From: Owenia fusiformis
Taxonomy: Eukaryota
Length of the DNA stretch: 64,000 bases
Reading direction: 5' to 3'
NCBI GenBank assembly: GCA_903813345.2
Contig: CAIIXF020000001.1
Coordinates: 10,912,001 to 10,976,000, forward strand
In this document: positions 1 to 64,000 of the stretch, piece after piece
Layout of the letters: every line of letters begins with the position of its first letter
How positions within the stretch are numbered: position 1 is the first letter of the stretch
Program-made: the position numbers and the translations under genes
Notes under the pieces: generated by a model
Database searches by the model: none
What the model saw: the letters and a program-made list of their open reading frames with translations, nothing else
Told to the model about the DNA's origin: nothing

Positions 1-171
1 AGAGAACAGCCTTAGAACAAGGAAAATCCTTATTTTGAATATATATATTTGATTTTCCTGCAGTCTTATTGTCCCACAATCATTTTCTGAAGGCTAAGCC
101 ATTTGACTTTCAATTTTCTTATTTAGTAAAATTAAGAAGTGGCTCTGAACAACAAAGGCCAGGGTATAAAT

Positions 172-607
172 CATAGATACTAGTATTCCGTAATTCCGCG
201 GCGTGGACGGAATTTGACAAAAAATTTTTGCAGAATCCCTGATTTTCATGAAAATCCCGTGGAATTACCAGAATTTCCAGAAATTACATATTTTACGATC
301 TCCTACCTTTGCGGGGTATTTGAAGAGTGTCTGTTTATGTCCAACAATCAATCATTATTGAGTACAAGTACGATTTTACCGTGAAATTCAACATTCTATC
401 ACGTTTAAATTCGCTAAAGCGAGTTCGCTAATGACGCGCAGTTCTTACCTAGAAAGTAGCTGACTTCCGTTTCCGTTTTTCATCGTTTTAAAAGATTTCA
501 GAATTTGGACTTTTTTTGAAAATTTGTGCAGAATTTCAATTTTCTCCTTGCAGAATTTGCTTTTTTTCTTGCAGAATTTTTTGCAGAATTTTGAACTAGT
601 ATCTGTG
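172..607. mobile_element. Non-autonomous DNA transposon (MITE) with 13-bp TIRs and a 6-bp TSD
   Basis: CATAGATACTAGT at 172 and ACTAGTATCTGTG ending at 607 are inverted repeats with 1 mismatch. ATAAAT flanks both sides (166-171, 608-613). GCAGAATT subterminal repeats; no ORF. Confidence 0.7.
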
Positions 608-1294
608 ATAAATCAGTGGCATTTTCACATACAATCTTGACAAACGTATGCACCTGTCCACTTTTTGATTCTAAAATCAAAACAAACATCTTAGCAGGTA
701 TCAGGCAAAGTATAAACTACCCTCTCTGTGATGAACACGTACTTAGAGTAAACATATTCTTGTAGCTTCATAATAGGTGTTCACTATACACAGGTTTTAC
801 TGCATTTGGAAAATAGAGTCATCAAATGTGCTAGACTAATGAAAGCAATCATAGACTGACAATAGTTATAGCAGGTTTAATTGCTACATTATGAAGCATT
901 CTGACAAAATAGCTTCTTGCTAGCGCTAGGTTTCATTTCAACTTTTGGTCCTTTTCCTTTGGCACCTGTGCTTAGATATTTTGAAATGCAATCCTTTGAA
1001 ATTTTTGCTACAATGCAATTTAACCCAACTGTATAACAGGTACCATTGTGTTAAGTCATCCTTGTAATTGCAGCGATGAAACCTCAGATTTTTATCATAG
1101 AATAAAGAATGAGATAAGATTTTCATACCTACCTATCTCAAACCAAATTTGGAAATCAAAATTGTTCCTTAATTTAACCATTGGCCTGAGGTAGACTTCA
1201 TGATTGATTCTTGATGAACTTCATCTAATCAAGACAAATATCATCACATTTGTCCAGTAGTGACCCTGGACATCTAAGGCTTAGAAAATCAGTC

Positions 1295-1426
1295 TATATA
1301 ACAGTCAGTGGGTAGTTATGATTTGGGGCAAGACAAAATCATGATCTATACGAACTTCTCAAAGAAAGTAAAGATCATAATTTGGACTTGCCCCAAATAA
1401 TAACTGTACATTGACTGTGCTATATA
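1295..1426. repeat. Imperfect ~130-bp palindrome, probably a transposon-derived hairpin
   Basis: acagtcagtgggtagttatgatttggggcaag ... cttgccccaaataataactgtacattgactgt form inverted arms. Confidence 0.55.
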
Positions 1427-2090
1427 AGATATTTCAAAACAGAATGAGAAATTGAATCAATGGCACCTAAAGTAAACTTACATGTACCTGGTTAAGAAGG
1501 TTAAGTACAATGGTTCGAAAATCAAACTATTCACAAAGGTAAACGAGAACAGTCTATTCAAAGAGTGCAAATGAGAAATTTTACAAGTAAATTTTCTATT
1601 AATTACAATACAAACCTATTCCATGACATATGCTAATACCCCTAATTTGGAAAAATGGGCAAGTCCAAAAACAACAGGATAACCTGAATCCCTCTAGGTC
1701 AACTGACCTAACACCCCTTTATATGCTATATCTTCATAATTGTACGCAGTAAAACTTAAAAATACTGCGGGGAGGCCGGGTGGGCCTATGGTCATGGAAT
1801 AGGTTTGTATTGTAATTAATAGAAAATTTACTTGTAAAATTTCTCAATTACATACAATCCAACCTATTCCATGACATATGCTGAATTCAAAGTAAAGGAG
1901 GTGGGACCCCGATTAAGCCAAAAGTATAATAAATATATATACACAAGTACTTATAATAAAAAGTAAATTCATATTACCAAAAAGTACTCTGATCTCACAA
2001 ACCATAGTGATCCCTAGTAGAACAACCACCGTCATCCATTGTAAGGCAGAGGCTGTGACACATCTGTATAACTGTTATTGTCCTATCATA

Positions 2091-2445
2091 GTGAGCAGTC
2101 TTAGCCATCTAAGGGTAATGACCAACTCCTATGAATAGAGACTGGTTAACCAAGGATGGGCCGTTTAACCAAACGAGGCAACCTTGCAGTTCTTCAAGGG
2201 TCCAGGTCACAAGCTAGTTGAGTTGAACCCTTCTGCAAAACAGTTCAGCTACACATCTGGGAGACTGTATGTCCTTTCACAGTGAGTATCCTTACCCATC
2301 TAAGGGTTGCGAATAACTCCTATGAATAGAACTGGTTAGCCAAGGATGGGCCGTTTAACCAAACGAGGCAACCTTGTAGTTCTTCAAAGGTCCAGGTCAC
2401 AAGCTGGTTGAGTTGAACCCTTCTGCAAAACAGTTCCACTTACAC
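2091..2445. repeat. Internal tandem duplication (~191-bp period, 2 copies) in the DIRS-like element
   Basis: The block ccatctaagggt...ccaaggatgggccgtttaaccaaacgaggcaacc...gcaaaacagttc occurs at ~2091 and ~2282. Confidence 0.85.
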
Positions 2446-4002
2446 AAGAACTGGATAGACAAGGAATGGCTGTGTACAAGATAAAGACAAACCAAGTCCA
2501 CCCAGTGTTACTTCCAATCACCAGACAACAGTGCAATACTGAGTTGGTAACAAGTTGCAGAGTACTTAAAGTTGTATATAGTTCTTGAAGCTGTAGACCC
2601 ACCTGCAGCTTGGATGAGATATACATGAGTTAATCCAAGCCATTGTTGTAGTTCTTGTCAGTGTAGACAAAGGCATCATCCTTTCATCCATTGGAATTCT
2701 AGGAAACTGCCAAATAAATCAACTACCATGAGTCACAGCACAGGGTCCTAAAGGAACCAGTCTTGCATACAAAGTGAGGTGGTACACACTACAGCTTGTC
2801 TTGTATCTGCTGCGAGGTTGGTACAGTCACCAGATAACTACAAGGATAAGTCAAACCATCTTCTTTGTAGTACCAATTAGTATTCATCATAGAACAGATC
2901 AACCATTACTGCTGACCTGGGCAAGAAGAGACATCTTCCATCTGGCCAAAACAAGTTGTTCAATGGACAAACTAGTGCATCTAGACAGTCTATCCATCTG
3001 TATAAAACTGTAACACAGCTACCCTAGTAGACACAGTGGCACATCAAGCACAAAGTAGAACAGCATACAGGTCCATACTTATCTATGAAGGATTAGTATG
3101 GAGATGAATCTAAAGGTGGTTGGAAACAAGCTTGCATTTGTTGGTAAACTTGTTAGACATCTTTAAGAAGGTGAGGATATCACTGATATGATTGTCTATA
3201 GTGGCCATAGCATAACGGAAAGTATTCTACTGCCATCAAAGCACTGCTAAGTGTTGTTCCCACGAAGAGCTTGGCTTGGAATGCAACCTTCAATTGTTGT
3301 ATTCGGCATTGTAGTTGAAAACTATTGGATTGTGGTTAGAACATCCATCTGTCCAGGTTGTAAACAGCAAACATCATAGCTAGTGCTGCATATTGACAGA
3401 ATACTGCAGAAGAATTCAGAACCTCACTGGATCAACAAAATTCTTGGCCTGGAACCAAAAACTTTTAAATGTTCTTCACAGGCTTGCAAAAGGCAGACTA
3501 GTGGTATCTTCAATGGAAAGTACATCTATCTGTCTATAAGAGTACAAGTATAACAGTATTGAACGTAGATACTGCTACAAAAGGAAGCACTACTAGTATA
3601 GTATGAGAGTATAGTAGTGCTAGATCCACCAAAATCTGTGTCCAAAAACGTAACCTTTAAATTCATCCAGGTTTGTAGTTGGCATCACTGGTTGACAAGA
3701 ATAGTCCGCTTTTTCTCCCGGGTCTGTCTAAAGCTACCAAGAGCATACATCATGGATGTAGGTGTATAGGAACACTACTGCAGTATGTAGTAAGGTAGTG
3801 CTGGATCCACAAAGTTCTTGACTTGGAGCATAACCTTTGTAGATCAAACTTGGCTTGGAGTTGAAACTCTAGTATCAACAGCGTAAACATCAGGCCCGCA
3901 TGGTCATCGAAGTACTACTGCATGTGTCTACCAGTCAAATGTTGGATCCATACAATGCTTGGTCCAAGAACATTACTTTTCAGTAGTCTTAAGCCAAACT
4001 TG

Positions 4003-4640
4003 CAGTTGCTCAAGGGAAAAAACTATATCATAAAAAACATGATAAGTTTATCCAATTGGTTAAAACTTCCAGCCTTTTACTAGTTAAATAGTAGTATTAG
4101 TACTATGAACATGAACTAGTAATAATATAAAAACCAAATGAAGTCTGGACTGAAGTGAAACCTTAAATCAATCCAGGCCCAAAAAGCCCAAGATTAATTC
4201 CACAAATAAGGTGACTTGTAGTTTCTCAATGGAAAAAACAATATCATAAAACATGATTAGTTTATCCAATTGGTTAAATCTACCAGCCTGTTCTAGTTAA
4301 GTAGAAGTATACGTACTATGAACATGAACTAATAATAAAATAAGACCAAAAGGAGTCTGGAACTGGAGTGATACCTGAAGGCAATCCAGGCCCAAAGACC
4401 ACAAAGATGAATTCCACAATAAAAGTGACTTGCAGTTTCTCAGGGGAAAAAACTATATCCAAAAAAAAATGGTCAGTTTATCCAAGTGGTTAAAACTACC
4501 AGCCTTTTACTAGTTAAATAGTAGTATTAGTACTATGAACATGAACTAGTAAAAAATATAAGACCAAATGAAGTCTGGGACTGGAGTGAAACCGTAAAGC
4601 AATCCAGGCCCGAAAACCACAAAGGCAACTTTCACAATCA
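4003..4640. repeat. Internal tandem array (~215-bp period, 3 copies) in the DIRS-like element
   Basis: Units containing gtttatccaa.tggttaaa, gtactatgaacatgaacta and caatccaggccc start near 4003, 4219 and 4433. Confidence 0.85.
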
Positions 4641-7065
4641 AAGGGATGTGTTTTCAATATTAGATGAAAACCACCTTGTTTGAAAATAATAACCAATCCA
4701 CGAATGAATAAGTACTATGGTTATGAATAAAAACGAAAATGAAAGAAAACAGGCTCCAGATAATAAAAATGAGAGCCCATCACTTAGAAGCATGTTTAAA
4801 CACAAGATTCATGGTATAAAGAACCTGAACCGATGTGTAGAATCCTCTCTTCTACTGTTGATTGAATAATATAAAAATATATTTCACTCAATAAACTCAT
4901 GATATTATCAATTTAAGACAAGATTCAAACATGTGTGAAGGTACACCGCTTATAAAGAAACATATAGTTACTTAGAAAATATGCATGAAACCAATCAATA
5001 CCAGAAAAGGAGTGATTGATAAGTAGCTGTTAAAGAGTATGAAGCATATTTTAAGGTGAGCCACTCCTTAAAAAAACTGTGGTTAGGGTAAAACTAACCA
5101 ATAGATTCTAAGACACAGAGTGGACCTGAGATATGTAGATAAACAATAATGTAGATCTCCATAAAGAGACACAAAAGTACAAACAAAACAAACAAAAAAA
5201 ACTTAGTAAAAATTATCCTTGTAAAATTAAAAATAATGAAACAAGATTTGAAAACCAAGATATCCAAAATGATTGTAGAACAAACATCCTATGCCCTGGT
5301 ATAAATAAAGAATGAATACGTTGTGACCAGAAGGCATTAATGAGCCATTCAATGTATCTTAAAGTAAGGCTTCTGTAAACTAACTAATTTTACACGAATG
5401 TAAAATTAGACCTAAAAATAGTTGATGAATAAGAAATACAAAAGTAAAAGCTGAGTGTATCTGTAAGCAGAAAACAAACAGAACATAGAAAACAAGTGAT
5501 GTGAAGAGTAGCAAGTGAATGAAACGTTCACATCTCTTAAAATGTCAAAAAACTTTCACATCTCTTAAAATGTCAAAAAACTAATATTTTAAATTAATTG
5601 ACTGCTAAACCACACAATTCCATAAAGTGCTGCAACCAAGAACCCTACAAAGGGTGTAAAGTGATTGTGAATAAAGATGAGAATTAACTACATCTATGAA
5701 CAATGCAGATTCAATCCAACTGAAAAATATGTTATCTAGTCAAGCTAGTTACTAAACTAGAAACAAAGTTGAGACTAATTCTCGAGTAATAAAAAGTAAG
5801 ACAAAGAAACAAGAAAGATCAGCAAAAAGATCTTTCAATACTAATAATTTACACTCATCAATAAGTAGAGTTCTTAGAAAAACTCCATCTATTCATAATC
5901 CCTGAACACAACATTTCAAAAAAAGAAAACACTGTTCAGTGGATAAGCACAGCTTGAATGTAATGATTACTGAGTGAAAAACTAAGGAATAGTCATTCAA
6001 AACAATGAACTCCAACAAAGCTACTGTAGGTGCATGATAAAGGGGAATAACCTTATGAACCTAGAAGGCCATCATTACATAATATACTACACAATAGTAT
6101 AGTCATGAACTCAAAGGATTAGAACCCTTGGGCTAGTAAAAGTATACTAGTATAGGGTTAAAGAGTAAAGGTCCCTTATAGAAAGGTTCAAGGTATGAGT
6201 GAAAAACCTTTACAAAAAAGATAATACAAGCCAGTAGGGGTCAAATAAAGTTCAACTGGGTCTGAACTTATTGTCCCAAAGACAAGCTAGGCTAACCTAA
6301 AGTTGACTGTTAGCTAAGCGTGTAGCTTGAAAATAAAATCCATGGAAGGATTACCTAAAAACTGACCTGTTTCTAGTGTTAGAAGTACACTAAAATACAA
6401 CCACAAATGAGCTCACTGCACTGAAGAATGACTTGTGACTCTGTCCAAGTACCTTCTGCTGCTGAGGAGGCCCTGCTGAGGTATAGTCTTGAAGATCTAC
6501 CATGGGATGGTGGGCACCAACTCCCTCAGTAAACTGCTACTCAAGTTGTGCATGCTTCTAACAAGCACCTTGCTGTCATCTGTGCCAGTTCAGATTGTAG
6601 ATTTTCCGACTTCTGTAGACTATCACGTTGACTAGGTTCCCGTAACAAGCTGGTAACCCCTAGTCCTGCATATATCTGCCATCAATTTACCAATTATCTA
6701 AGAAACTTCTAGCAGATAGAGTAAAAAACTGGACTCTAAAATCTTTCCACTTTTCCATACATAGGCAAGTACAATTATGAAGATATAGCATATAAAGGGG
6801 TGTTAGGTCAGTTGACCTAGAGGGATTCAGGTTATCCTGTTGTTTTTGGACTTGCCCATTTTTCCAAATTAGGGGTATTAGCATATGTCATGGAATAGGT
6901 TGGATTGTATGTAATTGAATCATATGATCATGATGAAAATAAAAAATTCGGCGAAAATAAAAAATACACAGCTTTCAAACGTATATACCAGCTACATTTC
7001 AACAATATTGTGACTTTAACTAGGGTCTTTCAAAGCTTTAGATATTAATTTATAGTTATCCTTAC

Positions 7066-7108
7066 CTACATCACCGTCAAACGGTGTAGAACTAGAAAAC
7101 AGAGGCAT
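7066..7108 (-). CDS. STAM: First coding exon of signal transducing adaptor molecule (STAM/ESCRT-0 subunit); the remaining exons were not found and probably lie left of the window
   Basis: aaaATG CCT CTG TTT TCT AGT TCT ACA CCG TTT GAC GGT GAT GTA G|gtaag gives MPLFSSSTPFDGDV(E). This matches the STAM1/2 N-terminus (MPLF..NPF.QDVEKAT) with a phase-1 donor. It is too short for the ORF track. Confidence 0.8.
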
Positions 7109-7917
7109 TTTGTTTAAAATTTCGTCTTTTGTTGAATATGTTATGAAGTTTCAATATTGTTCACTGCGCATGACAGGAAACGCAAATGATATCATCACTG
7201 AACGAAACTGTACTTCAATAATGTGATTCCCGGGAAGTGGGCAACAGCAGGTTGCTGTTGCTCCGAGTCTTGATGACAGAATATGAAGTTTTATAAAAGT
7301 TAAAATCTACCCTATTTTCAATAATGATGATGATGAGGCAGTTGTAACATTTGATGCAAATAGCATCTTAATGACCCCAAATGCATCTATGGAAGCCATT
7401 GAATTAATGCACCATTCAGAGGTTTGCAGCATGAAACCCCCACATGGGGAGGATCGGGAATTTGACATTCAGTACTATCGCAGGGGCAGTTATCCCGAGA
7501 GTAGGGACCATGTTGGTAATCAGAATTTTGACCAGCCATTATTGCTCCTAAGGCGGGGAAACTCACTAGGTTTGCTCCCAGTGCAGTGCAGTGCAGTGCA
7601 GTGCCATGCCGTGCAGTGCCATGCCGTGCAATGGCATGCCGTGCCGTGCCGTGCCGTAACGTACAGTGCAAGCCTTTGAAAGTGGGGGGAAAGTTGAAAA
7701 GCTACACCTTTGAGATATTCCCCGGTGATGGCAAACTAAACGTACTAAACGAAAATTAAACTGGTATAGCTACCATTATTCACAGCTACCAAATGTTCTA
7801 ATACAGAAAATAACATCCGGTTGAAAAGCGTGAACTCTTTTTTTAAACACTTTAAGCTCTCTATCATGATATAGATTGCTTATCATACCATACAAGTAGA
7901 AATACACTAGCTATACT
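7109..7917. promoter_or_regulatory. Probable bidirectional promoter between STAM and DCAF13
   Basis: Divergent ATGs at 7108 (-) and 7918 (+), 809 nt apart. Locally higher GC/CpG, with ETS-like motifs GGAAGTG (~7233) and ACATCCGGT (~7813). Confidence 0.6.
7579..7657. repeat. Degenerate pentanucleotide microsatellite (CAGTG/CCATG/CCGTG)n
   Basis: Directly visible; it explains the spurious ORFs 7371-7679 and 7387-7671. Confidence 0.85.
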
Positions 7918-10900
7918 ATGAAAGTTAAATTACTGTGCAGGAATCCGGACGAATATATCCGAGAGACTAAAAAAGACATTCATAAAGGTATGAAACTTTT
8001 TTCTCAACTATTTAATTATTTATTAGATCTACAGAGTTACTCAAACTCCCATGTAGTATCTCGGAATAGACACTGCGGCGGGCAGATGAAGAAATAATCC
8101 ACATTTGAAATATATCCCCCTTTTCATCATAGACCATAGTCAATTTTCACACTACTTATTTTGCTAATTACTACAGTGCTCACCATAAATAAATGACACC
8201 TGGATTTGCTGAAGCAGTCAATGTGGTACAACGAAAATGGGACTTTTGCGCATGTTAAAATTTTTTTATCAAAACTCAACGTTTGTTCAAGTTGATACGA
8301 TTGTCTTTCGAACTGGAGACTTACCTCATTCGAAAGATCATAAAATACTTTATACTGAAAATCTTAGATCCCAGCATAGTAGAATACGCGTCGGTCCGTG
8401 CAAAATTGATTTATAAACGTTATTGGTCAGTTGGTTGATAGTTTTCTCGTGAGCATGCGTGAACCCTGATGAAAACTTATGAAGACCAGAGCAAACATTA
8501 CTAGCTCTCGAACGAAATTCCAAGATTCAGATCATTTCTCCGTGTTTGCTAAGCATGTATACGTGAATGACAAGTTGTTTTGAGTAGATCAGGTACCTGT
8601 TTTAAACACATCATTGATTTAGCTTGACATTGATGTGCACATTGGCACTTTTGAGCATGTTAATACAAGTTTTTACACTCTTAGCAGGAGACGGGTTTTC
8701 GAAAAATCTGTTATCTAATTCACTCGATTATCGTATGGATATGTATTTCCGCAGACATTTGAACACTACATCACATAGATTTACGATGCAGAATGATAAT
8801 AAAACACAAAACAACTACTAAATTCCACTTGTTATTTCCCAGGAGGTAAAAATGCACACTGTCTAGATTCTTTGAAAGGGTTGTCAGACATTGGATTGGT
8901 CGCCATATTTGAAATGAAAATATCACTAAATAGAGCTTTGTGCATGTCGTAACATATCGACTGGAAGTGAGGATTTCCCACGTTAAAAAGAAGAGAATTT
9001 TCAAGAGACTTAATACATCAGTGGTTGAGAGTGTACAAAATGTAAAATATACAAAACTTAAGGGATGTGTATCTAGACATTATTGGAAAGTATGAAGTCT
9101 CAAATATCACCATGGTCCGGAAATGGTGATAGAAAATCCAGCAAAATTGAAGGATAGTGATCTGGCTAGGGATCTGTGTATAGTATAGTTATTAGTTACA
9201 CAGGATGATTAACTGGAGTCTCTATAGCCAAATTATTTAGCTAGACATCATGGCATGTGGAACTCCATAATCTTATGAAAGGTTTTCCTTGCTTCAAAGA
9301 TTTAATTTCAATTAAATTCTAAAATCATTGTAAGAATACTAGAATAGTTCATGTATTGAAATTGAAACTTGTCCTTCATGCAATATTGCATGATGATTCC
9401 GTCTATCTTATTGTATTAAATAAAACATGATAAATAAAAATAAAAAAATTCCGTCTAAAATTAGAGTAACGGCTCCGAGCAATGGCGGATATTTGACAGC
9501 AACTATGAAAACTGGACGAAAATGTTGTTATGTCTGACATTATAACTGACTGTATATTCAAAGTACTAATCCAAAAAATTTGATTACAAATATGTTGATC
9601 GCTTCTTGTGTGTTTTGAAATTTTTTGTAAAGTAAGACCATGGGCTTTCAGTAAGACCAAAACTCAGGCAATTCAAATTGTGAAGTTAAAAAATTGAAGC
9701 TGGTTTTATTTCAATTTTTTGACATGAGTCTTATATGGCAGAATAAAACATACAGGGATTTATGATTCGCGTAAGGCTGCTACACAGTGGAAGCCTTAGA
9801 CGTAAGTAACACCGGATGCATATGGATTTATTGATATGCTGTGTCAACTTTGAGGAATCTGCTTCAGCCCTATATGTGAATTTTAAAAGCCAATAATTTT
9901 TGGCACAAGCTTTACACCTATTTCTAAGCTAAATGAATTACAATATAGCATTCAGTCTCTTCTCATGACAGAAAAGTACACTGAGAAATCTTTTGCGGTC
10001 TATTATCTTAACTTTTTATTTTTTTTTATAGTTCCGAGAAACTATGATCCTGCACTACATCCATTTGAAGCTGCTAGGGAGTACACAAAGGCCCTGAATG
10101 CATCCAAGTTAGACCGTGTATTTGCTAAGCCATTCCTCGGATCTCTTAATGGACACAGAGACGGCATTCATTGTATGTCATCACACCCCAGCAGTTTATC
10201 TACTATACTCTCGGGGGCTTGTGATGGTGAGGTAAGAAATGAACTAACCTGTAAATAATGTAGGTTATCATCACCAACTATGCTTTTCTCTAGGTTTATA
10301 AGTACATGTACACACTTGCTCATATAACCCTCTATCTGAAAATTCCTCTTCAATATATCTTATTTCCCATGAAAGGAACATGATGATACTTCACTATGGC
10401 ACATGCTGTTCTATACTTTACTTTATACATTTCAAAAGGACAGGTATATATAACTTTATATGTTTCTAGATTCGCCAGTGGGACTTGGCAAAGAGAACTT
10501 GTACTCGTACAATCAATGCACATGAGGGCTTTGTGAGAGGTTTAACAGTAACACCATCTGCTGAATCTTTCTATTCGGTAAGAATACATATTGGCAACAT
10601 TCCATTGACTTTATATTTTTGAATATGTAAATAAGTTTCCTGTATAATATAATTGAATATGATTTGTAATAACATGCAACTTCTTGAAAATGTGTTGACA
10701 TAAAGAAAATAAAAATATGATACCCATACCTTTTAGTGTTGTCGCGATTAATTTTTCTGGGGGTGTTTCCTCCTGAAATTATTTATTATAGCACATCACA
10801 ACAACGTTTATTACCTATTACCTATATATGCATTTGATATGTTTAGCTTATGTTTTTCTTACAGTGTGGTGATGACAAAATAATTAAGCAATGGAGAATG

Positions 10901-13900
10901 ACACCAGAAAACCCCAGTGAAAAAGAGGAACCCACACATACAATAATAGGCAAAGTAAGGATCAATTATGTATCATATATTGGAAAAGTAATGGGCAATG
11001 AGGCTCAATGAAATGAAAATTGATGCAAAATAATGGACGAAAAGGCTCAATGAAATGAATATTGACACATATGGGCAAAATAAGTTATGTAAATAGTCCA
11101 CAATGTTAAACTGAAGACGGTATTTCTTCCAAGTTGATATGTAATGGACCAGACAAATGATAATTTTCAATGGTCATCAACAATCTTAACAATGGGTTGT
11201 CAGAAAATGTTCATCCATTCCATAATTCTCACATTGCAAGAGAGACAAAGTGTTATATGAGTACATATGTTTATCCCAGACTTTATAAGAATATATTTCA
11301 CCTCATTAGTTGAAGCTTGGACAATATGTTGTATGTTTATTCCAGACTATATATGAAGGTATCTCACATCATTGGCGGGACAATGTGTTTGCTACATGTG
11401 GCCAGCAGGTCGACATATGGAATGTAGACAGGGCTGAACCCGTGAGGACATTTACATGGGGGGTGGACAGTATTAGTCACATAAAGTATAATCACATAGA
11501 GGTAGGAATTTTGGACAAATTGGATAGAACTCTTTGTTAAATTCAGTTCAGGTAAAATCATAAATGTAATTCTTGTGATCTGGAACCAGTTAATGACACT
11601 TAATATTATTACTGTATTGTGTAATTTTATTTAAAATTTGTTTAAAGTTGGAGTTAGAGTGCATCCTTTGTGCTGCTCATGTTTACATGTATTACATCTA
11701 GCCTTGATGCGTTGATGTACATTTGTACTGTATTTTGAAATCATGCTATCCTGTTAATATTTGTTTAATTGTTTTATAATGTTCTGGCCAATATTAAGGT
11801 TACTTTTCATATTTTAGACACATTTACTAGCTGCCACAGCCTCAGACAGGAGTATCATGTTATATGATATGAGAGGATCAAATCCTCTTCGTAAAGTGAT
11901 TTTAAAACTTCGCTCCAATGCAATAGCCTGGAACCCTATGGAGGCATTCATCTTTACAGTCGCTAATGAAGATTATAAGTAAGAATCCTACTACTTTCTT
12001 CAATCTAAATGTGTGTTTTTGGACCATTTTTGATTAAAAGATTAATAAACCAAGAAAAACGTTTGTTTGCCAAATTTTATCATAGATTGATTGAAATATG
12101 AATAGTCCTCGAAAGTTGTTGGTTGTGACCTCATTAGGACTACAGTTTGCAGTCGATCTATTATCAGCTAATATTAATACTGGATCCTTAAACATGAAAA
12201 CATCATTTAAATTGATATTCAATTTTGAAATTATGTTTCACATAGAAAGAGATGTTTTTGTAAAAGGGAATTATGAGAAATGGTAAGTCTTCTCTTGTAA
12301 CATATATTGTTACAGCCATCCTTTCTTTTGTTACCTGAGTTAGGCAGATAGTTACACTTTGGTAACCATTTGTTACTAGGTGATGTTGTCATGCCAATTG
12401 CAGTGTTCGCGTTGACGCCGTTTTTTGCCATTTTTACGGAAATTTCAGAAGGTTGGACGTAAAAAGCAAAATCAACTTACGTCCCTAGGACGCAAAAATT
12501 ATAAACTGCTTCAAGATAACTTTTACTGCAGCACAGTAGCGGTGAAACATGATTTTCATCAAGATTTTCAAACTCACTACCTTATATGCGAGCAATGATC
12601 CAGGTATATTTATATCGACAAATCTGATTGGCTATCATGACTACCGAAGATTAACAGAGTTTCCAGTATGAGACATGGATTTTGATTGGTTCCGATATAT
12701 TCCGGAAAATGCCGCAATCGAAATGGAGGATCAAAACATACAATATTGCAGAAATCCCCTGTGGTTCCCCACAAATTGAAGCGATTGTTTTTCACGATTA
12801 TTTTTATTATTTCCACTAGAAACCATTATATATCGATATAATGTTATACATCAAGATAATTGTTTAATGATAGATCGAGGTTTTTCAGAATAAGGAGAAA
12901 TGCTAATAAAAAGAAGCAAAAGTTCACGACCTTGACATGACCTTCAAGATCGCAAGTTTGTAAAATGTGAAAACAAAACTCTTAATTTGAGCATTTCCTT
13001 TATTCATTTCGGACTATTTTGGTATAACATTACTTAAGAATTGTGTGAAAAGGACCCAGTGATAGATATTTATCGGGAGGATGCATCAAATTACAATATA
13101 TGTCATTTTTATCCCATTTTAGTGTAAGCACTTTATTATCGCCCACTTTATTTTCACTTTCACAATATTTTCTTGAACTTTGTGAAGAAATAAGAGGGAC
13201 GCAAAAAAATTAGATGGGGACTCAAATTTTTCAAATGGGTTGCGTCCCTGGGACTCAGAAATTTTAATGGCTAGCGCAAACACTGCAATTGTTATCTTTT
13301 ATTTGCAGTTTATATACATTTGATATGAGGAACCTAAAAGAGCCCCTAAATCTTCACATGGACCATGTCTCTGCAGGTAAATATTATTTTCTATTCACTT
13401 TTCAATTTATATTTTACAAACTGTGAATGATATAGTAAAGTACATTTAAATCCTGTAAAATAATTATTTTTGTCCAAGAATGTTATTTTTCCAGATACCT
13501 TAAAACTTAGGTTTACTAATTCCTGTTAAAAGTTTATATACCACATTAAAAAGGCATATGTTAAAAAGGCAGCAACATTGAATGGCCCTTTTTACTGTGC
13601 TATTGTACTTTTATATATGATTTTTTTACATTCTATTGCAGTGCTTGATGTAGATTATTCCCCAACTGGTAAAGAGTTTGTCAGTGGAAGCTATGATAAA
13701 TCCATAAGAATTTTCCCAATTGAGAAAGGAAGGAGCAGGTAGTGATAGGATTATTTTATAGTAAAGGGAAGCGTGTGTATTTGAATACCTCTTTAAACAC
13801 CTCTCAATCACCCTATGCAGACAGAGCCTGTGGGAAATATTGGGTGCGGCGCAAATGAGCGGAGGGTGAGGAGCTAACGGTCATTTTTGAATTTAAAATT

Positions 13901-16140
13901 GGGATATTTCTGAAACTAAGCCGTTTTGGGACTTCGAATATACCAAGATATGTGTATTTGACACCAAATATCAATAAAATTGTGAAAATAGTAGTGCAAT
14001 TCATTTTATAGCGACGCAGTATGCCTTAAACATTTCCCAGACCTATATATTTTGAGACTATCCTTTTAATACTGCGTCCCCAGCATTCATAAAAAATGGT
14101 GTTCAAGATACACTACCCATGCAAATTACTTTTGCATCTTGGAAGCCAGGCAGTATCTGTGTGATTTTATAAAAATTCGGAAATGTTCTTCAGATATGAG
14201 CCCCCTCTAAATATTGGGTGCGGAGGTACGTTTATGGAGCTCCTCCGTACCCAATATTTAGAGGGGGCTCATATCTGAAAAACATTTCCGAATTTTTATA
14301 AAATCACACAGATACTGCCTGGCTTCCAAGATGCAAAAATAATTTGTATAGATAGTGTACCTTGAACACCATTTTTATGAATGCTGAGGACTCAGTATTA
14401 AAAGGATAATTTCAAAATATATAGGTCTGGGAAAGGTTTAAGGCACACTGCGTCGCTATAGAATGAATTGCGCTACTATTTTCACAATTGTATTGATATT
14501 TGGTGTCAAATACACATATCTTGGTATATTTGAAGTCCCAAAACAGCTTAGTTTCAGAAATATCCCAAATTTAAATTCAAAAATAACCGTTAGCTCCGCA
14601 CCCTCCACTCATTTGCTCCGCACCCAATATTTCCCACGGGCTCTGTCTGCATAGGGTGTCAATATGGATACTTTTTTCAGATTTTTTTTAATCTGTCAAT
14701 AGACTCGCCATGTTAAAAAAAAATTGAAATGAGAACACCTGCCAATCTGAACACTTTTGGCTAGTCTCAGTGTTGTAAAAATTAGACAGGTTTTACTGTA
14801 TGTTGTATCCATTCAAAAATTACTTAGTTACAAATCAGTGGATATATCCAGCTTTTATTCAAAACGAAGATTCTCCACAGTGTACTTGATGCTGTTATAG
14901 ATCACTCAGTTTGTTTTTCTCAAATGTGTGGCAAAATCTTCTCATATTTCATAATACATGTCTTCTATTATTTTACAGGGAAGTGTACCATGCCAAGAGA
15001 ATGCAACGGGTATCTTGCGTGAAATGGTCAAGGGATAACAAATACATTCTATCTGGATCTGACGAAACTAATATAAGAATCTGGAAAGCTAATGCTTCTG
15101 AAAAACTAGGCGTTGTAAGTTATTAATGACAATAATACAAGGTATTTTTCATTCAACTTGTGTATATAATTGTCTGTTAAATCTATATAAAAGGGTCAAT
15201 TCAATAAATTTTTGATGTGAGTCTCCTGGAAACCATATAAGATGTCTTTTTGGGTTCTCACCTAGTTTTCAGCTTTCTTTCAATCCTTCTATAACAATCT
15301 CGGAAAAATATTGATATTCTTGTTGTAGTCTCATTTCACTCTTAGTTGAACTTCATGTCATATGATGTATTTCCAAGCTATTTTCTATTTGTAGTATGAG
15401 TACTGAGAACTCATTTTTCCTAAATTCACTCACTGTGGTCAAACGGAAAGCGCATTGCTTAGCTGTAGCAACTTAAAATGATAATTTCATTGTAGTTGAA
15501 ACCAAGAGAAAGGGCAGCTTTCAATGAAGTCACTAAGTTGAAAGAAAAATTCGTTCATCATCCCAAAGTACGACGTATCATCAAACATCGCCATGTACCT
15601 GGTATGATTTACTCAGCGAAGAAGGAGCATGCTATCATAAAGGAATCACGCAAGAGGAAGTGAGTAGAGTTATTCAGCTCATGTTATTTGCTCATGTATC
15701 AAACATGTTGTGTACGATTTTCACAAAAATTTGATGTTTTCAACAGTGTTTGCTTGTGCAAAATTGATGGATTTAATTTTTTATAATCTATACATGTAAT
15801 GTATATTCTAACAAAATGTGCAATAACAGGAAAAATCTTCAGTCATATTGGCTATTATACCAGAAAATCATAGAATCTCATCTTTATTCATCAAATAAAA
15901 GTAATTTTCACAAGTTTGAAATGTAAATCTTGTTCCATAGTGATGTGTGGTATTAATTGGCTATTCCAAATTTGCCAAAAAAACACTGTTTACTGCAGTA
16001 AGGTAGGATCACCTCTCTTGACTTTCTCCTAAATTATTTGTTCTTGTTTCAGGGAGCACAATAGACGAGTCCATAGCAAGCCTGGGGCTGTACCATTTGT
16101 GGCAGAGAAGAAGAAACATGTTGTGGCTGAGCTAGAATAA
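7918..16140 (+). CDS. DCAF13: DDB1- and CUL4-associated factor 13 (WDSOF1/Sof1, U3 snoRNP WD40 protein), complete, 11 coding exons, 445 aa
   Basis: Exons 7918-7987, 10032-10231, 10470-10577, 10865-10954, 11346-11501, 11818-11978, 13309-13376, 13642-13738, 14979-15114, 15496-15659, 16053-16140. All are GT-AG and phase-consistent, totalling 1338 nt. The protein starts MKVKLLCRNPDEYIRETKKDIHKVPRNYDPALHPFE and contains WNPMEAF, DYSPTGKEFVSGSYDKSIRIF and a Sof1 C-terminus (IWKANASEKLG...RHVP). Confidence 0.97.
12401..13285. mobile_element. hAT-like MITE in DCAF13 intron 6, with a probable nested insertion
   Basis: Imperfect TIRs CAGTGTTCGCG ... GCGCAAACACTG. CAATTG lies on both sides but is palindromic, so TSD versus TIR is ambiguous. 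GGACGC/GCGTCC subterminal motifs. Confidence 0.55.
13809..14658. mobile_element. 850-bp near-perfect palindromic (foldback) DNA element with CAC...GTG ends and a 5-bp TSD; Transib-like
   Basis: CACCCTATGCAGACAGAGCC ... GGCTCTGTCTGCATAGGGTG. Arms of ~418 bp surround a ~15-nt loop (14227-14241). TCAAT at 13804-13808 and 14659-14663. Mirror ORFs 13813-14004 (-) and 14463-14654 (+). Confidence 0.8.
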
Positions 16141-16164
16141 GGTCAAAGGTCAGCATGTAGTTAA

Positions 16165-16332
16165 GTGGGGCTTCATGAATGGGCCTGCATGCGGGAGGCT
16201 CCATTTTGGAACTCCATGTTGGGGACTCCCTGAAGGGGGATTCCTCATTGGGGACCACTTTTTGGGCTCCATTTGGGGAAATTTCCTGACGGGGGACTCT
16301 ATGAAGGGAAACTCCATGAAGGGAGCTCTGAG
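16165..16332. repeat. Degenerate short tandem repeat (GGGGACTCCATG-like) in the DCAF13 3' UTR
   Basis: About 12 variants such as ggggcttcatg, ggaactccatg, ggggactccctg and ggaaactccatg begin ~25 nt after the stop codon. Confidence 0.6.
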
Positions 16333-16677
16333 TCATGATGTTGTGAACTAATGTATAATAGCATACATATGATATACAGCAAAGGACATTGGATATTATA
16401 TATCACATTCAACTTGTGTGATACATTGTTAAAAATATGGACTGCTAATTATAAAATTGAAAAGTGCAAATTGTTCTTTTAAAGTGAATCTTTAAAAGAT
16501 GAACATGGGAAGAGGATATATTTAACTATAATAAAAGTACAAATGTCTGTGTAAATAATTGTAAAAATATACGGTTTTGTAATTGTTATTCCAAGCTAAT
16601 GAAGTTTAGTTGGAATATTGAGAAGCTCTGTTATAAGCTTGTTATAATATTATCTTAGTATAAGAAATTTATTTCCA

Positions 16678-16987
16678 TTATTACCACCTTGTCGAGCCTG
16701 TTCTAAGGGTATTAGTACTAGTTTGGAAGGCTTATATTTTACTATGTTGATCTGAGCAATATGTGATGTCATAGTGGCAGGCTGTAGTAGCGGGCCAAAA
16801 TTGATATTTCAGCCTGGTAATGTTCCCCAGGAAATGAGATAACGTTCAGTGCGTATAATTTTTGTTCAGTTGCAGTCCATTCTTGAAGTTTTTAGCCCTG
16901 GGCATAAGGTGGTAATAATACTAATGACCTCATATCAGCGGGCAATATTTCACGATATTGCCTTTTGAAATGAGGTTATTTGTATAT
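16678..16987. mobile_element. Short non-coding element whose interior carries the reverse complement of its joined ends (Crypton/mini-DIRS-like)
   Basis: Left end TTATTACCACCTT (16678-16690) is complemented at 16906-16918. It is followed directly by 16919-16948, which complements the right end 16955-16984. Confidence 0.6.
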
Positions 16988-17234
16988 TGAAATTGGCTTA
17001 TTTGAGGTTGTATTCTAAATCCAATTTTAATATTTCCCCAATATTTAATTGGAAGATTTGTTGTATCTTGGATTTGTATAAGGCCACAGGAATATTTCTG
17101 TCCATTTTCAGATAGTTTTGTTACTTTAGTGTACAGAAATTCATATTGTCAGTTTCAAATTTATTTATTTCTCATCAAAAAATAGGTAACATTTTATTTC
17201 ACTTTTATGTTCTACACTCTGCATCCTCACTTTC

Positions 17235-20200
17235 TTATTCATTATATTCGCAAGGTGTTGGTTTGTCTGAAATAAGAAATCAATTATGCACAATCAATAA
17301 GTTAAATATAGTATATGAATATCATTGTATATGTGGCCTTCAGTGGTTTACATGATGTTGAATTTTTCCATATACCTTTGAATTTAAGCCTACAAGCTCA
17401 ATCACCACACATTATTTATCAATTTAGAGAACATAAAATGCATGGAAGTAAAATATTACAGTAAAACCTGTCTTTGTGAACACCTGTCTCTAGTAGACAA
17501 CCTTCCTCCACACATACTCTACTGACTTCTGTATAAATTACCTTCTCTGTAGTGAACACCTACCAACATTTAACATTATTTCCTGACAAAAATGTTCAAT
17601 ATACACAGGTTTTATAGTAGATCTGTAGTTGTATATTTGAGGGTCATACCATGTATATTTACTTACCGGAGCATATCTGCTCAGTTAGATATAAATTGAC
17701 CAAATCAAGGTCTTCAAATGATCCATTCTCAGATGGTCTCTGCATGTCTACAATGGTGCAACCAATTGGCTCTGAAGCCATGTGCTTCCATTCCCGCTCA
17801 TATCCATCTATTATATTATTGTTATTTGGAAGTCCTATTTTGGAGGAAAAATGATATGAAGTCAAAATACACAACCAACTGTGAAAACAATATGAAATAA
17901 TTAAATATATGAAGAGAAATGGGGGAAAAGGATATTGGTTAACCTGGGATTGCTAATTATATGGTATTTTAAAACAGTTGTTTTGTAGAAATTGCATTTA
18001 AAATAATGTTAAGTAGAATGTATGTTACAAATCACCTGTTTGGCATTTGGGTAACATTTTTTCTGTTACTTACTGAAGTATAATACAATGAAAAAAAAAT
18101 TCTTGAAACGTTATCCTCCACAATGGTACTTTTTATTATATTATTTAAACAAAGTAACAGAAACACGATTTTTACCAACTATACGCAGTTCTGCTCCATA
18201 ATCCTTTAATTTCTTGGCCGCTTTTATGGTATCTTCTCCACTATCAACTGCCCTTTGCTTTGGTTTCCAAGTTCTGCCATCAGTTGCTATTACAACTGTT
18301 TTCTTGCATTCTCTTTTAGATGTTTTAAGTTGTTCTAGGGCTTTCTCTGTAATATGCAATACATAAATGTCGTTCTCAGGGTTTCATAATTGTTCTGTAA
18401 GAATTATTATATATCTAGCTGTTGGGCAACAATTTTGGCAGCTAATGTTTTATTGGTGTCTTTACTCAGTCTTAAGCTGCATTATCTAATTCACAAAATG
18501 ATCTAAGGCTCTATTTACTTACCTAGGGCAATATGGGTTGAAGTGAATTTTGTTGTTCTAGTTGAGATTTTTTTCACAATTTTGATGAGATCAGTCTTGC
18601 CATGCTGTCCTAGTTTGGAATGGATGGTTACTTTTCCCCCATATGTTAACAGTGCAATCTGAAGTAGATACAAATGGGGAATTTGTTGAACAGAATCTTG
18701 ATCCCTTTATGAAACTGGAGCTTTGAATTGAATATAAACAGTGAACAAAGTCAATATTTCACCAGGTATTTATTTGTTGATAGAATACCTGGTAATATGT
18801 GAAGTCATAGCGGCGGCCTGTAGTAATGACATTCCTTAAATATATATGTGGTACCTTGCCCCCTTTTCTAAGTGTAATACTTTTCTGTAATGAAATAAAT
18901 ATTTTACATACACCAAATATATACCTGCAGTCCTTCAGTCCTATTGAGCATAGCTGGTTCCAGTATTGTTTTTTGAACATTCAAATAGTTTTTGAAAAAA
19001 TCAAGCAAAAGAACAATATCCTTTGTCTTGATACTGTTTGACTTGTCCAGAATAAACACCACATCGGCAGCTGCACAACAGGGCTGCCCTACAAAGTATT
19101 TCAAGCATCTTATTTCCTACTTGGATTGAAGATATTGATTTTGAGTTAAAAGATTCATGGTCTAATGTACAAAATCTAGAAAAAATAATTTGTGCAAGTT
19201 ACATTCATTATTTTGTATTTTGAGCTTTTTGTCTTCTTTTTTTATCTGCTGAAATTGTCCATCATTTTCACAGTAATCACTGACAAGTTCCATGACAGAA
19301 CAAAAATAAGTTGATTGCAAACCATTTCAGCTCCTTAGGTGAATGGCAAAAAGGTATACTTGTTCATGACATTCTTACCTGTTCCATATAACAAATGAAT
19401 ATTTATTGTTTGATCCTTATTAACCCCAAGGTTCGAACATGGAATCAACTCTGGATGATAATCATGTTGTCCAACATGCGCAATTCTTGGCAAAATTGAC
19501 CACTCATCTACCCCACTTGCATCTATTATATTACTTTTAGTTGGAGGAATCCTCACCACTTGGATGTTTATCGAGCCTTCTCTCTGTATTTCAAGTGCTG
19601 CATTCATAGTTTTGGTTTTTACTTCATTTATGTCAGTATAGAAATCTCCTCTAGTGATACCATCAGTGAAGATTATGATGTGATCGGAAAAGCCATTCTT
19701 ATCTTTATTTTTGAAAAGTTTTCTACATGCGTCTAGTGCTTTATATGTTAGGGCTTGGCAGTCAGTACATTCTTCATTCTTTGTTTCTCCCCACACTTCT
19801 TTTATTTTCTCAACCTCTGAAGACCATGGCAGTATAACTTTTGCATCTTTGCTATATGTCACCAATGAAAAACTTGGATTTGCAGCTTTGTCAAGTATTG
19901 TAAGGATGTCATCTTTTACACTTTTCAGAACCTCGGCTCGCCGTTCTTCAGTCTCACGGCAAGATGTCTGGACAATGAAGCAGTAATCATCAAAGGTTTC
20001 ATCTAGAATATAATAAAATATGATATAGCAGCAAATGTCAATATCAAGAACCATAGGGTGAAGCCTGTAGGGTGTAGATTATGTAGTTTGTATTTATATT
20101 TATAAAGCCAGGAATTATTTTAAATCACTTACTTTTGCATCTTGGTGGGTATGTTTGTGGTGACAGACGAACACCATAGCGGTCTCGCAAACTCTGTATA

Positions 20201-20265
20201 CCCACTGCTTCACTCATGGGCAGACTACACAGCATTACCAGTGTTGTGATTATAAGAATCGACAT
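17235..20265 (-). CDS. Secreted protein with two tandem von Willebrand factor A domains (paralog A), ~475 aa
   Basis: Exons 20265-20133 (signal peptide MSILIITTLVMLCSLPMSEA), 20002-19379, 19088-18925, 18658-18523, 18346-18176, 17834-17667, 17266-17235. All GT-AG, in phase, 1428 nt. vWA1 motifs: DYCFIVQTSCR / FSLVTYS / TYKAL / IIIFTDG. vWA2 motifs: ADVVFILDKSNSI / IALLTYG / THIALEKA / VVIATDG. AATAAA lies just downstream (~17195). Confidence 0.88.
17459..17617. mobile_element. Short TA-flanked MITE (CAGTAAAACCTG family, Tc1/mariner/pogo-like) in the last intron of vWA paralog A
   Basis: ta|CAGTAAAACCTGT ... ACAGGTTTTATAG|ta. Related ends CAGGTTTTACTG also occur at ~791 and ~14787. Confidence 0.55.
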
Positions 20266-20738
20266 TGTGGACAAATGCAGCTTGAAAAGTATGAAGAGCA
20301 GCAAATGAATTTCAAATTATATTAAATATTGACAATTGCATCTTCATTTACTGAATAGAGTATTGAATTGATCATTCAATGCAGCAACAAAACTATCAAG
20401 AATTCTTAATTTGACAATAGAAAAAAAAATTTCTTGTTTCTCTTATTTCAAATTCTGAAACATTTGTGACATGTAGAGATATTCTTTCCAAATGTACATA
20501 GATGTGTGTTTTAAATGTTTACATGCAAAGCCTATTTCATCCATAAACAGAATTAAATTAGTGTAACTAAGAAGCAGTTTTCAGTATATTTTGTCCATCA
20601 TTTCTTATCATTTCTGTTAAGTAAGTAATGAAAGAATATATACATTTATTTCTCAGCAAAGCCTTTTTTCTGAAATATTCAAAAATTCAATCTCACTAGG
20701 AAATAATGCGAATAGAAAAGAAATTAGTAAAAACTTAC

Positions 20739-20792
20739 CTGTTGTTCACTGTGTAAAAGTGAATCCTTACATAAAAATATCTAGTTTTTATA
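20739..20792 (-). promoter_or_regulatory. Candidate TATA box and short non-coding first exon of vWA paralog A
   Basis: On the minus strand, TATAAAAA at 20792-20785 is followed ~45 nt later by a strong donor CAG|gtaagt at 20739. An acceptor (ttttcaag) lies just upstream of the ATG exon. Confidence 0.4.
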
Positions 20793-20900
20793 CATTTGGA
20801 AATAATAGAATAAATTACTTTTACCACATTATATTGTGGTTGATCAGATTAAAACTCCTCCCACTTACACTGACTGTTCAATCAGCTATATTATTTTTTG

Positions 20901-21800
20901 TTATACCACTGAACGAAGTTTGAGGGGGATATAGGAAAGCTGTCTGTGCGTCCGTCCGTCTGTCTGGGCGATAACTCAAATACCGGTTGACTGATATGAC
21001 TCAAATTTTATAAGCTTATGCCTTATGGCGATAGAACCTCTGCTCGAAAAAGAATTTTCAATATGGCCGCTTAATTCAAAATGGTCACCATTTGGTTCAA
21101 ATTTTATATGCTGATGCCTAGGGTCAAAGTAGGTACGCTTAATAGGAGATTTTCAAAATGGCTGCTAAATATTAAAATGGCGGCCATTTTTCATAAAGAA
21201 TGTAATCTTTGATAACTCAAATACCAGTGAATGGATTTGGTTTAAATTTTATATGACGATGCTTAGGGACAAAGTAAAATTGTTCAAGAAACAATTTTTA
21301 AGATAGCGGCTGAATTTCAAAATTGCAGCCATTTTTCTTAAAAAACGTAATCTTTGATTGCTCAAATATTAGTTGAAATGGCCGCTAAATATCAAAACAG
21401 CGGCCATTTTTCTTAAAAAACTCAAATATCAGTGAACAGATTTGGTTCAAATTTTATATGCTGATGCCTAGGGACAGAGGAGCTACCCTGAAGAAGAGAT
21501 TTTCAAAATGGCTGCTAAATATCAAAATGGCAGCCATTTTTCATAAAAAAACAAATACTCAAATACTAGTTGACGGATTTGGTTCAAATTTTCAAGAAAG
21601 AATTTTCAAGATGGCGGCTGAATTTCAAAATGGCTGCCATTTTTCTTAAAAAATGTAATCTTTAATCAAATACTAGTTGAAGGATTTGGTTCAAATTGTA
21701 TATGCTGATGCCTAAGGATAAAGGAGCTACGCTGAAGAAGAGATTTTTAGGATGGCTGCTAAATATCAAATTAGCAGCTATTTTTCATAAAAAAATCTAC
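20901..21800 (+). mobile_element. Helentron-type non-autonomous element (HINE/DINE-1-like) with internal tandem repeats
   Basis: Starts after a T-run with TTATACCACTGAACGAAGTTTGAGGGGGATATAG and a (GTCY)n microsatellite. Repeated units then contain AAAATGGC.GCCATTTT and GATTTGGTTCAAATTTTATATG. The same family occurs at 34162-35302. Confidence 0.65.
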
Positions 21801-22256
21801 ATCTGCTGAATTGAACACTTTAAATATTGAATGCATCCTTTGTATATACAAAATTTACATTGAAAGTTTAAGGTCATGACTTTGAAATTAATTTAAGAGA
21901 TTTTTGAAAGTTTAACCTTTAACTTATTAATACAATTTTACACCCATTGGAAAGACTGTACTGTGACTGGTTGAACTGAGTTGTATCAATCATACATTTA
22001 ACTGCATGTTGCATGGCAAATAAGGTACAAATCATAAACAAGGAAGTGCAAAATAAGATAGGTAAATAGAATAAATGATAGTCAATAGAAGACTTAATTT
22101 TCCCCCAAAATTTTGACAATATTTGGCTTCTGACAAAAGGCGAATTATCGAAAACAAACAGAGATTTTGGGCACTCGCCCCCTGCTATTGAAAGCCCAGC
22201 TCTTGGTTAAACCAGTTGAGAGGTGGACAACAATCCCGGGAGTGTTTTTTGTTTAG

Positions 22257-22730
22257 CACAGCAAAAAATGTGTACGAATACAACGAATCCTGACGTCAGG
22301 ATACATACAGGATATGCACCCAGTGTGCCAAACCTGTATGAATCCTGATGCCTGGATACATACAGGATTGGCACCGAATGTACATATCCTGTACATATCC
22401 TGTGTCAGGATTTATACAGGATTGGCGTGTGTAGGAATCCAGTATGAATCCTGCATCTGGATTCATACAAGATACGCTCGCAGTGTGCCAATCCTGTATG
22501 AATCCTGATGCCTGGATACATACAGGATTGGCACACAATGTACATATCCTGTACGTATCCAGGCGTCAGGATTTATACAGGATTGGCGCGTGTAGGAATC
22601 CAGTATGAATCCTGCATCTGGATTCATACAGGATACGCTCGCAGTGTGCCAATCCTGTATGAATCCTGACGCTTGGATACATACAGGATTGGCACACTGT
22701 GTGCATATCCCGGATTACATATCCTGCACA
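22257..22730. repeat. Left subterminal repeat array (~55-60-bp partly palindromic units)
   Basis: Repeated ATCCTGTATGAATCCTGA / TACATACAGGATTGGCAC motifs. Confidence 0.9.
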
Positions 22731-23665
22731 TAATTTACAAATTATTGATTGCTATTGTTACTAAAATTTATTACAAAATCCATGTTAATTTGATAAAAAA
22801 ACAATATTTCAATTTTTTCAATCAAACAAATAATCTACTTTCAAAAGTACCTGTACTAGTATCCAAAAGTGAATTTCATTAAAATAAGAATGAACATTTT
22901 GCCATTATTCACAATTATTTTTTCCCTGGACTATTGTGATTTGATATTTGATGCTTAAGAAGCTATAAGACAAATAGTATATATAAATAGCAATATGACA
23001 TACTTTTAAAGAGCCTAATGTCTGCAACCATTTTATAACAGACTTTCAATTAAAAGCCCATTATAACACATAGTCGCAATGGTGGAGGGATTTGGATATT
23101 TGGAATTCCCCTGGCGATTTATCATAACTTATCTGTTTTCGATATTGTTGGTATTTTGCAACCCTTTAATATTCAATTAGCGCTTCAAAAAAGTATTGTT
23201 TTTCAAAAGGTAGGTCAAAAGGGTCAAATCGAGGTCAACATGACATTTTGTGATAAATTGTTAATGTGCGAAAGTACGAAATACGTAGTACAGGTATGTT
23301 CCAGGCGTGACGAGGCGTTTTTATTAATGTTCTACGAATCTAGATTTTATATCACTTGAAACAATGCATAGCCCTTGGTGAGAGGGGGAGGGGAATTACA
23401 GACATCTAACATAGCGTTTTAGTTATGTATAATCATTAATCAAAACAAATAATACCAATTAGTCCACCTTTCTGATTACATTTTGTCCATGTATTTCTGG
23501 ACTTATTTACTTAAGCATTTAGCCAATATGATACAATTAACTACACTTGCGTCAGCCCTTCATCTCCATGCAAATATAATTGTATTCATGTTCGACGGGG
23601 AATAAGAATTTGTTTACCGGCACCCCTGATCATTATCAAGCCCCCTCTAGATATCAGGCCCGTCA

Positions 23666-23870
23666 CAGGCACGTATCCAGGGGGGTTCGAGGGGTTCGAT
23701 TTACCCCCCCCCCCGCAAATAAAATCTTTCAAAATCATGCGGTTTTTCACCATTCTGAACACTTTTTAAGTGATTTCGGCCATTTTTGGACCAACATTGG
23801 CACAAGTAAACCCCCCTTTGGAATTGTTCAAGAAGTGAACCTCCCATGGCAAATCCTGGCTACGGGCCTG
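23666..23870. mobile_element. 205-bp MITE with CAGG ends and a 5-bp TSD
   Basis: CAGGCACGTATCCAGG ... CCTGGCTACGGGCCTG, with CGTCA on both sides (23661-23665, 23871-23875). Confidence 0.7.
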
Positions 23871-26389
23871 CGTCATACTGTATGGCTAAAACTCCGGGCT
23901 TTCGCTGGAGAGGCGTGCCTTAGACTACCCATGACCCGGAGGTTAACTTAAAAGTAACGCAAGGTAGATAAAACTGTATTTAAGGGAAAAGAACTACTGT
24001 ACAGTGGGCCCCTGGCTTAGTCAAAATAATGTACATTTATTGTTTACTCTGGAGTTCAGATGGTAAAATAAGCAACAGATGAACTCTCTTCTTTTGATAA
24101 GCTAAAACTATTGAAAGGATAATTGCTATTGTTATAATCGCTATTACCAGTGAAAATTCAAATTCACTAATGATGATTGATAATTTAGCTACAAGCCCCG
24201 CCATGAGTGTGTGAATTTTGGCTGAAATAGAGGGGGATAGTCTGGAGGCAAGATTTTTTGATTGCATATACCGTACTTGTTTTCAGGCATCATACTATTT
24301 CCATGAGTGAGTGTCAAATTTTAGGACTCATTTTCCTTCTTTTCCTTCTCATGCGAATTTCAAATACGATTTGCAAATGCATCCTAAAATCTGATTACGT
24401 TAATGCTCATCCCCCCTCCTCCAATGTGATGCCTGTCTACTATAATTACAAATGCGCAAGGGAAACAGTTTAAATGGAATGAAATGTATCTCAAATCAGT
24501 CTCAAATGCTGAATGCTATGGCCGATATAATTATTTGGTTCTACACGCCTCTTCATCATTAACATGGTGACTCTTCGACCTAGACCGTGCTTTTGTGTAT
24601 CAGTTGGAAGACTGGTTTGTCTCGTTTTCGTCGACTGGTGCCTAGATGCATTTGTAGACGCAACGCACATTCCAGGGCGCACATTTCAGTACTATGTCAT
24701 TTATGAAAAAATTGAATTGAAAGGCATCACATAGAGTGGAGGGGGGGAATGATCATGATCAGAGTTGTGGCTAATACTTATTGTTAAGAATAAGATATGT
24801 CTGAAAACAAATATATAATATATATTGTACCTGTTGTATATGTTATAATATCAAAGTAAATTGGATTATTTATATACATGTCGTCTAGTTCGGATGTTAT
24901 TTTAACAAATACAGCAATCAGACGGCGTATTCGCAATGTAACTTATGATATCAGTTCTCACATTTGTAAAGCCAAGGGAAAATGAAATCTGAATTAAAAA
25001 TGCTTTTTCTAGCATCTTGTCTCAGAGTAAATTATATTTTGAAAATCGTTTTGACTCATAATCTTTAAGTGTACATACTAAATGGCGACAATGACATACA
25101 TAGAGTCTACATATGCATCACGCGAGGATGGATGATGAACATGTACTTTACATCTGCACGTTGTCAATATCTATATCGGCGGTTGATGTCTCATCTTCCC
25201 AAAATAATTAAAGTGATAATGTTCAAAAACAGAATATGATGTGTATTATTGTCTTGCATCACTATAGGAGTAATAATTTGATTAGAAACCCGGGATTAGA
25301 ATAACTCTCCGAATCTGAATCATATATTTGAAATCGAAGTAATGCTCCGGGTACAATGACCCGTGTCTTCACCATTTACTCTCAATCCTGATTATCTATC
25401 AATGTCTCCAGTGAGTTTGCTTCTGTGTGCCTCTCCAAGTAACATTTCTAAATGCATATTTTACACATATCGCCGAACGTGGGCCCGGGACTTGAAAAAC
25501 AGACGTAGACTTCGACAGTGCAAGGGGGGGGGATTATAATGTTGTAACTTTTTGTTTTGTCAAATAGCTGAAATAGTTTGCCACAAATTAGAGGCAAGTT
25601 TAAGAAATGAGACTAGAGGCAAAGAATAATTATATTCATAAAATCTAAAGTAATTCCTCGATGATCTCTTCTGTAATCAAGGTGGTACACTTCCGCAGTT
25701 ATAAAAACAAAGACATACACTAAGTAATTAATCTTTTGTTATCATTTAATATTAGTTACTTACAGCATTAATTTGTCTTGGATTTCCAAGGTATAATGTT
25801 TTGATTGAAAATCAAACTGGGAAACGAGTATGCTCCTTACAGATGTGAATATCAAATCCTGTGAAGAGAATCAATTCAAACTCACCCCCCCCCCCCCCAA
25901 TCTAGTGTCTCTTAATTACAATTATTTCGCAAATGAAACAATCCAAAAATGTTGATATGTCAACATAATTTTGCAGAACTGAACGAAACGAAAGGTGGGA
26001 CAAATCAGATTAAATATTCTATTCTGGATATGCACAAAAGGCAACAGTTGAAGAACTAAACAAAACAATTCACGATCCTACAACAGATAGCCGTTTGAGA
26101 ATTCTGCTTTATGGTCCGCTTCTATAGTGCCCCCATTGTCCCTGTTTGAGATACATATGCTACAAGGAAGAGACGCTGCAGTAGAAGAATAGTAAATCCA
26201 AAATTAAGATCATATTTCATTGTCTTAACATTAATACTTTCATGTAGTGTCAAATATTTAAACCCTGAGCATTTTAACATGTTGCATATTCGTCATCAAA
26301 TCTGATCATATACCCCCCCCCCCCCCATCTGCAATCATGATAGAAATCTGACTTCCGGTCTCAAAACTGAAAAATAAAATTATCGATAC

Positions 26390-26675
26390 CCTAACCAATT
26401 GACCAACCGACTGAACCACCCCCGGGGAACCACCTACCCATCGATTGACTAATCAAGCAAACTACAAAACATCCAAGCAACCAACTTTCAAAGGAAGCGA
26501 CCAACTTTGCAATCACCAGTCAACAGAACGCAAGAAACTGACCAAGCAAAAACAAAGCAAGCAACCAAGCAAGTGTGCAACCATATAAGCAACAAACAAA
26601 GCGAGGAACCAAGCAAGCAGCTAATTAAGTAACTTTACATGGAAATACACGTAAGAAAGCAAATGAACAACAAAA
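26390..26675. repeat. Degenerate (CAAC/CAAG)n low-complexity tract
   Basis: Runs such as accaaccgactgaacc and aagcaagcaaccaagcaag. Confidence 0.7.
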
Positions 26676-27179
26676 AATCCAAGTTGAGGCTGATATGGAC
26701 ATCAACTGCACACATTTGATTAATTTAATGCAAATTCCAAGTTCAAAATGAAGCACAAAGGTTGACATTTGAGAACATAACTGATACCAAAAGGACGCGT
26801 GAAGACAAAGCTACATTTTCTAATTCTAGATGCTCTTACTGGGTAATACTTTTCAGGGTTACTTAAAGAGAGAATCAGATCTACCGAGCAAGCCAAAACG
26901 TTTCAATATGTCTGACTTATATCACTCATTGCCATGTCTAAAAATCTCCAAAGTATCTGTATATGCAATACATAATATACCCTTCAACCAAGCTCTGCAT
27001 TCTAGCACTCGGATAGTTGGTTGATTGACAATATTGACTTACACGATATGTAATGGCTAAACTGAAGTGACGATCAACTCCCCCATCCCCGGGCCCCTAT
27101 CCCAGGTGCCCCAAATGTACACTCATTTCTTGAAACGGTCCTATTTCAATTCTTTCCGGCCTAGGGAAAACCTTTTAAG

Positions 27180-28580
27180 ATTTTTTTTGATTTTTTTTAT
27201 TTTTTTTATTTTTTTTTTATTTCTCTATTCAAACAGTACAAGTACAATAATTAGAACAGTTCAGATATTTTTCACACCACCTCCATTCATTCAGACATTT
27301 GCAGCAGTCATAATTTTAAGTTCAGGTACATAATAAAACATATTTTTTTCAAATTGCGCCTCATACAGATTGGTATTCACTTCGTCGAACTCTTTGATAA
27401 AAATATAGTACTTAATTGCAAGGGTAAGTCTATCTGGTAAGATATTTTTCTTATTAGCTTGCCTTCCAAAAACCATGTCCTGGGCGTTAAAATCGATATC
27501 GACTTTAAATAAACGCTTTAAATTCCCTTTGATTGCTTTCAGAAATATTTGAATCCTTTTGCACTCCCAGAATTTGTGTTTTAACGTATCTCGAAAGGCA
27601 CAATAGTTCCATTTAGAGTCATTTTTAATACCTATCTGCGCTAAAAAGGCATTTGTAGTGCAGATACCATGAAGTATTTTAAACTGAAGGTGTCGCTTTT
27701 TATTCTGTTTCGTGCACATATAAGGCATTTTAAAATAATCGATTCTCTTTAATTCACGATCATGTTTGTCTTTATATAACGGTTCCAAGAACTTGTTTCC
27801 ATTTAATATTGTTTGAATTGATTTTACCGTTATACTAGAGATTGTCACCTGTTTTTCACCAAGTTTCAAATACACGAGTTCTTCCTGTATGCTGGGTTCA
27901 AAGGTCGAATTTAAATCTGATTTCAATAGAGATTTCCAATCATTTGGTATAGCCGATATGATTGAAAAATACTCAAGAAAGTTGATATTAATATTATACT
28001 TAGTCTTAAACTCATTGTACTGTAAAAAACCCCCATTCTCGTTAAGAAGGTCATTAATATAAATGACTCCCTTTTCCATGACATGTTGGTACATCACCTC
28101 CTTATCATTAATTAGAATTGATTTGTTATTCCAAATTATTTCACCTTTAACCCCTGAACTGGTTCTAGGCGGCAACATATTTCTTAATTCTGAATAGTGT
28201 CGAAGCAAATTCATATAAAAGGTAGGAACACTGTGTGCCAGTGTTTTAATATCATAATTACACTGCAACAAAAAACTCAGTCCTCCAAGACGCTTGAAAT
28301 AAACTTGAGGAATAAGCTTCCAGTGACTAGTTCGTGTGTCAAGTACACGTCTTAGCCACATTAATTTCAAGACCCCCATCCTCAAAATCCCCTATTAAAG
28401 TATTTCGCTTAATTTTCTCACCCTTTCCTCCCCATAAAAAAGAATAGACTAGTCGTTGAGCCTTCGTCAAGATATCATCAGGCGTATAGGTCATTGTCAT
28501 CGAGTATATTAGCTTCGACACTGCCTGGGACTTAATTATGAGTACCTTTCCATAAAAAGTAAGATCTCGCTTTTAAGATG
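27180..28580 (-). mobile_element. 5'-truncated L1/Tx1-clade non-LTR retrotransposon (ORF2 C-terminal part, frameshifted) with a poly(A)-like tail
   Basis: ORF 28339-28521 (YSFLWGGKGEKIKRNTLIGDFEDGGL) and ORF 27291-28385 (KLMWLRR..., IIWNNKSI, FKILHGICTTN..C..DTLKHKFWEC, a degenerate zinc knuckle) overlap by a frameshift. An A-rich tail appears as a T-tract at 27181-27222. Confidence 0.85.
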
Positions 28581-29344
28581 AATATATGTAAAGTGTTGAT
28601 ATTTTGCATTACACATATCAATTTTAAATTCAAGGTACAGAAAAACCAGTCGACGTTTTTTCGAAAAGGTAGAACTGTATATCCAAAACCCGGATCTAAA
28701 ACAATATCTTATTGCTATTAATTTATTGTCCAGTTCTACCTTTGTTATTAATGCCAAATTCTGTTGTTTGTAAGAAACATGATGAGGATTGATTTCTATA
28801 TGGCAGGTTACTTTGATTTTAAAGGCCTATGGTAATATTTTTACATCAAATTTTAGTTGTTTATCTGTGATATCTAAAATGAGGATTTAAAAATAGTACT
28901 TCATAAAACCTAATGCATAGACTGCAATCAAGGCCCGGAATCGAGGTCCCTTGAATATCATACCCGTGAAAAACCAAAAATGCAATCAAACAAATATATA
29001 CGTAGAGTAGTATTGTGTGGTTAAGATCAATGATCAAGGAAACCCATTCGTGGGATTCATACTTATCTGCTTATTGTTGATTTTTTTGTTTACAAGAAAA
29101 GGTTTCGTACACGTATTGATATTGTCCTTCGTAATAAAACCCATATTGAGTCCCTACCAGTAAATAACCACTATACGTACATTTGCAAAATATGGCCGCC
29201 ATAGAATATTTGGGAGTCTAGGCAAGATACATGTACCAATTGTCCCATCCTTTCATCATCAATCCCTTAATCGATTTATAATAGTGAGCTTAAACCGGAT
29301 TAAACCATCTCCCTCAAACTTATACAAATCTTGACTTAGAGTAC

Positions 29345-30186
29345 GTAAAGGATTGGTACACTCTGTGTGCATATCATTTGTATCCTGGCGTCAGGATGCA
29401 TACATGATTCGCGCACAGCGAGCCTATCCTGTGTGAATCTTGACTCAGGATACGTACAGGATTAGCACACTGTGCATATCCTGTATAAATCTAGGCATCA
29501 GGATTCATACAGGATTGGCACACTGCGAGCGTATCCTGTATGAATCCAGGAGGCAGGATTCATACTGGATTCCTACACGCGCCAATCCTATATAAATCCT
29601 GATACAGGATATGTTCAGGATATGCACACAGTGTGCCAATCCTGTATGTATCCAGGTGTCAGGATTCATACAGGATTCGCTCACAGCGAGCATATCCTGT
29701 ATGAATCTTGACTCAGGATACGTACAGGATTGGCACACTGCGTGCATATCCTGTATGAATCCAGGTGTCAGGATTCATACAGGATTGGCACACTGCGAGC
29801 GTTTCCTGTGTGAATCTTGACTCAGGATACGTACAGGATTGGCACACTGCGTGCATATCCTGTATGAATCCAGGTGTCAGGATTCATACAGGATTGGCAC
29901 ACTGCGAGCGTTTCCTGTGTGAATCTTGACTCAGGATACGTACAGGATTGGCACACTGTGTGCATATCTTGTATGAATCCAGGCGTCAGGATTTATACAG
30001 GTTTGGCACACTGCGAGCGTATCCTGTATAAATCTTGACTCAGGATACGTACAGGATTGGCACACCGTGTGCATATCTTGTATGAATCCAGGCGTCAGGA
30101 TTTATACCGGTTTGGCACACTGCGTGCATATCCTGTATGAATCCTGATGTCAGGATTCATTGTATTCATACGCATTTTTTGCTGTG
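29345..30186. repeat. Right subterminal repeat array (~55-bp units arranged as ~110-bp dimers)
   Basis: Near-identical dimers aggattggcacactgcgagcg...tcaggatacgtac / aggattggcacactgcgtgcatatcctgtatgaatccaggtgtcaggattcatac. The outer end is the inverted copy of the left array. Confidence 0.9.
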
Positions 30187-30493
30187 TAGTTCAATACTAA
30201 ACAAAACATGAACTCTCATGGAGAGGCCAACAAAACTGCAAGGGAAACTTTACATCCTCCTTTTGAAAACATTATTCACTATTATATTGTGAACCTCGTA
30301 TATGTCAATAAAATAACTCAAGTAAATACATTACGCATAGAGAAAATAGAAGTTTGTTCATGTTTATGTGGAGGCCAAATACAAAGTTGGCATATTTAAA
30401 CTTTGTTTGTCAAAAAGAGTACAGTACTTCTTATGTTGTCAGATTATTTCATAAGTCACTTTAACCATCGGAAAAGTGCAGTACAAATTAATG

Positions 30494-31462
30494 GCATACC
30501 AGTTTAATAACATTGCATACTGGTATTACCAGGGGATAAATGTATTACATACCTCTAACCAGTAGATAACTGTACTATACTATTGGATGATTGTATAACA
30601 TTCCATAGCCATTGGATAAGAGTATTACATACAAGAGAATAAATGTATTACAAACCAGCGGATATTTTTATTACATACCAGTGAACAACTGTATTATATA
30701 CCTGTAGATAACTTTATCACATGGTTAGGAGTTTCTAAGCATTTTGATTGGTCAATTGTGACAACGTATATTCCATATCACATGACATGTGACTAATTTT
30801 CATGTGATATGGTGGGCTGTATTACTACGGAGTGAATAGTAACAATATGACATCTCTGGTTATATCACTTCGTAGCTAAAGAAAACAGTATGACCTCATA
30901 TTATTTCACTATTAAGTATGAATACAACAGTGTCACTCATATTATTTCAAAGCGAACTTTCAAAACACACAAAATCATAATAGTTACCGAGAGTACAGAG
31001 TACAGAACACAATCATAATGATCAAATCAAAATGCTTCAATTCAAAATTCCAAGACATGTGATAAAATCGTCATCAAACGTTTCAGCTTTTGTGATACAG
31101 GAAATATTCCACTCGGGTAAGAATATATCACCACTCAAGCTTCGCTTTCGTGGATGAAACAGTATTACCTTTCATGCTGAAACGTGTGATAACCGATATT
31201 ATTACATACCAGTAGATAACAGTATTACATACCAGCACATAATTGTAATACATACCATAACCTTTGGATAACTGTATACCAGTGGACAATGGTATTACAT
31301 ATAAGAGGATAAATGTATTTCACACCTGTAGAAACTGTATTATTTACCAGTGGATAACTGTATTACATACCATAACCATTGGATAACTATATACCAATAG
31401 ATAACTGTATTACATACCAGTGGATAACTCAGTATTACATATCAGCAGATAACGATTACTCA
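30494..31462. repeat. ~23-bp minisatellite (GTATTACATACCAGTGGATAACT), split by an insertion and abutting the TLR start codon
   Basis: Degenerate units at ~30494-30712 and ~31198-31462. The last unit ends a few nt before ATG 31469. Confidence 0.8.
30713..31197. mobile_element. Short non-coding element with an internal complement of its joined ends (Crypton/mini-DIRS-like)
   Basis: Left end TTTATCACATG. Internal 31056-31087 CATGTGATAAA-ATCGTCATCAAACGTTTCAGC is revcomp(left) plus revcomp(right end GCTGAAACGTGTGATAACCGAT, 31176-31197). It interrupts the minisatellite. Confidence 0.65.
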
Positions 31463-31468
31463 TCCATA

Positions 31469-33787
31469 ATGGAAAGAACAACCTTGGTGCTGTTTTTTCT
31501 TGCTGTATGTTTCATGAATGTGAAAGGATTATTGGTAAACCAATCATGGGCTGAAGAGCTACATGAGATCAAATACAACAAAACAAGTGAAAACTCTGTG
31601 CTCCAAAATCATCAGTGTCAGGAGTGCAACTGTAGCTTGGAAATTGCAGACTGTAGTGCTAGGAACATAGATTCGCTACCTTTGGATCTCCCAGGAAATA
31701 TAACAATGCTGAATTTATCGAGAAATGATATCAAAAACCTAACCAACTTTTTCATCGGTAGAGATTATAAAGACTTACAGAGTTTGGACATAACATACAA
31801 CTCCCCAGTGTTGCATCTGCATGAAAATGTATTTGAAGGACTTGACAAACTGCAGAAACTTTACATTGGAAAATTTGCAATTGTACATCCTCTTGTATTC
31901 AAACCTTTAAAGGAGATACGAATCATTGAGGTGAAAGGAGATGGTAGCCGCCTGTCAATTTTTTCTGTTGCAAGAGATGCTTGGCTCAGAGCACTTAGAG
32001 GACTACAAAATTCAACCATTGAGAAAATAACTTACGAACACATATCATCAATACCATTTATATTAAGAAAAAAACATTTCAAATATTTTACAAATTGCCA
32101 ATTAAAAGAATTATATTTACCCCATAATATGATATCTGCAATAGAATCAGGCTTTCTAAACTATCTCCCAATGCTGGAAATACTAGATTTATCCAGAAAC
32201 ATGATAGCCACACTCATTCCTGTTTCAGTTACTTTTAATATGATTCAGTTATTTAAAATGACTCATTTGAGGGTATTAAGGTTAGATGATATGAACAATA
32301 GGGTTGTTAAAGACCTTAACCGTCCTCATATCGAAAAATGTGTAGATACAGAATGGCCCTTACCAATGGGACTTGAGGAACTCAATTTTAAGTGGGCTTC
32401 ATTTGATGATCAACCAGCATCATTTCCCTGTGAACTTAAGGTCCAACCAGAAAACAAGCTAAAGGTTCTTAATGCTGCTTACACAAATGCTGTGATCTAC
32501 TTTGGGGGTCCTTTGAAAGGATTGGTAAATCTACAGCATTTAATTTACAACAACAATGATTGTAAAATTGAACCTGATTTTTTCACATGTGCAAGTGGCT
32601 ATTTTGAAAGTTTACAAGTTCTAGATTTAGCCTACAACAAAGTCTTATTGACGAAATCAAGCTTGAATTTTTCTCTCTTTGAGAACTGTTCCAAGTTGGT
32701 ACATTTAGACCTATCATACAATAACTTGGCAGACATTCCTTCTGATATGCTAAAGGACGCATCTTCCATAGAGACTGTGAACCTAAGTGGAAACAAGCTG
32801 GTCAAATTTAATTTAGACTTAAATGCACAAATCTCCCTGGAATTGCTGAACTTATCAAATAACAAACTTCATGGCCTCATTGAAGCTGCCAGAAATAGTA
32901 TTGCCAATTCTGATGAGAGATCCAATGGCAGCCTCACCATTGACCTTAATGGCAACCCATTGATGTGCACCTGCGATGCATTCCCATTCATAAATTGGAT
33001 AAAGGATCACATGGACGTCATCTTTCAAGGGTCTGATCTAGAATGTCAGTATATAAATGGGTCACAGATAAAGTTCACACACTTGGATGTATCTCACATG
33101 AAGATTGCGTGTTTGAAGAGTGCTTTTATAGCATCTGGGATATCAGTGGCATTCGTTCTGTTGATCGTTGGAGTTGTTATTTATGGATATAAGCGAAGGT
33201 ATAAGATTATTTACATAGCTTTACATCTAAGGGCAGCGTTGAGGCGTAACAACTTGCCAGGCATAGACTATGACTTTGATGGTTTCCTAAGCTACAGTTC
33301 TTTGGATAAAACCTGGGCTATTAATAACATCTATGGTCAGTTAGCTGGTCAGTATGGATATAACATTTGCGTAGATGACCGCAACTTCAGACCTGGCACA
33401 TATTTATCTGATATTATCGTTGAGAGTATTAGCAAGAGCAACAAAATCATACTGGTTATCAGCCAGAACTTCCTAAGAAGTGGCTGGTGTAAATTTGAAA
33501 TGAATCTTGCAAGGGGTGAGCTGGCCACAAGAGGACGCGACTGCTTGATCTTGATTCTCAAAGAGCCAAAAGAGTTGCTTCCCCAAGAGCTGATCACACC
33601 AACACTGCGCTCTCTACTAGATACAAGGGTGTACCTGGTGTGGAGTGAAGAAGAGGACAGAAAATTGCTGTTCTGGAGGAAGCTGCAGGATGCTCTAGGG
33701 GAACCTAGATTTAAGGGAGAAGAAGATACTCCCTTTCTCTATCAGAACAATGATGGAGATGAGGAGATGCTTCAAAACCTCATATGA
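31469..33787 (+). CDS. Toll-like receptor, single-cysteine-cluster (vertebrate-type) architecture, intronless CDS, 772 aa
   Basis: Signal peptide MERTTLVLFFLAVCFMNVKG; LRRNT CQECNCSLEIADCSARNIDSLP; multiple LxxLxLxxN LRRs; LRRCT GNPLMCTC...WI...LEC...C; TM AFIASGISVAFVLLIVGVVIYGY; TIR box1 YDFDGFLSYS, BB-loop DRNFRPG, SGWCKFE and box3 FWRKL. The ORF-track start at 31379 is a TTG inside the upstream repeat. Confidence 0.96.
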   Translation: MERTTLVLFFLAVCFMNVKGLLVNQSWAEELHEIKYNKTSENSVLQNHQCQECNCSLEIADCSARNIDSLPLDLPGNITMLNLSRNDIKNLTNFFIGRDYKDLQSLDITYNSPVLHLHENVFEGLDKLQKLYIGKFAIVHPLVFKPLKEIRIIEVKGDGSRLSIFSVARDAWLRALRGLQNSTIEKITYEHISSIPFILRKKHFKYFTNCQLKELYLPHNMISAIESGFLNYLPMLEILDLSRNMIATLIPVSVTFNMIQLFKMTHLRVLRLDDMNNRVVKDLNRPHIEKCVDTEWPLPMGLEELNFKWASFDDQPASFPCELKVQPENKLKVLNAAYTNAVIYFGGPLKGLVNLQHLIYNNNDCKIEPDFFTCASGYFESLQVLDLAYNKVLLTKSSLNFSLFENCSKLVHLDLSYNNLADIPSDMLKDASSIETVNLSGNKLVKFNLDLNAQISLELLNLSNNKLHGLIEAARNSIANSDERSNGSLTIDLNGNPLMCTCDAFPFINWIKDHMDVIFQGSDLECQYINGSQIKFTHLDVSHMKIACLKSAFIASGISVAFVLLIVGVVIYGYKRRYKIIYIALHLRAALRRNNLPGIDYDFDGFLSYSSLDKTWAINNIYGQLAGQYGYNICVDDRNFRPGTYLSDIIVESISKSNKIILVISQNFLRSGWCKFEMNLARGELATRGRDCLILILKEPKELLPQELITPTLRSLLDTRVYLVWSEEEDRKLLFWRKLQDALGEPRFKGEEDTPFLYQNNDGDEEMLQNLI

Positions 33788-34165
33788 TTACCACTTAGAG
33801 TTGATATCTATAGAGATAAGGAGATTCTTTAGACTTATAAAATTAACACTTAGACTTGATGTCTATAGAGATGAGGAGATACTAGACTTAAATAATTGGC
33901 ACTAAGACTTGATGTGTTTAAATATGGCAAGATGCTTAGAAACCTCATATAGTTATTGGTTAGACTTGATGTGTATAAATGTGAGGATATCCATTAGACT
34001 TTCATAGACTTGATGTTTATAGACGAGGAGATACTTTATGCTCTCATATAATTATAATTTATACTTGATGTGAGAGACAAGGAGATTCTTTAAACTATCA
34101 TATAATCACCACTCAGACTTGATATGTATAGAGATGAGGAGATAGTTTAGACTTATATAATTATC
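33756..34165. repeat. ~55-57-bp tandem repeat (7-8 degenerate copies); the first unit encodes the TLR C-terminus and stop
   Basis: GAGATGAGGAGAT...CATATGATTACCACTTAGAGTTGAT units start at 33756, 33813, 33868 and so on. Confidence 0.8.
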
Positions 34166-35302
34166 CCACAGAACAAAGTCTATCATTGATAACTCAAATT
34201 ACTGCTAAATGCTGCTAAATATCAAAATGGCAGCCATTTTTCGTAAAAAAACTCAATCGCAGCAAACAGATTTGGTTCAAATTTTATATGATGATGCCTA
34301 GGGAAAAAGTAAATTTGTTCAAGAAAGAATTTTGAAGATGGTGGCTGAATTTCAAAATGGCTGCCATTTTTCATAAAAAAACGTAATCTTTGATAACTCA
34401 AATACTAGTAATACTAATAATGCTAATGCCTAGGGATAATATGAGGTTATATAATGGTTCTTTCTGTATATCGTGTTTATACTCGAGTGAGTATATGATA
34501 TATTCACAAGTGAGCGTAGCGAACGAGTGAATATATTATATTCTCACGAGAGTATAAAATGCACGATATACAGAATGAACCATTATATAATCTTATTATG
34601 CCACTCTAAGTTCAATTACAGTTGATTCGAACACAATCATAACAATTAAAAACCATAAAAATATCCCATTGACAGCCAACTCAATAATGCTGATGTTGAT
34701 TTATGACGTCACTTGATTCTAGGAAATCATGATTTTTTTCATTATCTCCCAGAATGCACTTCTACAGTGGTATACGCTGGAGTGTATACGGAGGAGTTGT
34801 ATACGATGACGATATACCACTCTCCACTGTATATCGTTGTTATAGACCCATGTTATACAACTGTAATTGGACTTAGAGTGGTATAAAGGAGCTTACGCTG
34901 AAGAAGAGATTTTTTGGCTGCTAAATATCAAATTGGATAAAGGATCTTTTAGAGTTATATAATTATCCAACCGAACGAAGTTCAAGGGGGATAGAGAAAA
35001 GTCCTCCGTCCGTATGTTTGTCCTGGCGATAACTCAAATACTGGTTAGTCGAAGGATTTGGTTCAAATTTTATATTCTGATGCCTACCATGATGAAAAGA
35101 TTTTCAAAATGACTGCCATTTTTCGTAAAAAAGGAATGTATCTTTAATAACTCAAATGCTAATTGACGGATATGGTTTACATTTTATATGTTGATGCCTA
35201 GGGACAAACAAGCTCTCCTCAAGAAGGAATTTTGAAAATGGCCACTAATAAGCAAAAAATGTTTTGTTCGGTGAGATTTGCTACTCTATGGTGTTGCTGT
35301 TT
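34162..35302 (+). mobile_element. Two adjacent copies of the Helentron-like non-autonomous family (first degenerate and interrupted; second 34963-35302 apparently complete)
   Basis: TTATCCAACCGAACGAAGTTCAAGGGGGATAG plus a GTCC microsatellite at 34963. The complementary subterminal GTTCGGT lies near 35267. Central repeats match 20901-21800. Confidence 0.6.
34447..34886. mobile_element. Short non-coding element with an internal complement of its joined ends (Crypton/mini-DIRS-like)
   Basis: Left end 34447-34475 is complemented at 34562-34590. It is followed after a ~5-nt spacer by 34596-34624, which complements the right end 34858-34886. Contains a GAGCGTAGCGAACGAGTGA-type loop. Confidence 0.7.
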
Positions 35303-37483
35303 TTCTAGTTAACTTTGTAAACAAATGGGAAAGAAAAAATATAAATTACTCAAATTACAGATTAGACAGACCCATTAGGGAAACCTAATTTTCAAAAATA
35401 GAATGAGTTTTGTTTTATTCCCCGCAATAATTTTCTACTGTTGTGTTTGGACACATGCCTTTAATTCTGACATGGGATGAGAATTTTGATGTGGCATAAA
35501 AATAATATGTATTATTTATCATCAAAACCACACCCTGGTTCCAATAAACTATACCATTTATCAAACCATACCTCAGGAGATGCCTGCATGATACTTAATA
35601 TGCAGAGATACATTATGAGTGAACTTTTTTAACCATCCACTTGTTCGAGATTATTGTTTGTCAATAGCTTTCAACGGATAAAATTGAAAAAACTCTAAAG
35701 TTTGCTTGTTCAGTGTGTACCTTGTAACAGAAAAAATAATGTCTGTAGAGCCTAATGAGCAGAAAACTGTGAAAGAAAATATAGATGTCTGTGATTGTAT
35801 GAAATGTCAGCCAAAGATCAATATTTTTCAAAACACTACCCAAAAAATCTCAATCAGTAATATACCCCCAACGTTTTAATAAAAGAAATCATGAACAGCA
35901 AAATTAAAATACTAAAAGATCTTGCCAGATTCCTCCTAGAGTGTGACAAAATAAGGACATTTTAATAGTTTGTAGCATAGTATGTATATAAGCCTATTGT
36001 AGGTATTTTCATGTGTTTAACATCCATCTATTTTGTACCGTAATATGTATATAATGTAGCAATTTTTGTAAGTCTATGGTACCATTATGTTAATAACATA
36101 TTTGGTGTTACTATTTTCATAGTTTAATTTACAACTGATGACCGTCTTATATACTGTAGACAAAAAAGCATGTAAAAACTGTATAGTGACCCATATGTCG
36201 GAGAAACTGACATGTTTCAAAGTAGATAAAAGATATACAGTGAAAATTCTCTTTTACAGCATGGGAAAATTATTTTCCTCAAATCACCAGGAGTTATCAT
36301 TCGTGTACTCATTTTGAACCATCCGATTCAAACTTTGTCTTACTTATTTCAAGATTGCCTCAATTACACTATACTAATTTTACACTAATTTTATGTTGTT
36401 ATTTTTGGTTAGAACTGTTACCATTCCTCATGTCAATTTATATAGCAGTCTGCAAAACCTGAAAGCAATTGAGAAAAATTAACAGACCTTGTATTGAAAA
36501 AATTAATGGTAACTTACAAGGAAAAATTTAAATGCTGAACTGTTTCATCTATAAAATGAAACTAACGATTAAAAAAATAATTTTTTAAAACCTCCAGCAT
36601 ATTAGCAAAATTAAAATTGAATGTTATCATGACACTTGACACTTCTTTACTCTTAATTTTGAAAGAATCAATATTAAAGTTTCACTTTCCAAATTCAAAT
36701 AATTAAAGGGTGTGTTTTCAGAAAAAAGTAGTTTAGAGCTTATTTTTATTTGTCTCATTGTGAAACCACCTACATGTATGTACATGCGTTGTATTAGGAT
36801 CCCTTTTACATAAAAATACAATAAAATGGATATAACAAAGTATATTATTTGAATAACAATAGTTGTTTTTCAGTTACATCCTTGTTCAAGAGGTTAGCCA
36901 CATCTGTATAAATAAAATGAAATGTTTTTTATTATCATTTTAATTTTGTTATAATATATTCAAAAACCTAAAAATGTCAATTTATTTATTTATAATTTTA
37001 ATGCTAACCACATCCCACTTGTTTTATTCTAGTATTCAAAATAATTAAAGGTACTGGTACATGTTGGAGTTGAGAAATGTTTATTATTAATTTTTGTAAC
37101 CAATCAGTTCTTCATTTGTGCCTGCCATTCAATGTTGACATTTAGTAATTCTTACATTTTCTAGGTGCTGACATTTTACCACATTAACATAGCCCCTATT
37201 TTTATGTCACCATGAAGTACAGTAACCATGCACTGTTTTTCTACCCATGTTAGTGACCAAGCAGTGTCTTCATATGCCAATATGATATAGTACCAATGGT
37301 ACAGCAATATTTAAAAGACAAATAAGAACACCTTTTCAACTAATGTCATTTGAACTCAGCATATATTTTATTTCTACATATTTTACAGAATATGTTTCAA
37401 TGATTATTATGAACTTAGATGTCACTTTTATGTTGTTGTTGTTGTTTTAACCAGGTTTGATGATTTCCACATAAATCTTTTCA

Positions 37484-40400
37484 TTATATTCCCCAACGAC
37501 AGCTCTTCTTCTTGTCTGAAAGTAGAAACCAATGAAACTAAAATTTTCCCAATTTAAAATCAAATAATGATCTGCATTATCAGTAGATTTCTCTTCCTGG
37601 AATTCCAAACCTTGAACATTTTGGTATTTTCCAAGTTTGTACATTTATCTGATGGTATTGTTGTTGTTGTTACATGTTTCCATGATTAATTTATGATTAC
37701 CTGGTTATGTCAATTATCAAAATGGTTTTGAATTAGTATGATATAATATTTATTTAAGACGACTGTCGCTTCATCAGCAATTAGCTTATGTTAAAGGAAT
37801 ATTCCTTGCCAGACCCTTTCTCTCTTGATATGGTAGCTTTAATCATATATATAGTTTCCATATTTAGCAAAACATGGGAAAATGTTTTAATATGGTCAAT
37901 ATTGATCATTTAAAAATCTAGTGCTTATTTCCAGTGAGCTGCTATCTTTTAAGATTTCTTGCAGGAAGTGATGTCATCAACTCTCAACTTCTATAACCTT
38001 GCCCATAACAGTATAAGAAAGTAGCACAAAATCAATTCTAGACAAGTGATCATTACTTTCTGTGCAAAAATATTTTCAGGGCTTGTCAACTTAGAATAAA
38101 AGAAGAGATTTTCAGAAGGATTAAATAAGATACAAAGTTGAAAAAGAATATTTAGCCGGTTTTGTAATTCTTAATAGCTCCTCACCTAATGCTATATGCA
38201 AAGTTGAGAGTCGATGACATCACTTCCTGTGTGAAATTTTAAAAGATGGCAGCTTACTGGAATTGAGCATCACATTTCTAAGTGATCAAATTTGACCATA
38301 TCAAAACATTTTTGCGTGTTTTGCTTAACATGGCAAGCATATATATATGGTTATAGCTACCATATGAGGAGAGAGATGGTTTGGCAAGGAATATTCCTTT
38401 AAGAGTAGGTACAGTAATTAGTTTGAAAACAGGAAGAGTACAACTAAAATTGAACTTCCATTTGAGGAATTTAGGAAAGTGACCCAACTTGTATAAAAAT
38501 TCCTGAAACTAAGCAATCAGTTTATGAAATTTAAGTTTTGAAAAGATTGCCTAGTTTAAAGGGCAACTAAGGACTGAAACTCTAAGATTTTGTGTTTACT
38601 TACTATTAATACATATCTCCTCAGTAAGGTGAATTCCCACCCACTTCAGGTCCTCAAAAACTCCACCCTCAGATGGTCTCTGCATGTCTACAATGGTACA
38701 GTTGATTGGTCTTGAGGCCATGTGCTTCCATTCCCGCTCATAGCCATCATTTTTGTCATTGTGATTTGGAAGCCCTTGTTTAACAAGAAATAAAATGAAG
38801 TCAAATGAAGCACATAGGGTAATCTTTTTATGAGTTAAGACAGAAATCAATTAATATAAAAACAGGAAATTAAACAACTAAAACTAAACAAAAAGGAAAG
38901 GACCAAGCTCCCCAAGAAAATAAATTGAAGATGTGTGGTTGCAATTGAAGGACTATTTCACCCTATAGTCTTCTCTTATTTGCATTCTACTATCTTCACC
39001 AATACATTCATCATATCTTTCCTTCCCAGAAATTTACATCAAAAACTAATGCTTAGATTAGCTTTACTTTTACCCACCAATTATGTACACCTCTGCTCCA
39101 TATTTCTTCAACTTCAGAGCTGCTTTAATGGTAGAAGCTCCACTATCGACTCTTTTTTTCTTAACCTTCCAAGTTCTACCATCTGTTGCTAATACCACTA
39201 TTTTCCTTACATGGTCATATTGTTTTCTGTTGGATGTCTTGAACTGCTTTAGTGCCATCTCTGGAACATATAATGTATGTATATGTAGCGTTCAATATAT
39301 CAGTTCAATTAAAATATTGATCACTGTGTACTTGCATGTACAAATTTATTTCAATTGCTGTTAGTTGATATCCAGTTAATTTATATTCCTGGTATCTCAT
39401 TAACATTTTAGCAAGAAGAGCCTATGGGACTGAGTAGGCATTGTCCATTGGTCCATTGGTCCATTGATGATCTTTCCATCAATCTTCATTTGTGCTTTTT
39501 TAAAACTGCTATTTGTCTAATAAGGTTGTGTGCAATTTATGTTATGTATTACAATTTCTCAAAGTATTCAAAGTTTTGAAAATTGCTAATATGATGTCAA
39601 ACTTCTTATATATCTATGTTGGCACAGGTGGCATTGGGTCAGTTGAGGTTCTTTTCGTGGGTTTAATTTATGTGAAATCAATTCAGTTCACAAGTTTAGA
39701 TATAAAAACTTTCTTTGAGTAGTTAATATTGAAAAAAAAAATATTTCTTCACTTTGTTTCGATATCCCCATTATGGCCATTAGTCTTCCAGAGCTGTATT
39801 AAATAATCATGTACTTACTTAATGCAATATGAGTTGAAGTATATTTGGTTGTTGTCCTTGGGATTTCGTTAACAATTTTAATGAGATCATCCTTGCCATG
39901 CTGCCCTAGTTTGGAATGGATCGTTACACCACCCCCATATGTCAAAAGTGCAATCTGGATTGAGAACAAAACAGGAAACATTTAAAAAACAAAATAGCAC
40001 AAACCTTAATGCTGTATCATGTAATCAAAAAGTGATTCATTACATTCACAATGCAACTAGATACTGAAATGGTAACTTTATATCAAGTACTTGTATTTCT
40101 TAATACTATTTATGTCACTGTCACCACTCACTGTCACCCCCATGACAAAATATGCCACCTTTTTATGACTGATTTTCTTCATTTAGCACCATCATTTGAT
40201 GTCAGTAATAGTGTTGACATTTTGTCATCACAATGCCCCGTTTCTTTTGTTTTAACATTATTTTATAGACTTCATAGATGCTATACCTGAAGTCCTTCAG
40301 ATTTATCAATCATATTTGGTTCAACAATCTTATCTTGTGCATCTAGAAAATCATCTAGAAATTCTAGCAAATGGTCAACATTCTTTGGGAGAATACTGTT

Positions 40401-41695
40401 GGATCTGTCCAGTATAAACACCACATCTGCTGTACAACATGGGGGAACTGCAATAAAAATAAAATTCTATGAGGAATAAAATTAGACAGTATTTAATAAA
40501 TTGGGAGGAGGGTTGACAACAATGTTGTCTGGATTAAGAATAAATATTGGGCTGAATGATTTTGAAAACATTAAGAGTGTCTAAGAATTTAGAAAATCAT
40601 TTCAAGCATTTAGACACAAAGCAGGGAATATATGTTACTTTCTTACTTGTCTTATCTGTCCTGTATATTTCGAGTAATCCAATTTTTATAGTTTGGTCGT
40701 TATTTATCCCAAGGTGCAGGAATGGTACTGATGGTACATTAAACTGTGTTACTACATGATGTGGCAAGATGTTCCATTCTTCATCACCAGTTATTGCTAC
40801 AGCATTATTGATGGGAAGGATCTTCACCACCTGGATGCTCATTGTGTTTTCTTTTTTCATCTTTAGTGCAGCAAGTATGGTTTTGTCTCTCGCATTTCTA
40901 ATGGTAAAGCCGTCTTCCTTAGAAATACCATCTGTGAAAATTATGGTGTTATCTGGGACCCCATTATGAACTTTATTTTTGAAAAGTTCATGACATGCTT
41001 CTATTGCTTTGTATGTCACAGCAGTATGATCATCACATACACTTTCCACACTCTCTCTCCAAACGTCCTCTATATTCCCAACCTCTGTTGAACATGGCAG
41101 TATAACTGTTGCATCTTTGCTATATGTTACCAATGAAAAAGTAGGAGATTGGGTGCTGTGAAGGATTTCAAAAATGTCATCTTTAACACTTTTTAGTATC
41201 TTACTTCGATGGTCTTCATTTTCTCGGCAAGATGTTTGAATGATGAAGCAGAAGTCTCCTAAGGTCTCTTTATCTAAAATAGATAAATAGAGGTCATGCC
41301 ATGGAAGGGATTGTATATTGGGTTTATCCAGAGGGAAACATGTATTATCTCAATTGTAAACTGAAGATACAATCCAACTGGGGATGATGTTTTATACAAT
41401 GAAATGAAAATTCACCCTCTCCAATGTAAGAAAATTTAGGAAAATATAAAGTGTAGTCCCTAATTCAAAATCACTTACGAGAAACAACTTGACATTTGTT
41501 ATCCCAGTATTCAGGGCCCAAGTTCAGCTCAAAGCCTTTTCTTTGCTTTGTTGTATAATTACTGTTTTTCATGAGGAGATGCCAGAAGTTGGGGTCACGT
41601 CTGCCATAGTGGTTTCTCAGCTCTGCGATACCCGCTGCTTCACTTGTGGGCAGGCTATACAGCATCAGTGTTGTGGCAATTAGAAGCAACATCAT
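37484..41695 (-). CDS. Secreted protein with two tandem von Willebrand factor A domains (paralog B), ~508 aa
   Basis: Exons 41695-41479 (signal peptide MMLLLIATTLMLYSLPTSEA), 41273-40647, 40447-40287, 39954-39819, 39260-39078, 38774-38604, 37515-37484. In phase, 1527 nt, with the same exon/phase pattern as paralog A. vWA1 DFCFIIQTSCR...IIFTDG; vWA2 ADVVFILDRSNSI...VVLATDG. Confidence 0.87.
37795..38398. mobile_element. Kolobok-like palindromic MITE in the last intron of vWA paralog B
   Basis: ttaa|AGGAATATTCCTTGCCA ... TGGCAAGGAATATTCCT|ttaa, with inverted arms of ~200 bp. TTAA TSD with purine-purine ends. Confidence 0.8.
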
Positions 41696-41827
41696 TGTGA
41701 AAAGCTGCTGTGAATAATTTTATACATTATAACCTACATTTACTATGAACATAATTTCTTCATGTTTGATGGATTCACGACAATGGAATTCAATGGTAAA
41801 AGTCTCTTATATTGATGTGAGTAGATA

Positions 41828-42970
41828 CCCTTATACAAATTTACTGGCTGTCACAGCCCGCTGTCACAGCGCTCTCACAGCCCGCTGTCACAGCGCTCTC
41901 ACAGCCCGCTCTCACAGCGCTCTCACAGCCCGCTGTCACAGCGCTCTCACAGCCCGCTGTCACAGCGCTGCGACAGCGCTGCGACAGCGCTCTCACAGCG
42001 CTGTGACAGCCCATCGGAATGTACCATGCAAATGAGGCTGCGACAGCGCTCTCACAGCATTTCCATATATGGCATTGATTATGCATCCTTCCTACACATA
42101 AATTTTAGTTACCTATAGCAACAAGACAAGAAGATAAGGGATATCAGAAAACATTTAGCTACCAAGACCCTGCATTTCCATCTAACTGATGACAATATAT
42201 TTGCACCCTAGATCAAGTTTGCATTTAATTAGAAACTTTCTTTATGGATTCAAGCCAGCTTATATATCTATGCACTCCTTATTTGGTTTTTGCCTTGAAT
42301 TCCATTGTTCAGTTTGAAAAATGTGTAATAGCTGTTATTGTACATGTACATGCAAATTTCCCCAATTGTATCAATTTTATCCTTTATGGTGCACTATAAT
42401 GTCTATATGTGCTAATACATTGATATTTCAGACCTTTAGTTTAACCATGCAGTATGTACTAACTTGCACAAAATTCATTTCATTTGATCCTTTTTCTTAG
42501 ATCACTAGAACATTCCAAAGGTATCTATAAATAATCAGTAGTACAATACCTTACATATGCTTTGTAAATTAGTAATGATATGATGGCCATTTCAGCATAA
42601 CTCCTTTGTTCTTTCCTCATACAAAATTCCTGCTCTAACTGATTTTTAGTTTGAATTTTTTAACCCACAATGCATTGGTACTTCCTGCTGTGAGAGGGCT
42701 GTGAGAGTGCTGTGAGAGCGCTGCCACAAACTGTGGCTAAGAAAGCATGTTGCTGTAATTGATCCAGCCACTTAATTACTGTCACATCCCTCTCGCAGCG
42801 ATGGATGGAAATAGAATGCTGTGACAGCGCTCTCACAGCGTTCTCGCAGCGTATGGATGTGAGAGGATTGTTGCTGAAATTGATCCAGCCATCATTTTAA
42901 GCCTATATGCTGTCACAGCGCTGCGACAGCGCTGTCACAGCGCTGTCGCAGCAATTATTTTCCGTAAGGG
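41828..42970. mobile_element. Non-autonomous DNA element with CCC ends, TA TSD and subterminal repeats (EnSpm-like)
   Basis: ta|CCCTTA...GCTGTCACAGC and GCTGTCGCAGC...TAAGGG|ta. Arrays of 11/22-bp CACAGCGCTCT/CACAGCCCGCTGT units at 41850-42060 and 42690-42950. Confidence 0.7.
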
Positions 42971-44039
42971 TAGTGATGTCAGTGAGTTGTAGTGATGTCA
43001 CAATTAGGCCACACTGCTATAACTTTTTGATTTTGAGAGATTATCTTCTGTATTTCTTACTTTATTGAGTTATTTTTCACTAAATCGTTCGATTTGACTA
43101 GATCAACATTCATGCTAAGCACATACCAAGTCTAAGATCTTACTGACATGATTTAGATAGCGGTTAAGCGCCCCTGATTTTGAAAAAAACGGAGGGCGCT
43201 TATAAGGATCGATGTTTAGTATGAATTTCACCCAAACTTCGCACATTCATATATACATGTATATAGATAGACTCATGATCTAGTCAAATCGGCATACCTG
43301 GTAAATATTCGACCCATGGTTTCGCAAAAGGTCAATTGACACAGTAGTTCACAGAATAAAATGTGATTATGTTACACAATATCATTGTCAAACATTGTCT
43401 AAAGTAATATAGTAAGTCAAACAAATAATCAGTCACTTGAAACAATTAATGTAGAATCGATATTACAAACTGAACAAAATGTATAAATATATTAAAATGC
43501 AAATAATATAAGATGAGCTCACCTATCATGTCGTGTTGACAATAACATAAATGAGGAAAGCACCTGTTTCTATATTTGCGGAAGTGATGGAATAAATTAT
43601 GTATTAATATGAATGTATGTAACAGCATCACCAAGATATAAAGAGACCCCACCAACCAATAATGGTCTATGTATTATGTCCTTCTGTTATGTTCAGTCTT
43701 TTATCATGATCCATAGAAATCAAAAATACAAATTTCCAATAACCTTTATGGATATACTTGGTACATTGAATATTTAAAAAGGAACATTAAATGTAGTCAA
43801 TTGCTTTGATGATTGTTGATAGTGATGTTGAGAGTGAAATGGGAGCCAGGATTCATATAGATGGCAGTTCACTAATTTTCTCCAATGGGTTGTTCTTCAC
43901 AATCGCCCCATTGGTTTATGTGTAAATATTGCTGTCATATAACTTCAAATACATAAATCAACTTGATATCACATTATCTCTTAATACATGTAATTTACTA
44001 AAATGTTTTGAATATGAGACTTTGTATATTTTCTTTGAA

Positions 44040-44764
44040 AGGAATGGTATCGATATGGAGAACTTTTTGAACACACGTTTCTCTTAAACCAGTCATAAAG
44101 AAAATCTAAAAAATGTTACACATCATCAATTTAATGGTCATCTTTTGAATGGTAACAATATGATTTGAATATACTTTCATCTATATTATTTTAGAAAACA
44201 CATCAAACACTTGTTTTGTTCTTGGTATCATGTTCCAAGAGTGAAATGAAACATCTTTCCGAACCTCATTGGAACAAAACGACATAAACACAACATGTTT
44301 AGGTCTCTCAATATTGTAATTGTACAAAGGAAATTTTGGTTGATTTTAAAAAAGTACCTTTTTAATGAAAAAAAGGTTTATCTTGATATTATCTATTTTG
44401 GGGGGATTTTGTTTTAATTTTTTGAATACTTTTTTAAAATCAACCCAAAATTCCTTTGTATAACTACTATAATATTGAGAGGTCTAAAAACATGTTGTAT
44501 AACTTATTTTGTTCCAACAAGGTTTGGAAAGACATTTTATTTCATTCTCAAGAATTGGTAGAAAGGAGCAAAAACATTTGCACTAAAAAAACAAAAAATG
44601 TTAACAAAAACAGTTATATAAAATATTTCTAAATAATTTTGCATTAAATTGTTGTCAATCAGTCAACATTACATAAAATACCGTGTTTTTTACAGAATGT
44701 TTTCAATGATTGGTTTAAGAGAAAAACATTGTTGAATTCAGTTCTCCATATCGATACCACTCCT
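44040..44764. mobile_element. Kolobok-like MITE with long imperfect inverted arms
   Basis: AGGAATGGTATCGATATGGAGAACT ... AGTTCTCCATATCGATACCACTCCT. Flanks TGAA/TTGA may be a decayed TTAA. Inner inverted blocks at 44250-44360 and 44430-44550. Confidence 0.7.
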
Positions 44765-45427
44765 TTGATTAAGGAGATTTTGTAGCAATTTTTACAAGTT
44801 AGAGTATACTACTGAATGTTTATTGACAGTCCTTATGGCAACTGGGTGTCATTTCTGAAGCATGTCTGAAAACTTCAAGCACAAACATGTGTTTTGCAGT
44901 ACATGTAGTTTGGAAATAATATTTCCTGTCAGTTTGTTAAGAGATGAGCCTTTAAGATTTAAACATTTACAAGCCTTTAAAATGATTATGTAGGATTCTC
45001 TGTGGGAAGAGAATAATGTTAACATTTGAATTTAACAAAACCTCAAACCAAACACTGAAAACCATACCAATGAACAATAGACTATGGCTATTTGAAGTAA
45101 ATTATATGGTTAGTAGGATGTATTTTTCTGCTCTATGAAGTTTTATGTCAACATTATTCAGTAGACCTACATAGAAGGCCCTCACAATATAATAGGCCTG
45201 CTAATGATTTTCTCAATATTGTTAATTTTGTGTATTCATTATTAGGAGACCCTCAGAAGAGGTCTCCTACTAGAAGAGGTATCCTATTATTTTGTCAATT
45301 TTATTTATTTATTATTAGAAGGCCTTCAGATGAGGTATTTTATTAATTTTGTGGATATTATTTATAATTTTATTCATTAAGTCTTTTGCATATTTTTTTT
45401 CTCCTACTTCCAGCTAGGTTTCAATTA

Positions 45428-46055
45428 TTATGTCACCACCAATAAGTGGTGACATATTGTTATGGTCTCTGTTTTTGTGACGGTGGTTGATGGTATGCGG
45501 TCAGCGGATGGTGGTTGGCGATCAGCAGTTGGTGTCTGTAACAAATTCTTAAAACTTCCAATAACTTTAACAAATACTGTTTAGACTGACTTCAGCTTTT
45601 TTCAAAATCATCTACAAGTTTTCAGGAGAATATTTAAGATTTGACCTTGAGTGACCCTTTCCAGGTCAATAAAGGTCAAAGGTATTTTTTCAACTTGCTT
45701 CAAATTGACAACATTTTTTTCAAAATTATCTACACTTTATCAGAAGTTCAAATCTGACTTCAGATTTGACCTTCATTGACCTTCTCAAGGTCAAAAAAGA
45801 TCTAAAAGGTCTTTTTCAACTTGCTTCAAATTGACCAATTTTTTCAAAATTATCTACAATTTCTCAGAAGTTCAAATCTGACTTTAGATTTGACATTTCA
45901 CCTTCAATGACATTTTCAGTGTCAAAAAAGGTATTCGTTCACCTTGCTTCAAATTGACCAATTTCTTTTCAGTGTCATCTACAAGTTCTTAGAAATTCTA
46001 ATCTGACTTAGGATTGAATTCATAATATTGTGAGCAACTAGTTGGTGACATTTTT
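45428..46055 (+). mobile_element. Second Helentron-like non-autonomous family with ~125-bp central tandem repeats
   Basis: 5' hairpin ATGTCACCAC...GTGGTGACAT; central TTGACCTT/AAGGTCAA repeats; 3' GGTGACAT. A homologous copy lies at 53765-54315. Confidence 0.6.
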
Positions 46056-49000
46056 TCATGTTAATGCTGGGCTGGCATCGAAATTATTTTTTATCCAGGT
46101 CAAGGTCTAAAGCGAAAAAGTTCTCAATTTATTTCAAAATGGCCACCACTTGGATCTACATTGACAGCTATTATGTCAAGTGCTCCGAGCTCATGGCTGG
46201 AATTTTTCACAACCATTCTGTCAAAATCTTTGCAAAAGGGCAACTATTTTTTTTGAAAAGTGGTAAAATATTCCAAGCATAAAACGGATACCCATGATAC
46301 TATTCATTTATTACAAGCGCATAAGTTTCCACCTTGTGTACACACCTGTTCAAACCTAGATGTTATGAAATTAGCAGGATGACATTAATGAAATGTCATT
46401 TCGAAGTAATCTTGATTTTAACACGAGTGCAGTATATTCGAGTACAATATTATTATATATATACTAATGTAGCATCTATTGGAAATAATGTCAAATGGTG
46501 AAGCCAATTTAACCAATTGTTCCCTAAAATTATGGCTGGCATTTGAAGCCAAATTATGAATGTAATGTCATTGTCAGAAATTGACCATCATTCATAGTGC
46601 ACAAACACATGAATATAGAAGGTCGTAAATGAAGGCAGAACATTCTCAACATCTACACATCTGTACAGAAGCATATTCAAGAGGAGTTCTGTGATCGCAG
46701 TGTAAATGGAATGGAGAAACTAAAGGTAAAGGCATGTAGCTACAGTTCCAATTATTTCTATGTATATGTGCAATACTTTTGTTTGACATTTTATTTATAA
46801 TACAAAATACATTGAATAGGTAGCGCAGTCTAAAGTAAAATAAAATAAATAAAAAATAATACCTCTCAATTAGACAGGTTTTACTCGGTTATTCTCATTT
46901 TCTTTAGTATAATGTTAAAATATACATGACATACCATCAAGGTTGCAATGATGGATCACAAAGGGCTATAATTGATAAAGACAAAGGTATACAAAATTAT
47001 TTACTTATGTATGTAATAATAACTTATTATTTTCTTACAGTCTTATAACAATGACTTTGCAAGAACAGAAAATGAACATACATGCTGCTACAAACCTAAG
47101 TATAATATTAGATTTTACTTCATAATTCAACCACCCACTTGATTGGTCTTTGTGTCTCTCCTCCAGTCTGTCGTTTATCTAATTCAATGATATAATTGAA
47201 AAAATTGAAATAGTCCTTCTTTTCAATTGTCTTTTTACTCTAATCTCATTAGTTTGTGAATTTAGATGCAACCTGTCAACATGTCAACATTTTTAAAGTG
47301 AAATCATTTCAATTTAGGTGAAGGATAGGCTACCATAAGTGAGAGATGATTGGACAGGACAGGAGACTGAAAAGCAGGTGAGTGCAGTTGCTCATGTGAG
47401 CTAATTTTATTGGTATCTTCTCAGTGACTTTTATACAAAAAGTGTCTCTTTTACTCAAATAAATTATAAACTTTATATCACATATTTTGATTCAGGAATT
47501 GATTTATGTAGGATTCATTACATTCAACAGGTTGATGTGTTAAGTCTATAAAAGGCTGCTGGTGCAAACTTCTATCAACAACAGACTGAAAAGGGTAATA
47601 CATTCTTAATTTATTAGATATATTATTTAATATTGATATTGTAGTAGAGTAATAATAAGAAACATTTAATTGTGATCGTATAAATGTCTAATGTTTGCTT
47701 CTTATGAATAATGTCAGGGATTACAAAGACTAATCCAGTGTTCACTGTGAAAAAATTGCTGGACAGACTATGTGTGATTGCAAATTATGTTACTCATAAT
47801 TAATTATTTATTTATTTATCTACTTATTAATAGTATGTTCATTTTTTCAGTTTTCAACAAATAAAAAATAACAATCCATTATTCAATTGTTGCATATAAA
47901 ATTTATTTATTATTTTATACCATACATTTTCATAGTGTGACAATCTTATGACAGTATTGAATTGAAGCATTATGTGCGTTCAGTACATAGTCAGATGACG
48001 TTTCCGATACCAGGTGTTTGGAGCCAATTTGACTATACATTGATGATATATAGGTTTTCACTAATGATGTTATGGTGTATACATAATATTATATATGTGC
48101 AATTGATTACATTGAGTCAGTGTAATAGTAATGATGATTGTAACATAGTCACAGCTGCAGAGAAATGGAACTTAATTCCATTAATGTGGTTCAGATGTAC
48201 ATTGGAATAAAAGCTTTCACATTGCACCTTGTTTTGGTAATTTATGATAACACTGAACGATAATTTATGAACTTTCAAAGGCATTTAACACTTATTTGTT
48301 ACATTATGTAATATTGTTTTCTAATAGATATCTTCATTGTAACCTTGATGATTCCATAGCACTATATAAGACAAAATAAGAGAAAACAGATAAAACAGAA
48401 CCTTGACCTATTCATTTCATATACATCAGTAACAAATCATATGATCACATCTCATAGTGCTGTTGAGTCTTTTTAATAGGCCATATGTACATCTCTAATT
48501 ATTGATGTACATCTCTTAATTATGATGTAACATTTGAAGTCTCAGTTTGTTAATATTAGCCACTGTGCCATATAGAAATACAAGATAAGGGTTATCAGTT
48601 ACTATCAACAAAATATATATTCTCTTAAGAATACATAGCTCTAGGAGTTATGGCTTTTGGTTTAAACTCAGCTATTTAATTTTGACAAAAGTCAGATTAT
48701 TTTGTAATGATTTGTGATTCATAATTGTTAATATAATTTGTATTGCCTCATTACAGTGGTATTCCAAACCAGAAGACTACATAGGAATGTGGTTATACTA
48801 TTTAGAGTGAATACATCATGCACACTTTGATGTTTTGAAATTTTCAGAAACGTTACATGACAGGGATGATATGATCCAAGTTTGGCATAATCTTTGACAA
48901 ATTGCTTTCTTTCTCTGATTCATCCTTTACACTATATGCATATAAGGCCAAATCAGATATGGCACACTTTTATCTGGCATTAGTGTCATAGATATTGTAC

Positions 49001-49692
49001 AATGTGGAAGATCATTTTAAGTGTATACATTGAGGCGTGCTCTTGGATAATTAGAACTGCAGACAACAGTATGTGTTTGATTTTATTCCAGGTTATTCTT
49101 TTCATGGTTTGCATCTGTTGCTCCAATTGTCCATGGAGTTGCACATAATGCATAGCTTAATTCTGACCAGATATTGGATCTTCATTTCAATAACGCTCAA
49201 ACCTACACACTGTTTATGTACATTATAAATAATATTTCTACCATCTAATATGCACATGATTGTATTTACATTATGTGGATTAGCCTTTACATGTACTGTA
49301 CTTATATACACTCACATCAAATTATATGCACATCTTTGATGACACTTGCATACATATTGCCTTACTCACTTGTAGACAGTTGTCTTATATTTACATGGGA
49401 CAAATATGATTAAATCCACGCAGAATACTTGTATTCATATAAGAACTAGACACTATGTACACTCTATATTATAAGGGACTAGGTAAATATTGCGATGTTG
49501 TCCTGAAACATGAGTAATTACATCCCCAATTTACCCTACCCCTAAAAAGGAAATTTAATTCTTTTTTGATTTTTCAAATCTAAAGATTCTTCTGTTTGAA
49601 GATCAGTGTACTGATAGCCATCCCCCAATTTTAATTGGGGGATGGAGTTTGATAATCATGTACATCGATATATTTACCTTCTCCCCAAGTAC

Positions 49693-52600
49693 TTATATAT
49701 CAGGTGGTCTATTATCACCCATGATTAATGCATAAATTATCCAATAGACTACATTAAATATGAGAAAAGATATAGGGAAAACACGGCGTGATATTTTGTC
49801 TATTGTCCTAGCCTTGTGTTTTCCCTCTAAATCAGGCATTATAGCTGTATTGTTTCTTATACTTGAGTCATGTGGCATCGTTTCAATAACCTGAAATAAC
49901 AGAACAATATTCACATTAGTTTTTCAGTATTGATCATATTCCTGTCTGATAAAAGTAGATTTGTATGGAATCAGTAGACCTTGATTTAGTATTGAATACA
50001 GCATTAAAAATCATTAAAAATCTGTACCGCATATAATTACCTCGCCAGCTTCTGAGTCTTTTTTGTTCTTGCTCACTTTTCTTCGTATCATGTTTGGGCG
50101 AATACTTTTCACTTCTTTTCTAGACAGTACATTAACAACAGCAAATTCAAGTAGACTAGTGAATACAAAGAGTAAACACACAGACATCCAAACATCTATC
50201 GCTTTGACATAAGATACCCTGGGCAGGGAACTAGTGGCCCCAGTAGACTGGGTAGTCATTGTGAGCACAGTTAGCAGTCCTAATGAGACACGGGCTGGGA
50301 TTGCATCAATGTTTATCCAGAATGCGACCCAGGATAATATAACTATAAGTATACTGGGGATATAAATCTGGATCAAGTAGAAACCAATGTCACGTTTTAG
50401 CTCAAAGTTGACTTGTAGGCATGGATAGGCTCCTGAAAGGAAAGTGAATGTAAAGTAAAATTAAGTGCTGAAATGTTGATTTATTTCCTGTTCAATAAAT
50501 TATTAAATACAAATTCATACACTGAATTTAGAACATACTTTTACAATACAATTCCTGTATGTTATTGCTACTCATTCACAAAATGAATCTCCATATCAAA
50601 ACATTTCATGTTACATCTTATTGGAGTGCTATAACAATCATATTACCTAATCTTGAATAGTGAAAACCCATGTTGCAGTGATCTGAATAAAAGATTTAAT
50701 GTCTTCTCTTCATGCAAAAATGTTATCATTAAGCTTACTATCTTACTATCAGATACGGAAGTGTTGTGCCATTGCCTGATTTCAACATTTCTTTTTAGTC
50801 TTAGATAATTATATGAAATCAAAGGTGAAATAAGCATCTTTCTCACAATTCACAGATTATTTTATTCAAATTAAAAATGTGTAATAATATAAAAGGCAAA
50901 CATGTGCATCTTTCGTAATAATTAGTCATGCTTTGTGCTGCAAGGATACTAGCTCATAAACATCTATTGGTATGGAATCATGTCATGGAAAAATCTGTTA
51001 AGTCCATATTCTAAATCTATTCCTATACTAATGACTAATAGTATTTAACAGACAACAAACTGTTTTAAAGCACATTAATTTTTTGCATGTCTTCATTTTA
51101 AAACAAATAAAAAGTCATCTCAAAATGTTGGGATTGAAACCAAATAATTCCTTCACAATTCAGAATTCTATAGTGGCAGTTGCACCATTATATGAAAAGC
51201 ATTTTTTGTATATGTATCAAAATAATTCGCAAGTTATGGTGTCATATTGTTATGAAGGCATTCAATCTGCAATCCAATATTTGTTTTTATCTCAGTCTGC
51301 TTTGATATCACACAATTTAGCATAAATATAATTGATTGCTTATTGTATCAACATACATGTTGATCTTTTGAGACATTTGAGGTCTTTTAGTATAGAGCCA
51401 AATAATTTCACAAAAACGATGTACATGCATTCAGATAGAGTCTTATTATTTAGTGAAGGTAAAAAATGCTGTTTGATGTCCTCATTGAAACTGTTATCAT
51501 GTTATGTATCTTACTTTCAACATGTCTGTTATTGTTTTCAAAAACATGCACTACTAAAACATGTAAATTTCATAGATTAATCCATTTCATATCTTAGTTA
51601 ATAAAACATTCTAAGAACATATTCTAAGCTCAAAGTTAAATGTCATTTAGGATGACTTGAGAAAAATCCTATGGTGGACTTTTGGTTTTAAAAATGATTT
51701 CAAACCATTGTTAGAACACCATTAGTGGCCAGATCATGCTTATAAATTAACTGTTTGGCATTCTATATGTTGTGAAAGTAAAAAAGCTGGAGAAATATTA
51801 GATCTATTATGGATTAAGTAAAAAATATTCTACAACCCTAATGTTTCTCATTTTGTGATTTGTTAATACTTTCCCTAGGATTTGTGTGTGTAGTTTGATA
51901 TTATTATGCTGTTTATCCTACTTTTGTTAGCTGATCATTTTCAAAAAAGTAATTTAAATTTTTTTCTCGTAGATATGTACAAATAGCCAACATTTTGTAA
52001 GTGTTTTATATTTTTCTTTCTGTGTCATTTCAATAACAAATATCATGCTGTCAGTTAACAAACATTCTCTGACCAAAAAAGGATTTTCAAGTTATGTTTA
52101 GGAATCATTCACAATAACAGAAGTCCTCTGGTACAACAAACTTTGCGTACATACAGGAGCCAAAATAATGAAAACAACATCAATAGCAGGTAAACACTCA
52201 CAAATTGACATTAATAGTAATGGAGGGACACATATAAATTGTGCAATGGAAGAAGGATCTAAGAATGCATAAATAACCTGTAGAATAGTTTTGACTACAA
52301 TCTTTTAGATGAGCCTCCACCAGTCTGAACTGTGGCATTTCCAATGTACCGTCGTGCGCCACAGCTTTGTCCCACCAATTGAAATATATTGTGTCCATTG
52401 TATAGCCAACTTAATGATAAAAGTACAGATATGCAATGTGCAATTAAGAATCAACAATATTTAAGCACAGTAAAATGTGTACTCATGTATACTTTGATAG
52501 GATATAATCGCAATCATGACATGTTTTTATCCTCCTTGTTCTTTATGATGTAGGCATACTTTCTTATACTGATTTAAAATGATAAATCTGAACAGTCATG

Positions 52601-55600
52601 TTTACCATTATCTAAGTATACATAGTACAATGAACATGGTACATGTACTTATACAAATGGATATATTATCAATATTCAATGAAAGCACATGCAGGATTAG
52701 TTCTGAAATGATGATACTATGCTTCTTCAGGATATTGCCAGTTGTCCTCTCAAGTTTTTGAAGTCATGTAGTATAACAAACAGAAAGGGAGTATAGTTTT
52801 CCTAAAATATATAGAAGATTATCAATAGTTGTTCAGTGGGTTTGCATAGTATAGAGGTGCAGGTGGTACTACATACATGCCTTATATATTATGCACAATA
52901 ATAACATTGGGGACATGAATCCAAGTCATTAGTGCTACCTGAGCTATTTTCTTATTTGCCATATGAACCAAGTTCGAGAAAAGGGATGATATCACAAAAA
53001 ATCCTTTGATATATGTATTTTGTTTTATAAATCTGAAAAAGCAATAAATTTTACTGTAGTGCAGACTCAACTTCATGAAGTGACATTGGTATTGAGTTTT
53101 TAATTTTAATACTGATCATTCTACTTCATCAACCCCAAAATGTTACTAGAAGGATGGTTTTATTGGTTATATTTATTTCATTAATAATGTTAATCCCCAT
53201 AATCACCCAAGGGCATTATATATAAGAAGGATTTTCTTGTGATTTGGTTCATATACCAATTATTATGCAATAAAACTAAGAATGCCCAATAGGAGCTTAT
53301 CAAAATGGCAATTAAAGATAATTCATAGGTAGACTAATATTGCGCATTCTGTCTGTTTATTTGTTATGATGGTTTATACAGTGCACCTGTGTCCAGGTGG
53401 CAGTATAAAGCAATACATCAAGCACTATTTCCTCACACCATTCTGTTATATCCAAAGCCAAGTTAAGCTTGCATGCCAAACTCCTTAACAGATATATCTG
53501 GTTTACCTGTGGAGTAATTTTGAGAACAGTTCTTTCTGTGACTTTCAACTAGTTTAAACTGAGGCATTTCTAAGTTTTTTTCACGTTCTACAGCAGGGTT
53601 CCACCACTCAAATTTAATTGTATCCATAGTGTAACCAACTTGAAAAGAATCAACTCTGAGTTAGATTAAATGAGTCACAACTGTAGTAGAAGCAATGAAG
53701 TTCCTTGTACTTTGTTGTAGACAGTACTCAATATATAACTGCAATAACCAAGGTGCCATTAAGTTGTTACCACCAGGTGGCTAATTTGGGTCAGATAACA
53801 TGGCAGACCATGGCAGATCAATTTTAGTGAATCATAACTTAACAAATACTGTATAGACTGATTTCATTTTTTTAAAATCACCTACATGATTTCAGAAGTT
53901 CAAACCTGACTTTGAATTAAAGATTTGACCTTCAATGACCTTTTCAAGGTAATAAAAGGTATTTTTACAACTTGCTTCAAATTGACCAATTTTTTCAAAA
54001 TCATATACAAGTTATTAGAAGTTCAAATCTGACTTTAGAGAGTTTACCTTCAATGACCTTCTCAATGTCAAAAAAGGTTAAAAAGGTCTTTTTCAAATTG
54101 AAAATTTGAAAAATTCTTTTCAAAATCATCAACTTCCACAGTTCAAATCTGACTACAAACTTGACCTTCAATGACTTGCTCAAGGTCAAAAAGGTATTTT
54201 TTCATCTTGCTTCAAATTGACCAATTTATTTTTCAAAATCATCTACAAGTTCTCAGAAATTCAAATCTGACTAAGATTAAACGCATAATATTGTGAGCAA
54301 CTAGGTGGTGACATTTTGTCATATTAATGCCTTGTCAAAAACATATTTCTTATTGACTATTTCTACTTGCATCGAGTGTATTTCAACAATCAAATAAAAT
54401 GCATTATTTAGCTCAAATGATAATATTGAGTAATATTAATGTCTAGTGGAATATGTCTAGTGGAACATAGCTGAAAATATGTCTATGCTTCCAATTACAG
54501 ACGGACATGGGAGTAGCGCATGTAATGCACAGTACGCCTGTGCTTACTAAATGAATTTGAAAAAAAATGTTTTAAAATGCAATAATTTGTTTGCACATTT
54601 TTTGATGATTCTATATTTTTATATTTAACCATTAGAAGTTTCATCAGAATAGAACTAAACGCTCAAATTGCTTCAAATAAAAAATTCCCAAGAGAGCATA
54701 CCTGGACTCCCCAAGATGTGCCACCTTTAGCCACGCGATCAGACCTACACGGCGATCAGACCAACTCGGCGTACCAACTCAAAATATATTCCTACGACCT
54801 TGAAGAATATTGCCATTTCATCCTCAATGTAATAAATGTTTCAGGATGACCATTTGTGTATTGACATTCACCTTAATTTGAATGAAAGACTTTTCTATTT
54901 AGTAATGAGTTTTGAGACTATATTTTAGATATTAACATATGTCAAATAATGACAAGAATCCTATTGAAAAGATGATTTTCTTTGATTTTCATGACTCACT
55001 TTTTGGGGAGATGGGGCAAATTTAATAGATATATGGGAATAAAAATGTTAATTAAACAATGTTGATTCATGCATCATCAGATATACTAGATATAGTATAA
55101 TTAGTGGTGTTTTATGGTTAATATGCCCGTATTTTTAGTTCAAGGTCACTCTAGGTATTGGAGAGGTTAAAATATCTAAGGCATGCTTTTTACTGGGGAG
55201 GCTACTACAAGAATGAAAATATCAGTCAAAATGCATAGATTATGTCAAAAGTATATATGTATAAATTCAAGAGGTAAGATGGTGAATAACACAGCATTTT
55301 TTAGTGTTGAATATTACATTAACTATTTAAGTCTACTGTTATTTCTCAATTTCAATCATATTGACAATAACTGGCTTGTAAATAATCCTAATTCCATTTT
55401 AACAGAATCAGATATATGATTAACCATTTAAGTACTTCATTTTTAAACCAAAATTTCTTTTACAAAAATACCTTATTCACAACATCATAATATGCTATAT
55501 TTTTACAGAAATGTTTGAAATTAAGTTACAATTCACAAATTGTAATATTACATATTGTTTTACACATCCCTACTGTTTTACATGTGTTTCACTATCTAAG

Positions 55601-58600
55601 CCTATGTACATACAAATTGTGATGGTGCCAAAATAAAATTAAAAATCTAATGAAATAATATATTGTGCATACTTACACGACTCTATCATCATTGGACAAA
55701 ACTGAGTATCCAAAGGATACTTAGCAAGGTTCATTGGACAAGACAGAGTTGCAGTGATTCTGTAATATATTAAAATGCTCACATTCAAAACTCTATCAAA
55801 CTAAATCTATGTTTACAATTACACCTCTAAAACTGACTTTTAAAATGAAATAATACAAAATGTAAATTAAAGGAATTCAGTCTTGAACAGTAAAAATGAA
55901 ATTACATTCCCTAAAATATTTTGTTTGTTCTAGTGTATTCGGATAAGGTCATTAAGTCAAAATTGATAACTTTAGAATATAAGACATGCCTTTATACAAC
56001 TTAAGTATGGTTTAGAATAAAATCAGAGCAAATCAGAATTGGGATCAAATTAACGTTTGAATTCTCATTTGATACAAGCTAGGGTCTGTTTTCATTTCTA
56101 CAAACGTATGAACTAGTGCTTCTAATAGTTTTAACTTGCTAATTTTTATTCACATACACGTGTTAATTGACAGTGATATGGCTAAACTGGTTGCGTGACT
56201 ATTATACAATACTAAAAAATCTAATAGAAAAAATGAATATGTGACATGATCACAACAATGCAGTGATTATTCTTTGTAAATCTGATTTCCAACTTACAGC
56301 TCTCAATCATTAACGGGCAGAATTGAGTATCCATAGGGTATTTTATCAGATTCATAGGACATGATAATGTAGTTGTAATCCTAACAATAATACATATGAT
56401 AAAGTACATGATGATATGATAAAGTACAGTAACAATTGTCCAATGAAAAGTTCAGTGGCTCATTAACTAAATATTATTTGAAACTTTTTAAGTGGAACAC
56501 CTTTTAGGTACCAAAGGTATTCTACTCACACAGGATTTACTGTACATCTGAATTTTACTGTTATAAAATGTTTCTACATTTCAGGATTTACTGGTAGAAC
56601 AAAATTCTATTGAATGCGTATTTGGGCTCTCAGATACTGCATTAAATATTAGGAAATGCCACTATTGGAAATAAACTTACTTCATTGCATACCATATTCT
56701 TCCATCCATATAAAGTCTCATTAGTCTGTTTGGTATTGTCACTGAATGAAATTCAGCCTTTTTCTCATTTCGGAAAAAAAGATCTGGTACCCATATTTCA
56801 TCCCATGTACCATCTGGTAATTTGGTCATCTCAGTTTTATCGCTTGGGTCACCCTTTCCAAACTTTATGCGGGGATCATACCAGGATTGCCTGAGATATA
56901 TGTTGACTGAGTAATCCTGGAATATGTAGACCATTAAAAATGCTAGAAATGCTTAATGTTTAGAAAAGTACAGAAATGTCCAGTTAATCGTTAAAGTCCC
57001 CGTCTAAAGTTTAAAATTTTTTTTTTTCATTCATTTACTATTTGTCAGGACTTAAAAAGTGATTTTAGAGATTTTGAACAAAAAAAAAATTTTGAAAAAA
57101 AAGTTGTGAGCATTTCATTTCTCAAATATTCAAATTTCCCGCCATTTTTCAAAAAAAGTTGAAATTTCTTAATCATCAAATATTTCTTAATGGATTTCAA
57201 AAAAGATTATCTTTTTAACACCAATGCAAAGGTTGAACAAAGGACACACTATTTCAATAATAAAATGCCATATTTAATGGGCCACTTCAATGTTTTAACA
57301 TATCAAAAATATTTTGAAACATTAGTGATGTCACTAAGGTACCAAAAACTTTTTGAAAAAAATTCAAATTTCTTTTTCGATGTCAATCTTTTCTAAATAT
57401 GTTAGACTTTCATAAAAAACCAATGTTGATTGTCTAACCAGGTAAAAAGGAAGAATAAATTATGTTTTAAATATCTTTGTACCATTGGTTTCTATGAGAA
57501 CTAAAATTTTGAAATGCATTTTTCTCAGAACCATTTTCATGCACCGATAAGTTCAATTTTTGCTTGTTTATCAACCGATTTTCTATTTTTTCGGCAAAAA
57601 ACATGGGAGGATGAATGCTATGCATTGATATGAATTGTGGCTAATTAGAAGATATGAGTGACCTCTAAAAGTTGGTTTTAAATAAATTTACAAATTTTGG
57701 AACAAAAAGTCTATCAAAAAACACTTTTTGAAATTTAAAAAAAAAGTTTCACATATCACACTTTGATAACATTGGGTAAGACTACAATATAAGCCAAAGT
57801 GGTTTAAACTTTACATGGGGCCTTTAAGAAAGTTACTGAAATGTAAAATTATTTGATGTCCAATACATACTGGGGCAACAGTATCTTGTAAGGTTTGACA
57901 TAATTTTTTGAAGAAATTCCATTCCATGAATTATTTAGTAGCAATTCTTTACATTATATATTTGTATAGATTTTTATTCAAAAAAGATATACAAAAATCT
58001 TGAAACAGGGAGAATAACACCTTCAGTTTAACAAAGACTAGAAATACTGCCATTATTGGCAACATCAACAGTTAGGGTTGCATTGATTTAACATGACATA
58101 AAATGACCTAATTGTTGTGTATTCAATATTTTTGTTTAGTGGTTTATTAAATCAAAATGTTATGAATATGTATCATATTCACGGCCATAAATCGACAGAA
58201 TGAATTGAGGGATGAGGTGATGATTTCAACTAAAAAATTCAACAAATCTGCAAGATTTATTTTTTTCTTGAGAAAGTTTACTAATGAATTTTATAATGAA
58301 TAGGTGAAAAATATGCTGACATCGTCTTATATGATTTTTTTTAACTATTGCGCTTTTAAGGCTTAAGATCTATTTATAAAGGCGCAACGTCACTCTTTTT
58401 GCTATAAATCAAGAAGTGGAGATATACACAAGCTGTGATAAATCTATATAGAGCATCATCATCACAAAATATATGCGTTGTTGTCTTTTTGATATGAGTT
58501 GCATACAAAACTTTATGAAAAAATAGTGAAAATGATACAATGAATTGAAGGGGGATTAACAAAAAATCTCCACTCACTGTATTATTCTGATTTTTTTGAT

Positions 58601-60812
58601 ATTTTTTTATTACGTTATAACGTCATTTTTTAATTATGTATTATCTTAATAAAAAGTATTTTATCTTGTTTATTGAAAGCTATAACTTACCATCGTTTGT
58701 TCACTTATTGAATAGAAACTGTTTATGTAGATTCCTATCTTTACTTGAGTTGCAAGATCTGAAATCAGATAAAATGCATAATGGGAACAATCGTTTTCGA
58801 TCAAAGAATGTTTTGCTCAAGAGCATGGGGTTCAATAAATGTTAGATTCATTCCTGCCTAAGAAAATCTGTTTAGCTTTATCAGTTTTTACACGTCAACA
58901 TATCCTACATTCTAATTATTATAGCATTTAACGTGCATGTTATTATTTTGAGTTTCATTATATTAGTCAAACACACTTATTTATTCTTGTAATTGTTCAT
59001 CATTACACTTTCAGTTTCTGAAATTAGGAAAGATGTGTTGCACTATTATGTTTGTCCTTCACAAAAATTCAATAATCTTCATTAATTTCCTGGAATCTTG
59101 TTGGATTAGAGGTTATTAGGTGCCCGACCACCTATTTGGTCTTATAAGAATCTCTACTAATTTCTTAAATTAAAGGCTATTCAGACCTTTACCTTTAAAT
59201 TGCTGAAGCTAATGAAATAAAAAGGGTAGGATAGTACTTATTGAGTCTAAATTAAGTTAGCTTACATATTATTCAAGGGAAGATCAATAAGTATTGGTTG
59301 CTTTTTCACAGATACTTATACTTAGATTTCTTCATAAATGGTGCATCATCCAAATAATTCTTTCCAATCCAAGCACCAGTACTCTATATACCCTTTTATA
59401 TATCTCATAGTTATTTCCATTGTATGATACCACTAGTTCATGCATTTCATAATGACATGTTTTCATGGTATTTTAGTTTTTTCAGATGTCGTTCATGAGA
59501 CCTTCTCGTGGGAAAAAGGATTTTCCTTCACAATCAAAAAGTGAAATTAGCAGCATATGAATATGAATATGCTTAAATGAAGCATGTCAAAAATATGAAT
59601 ACATTTACAAATCAAAGTTATTACACCAGTCAACTACATTACATCTACATCATCTAATGCATGTAAAGGATGAATACATTTTATGATTTGATTTTCTTTA
59701 CATAGTTATACTTGTTTCTCTCAATCCTTTGTTTTATTCCACTCTCTTTGGGTTACATGAATGTTTTTCTTCCTCCAGAAAGCTATAGGTATCCATGGAA
59801 CGCATTTGTGCATTTAATGACTATTTGACTTGTTGAAGTAGGACTTTTGTACATTTTTGTTTGATAATACTTCACATAACATCATAATCAATAGAACATC
59901 TTCATTTCAAAGCCTCTATAATAGTTTATTGTAAAATGAAATGCATAGTACCATAACATGTATGCGTTTATTTATTCCTTTCCATGTGAATTGGAATGAA
60001 ATAAGGGCTTCACCAGCTGTTTCTATGTGTAATCACTTAGAAAAGAGGAATCAAACTTTTTTGATTTGTGGTAATTCTGCAATTTCTAAGTTAATTGAGT
60101 TATAATTTTGCAAAAGTTCTTTTTCAGTTTTAATAAATTTGGGTATTTTGTTAATCTTAATAACTTTGTCAAGATAGTGACTGAGGGAATAATATGGATG
60201 TTTTTTCCTATAAATATTGCTTCAAATATTTTACAAATGTCCCTTGGTCTTCTGGTCTTGGATTGTGATATTGGTTCTTGAATGGTGGGAGGAAAGGGGG
60301 ATTAGACATTGTTTCTTTTCACGTTAGATCATGGTTTTGGGCTATATGGGGTTTGTTTTTCTTGACTGGTATGCACTTAAAGTTTGCTTTTTCTTGCTAA
60401 GTTCCATTACAACTTTTGGTCCTTTCCCTTTGGCACTTGTGCTTATATATTTACACTCTTTATCCTTTGCTGCAACTTTAAACTATACCACTCATATCAG
60501 GGCCAAGCCAGGATCTCAACATAGAGGAAGTAAATTGAAATAAATGAGGCCAAAATTGATTTTTAAGGCATGGATTATACTTCATTTATAAGGTTTGAAC
60601 TGAACATGATGTAGCAAAAATAGGGTACACAATTAGTAGTAAATACAAAATGTATATCAATTAATTGGTGTAGAACATTGATTTTATGCATAGTGCATGT
60701 ATCTAATAGTATATTCTTTGTTCCATTGGGCTAATGCATAAACTACTTACCTCCATGTGGGGACTCTCGTTTGTCATAACCAGCTATCCATTCTCCCCTG
60801 ATTCTAATTCCT
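49693..60812 (-). CDS. Cys-loop ligand-gated chloride channel subunit (glycine receptor alpha / GluCl-like); signal-peptide exon not found in the window
   Basis: Exons 60812-60751 (GYDKRESP), 58758-58691 ([20 protein letters not shown]), 56916-56681 ([28 protein letters not shown]), Cys-loop exon 56380-56298 or 55759-55677, 52409-52278 ([19 protein letters not shown]), 50432-50041 (AYPCL, M1, PARVSLG M2, M3), 49890-49693 ([11 protein letters not shown]4, stop). Phases are consistent. The PAR motif indicates anion selectivity, and the second Cys pair in loop C is as in GlyR/GluCl. Confidence 0.93.
53765..54315 (+). mobile_element. Copy of the 45428-46055 Helentron-like family in a channel intron
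   Basis: Shared blocks ataactt.aacaaatactgt.tagactga, gaagttcaaatctgact and cataatattgtgagcaactag.tggtgacatttt. Confidence 0.65.
55677..55759 (-). CDS. Alternative Cys-loop exon B of the chloride channel (83 nt)
   Basis: ttacag|A ATC ACT GCA ACT CTG TCT TGT ... ATA GAG TCG T|gtaagt gives [27 protein letters not shown]. Confidence 0.9.
56298..56380 (-). CDS. Alternative Cys-loop exon A of the chloride channel (83 nt)
   Basis: tgttag|G ATT ACA ACT ACA TTA TCA TGT ... ATT GAG AGC T|gtaagt gives [27 protein letters not shown]. Confidence 0.9.
56995..57823. mobile_element. Kolobok-like MITE in a channel intron
   Basis: ttaa|AGTCCCCGTCTAAAGTTTAAA ... TTTAAACTTTACATGGGGCCT|ttaa. Confidence 0.7.
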
Positions 60813-63800
60813 CTGCAAGTGTAACATGATATTTTAATATCATTTTTACAACCAATTGGAAAATGATAAGTCATACAAATGGAAGATGTATTTTAATAAT
60901 ATTTTACAATTCATACATATTAAATATTATCTTGAATTTAGTGATATTTAAAATGATAACTATCTATGTTGATCAAAACATCTATCAAATGGTTTGATAC
61001 TGAACGCACTACAATAAACAAGTAATGTACAAGAAATCTGCAATGCATTGAATTTGATATAGAGTGAGGTGAAAAATCCTTAAATTGATTGTGAAGTAGA
61101 TATAAATCCAATACCAGAGTAAAATGGTTTTGGCTCCATTGAATATATTTTGTCAAATTGATTGACACTTCTCACAAATGGTATATTCATTGGAATCCGT
61201 GCATGCCACAATTTACAATACTCTAAATGTTCTAATATAATAATGTAAAGTAGATGCATGCATTGTTGAATATAACTGTAGTTTATAAGTGCATTAATGA
61301 GAAAGACATGGTAAAGATACATGAAGTCATAAGTGGAAAGATTGAATATTTCATTTTTCTTTTGTGTCAGCTGGAATATATCCATGCTTCATTTTTATGT
61401 AATATTATGAATTATAGATATGAAAATGATGATAATTGTTAGATAATGTAATATTTGAAAGACAAAGAACCCATAAACTAAAAGTTAAAATACAAACAAT
61501 CATATGTCTAAATATGATGACATTTGGAATTTTCTAAACTAATGTTGATCTTCTGTCATCAACATCCACTTACTTAACTTCCTCATCTCCAAAATGCTTT
61601 TTAGAGTTCCTGATGCATTAAAATAAGGACAGTCTCACTATATGTGCATTTACATTTGCATATGTGCATGTCTTTGCGATATTAGAACATGTCTTTCCAA
61701 GTAAAAACATATACAGTTATATACATATGTGTAGGATGGAGTATGTTATTATATTTTCAGTATGAAAATAATTATTTTATTGATTAAATTAGTTTGAAAT
61801 GAATAAATAATTCAATAATACATGTACACTGATTTTTTTTAAAATAAATAAACACAATTATAAAAAAACTGTATTTTAAGATAAATTAACAAATTTTTGT
61901 TTTTGGTAAAATTAAACACCTTTTTCAATTATTGTTTTACATATACAGAATTGCATTTCCAGAATTTGGGAAATGCATTTAGAAAATGAATAAAACCTTG
62001 CATAATACATGTATGATGTTAGTCATATCGTGCTCATTTGGTGTTTTTAAAATGGTTAGACTGGGCCTTAATTTTATAGTCCCCTTGATCCCTAAGTAAC
62101 ATTTATTCTAAGAAAAATAAGATGACTGAGTTATCAGAATTACTTGGCTTAGCACATAATTTGAGTTATGGGCATTCCAAGTCCAATCCTAATAATACTG
62201 TTTAAGCTAAATCAGACTTATTACATTGTGCTTTAACTTTTGATATTCTGTGTAATAAGTCAAATGGTATATTTAATAGTCAGGATTAATGGGAGAGGAA
62301 GGATGTGCTATGCGACGTAATTGCAACGGTTTTAGACATGTGCACATCATAAATAACACCCAAGAACTGTTAGCTGTCAATACAGGATCATAAATATGTC
62401 ATAGATGCAGAGTTGTGAATGATATGCATGCAAAAATCTCCAAAAATCAATGGTGCCCAGGGACTCATCTCACTGATTAGATAGTTCCATATCTATTAGA
62501 TTTTCTTCATTTAAAATTTCTTTTGGAGTTAATCTGTAGATGTGTTTTATTTTACATAATGAGGTATTCCCCTGGGTCTATTTATATCATGACTAAGAGA
62601 CACTCTGTCAAATAGAGAATTTTTCATCGGAAAACATTCTGCCAAAAATAAAATTCGTATGAAATTTAGAATACATTTGCAATAATCAATTAGCTTAAAT
62701 TATATTCCTTTTTAAATCTTAACACTGTGTTTCTAATTTTCTTTTTATCTTTTTATGCTTTTTAAAAATGAAATTGTAAAAACTGTGGGTTATAAAAAAA
62801 TTCTTCAATATCTCATAGAATGGCTATTGGATGGGTTGACATATCGCATACAACCGGAAAAGGTGTCAAGTTTTGTTTCTATGTATCTTTGAATAAGCAA
62901 CTCTCAAAAATGTCATCTCATGGATGTATACTTTTAACAGGGTCATTTTATATTTTTTGCCAGAAACAAACTTATTTTTTCCTGGCCTTAAGCTGTCTTT
63001 ACTGCTTATACCTTCATAAACTTTGGAATGTTTTTTAAATAATTAAGTGAATAGTTTTTACTATTCCTGGAATGGCATTGTTATCTGTTAAAATTAAAAT
63101 CATCCTGTAAAAATATACCAATGTCCATCTTAATGGTATTAAAATGGTATTTTCCCTAGGATTCATGACACTAAACTTTGTAAACAATGAATCAAATGCC
63201 TAGAATATAAATAAGATAAAAAGTAAAATCTCACATGAATTTGATTAAATTGTACTTTCACAAACAGGGAGCAATTTTTCCAAATTATACAAATGAATAT
63301 ATAAAATGTATTTCGAAGATTTTTTTAGTCTGAGCCTATATATTACCAAATTTAACTGCTTATAACTTTTATTATGGAAATAAATGATTTAATTCAGTAT
63401 TTTAATGGCAAAAATGATGATTTTGTTTTTCACTGCCATCTTTATGTCACAATCAAACTGAGAAATGAATCATGTAAAATATAATATAAAGAAAGGAAAC
63501 TTCAAAATATTATATTTTCCTCAATCCTCTCCCCAGGATTTCATCTCATCTGGGTGCAAAATTCTTATTTTCAAAATTTAGACCAAATTTGGACCAAAAA
63601 TGCCTATTTTCATTTGACATTTTTGATAGGGTGCAAATGGATTCTCAGGTGGGTGTATGCCTATTATTACAATCTCAAGTGGTTGCAGCAGCCAGTTGCT
63701 TTAATGCTGGACGATCACTGGACCTATTATGATACTTTCATAATATTTTAATCATAGCATTTTCATGTCAATAATGTAAGAATTTAAGAATTTAAAGATA

Positions 63801-64000
63801 AAATAAAACATTTAAAGATTTTTTTAAAATACATTATAGTATACAGCATTTCCAGTTTTAATCAAAATATTGAATATACACAGAAATACATAAAAGAAAA
63901 ATAGAACATCTTGTCAGACATACATATTCAAGTTAATATTTATAATTATTGTTTAATTCATTGCTTTTCAAAATTTTCTAAAAGTAATTGTTCATCCCGT

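What the first reader, a model, noticed from the sequence alone, without database searches (positions are those of the whole stretch)
55677..56380. Two tandem, apparently mutually exclusive exons encode the Cys-loop of a GlyR/GluCl-like channel
Seen: two 83-nt exons, 538 nt apart, both phase 2-to-1 with ag/gtaagt sites. They encode [27 protein letters not shown] and [27 protein letters not shown]. Of 27 codons, 4 change the amino acid, 16 differ synonymously (including Ser AGC vs TCG) and 7 are identical. Because 83 is not a multiple of 3, including both exons or neither would frameshift. Established: the Cys-loop couples ligand binding to gating, and the familiar alternative exons in insect RDL/GluCl and GlyR alpha2 lie in other extracellular segments. 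Inference: an old duplication with both copies under purifying selection, giving splice-level tuning of the gating interface.
Basis: partly seen in the sequence, partly recalled or inferred. Interest (0 to 1): 0.75.

Follow-up and report, generated by a model that had tools for sequence, protein, structure and literature searches.

The report
Alternative Cys-loop exons in annelid channel
A glycine-receptor-like chloride channel gene of the annelid Owenia fusiformis carries two interchangeable copies of the exon that encodes its Cys-loop, plus a previously unnoticed duplicate of the next exon; this is a real but familiar way of making channel variants by splicing.

Summary
Two 83-nt exons (56380-56298 and 55759-55677, minus strand) have ag/gtaagt sites and encode 27-residue Cys-loop segments. 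They differ by 4 replacement and 16 synonymous codons. The gene is an Owenia fusiformis GlyR/GluCl-class subunit (P0012, 100% match). The public, RNA-seq-based annotation already holds four isoforms, two using each copy. A spliced transcript contig in run X9 uses copy B. Including both exons gives a stop at the junction; including neither gives a stop in the next exon.

- The next exon (loop B, loop F and the start of loop C) is also duplicated: C1 at 53638-53507 and C2 at 52409-52278, 132 nt each. C1 is intact and constrained but appears in no annotated isoform.
- Alternative Cys-loop exons are already documented in insect nAChR alpha4 (PMC2064938).

A Lineus longissimus (nemertean) relative has two Cys-loop versions and three next-exon versions in RefSeq isoforms. 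Exon trees group the copies within each gene, which favours independent duplications.

Verdict: a genuine mutually exclusive exon pair and a new member of a known kind. Interest is moderate.

The parts
56298..56380 (-). Cys-loop exon copy A (83 nt, phase 2-to-1). It encodes the derived version, with YPMD and CPLM.
   Evidence: Sequence and splice sites. Used in annotated isoforms P0012 and P0121. Not seen in the X9 contigs: its bin has depth 0.04.
55677..55759 (-). Cys-loop exon copy B (83 nt, phase 2-to-1). It encodes the family-consensus version, with YPLD and CPMM.
   Evidence: Used in P0122 and P0123. Inferred in spliced X9 contig record 3: record positions 1182-1264 (83 nt) are not listed in the table, and the bin depth of 8.03 equals 83 x 48.5 / 501. 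Consensus comparison.
53507..53638 (-). Exon copy C1 (132 nt, phase 1-to-1). It encodes loop B, loop F and the first half of loop C. It is unannotated, has an open frame, and has ag/gtaaac sites. It carries N where C2 and most relatives have D before the loop-C cysteine, which makes an N-C-S sequon.
   Evidence: Reads through to the normal stop with either A or B. Absent from all 4 annotated isoforms and skipped in X9 record 3.
52278..52409 (-). Exon copy C2 (132 nt, phase 1-to-1), the copy used in all known transcripts. Its donor is gttatt.
   Evidence: Present in all 4 isoforms and in X9 record 3 as piece 52277-52409.
56681..56916 (-). Constitutive exon upstream of the Cys-loop pair (ligand-binding domain, loops D/A/E region). 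It ends in phase 2.
   Evidence: Pfam Neur_chan_LBD, E 5e-16. tblastn. X9 piece 56681-56915. Acceptor.
50041..50432 (-). Exon encoding the end of loop C, TM1-TM3 and the PAR motif.
   Evidence: Pfam Neur_chan_memb, E 9e-35. X9 piece 50039-50431. Boundaries by GT-AG.
49693..49890 (-). Last coding exon (end of the TM3-TM4 loop, TM4, stop codon). The 3'UTR continues to at least 49213.
   Evidence: X9 piece 49213-49888.
61574..61609 (-). 36-nt cassette exon (12 residues near the N-terminus), included in P0012 and P0123 and skipped in P0121 and P0122.
   Evidence: Zero X9 depth in its bin.
60751..60812 (-). Constitutive N-terminal exon.
   Evidence: The X9 bin depth of 6.19 is consistent with an exon of about 64 nt at depth 48.5.
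58691..58758 (-). Constitutive N-terminal exon.
   Evidence: The X9 bin depth of 6.68 is consistent with about 69 nt at depth 48.5.

Best explanation
This is one Owenia fusiformis gene for an anion-selective, GlyR/GluCl-class pentameric ligand-gated channel subunit. An ancient tandem duplication of its 83-nt Cys-loop exon produced two copies, A and B, which are spliced in a mutually exclusive way.

Shown:
- Both copies are intact, have canonical sites, and have stayed under protein-level constraint.
- Each occurs alone in RNA-seq-derived public isoforms.
- Only single inclusion keeps the reading frame.

Inferred:
- Transcripts with both exons or neither are removed by nonsense-mediated decay. 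So exclusivity is enforced at least at the level of the frame.
- Whatever chooses between A and B in a given cell is unknown.

The four residue differences lie in and beside the Cys-loop. One is the residue between P and D in the conserved aromatic-P-x-D tip (M in A, L in B). Another sits two residues after the second cysteine (L in A, M in B). From established structural knowledge of the family, that tip packs against the M2-M3 linker and pre-M1. The likeliest effect is therefore a modest change in gating coupling, or in subunit assembly.

The following exon is duplicated too (C1 and C2) and encodes loop B, loop F and the start of loop C. Together with a 36-nt cassette exon, the locus could encode up to 8 subunit variants, of which 4 are documented.
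For: Identity of the gene:
- P0012 from Owenia fusiformis matches at 100%.
- Pfam LBD and TM domains are present.
- The best solved relatives are GlyR alpha3, alpha1 and alpha2, at E about 1e-113 to 1e-107.
- The C-x13-C Cys-loop, the PAR motif and a C-x10-C pair in loop C are visible in P0012.

The exon pair:
- Coordinates, sites and codon counts are confirmed.
- Codon-position identity is 78/93/30% and the flanking introns are unalignable.

Usage:
- 2 of 4 annotated isoforms use A and 2 of 4 use B.
- The annotation was built from RNA-seq with StringTie, Trinity, Mikado and PASA. The paper states that 31,678 of 31,903 transcripts are RNA-seq supported (PMC9977687, methods passage).
- X9 contig record 3 (2096 nt, depth 48.5) is spliced and its depth falls on B.

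Reading frame:
- A+B gives a stop codon exactly at the A-B junction.
- Skipping both gives a stop inside C2.
- All four single-inclusion combinations reach the normal stop.

Single gene: every other exon is found once in the window.

Parallel case: Lineus longissimus RefSeq isoforms combine 2 Cys-loop versions with 3 next-exon versions.
Against: - Direct read-level evidence for exon A is lacking. In the one lay call, the three raw RNA-seq runs (X14-X16, 6-12% of each read) gave essentially zero depth on every exon of the gene. The X9 contigs show only B. Use of A therefore rests on the public annotation alone.
- No junction counts, tissue data or stage data were obtained.
- NMD of the out-of-frame products is assumed, not shown.
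- The functional effect of four conservative-looking substitutions (T/A, I/A, M/L, L/M) is untested and could be negligible.
- The test for competing RNA structures did not complete.
Confidence: 0.8

Rival explanations
1. Only exon B is functionally used. Exon A is a rarely or aberrantly spliced relic, and the A-containing models are assembly or annotation noise.
For: The only transcript I could see directly (X9 record 3) uses B, and A's bin has depth 0.04. B matches the family consensus (YPLD, CPMM), whereas A is the derived copy.
Against: - A has perfect ag/gtaagt sites and an open frame.
- Its replacement divergence from B is low while synonymous sites are saturated. A long-dead exon would not show that pattern.
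- Two annotated isoforms use A, in a gene set the authors report as 99.3% RNA-seq supported.
- Contigs drop minor variants, so absence from X9 is weak evidence (stated in the output).
Confidence: 0.1
2. The A/B choice mainly controls subunit folding, assembly or partner choice in the pentamer, rather than gating of the assembled channel.
For: For the only characterised alternative Cys-loop exon (insect nAChR alpha4 exon 4/4'), the passages read say the changes near the Cys-loop 'may affect receptor assembly'. [quoted passage not shown] Owenia has several close paralogues on the same chromosome that could co-assemble.
Against: There are no data for this gene. The varied tip residue lies at the gating interface in solved GlyR structures (recalled structural knowledge, not tested here). 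The two effects are not mutually exclusive.
Confidence: 0.3
3. The two exons belong to two interleaved or overlapping paralogous genes, not to one gene.
For: None beyond the duplication itself.
Against: The upstream exon, the TM1-3 exon and the TM4 exon each occur once in the 64-kb window. The order A, B, C1, C2 is not that of a duplicated two-exon block. The four isoforms are identical outside the alternative exons.
Confidence: 0.01
4. C1 is a silent pseudo-exon: a duplicate that was once used but is no longer spliced.
For: C1 is absent from 4 of 4 annotated isoforms and is skipped in X9 record 3.
Against: - The frame is open, the ag and gt sites are intact, and every family-conserved residue of this exon is retained.
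- Codon-position identity to C2 is 79/79/37%. This shows constraint over most of the time since duplication.
- Relatives do use two or three versions of this exon: Lineus, Tubulanus and two Owenia paralogues.
Confidence: 0.4

Closest known systems
Insect nAChR alpha4 alternative exons 4 and 4' (Drosophila Dalpha4, Anopheles, Apis, Tribolium)
   Same: Two tandemly duplicated alternative exons that contain the Cys-loop cysteines of a pentameric ligand-gated channel subunit, both transcribed. They are attributed to tandem exon duplication (passages in PMC2064938; table in PMC8505678).
   Different: That case is a cation-selective nicotinic subunit in arthropods. This one is an anion-selective GlyR/GluCl-class subunit in an annelid. 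The two events are not homologous. The exon length and phase of the insect exons were not checked here.
Insect RDL (GABA receptor) alternative exons 3a/3b and 6a/6b
   Same: One gene holds two separate clusters of alternative exons in the extracellular domain, and the clusters combine freely. RDL exon 6 variants differ mostly near loop F (PMC2064938 passage), which is the region covered by C1/C2 here.
   Different: The first RDL cluster lies near loop D, not at the Cys-loop. Here the two clusters are adjacent exons. Use of C1 is not yet shown.
Lineus longissimus 'glycine receptor subunit alpha-2-like/beta-like' gene, RefSeq isoforms X1-X10 (P0041, P0128-P0136)
   Same: It is one of the two closest non-Owenia relatives (64% identity). 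Its isoforms carry 2 alternative Cys-loop segments and 3 alternative versions of the next exon in several combinations. In both species the residue between P and D in the Cys-loop tip differs between copies.
   Different: The copies group by species in the exon tree (Lineus a/b at SH-aLRT 98; Owenia A/B with paralogue P0040 at 93). So the duplications look independent, or homogenised. Only protein models were seen; no genomic DNA was available to me for Lineus.
Vertebrate GlyR alpha2 exons 3A/3B (recalled; no paper read here)
   Same: Mutually exclusive exons in the extracellular domain of the same receptor class.
   Different: They lie in a different exon, N-terminal to the Cys-loop.

Membership tests
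[quoted passage not shown] | Neur_chan_LBD and Neur_chan_memb domains | tested here: met
   PF02931 at E 5e-16 on the upstream exon and PF02932 at E 9e-35 on the TM exon. Both are precomputed for P0012.
[quoted passage not shown] | Cys-loop of two cysteines 13 residues apart, with an aromatic-P-x-D tip | tested here: met
   C-x13-C with YPMD (A) or YPLD (B) in both exon copies.
[quoted passage not shown] | PAR motif before M2 (marker of anion selectivity) and a second cysteine pair in loop C | tested here: met
   P0012 shows IPARV before M2, and C232...C243 spanning the C2/TM exon junction. The meaning of PAR is as stated in the PMC2064938 passage. The meaning of the loop-C pair is recalled.
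[quoted passage not shown] | Closest solved relatives are GlyR subunits | tested here: met
   The top 17 distinct PDB sequences are GlyR alpha1, alpha2, alpha3 or alphaZ1, at E 4e-113 to 8e-107. GlyR beta and GABA-A beta follow at about 1e-87 to 1e-89.
[quoted passage not shown] | Agonist identity (glycine, glutamate or other) | not testable with these tools
   Names such as 'glycine receptor alpha-2-like' are automatic. The Aplysia and Biomphalaria proteins named GluClAc2 are only about 49% identical. Electrophysiology is needed.
Mutually exclusive exons arising by tandem exon duplication | Adjacent exons of equal length and phase with homologous sequence and canonical splice sites | tested here: met
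   A/B: 83 nt, 85% amino-acid identity, ag/gtaagt. C1/C2: 132 nt, 71% amino-acid identity, ag/gt.
Mutually exclusive exons arising by tandem exon duplication | Each copy is found alone in mature transcripts | tested here: inconclusive
   A/B: both are found alone in annotated isoforms. B is also in a spliced contig, but no reads were seen for A. C1/C2: only C2 is seen.
Mutually exclusive exons arising by tandem exon duplication | Joint inclusion or joint skipping is not productive | tested here: met
   A+B and neither both give premature stops. This does not hold for C1+C2, which stays in frame. Owenia paralogue models P0033 and P0038 do carry two copies in tandem.
Docking-site/selector RNA-pairing control of exon choice (Dscam type) | Conserved complementary intronic elements that pair in competition | not tested
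   25 inverted repeats of 14-25 nt in 52000-56950 were listed without a chance benchmark. The duplex-energy test against shuffles timed out twice. No related genomic DNA was available for a conservation test.

The most novel reading that the evidence does not exclude
The Cys-loop exon and the loop B/F/C exon of lophotrochozoan GlyR-like channel genes are recurrent hot spots for tandem exon duplication. On this reading, Owenia and the nemertean Lineus independently evolved the same two-cluster layout. Insects did the equivalent in nAChR alpha4 (Cys-loop) and RDL (loop F). In Owenia the unannotated C1 exon would be a genuine, cell-type-restricted third axis of variation, giving 8 subunit variants. 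C1's N-C-S sequon would add a glycan at the base of loop C.
Probability: 0.35. Interest if true: 0.5.

Novelty: new member of a known kind. Interest (0 to 1): 0.36.

Why it matters
Splice-level diversification of ligand-gated channels is well studied in insects, where it affects pharmacology and insecticide resistance. It is barely described in annelids, nemerteans or other spiralians.

This locus offers a compact natural experiment. Four residues in the Cys-loop differ between otherwise identical subunits, and there may be a second switch in the agonist-binding loops. A parallel arrangement exists in another phylum. That allows a test of whether the gating or assembly interface is repeatedly chosen by evolution as a tuning point.

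In practical terms, the public Owenia gene model probably lacks one alternative exon (C1). Paralogue models that carry two tandem copies of that exon deserve a check.

Tried and rejected
- Whole genome. None is held for this window, so paralogous loci could not be read as DNA.
- RNA evidence. No listed holder is on record as RNA. The three raw RNA-seq runs laid (X14-X16) gave essentially no depth on any exon of the gene, so they say nothing about A versus B or about C1.
- C1 in proteins. A search of the protein collection with the 43-residue C1 peptide returned 'no candidate shares three 5-residue words'. P0012 shares at least seven such words with C1 and was not returned either. The blank is therefore a limit of the tool for short queries, not evidence.
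- Interleaved-paralogue idea. Rejected, because all other exons are single-copy in the window.
- Steric or U12/U2 incompatibility as the exclusion mechanism. Rejected: the A-B intron is 538 nt, and all sites are GT-AG with gtaagt donors.
- Competing RNA structures. Inverted repeats were listed but are unremarkable for 70% A+T introns. My duplex-versus-shuffle scripts timed out twice and I dropped the test.
- Earlier scan notes. None exist for this genome or these words.
- Wider distribution. 9 further multi-member clusters showed no within-species alternation at either exon. These were two Haliotis, one Patella, one Penaeus, one Bradybaena, one Steinernema-centred and three unnamed. The same holds for Lingula, Liolophura, Babylonia, Ostrea, Biomphalaria and Lineus cluster 4. 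This covers annotated isoforms only, so unannotated exons like C1 would be missed. Four clusters fetched (P0051, P0053, P0057, P0058), and the bird GlyR alpha3 cluster (P0240) fetched, were not examined.
They could show where this gene is expressed.
Full report
**What is there**

Read on the minus strand, the window holds two 83-nt units at 56380-56298 (A) and 55759-55677 (B). Each is preceded by ag and followed by gtaagt.

Of 27 in-frame codons, 7 are identical, 16 synonymous and 4 replacement, and 55 of 83 nt are identical. tblastn of either peptide against the whole window finds the other copy at E about 2e-13. Nothing else scores better than E about 0.8, so the pair is not chance and there is no third copy.

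**Which gene**

The TM1-TM3 exon matches an Owenia fusiformis protein at 100% (P0012, 434 aa, on a 62-Mb contig). Pfam finds Neur_chan_LBD on the upstream exon and Neur_chan_memb on the TM exon.

The closest solved structures are glycine receptor alpha subunits, at E 4e-113 to 8e-107. P0012 shows a C-x13-C Cys-loop, a PAR motif before M2 and a cysteine pair in loop C. It is therefore an anion-selective subunit of the GlyR/GluCl class.

The agonist is unknown. The database names are automatic, and the mollusc proteins called GluClAc2 are only about 49% identical.

**Exon map in the window**

All exons are on the minus strand, and boundaries follow the GT-AG rule.

| Exon | Coordinates |
|---|---|
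| 36-nt cassette | 61609-61574 |
| N-terminal exon | 60812-60751 |
| N-terminal exon | 58758-58691 |
| Upstream LBD exon | 56916-56681 |
| Cys-loop copy A | 56380-56298 |
| Cys-loop copy B | 55759-55677 |
| C1 | 53638-53507 |
| C2 | 52409-52278 |
| TM1-3 | 50432-50041 |
| Last coding exon | 49890-49693 |

The first coding exon is not in the window.

**Are A and B mutually exclusive?**

P0012's 90% cluster contains four Owenia proteins. Aligned, they are identical except for a 12-residue N-terminal cassette and the Cys-loop segment. P0012 and P0121 carry A, and P0122 and P0123 carry B.

The Owenia gene set was built from RNA-seq with StringTie, Trinity, Mikado, Augustus and PASA. The authors state that 31,678 of 31,903 transcripts are RNA-seq supported (methods passage of PMC9977687).

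I tried to see the junctions directly:
- The three raw RNA-seq runs with this species label had essentially no reads on any exon of the gene. Their depth comes from intronic repeats only.
- Run X9, kept as contigs, holds a 2096-nt spliced contig at depth 48.5. It joins 49213-49888, 50039-50431, 52277-52409 and 56681-56915.
- An 83-nt piece of that contig is not listed in the table. The bin depths place it on B: 8.03 = 83 x 48.5 / 501. A's bin reads 0.04.

So B is seen directly, and A rests on the annotation only.

Reading-frame tests show that A or B combined with C1 or C2 all reach the normal stop. A+B creates a stop codon exactly at the junction, and skipping both gives a stop inside C2. Frame-based exclusion, presumably through NMD, therefore fits. 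NMD itself was not tested.

**Age and constraint**

| Pair | 1st position identity | 2nd position identity | 3rd position identity |
|---|---|---|---|
| A vs B | 78% | 93% | 30% |
| C1 vs C2 | 79% | 79% | 37% |

Third positions are about as similar as random sequence of this composition. The flanking 200 nt of intron share no alignable similarity. Both duplications are therefore old, and all four copies stayed under protein-level constraint for most of that time.

**The second pair**

The ORF list and tblastn showed that the next exon also exists twice: C1 at 53638-53507 and C2 at 52409-52278. Both are 132 nt in phase 1-to-1 and share 71% amino-acid identity. This exon encodes loop B, loop F and the first half of loop C.

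All four annotated isoforms and the X9 contig use C2. C1 has an open frame, ag/gtaaac sites, and every residue that is conserved across relatives in this exon. The one exception is N in place of the usual D before the loop-C cysteine, which creates an N-C-S sequon.

Because 132 is a multiple of three, C1+C2 together stay in frame. Whether C1 is ever spliced in remains open. My protein search with C1 came back blank for technical reasons.

**Relatives**

The closest non-Owenia proteins are nemertean: Tubulanus at 62% and Lineus at 64%.

| Gene | Cys-loop exon versions | Next-exon versions |
|---|---|---|
| Lineus longissimus, 10 RefSeq isoforms | 2 | 3 (five combinations seen) |
| Tubulanus | 1 | 2 |
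| Second Lineus gene (P0055) | 1 | 2 |
| Owenia P0032/P0033 gene | 1 | 3 |
| Owenia P0036/P0037/P0038 gene | 1 | 2 |

Models P0033 and P0038 carry two next-exon copies in tandem. The Owenia P0062 gene alternates an N-terminal exon instead, and the closest paralogue, P0040, shows no alternation at these exons.

No alternation at either exon was seen in the annotated isoforms of Lingula, Liolophura, Babylonia, Ostrea, Biomphalaria and Lineus cluster 4. The same was true in nine further clusters of molluscs, a shrimp, nematodes and unnamed sources.

Exon-level trees group the copies within genes: {A, B, P0040} at SH-aLRT 93, {C1, C2, P0040} at 95, and Lineus a/b at 98. This favours independent duplications, or homogenisation. 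With only 27 and 44 columns, the resolution is weak.

**Where the differences fall**

B matches the family consensus (YPLD, CPMM). A is the derived copy (YPMD, CPLM). The four differences are at P0012 residues 170, 179, 183 and 190.

In the alignment to GlyR alpha3, these lie just before, within and just after the Cys-loop. By my recalled GlyR alpha1 numbering they correspond to positions 134, 143, 147 and 154. Position 147 is the residue between P and D at the loop tip. Lineus also varies that tip residue, with H versus F.

That the tip contacts the M2-M3 linker is established structural knowledge that I recall; I did not test it here.

**Comparison with what is known**

However, insect nAChR alpha4 has two alternative versions of exon 4 that contain the Cys-loop cysteines. 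They are conserved across four insect orders, and the suggested effect is on assembly (passages of PMC2064938; table of PMC8505678). RDL exon 6 variants differ mostly near loop F, which parallels C1/C2.

My literature searches found no description of such exons in annelid, nemertean or other spiralian GlyR-like genes:
- 'Owenia fusiformis' plus 'ligand-gated ion channel'.
- Aplysia, glutamate-gated chloride, alternative splicing, exon, cys-loop.
- mutually exclusive exons, glycine receptor, tandem exon duplication, annelid.

Subscription journals are mostly outside that library.

**Verdict**

The position is not unprecedented in the superfamily, and the isoforms already sit in public annotation.

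What this work adds is the adjacent C1/C2 duplication with an unannotated but constrained exon, the parallel two-cluster layout in a nemertean, and the frame logic. This is a new member of a known kind and of moderate interest.

Noticed in passing
window 53925-54273 (minus-strand intron between exons B and C1); broader high-depth zone about 53509-54510: A tandem repeat of period 118, with 3 copies and 70% matches. It is covered at depths of hundreds in all three raw RNA-seq runs, with many 'skips 121' and 'goes back' joints. It looks like a dispersed or satellite repeat transcribed from elsewhere, not part of the channel mRNA.
   Followed up: partly
window about 57016-58017, 60022-60522 and 63529-64000: These intronic stretches show high RNA-seq depth (tens to hundreds) at only 90-95% likeness, while the flanking exons have none. 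They are probably transposon-derived repeats expressed from other copies.
   Followed up: no
Owenia paralogue proteins P0033 and P0038 (no DNA available): These annotated models contain two copies of the loop B/F/C exon in tandem and in frame. Sister models P0032, P0036 and P0037 contain one. They are either real double-inclusion transcripts or assembly artefacts, and the duplicated binding loops are unlikely to fold normally.
   Followed up: partly
Owenia paralogue P0062/P0163/P0164 (other chromosome-scale contig): The isoforms differ by an alternative version of an N-terminal segment of about 20 residues, just after the signal peptide. This gene family therefore uses duplicated alternative exons at several different positions.
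   Followed up: no
window 61574-61609: A 36-nt cassette exon adds 12 charged residues near the mature N-terminus. It is present in 2 of 4 annotated isoforms and absent from the X9 contig. The closest paralogue, P0040/P0161, has a 23-residue optional insert at the same place.
   Followed up: partly
tool behaviour: the search for homologous proteins with a 43-residue query and lengths 'longer' reported that no candidate shares three words. Yet P0012 shares at least seven 5-residue words with the query. Blanks for very short queries should not be read as absence.
   Followed up: no
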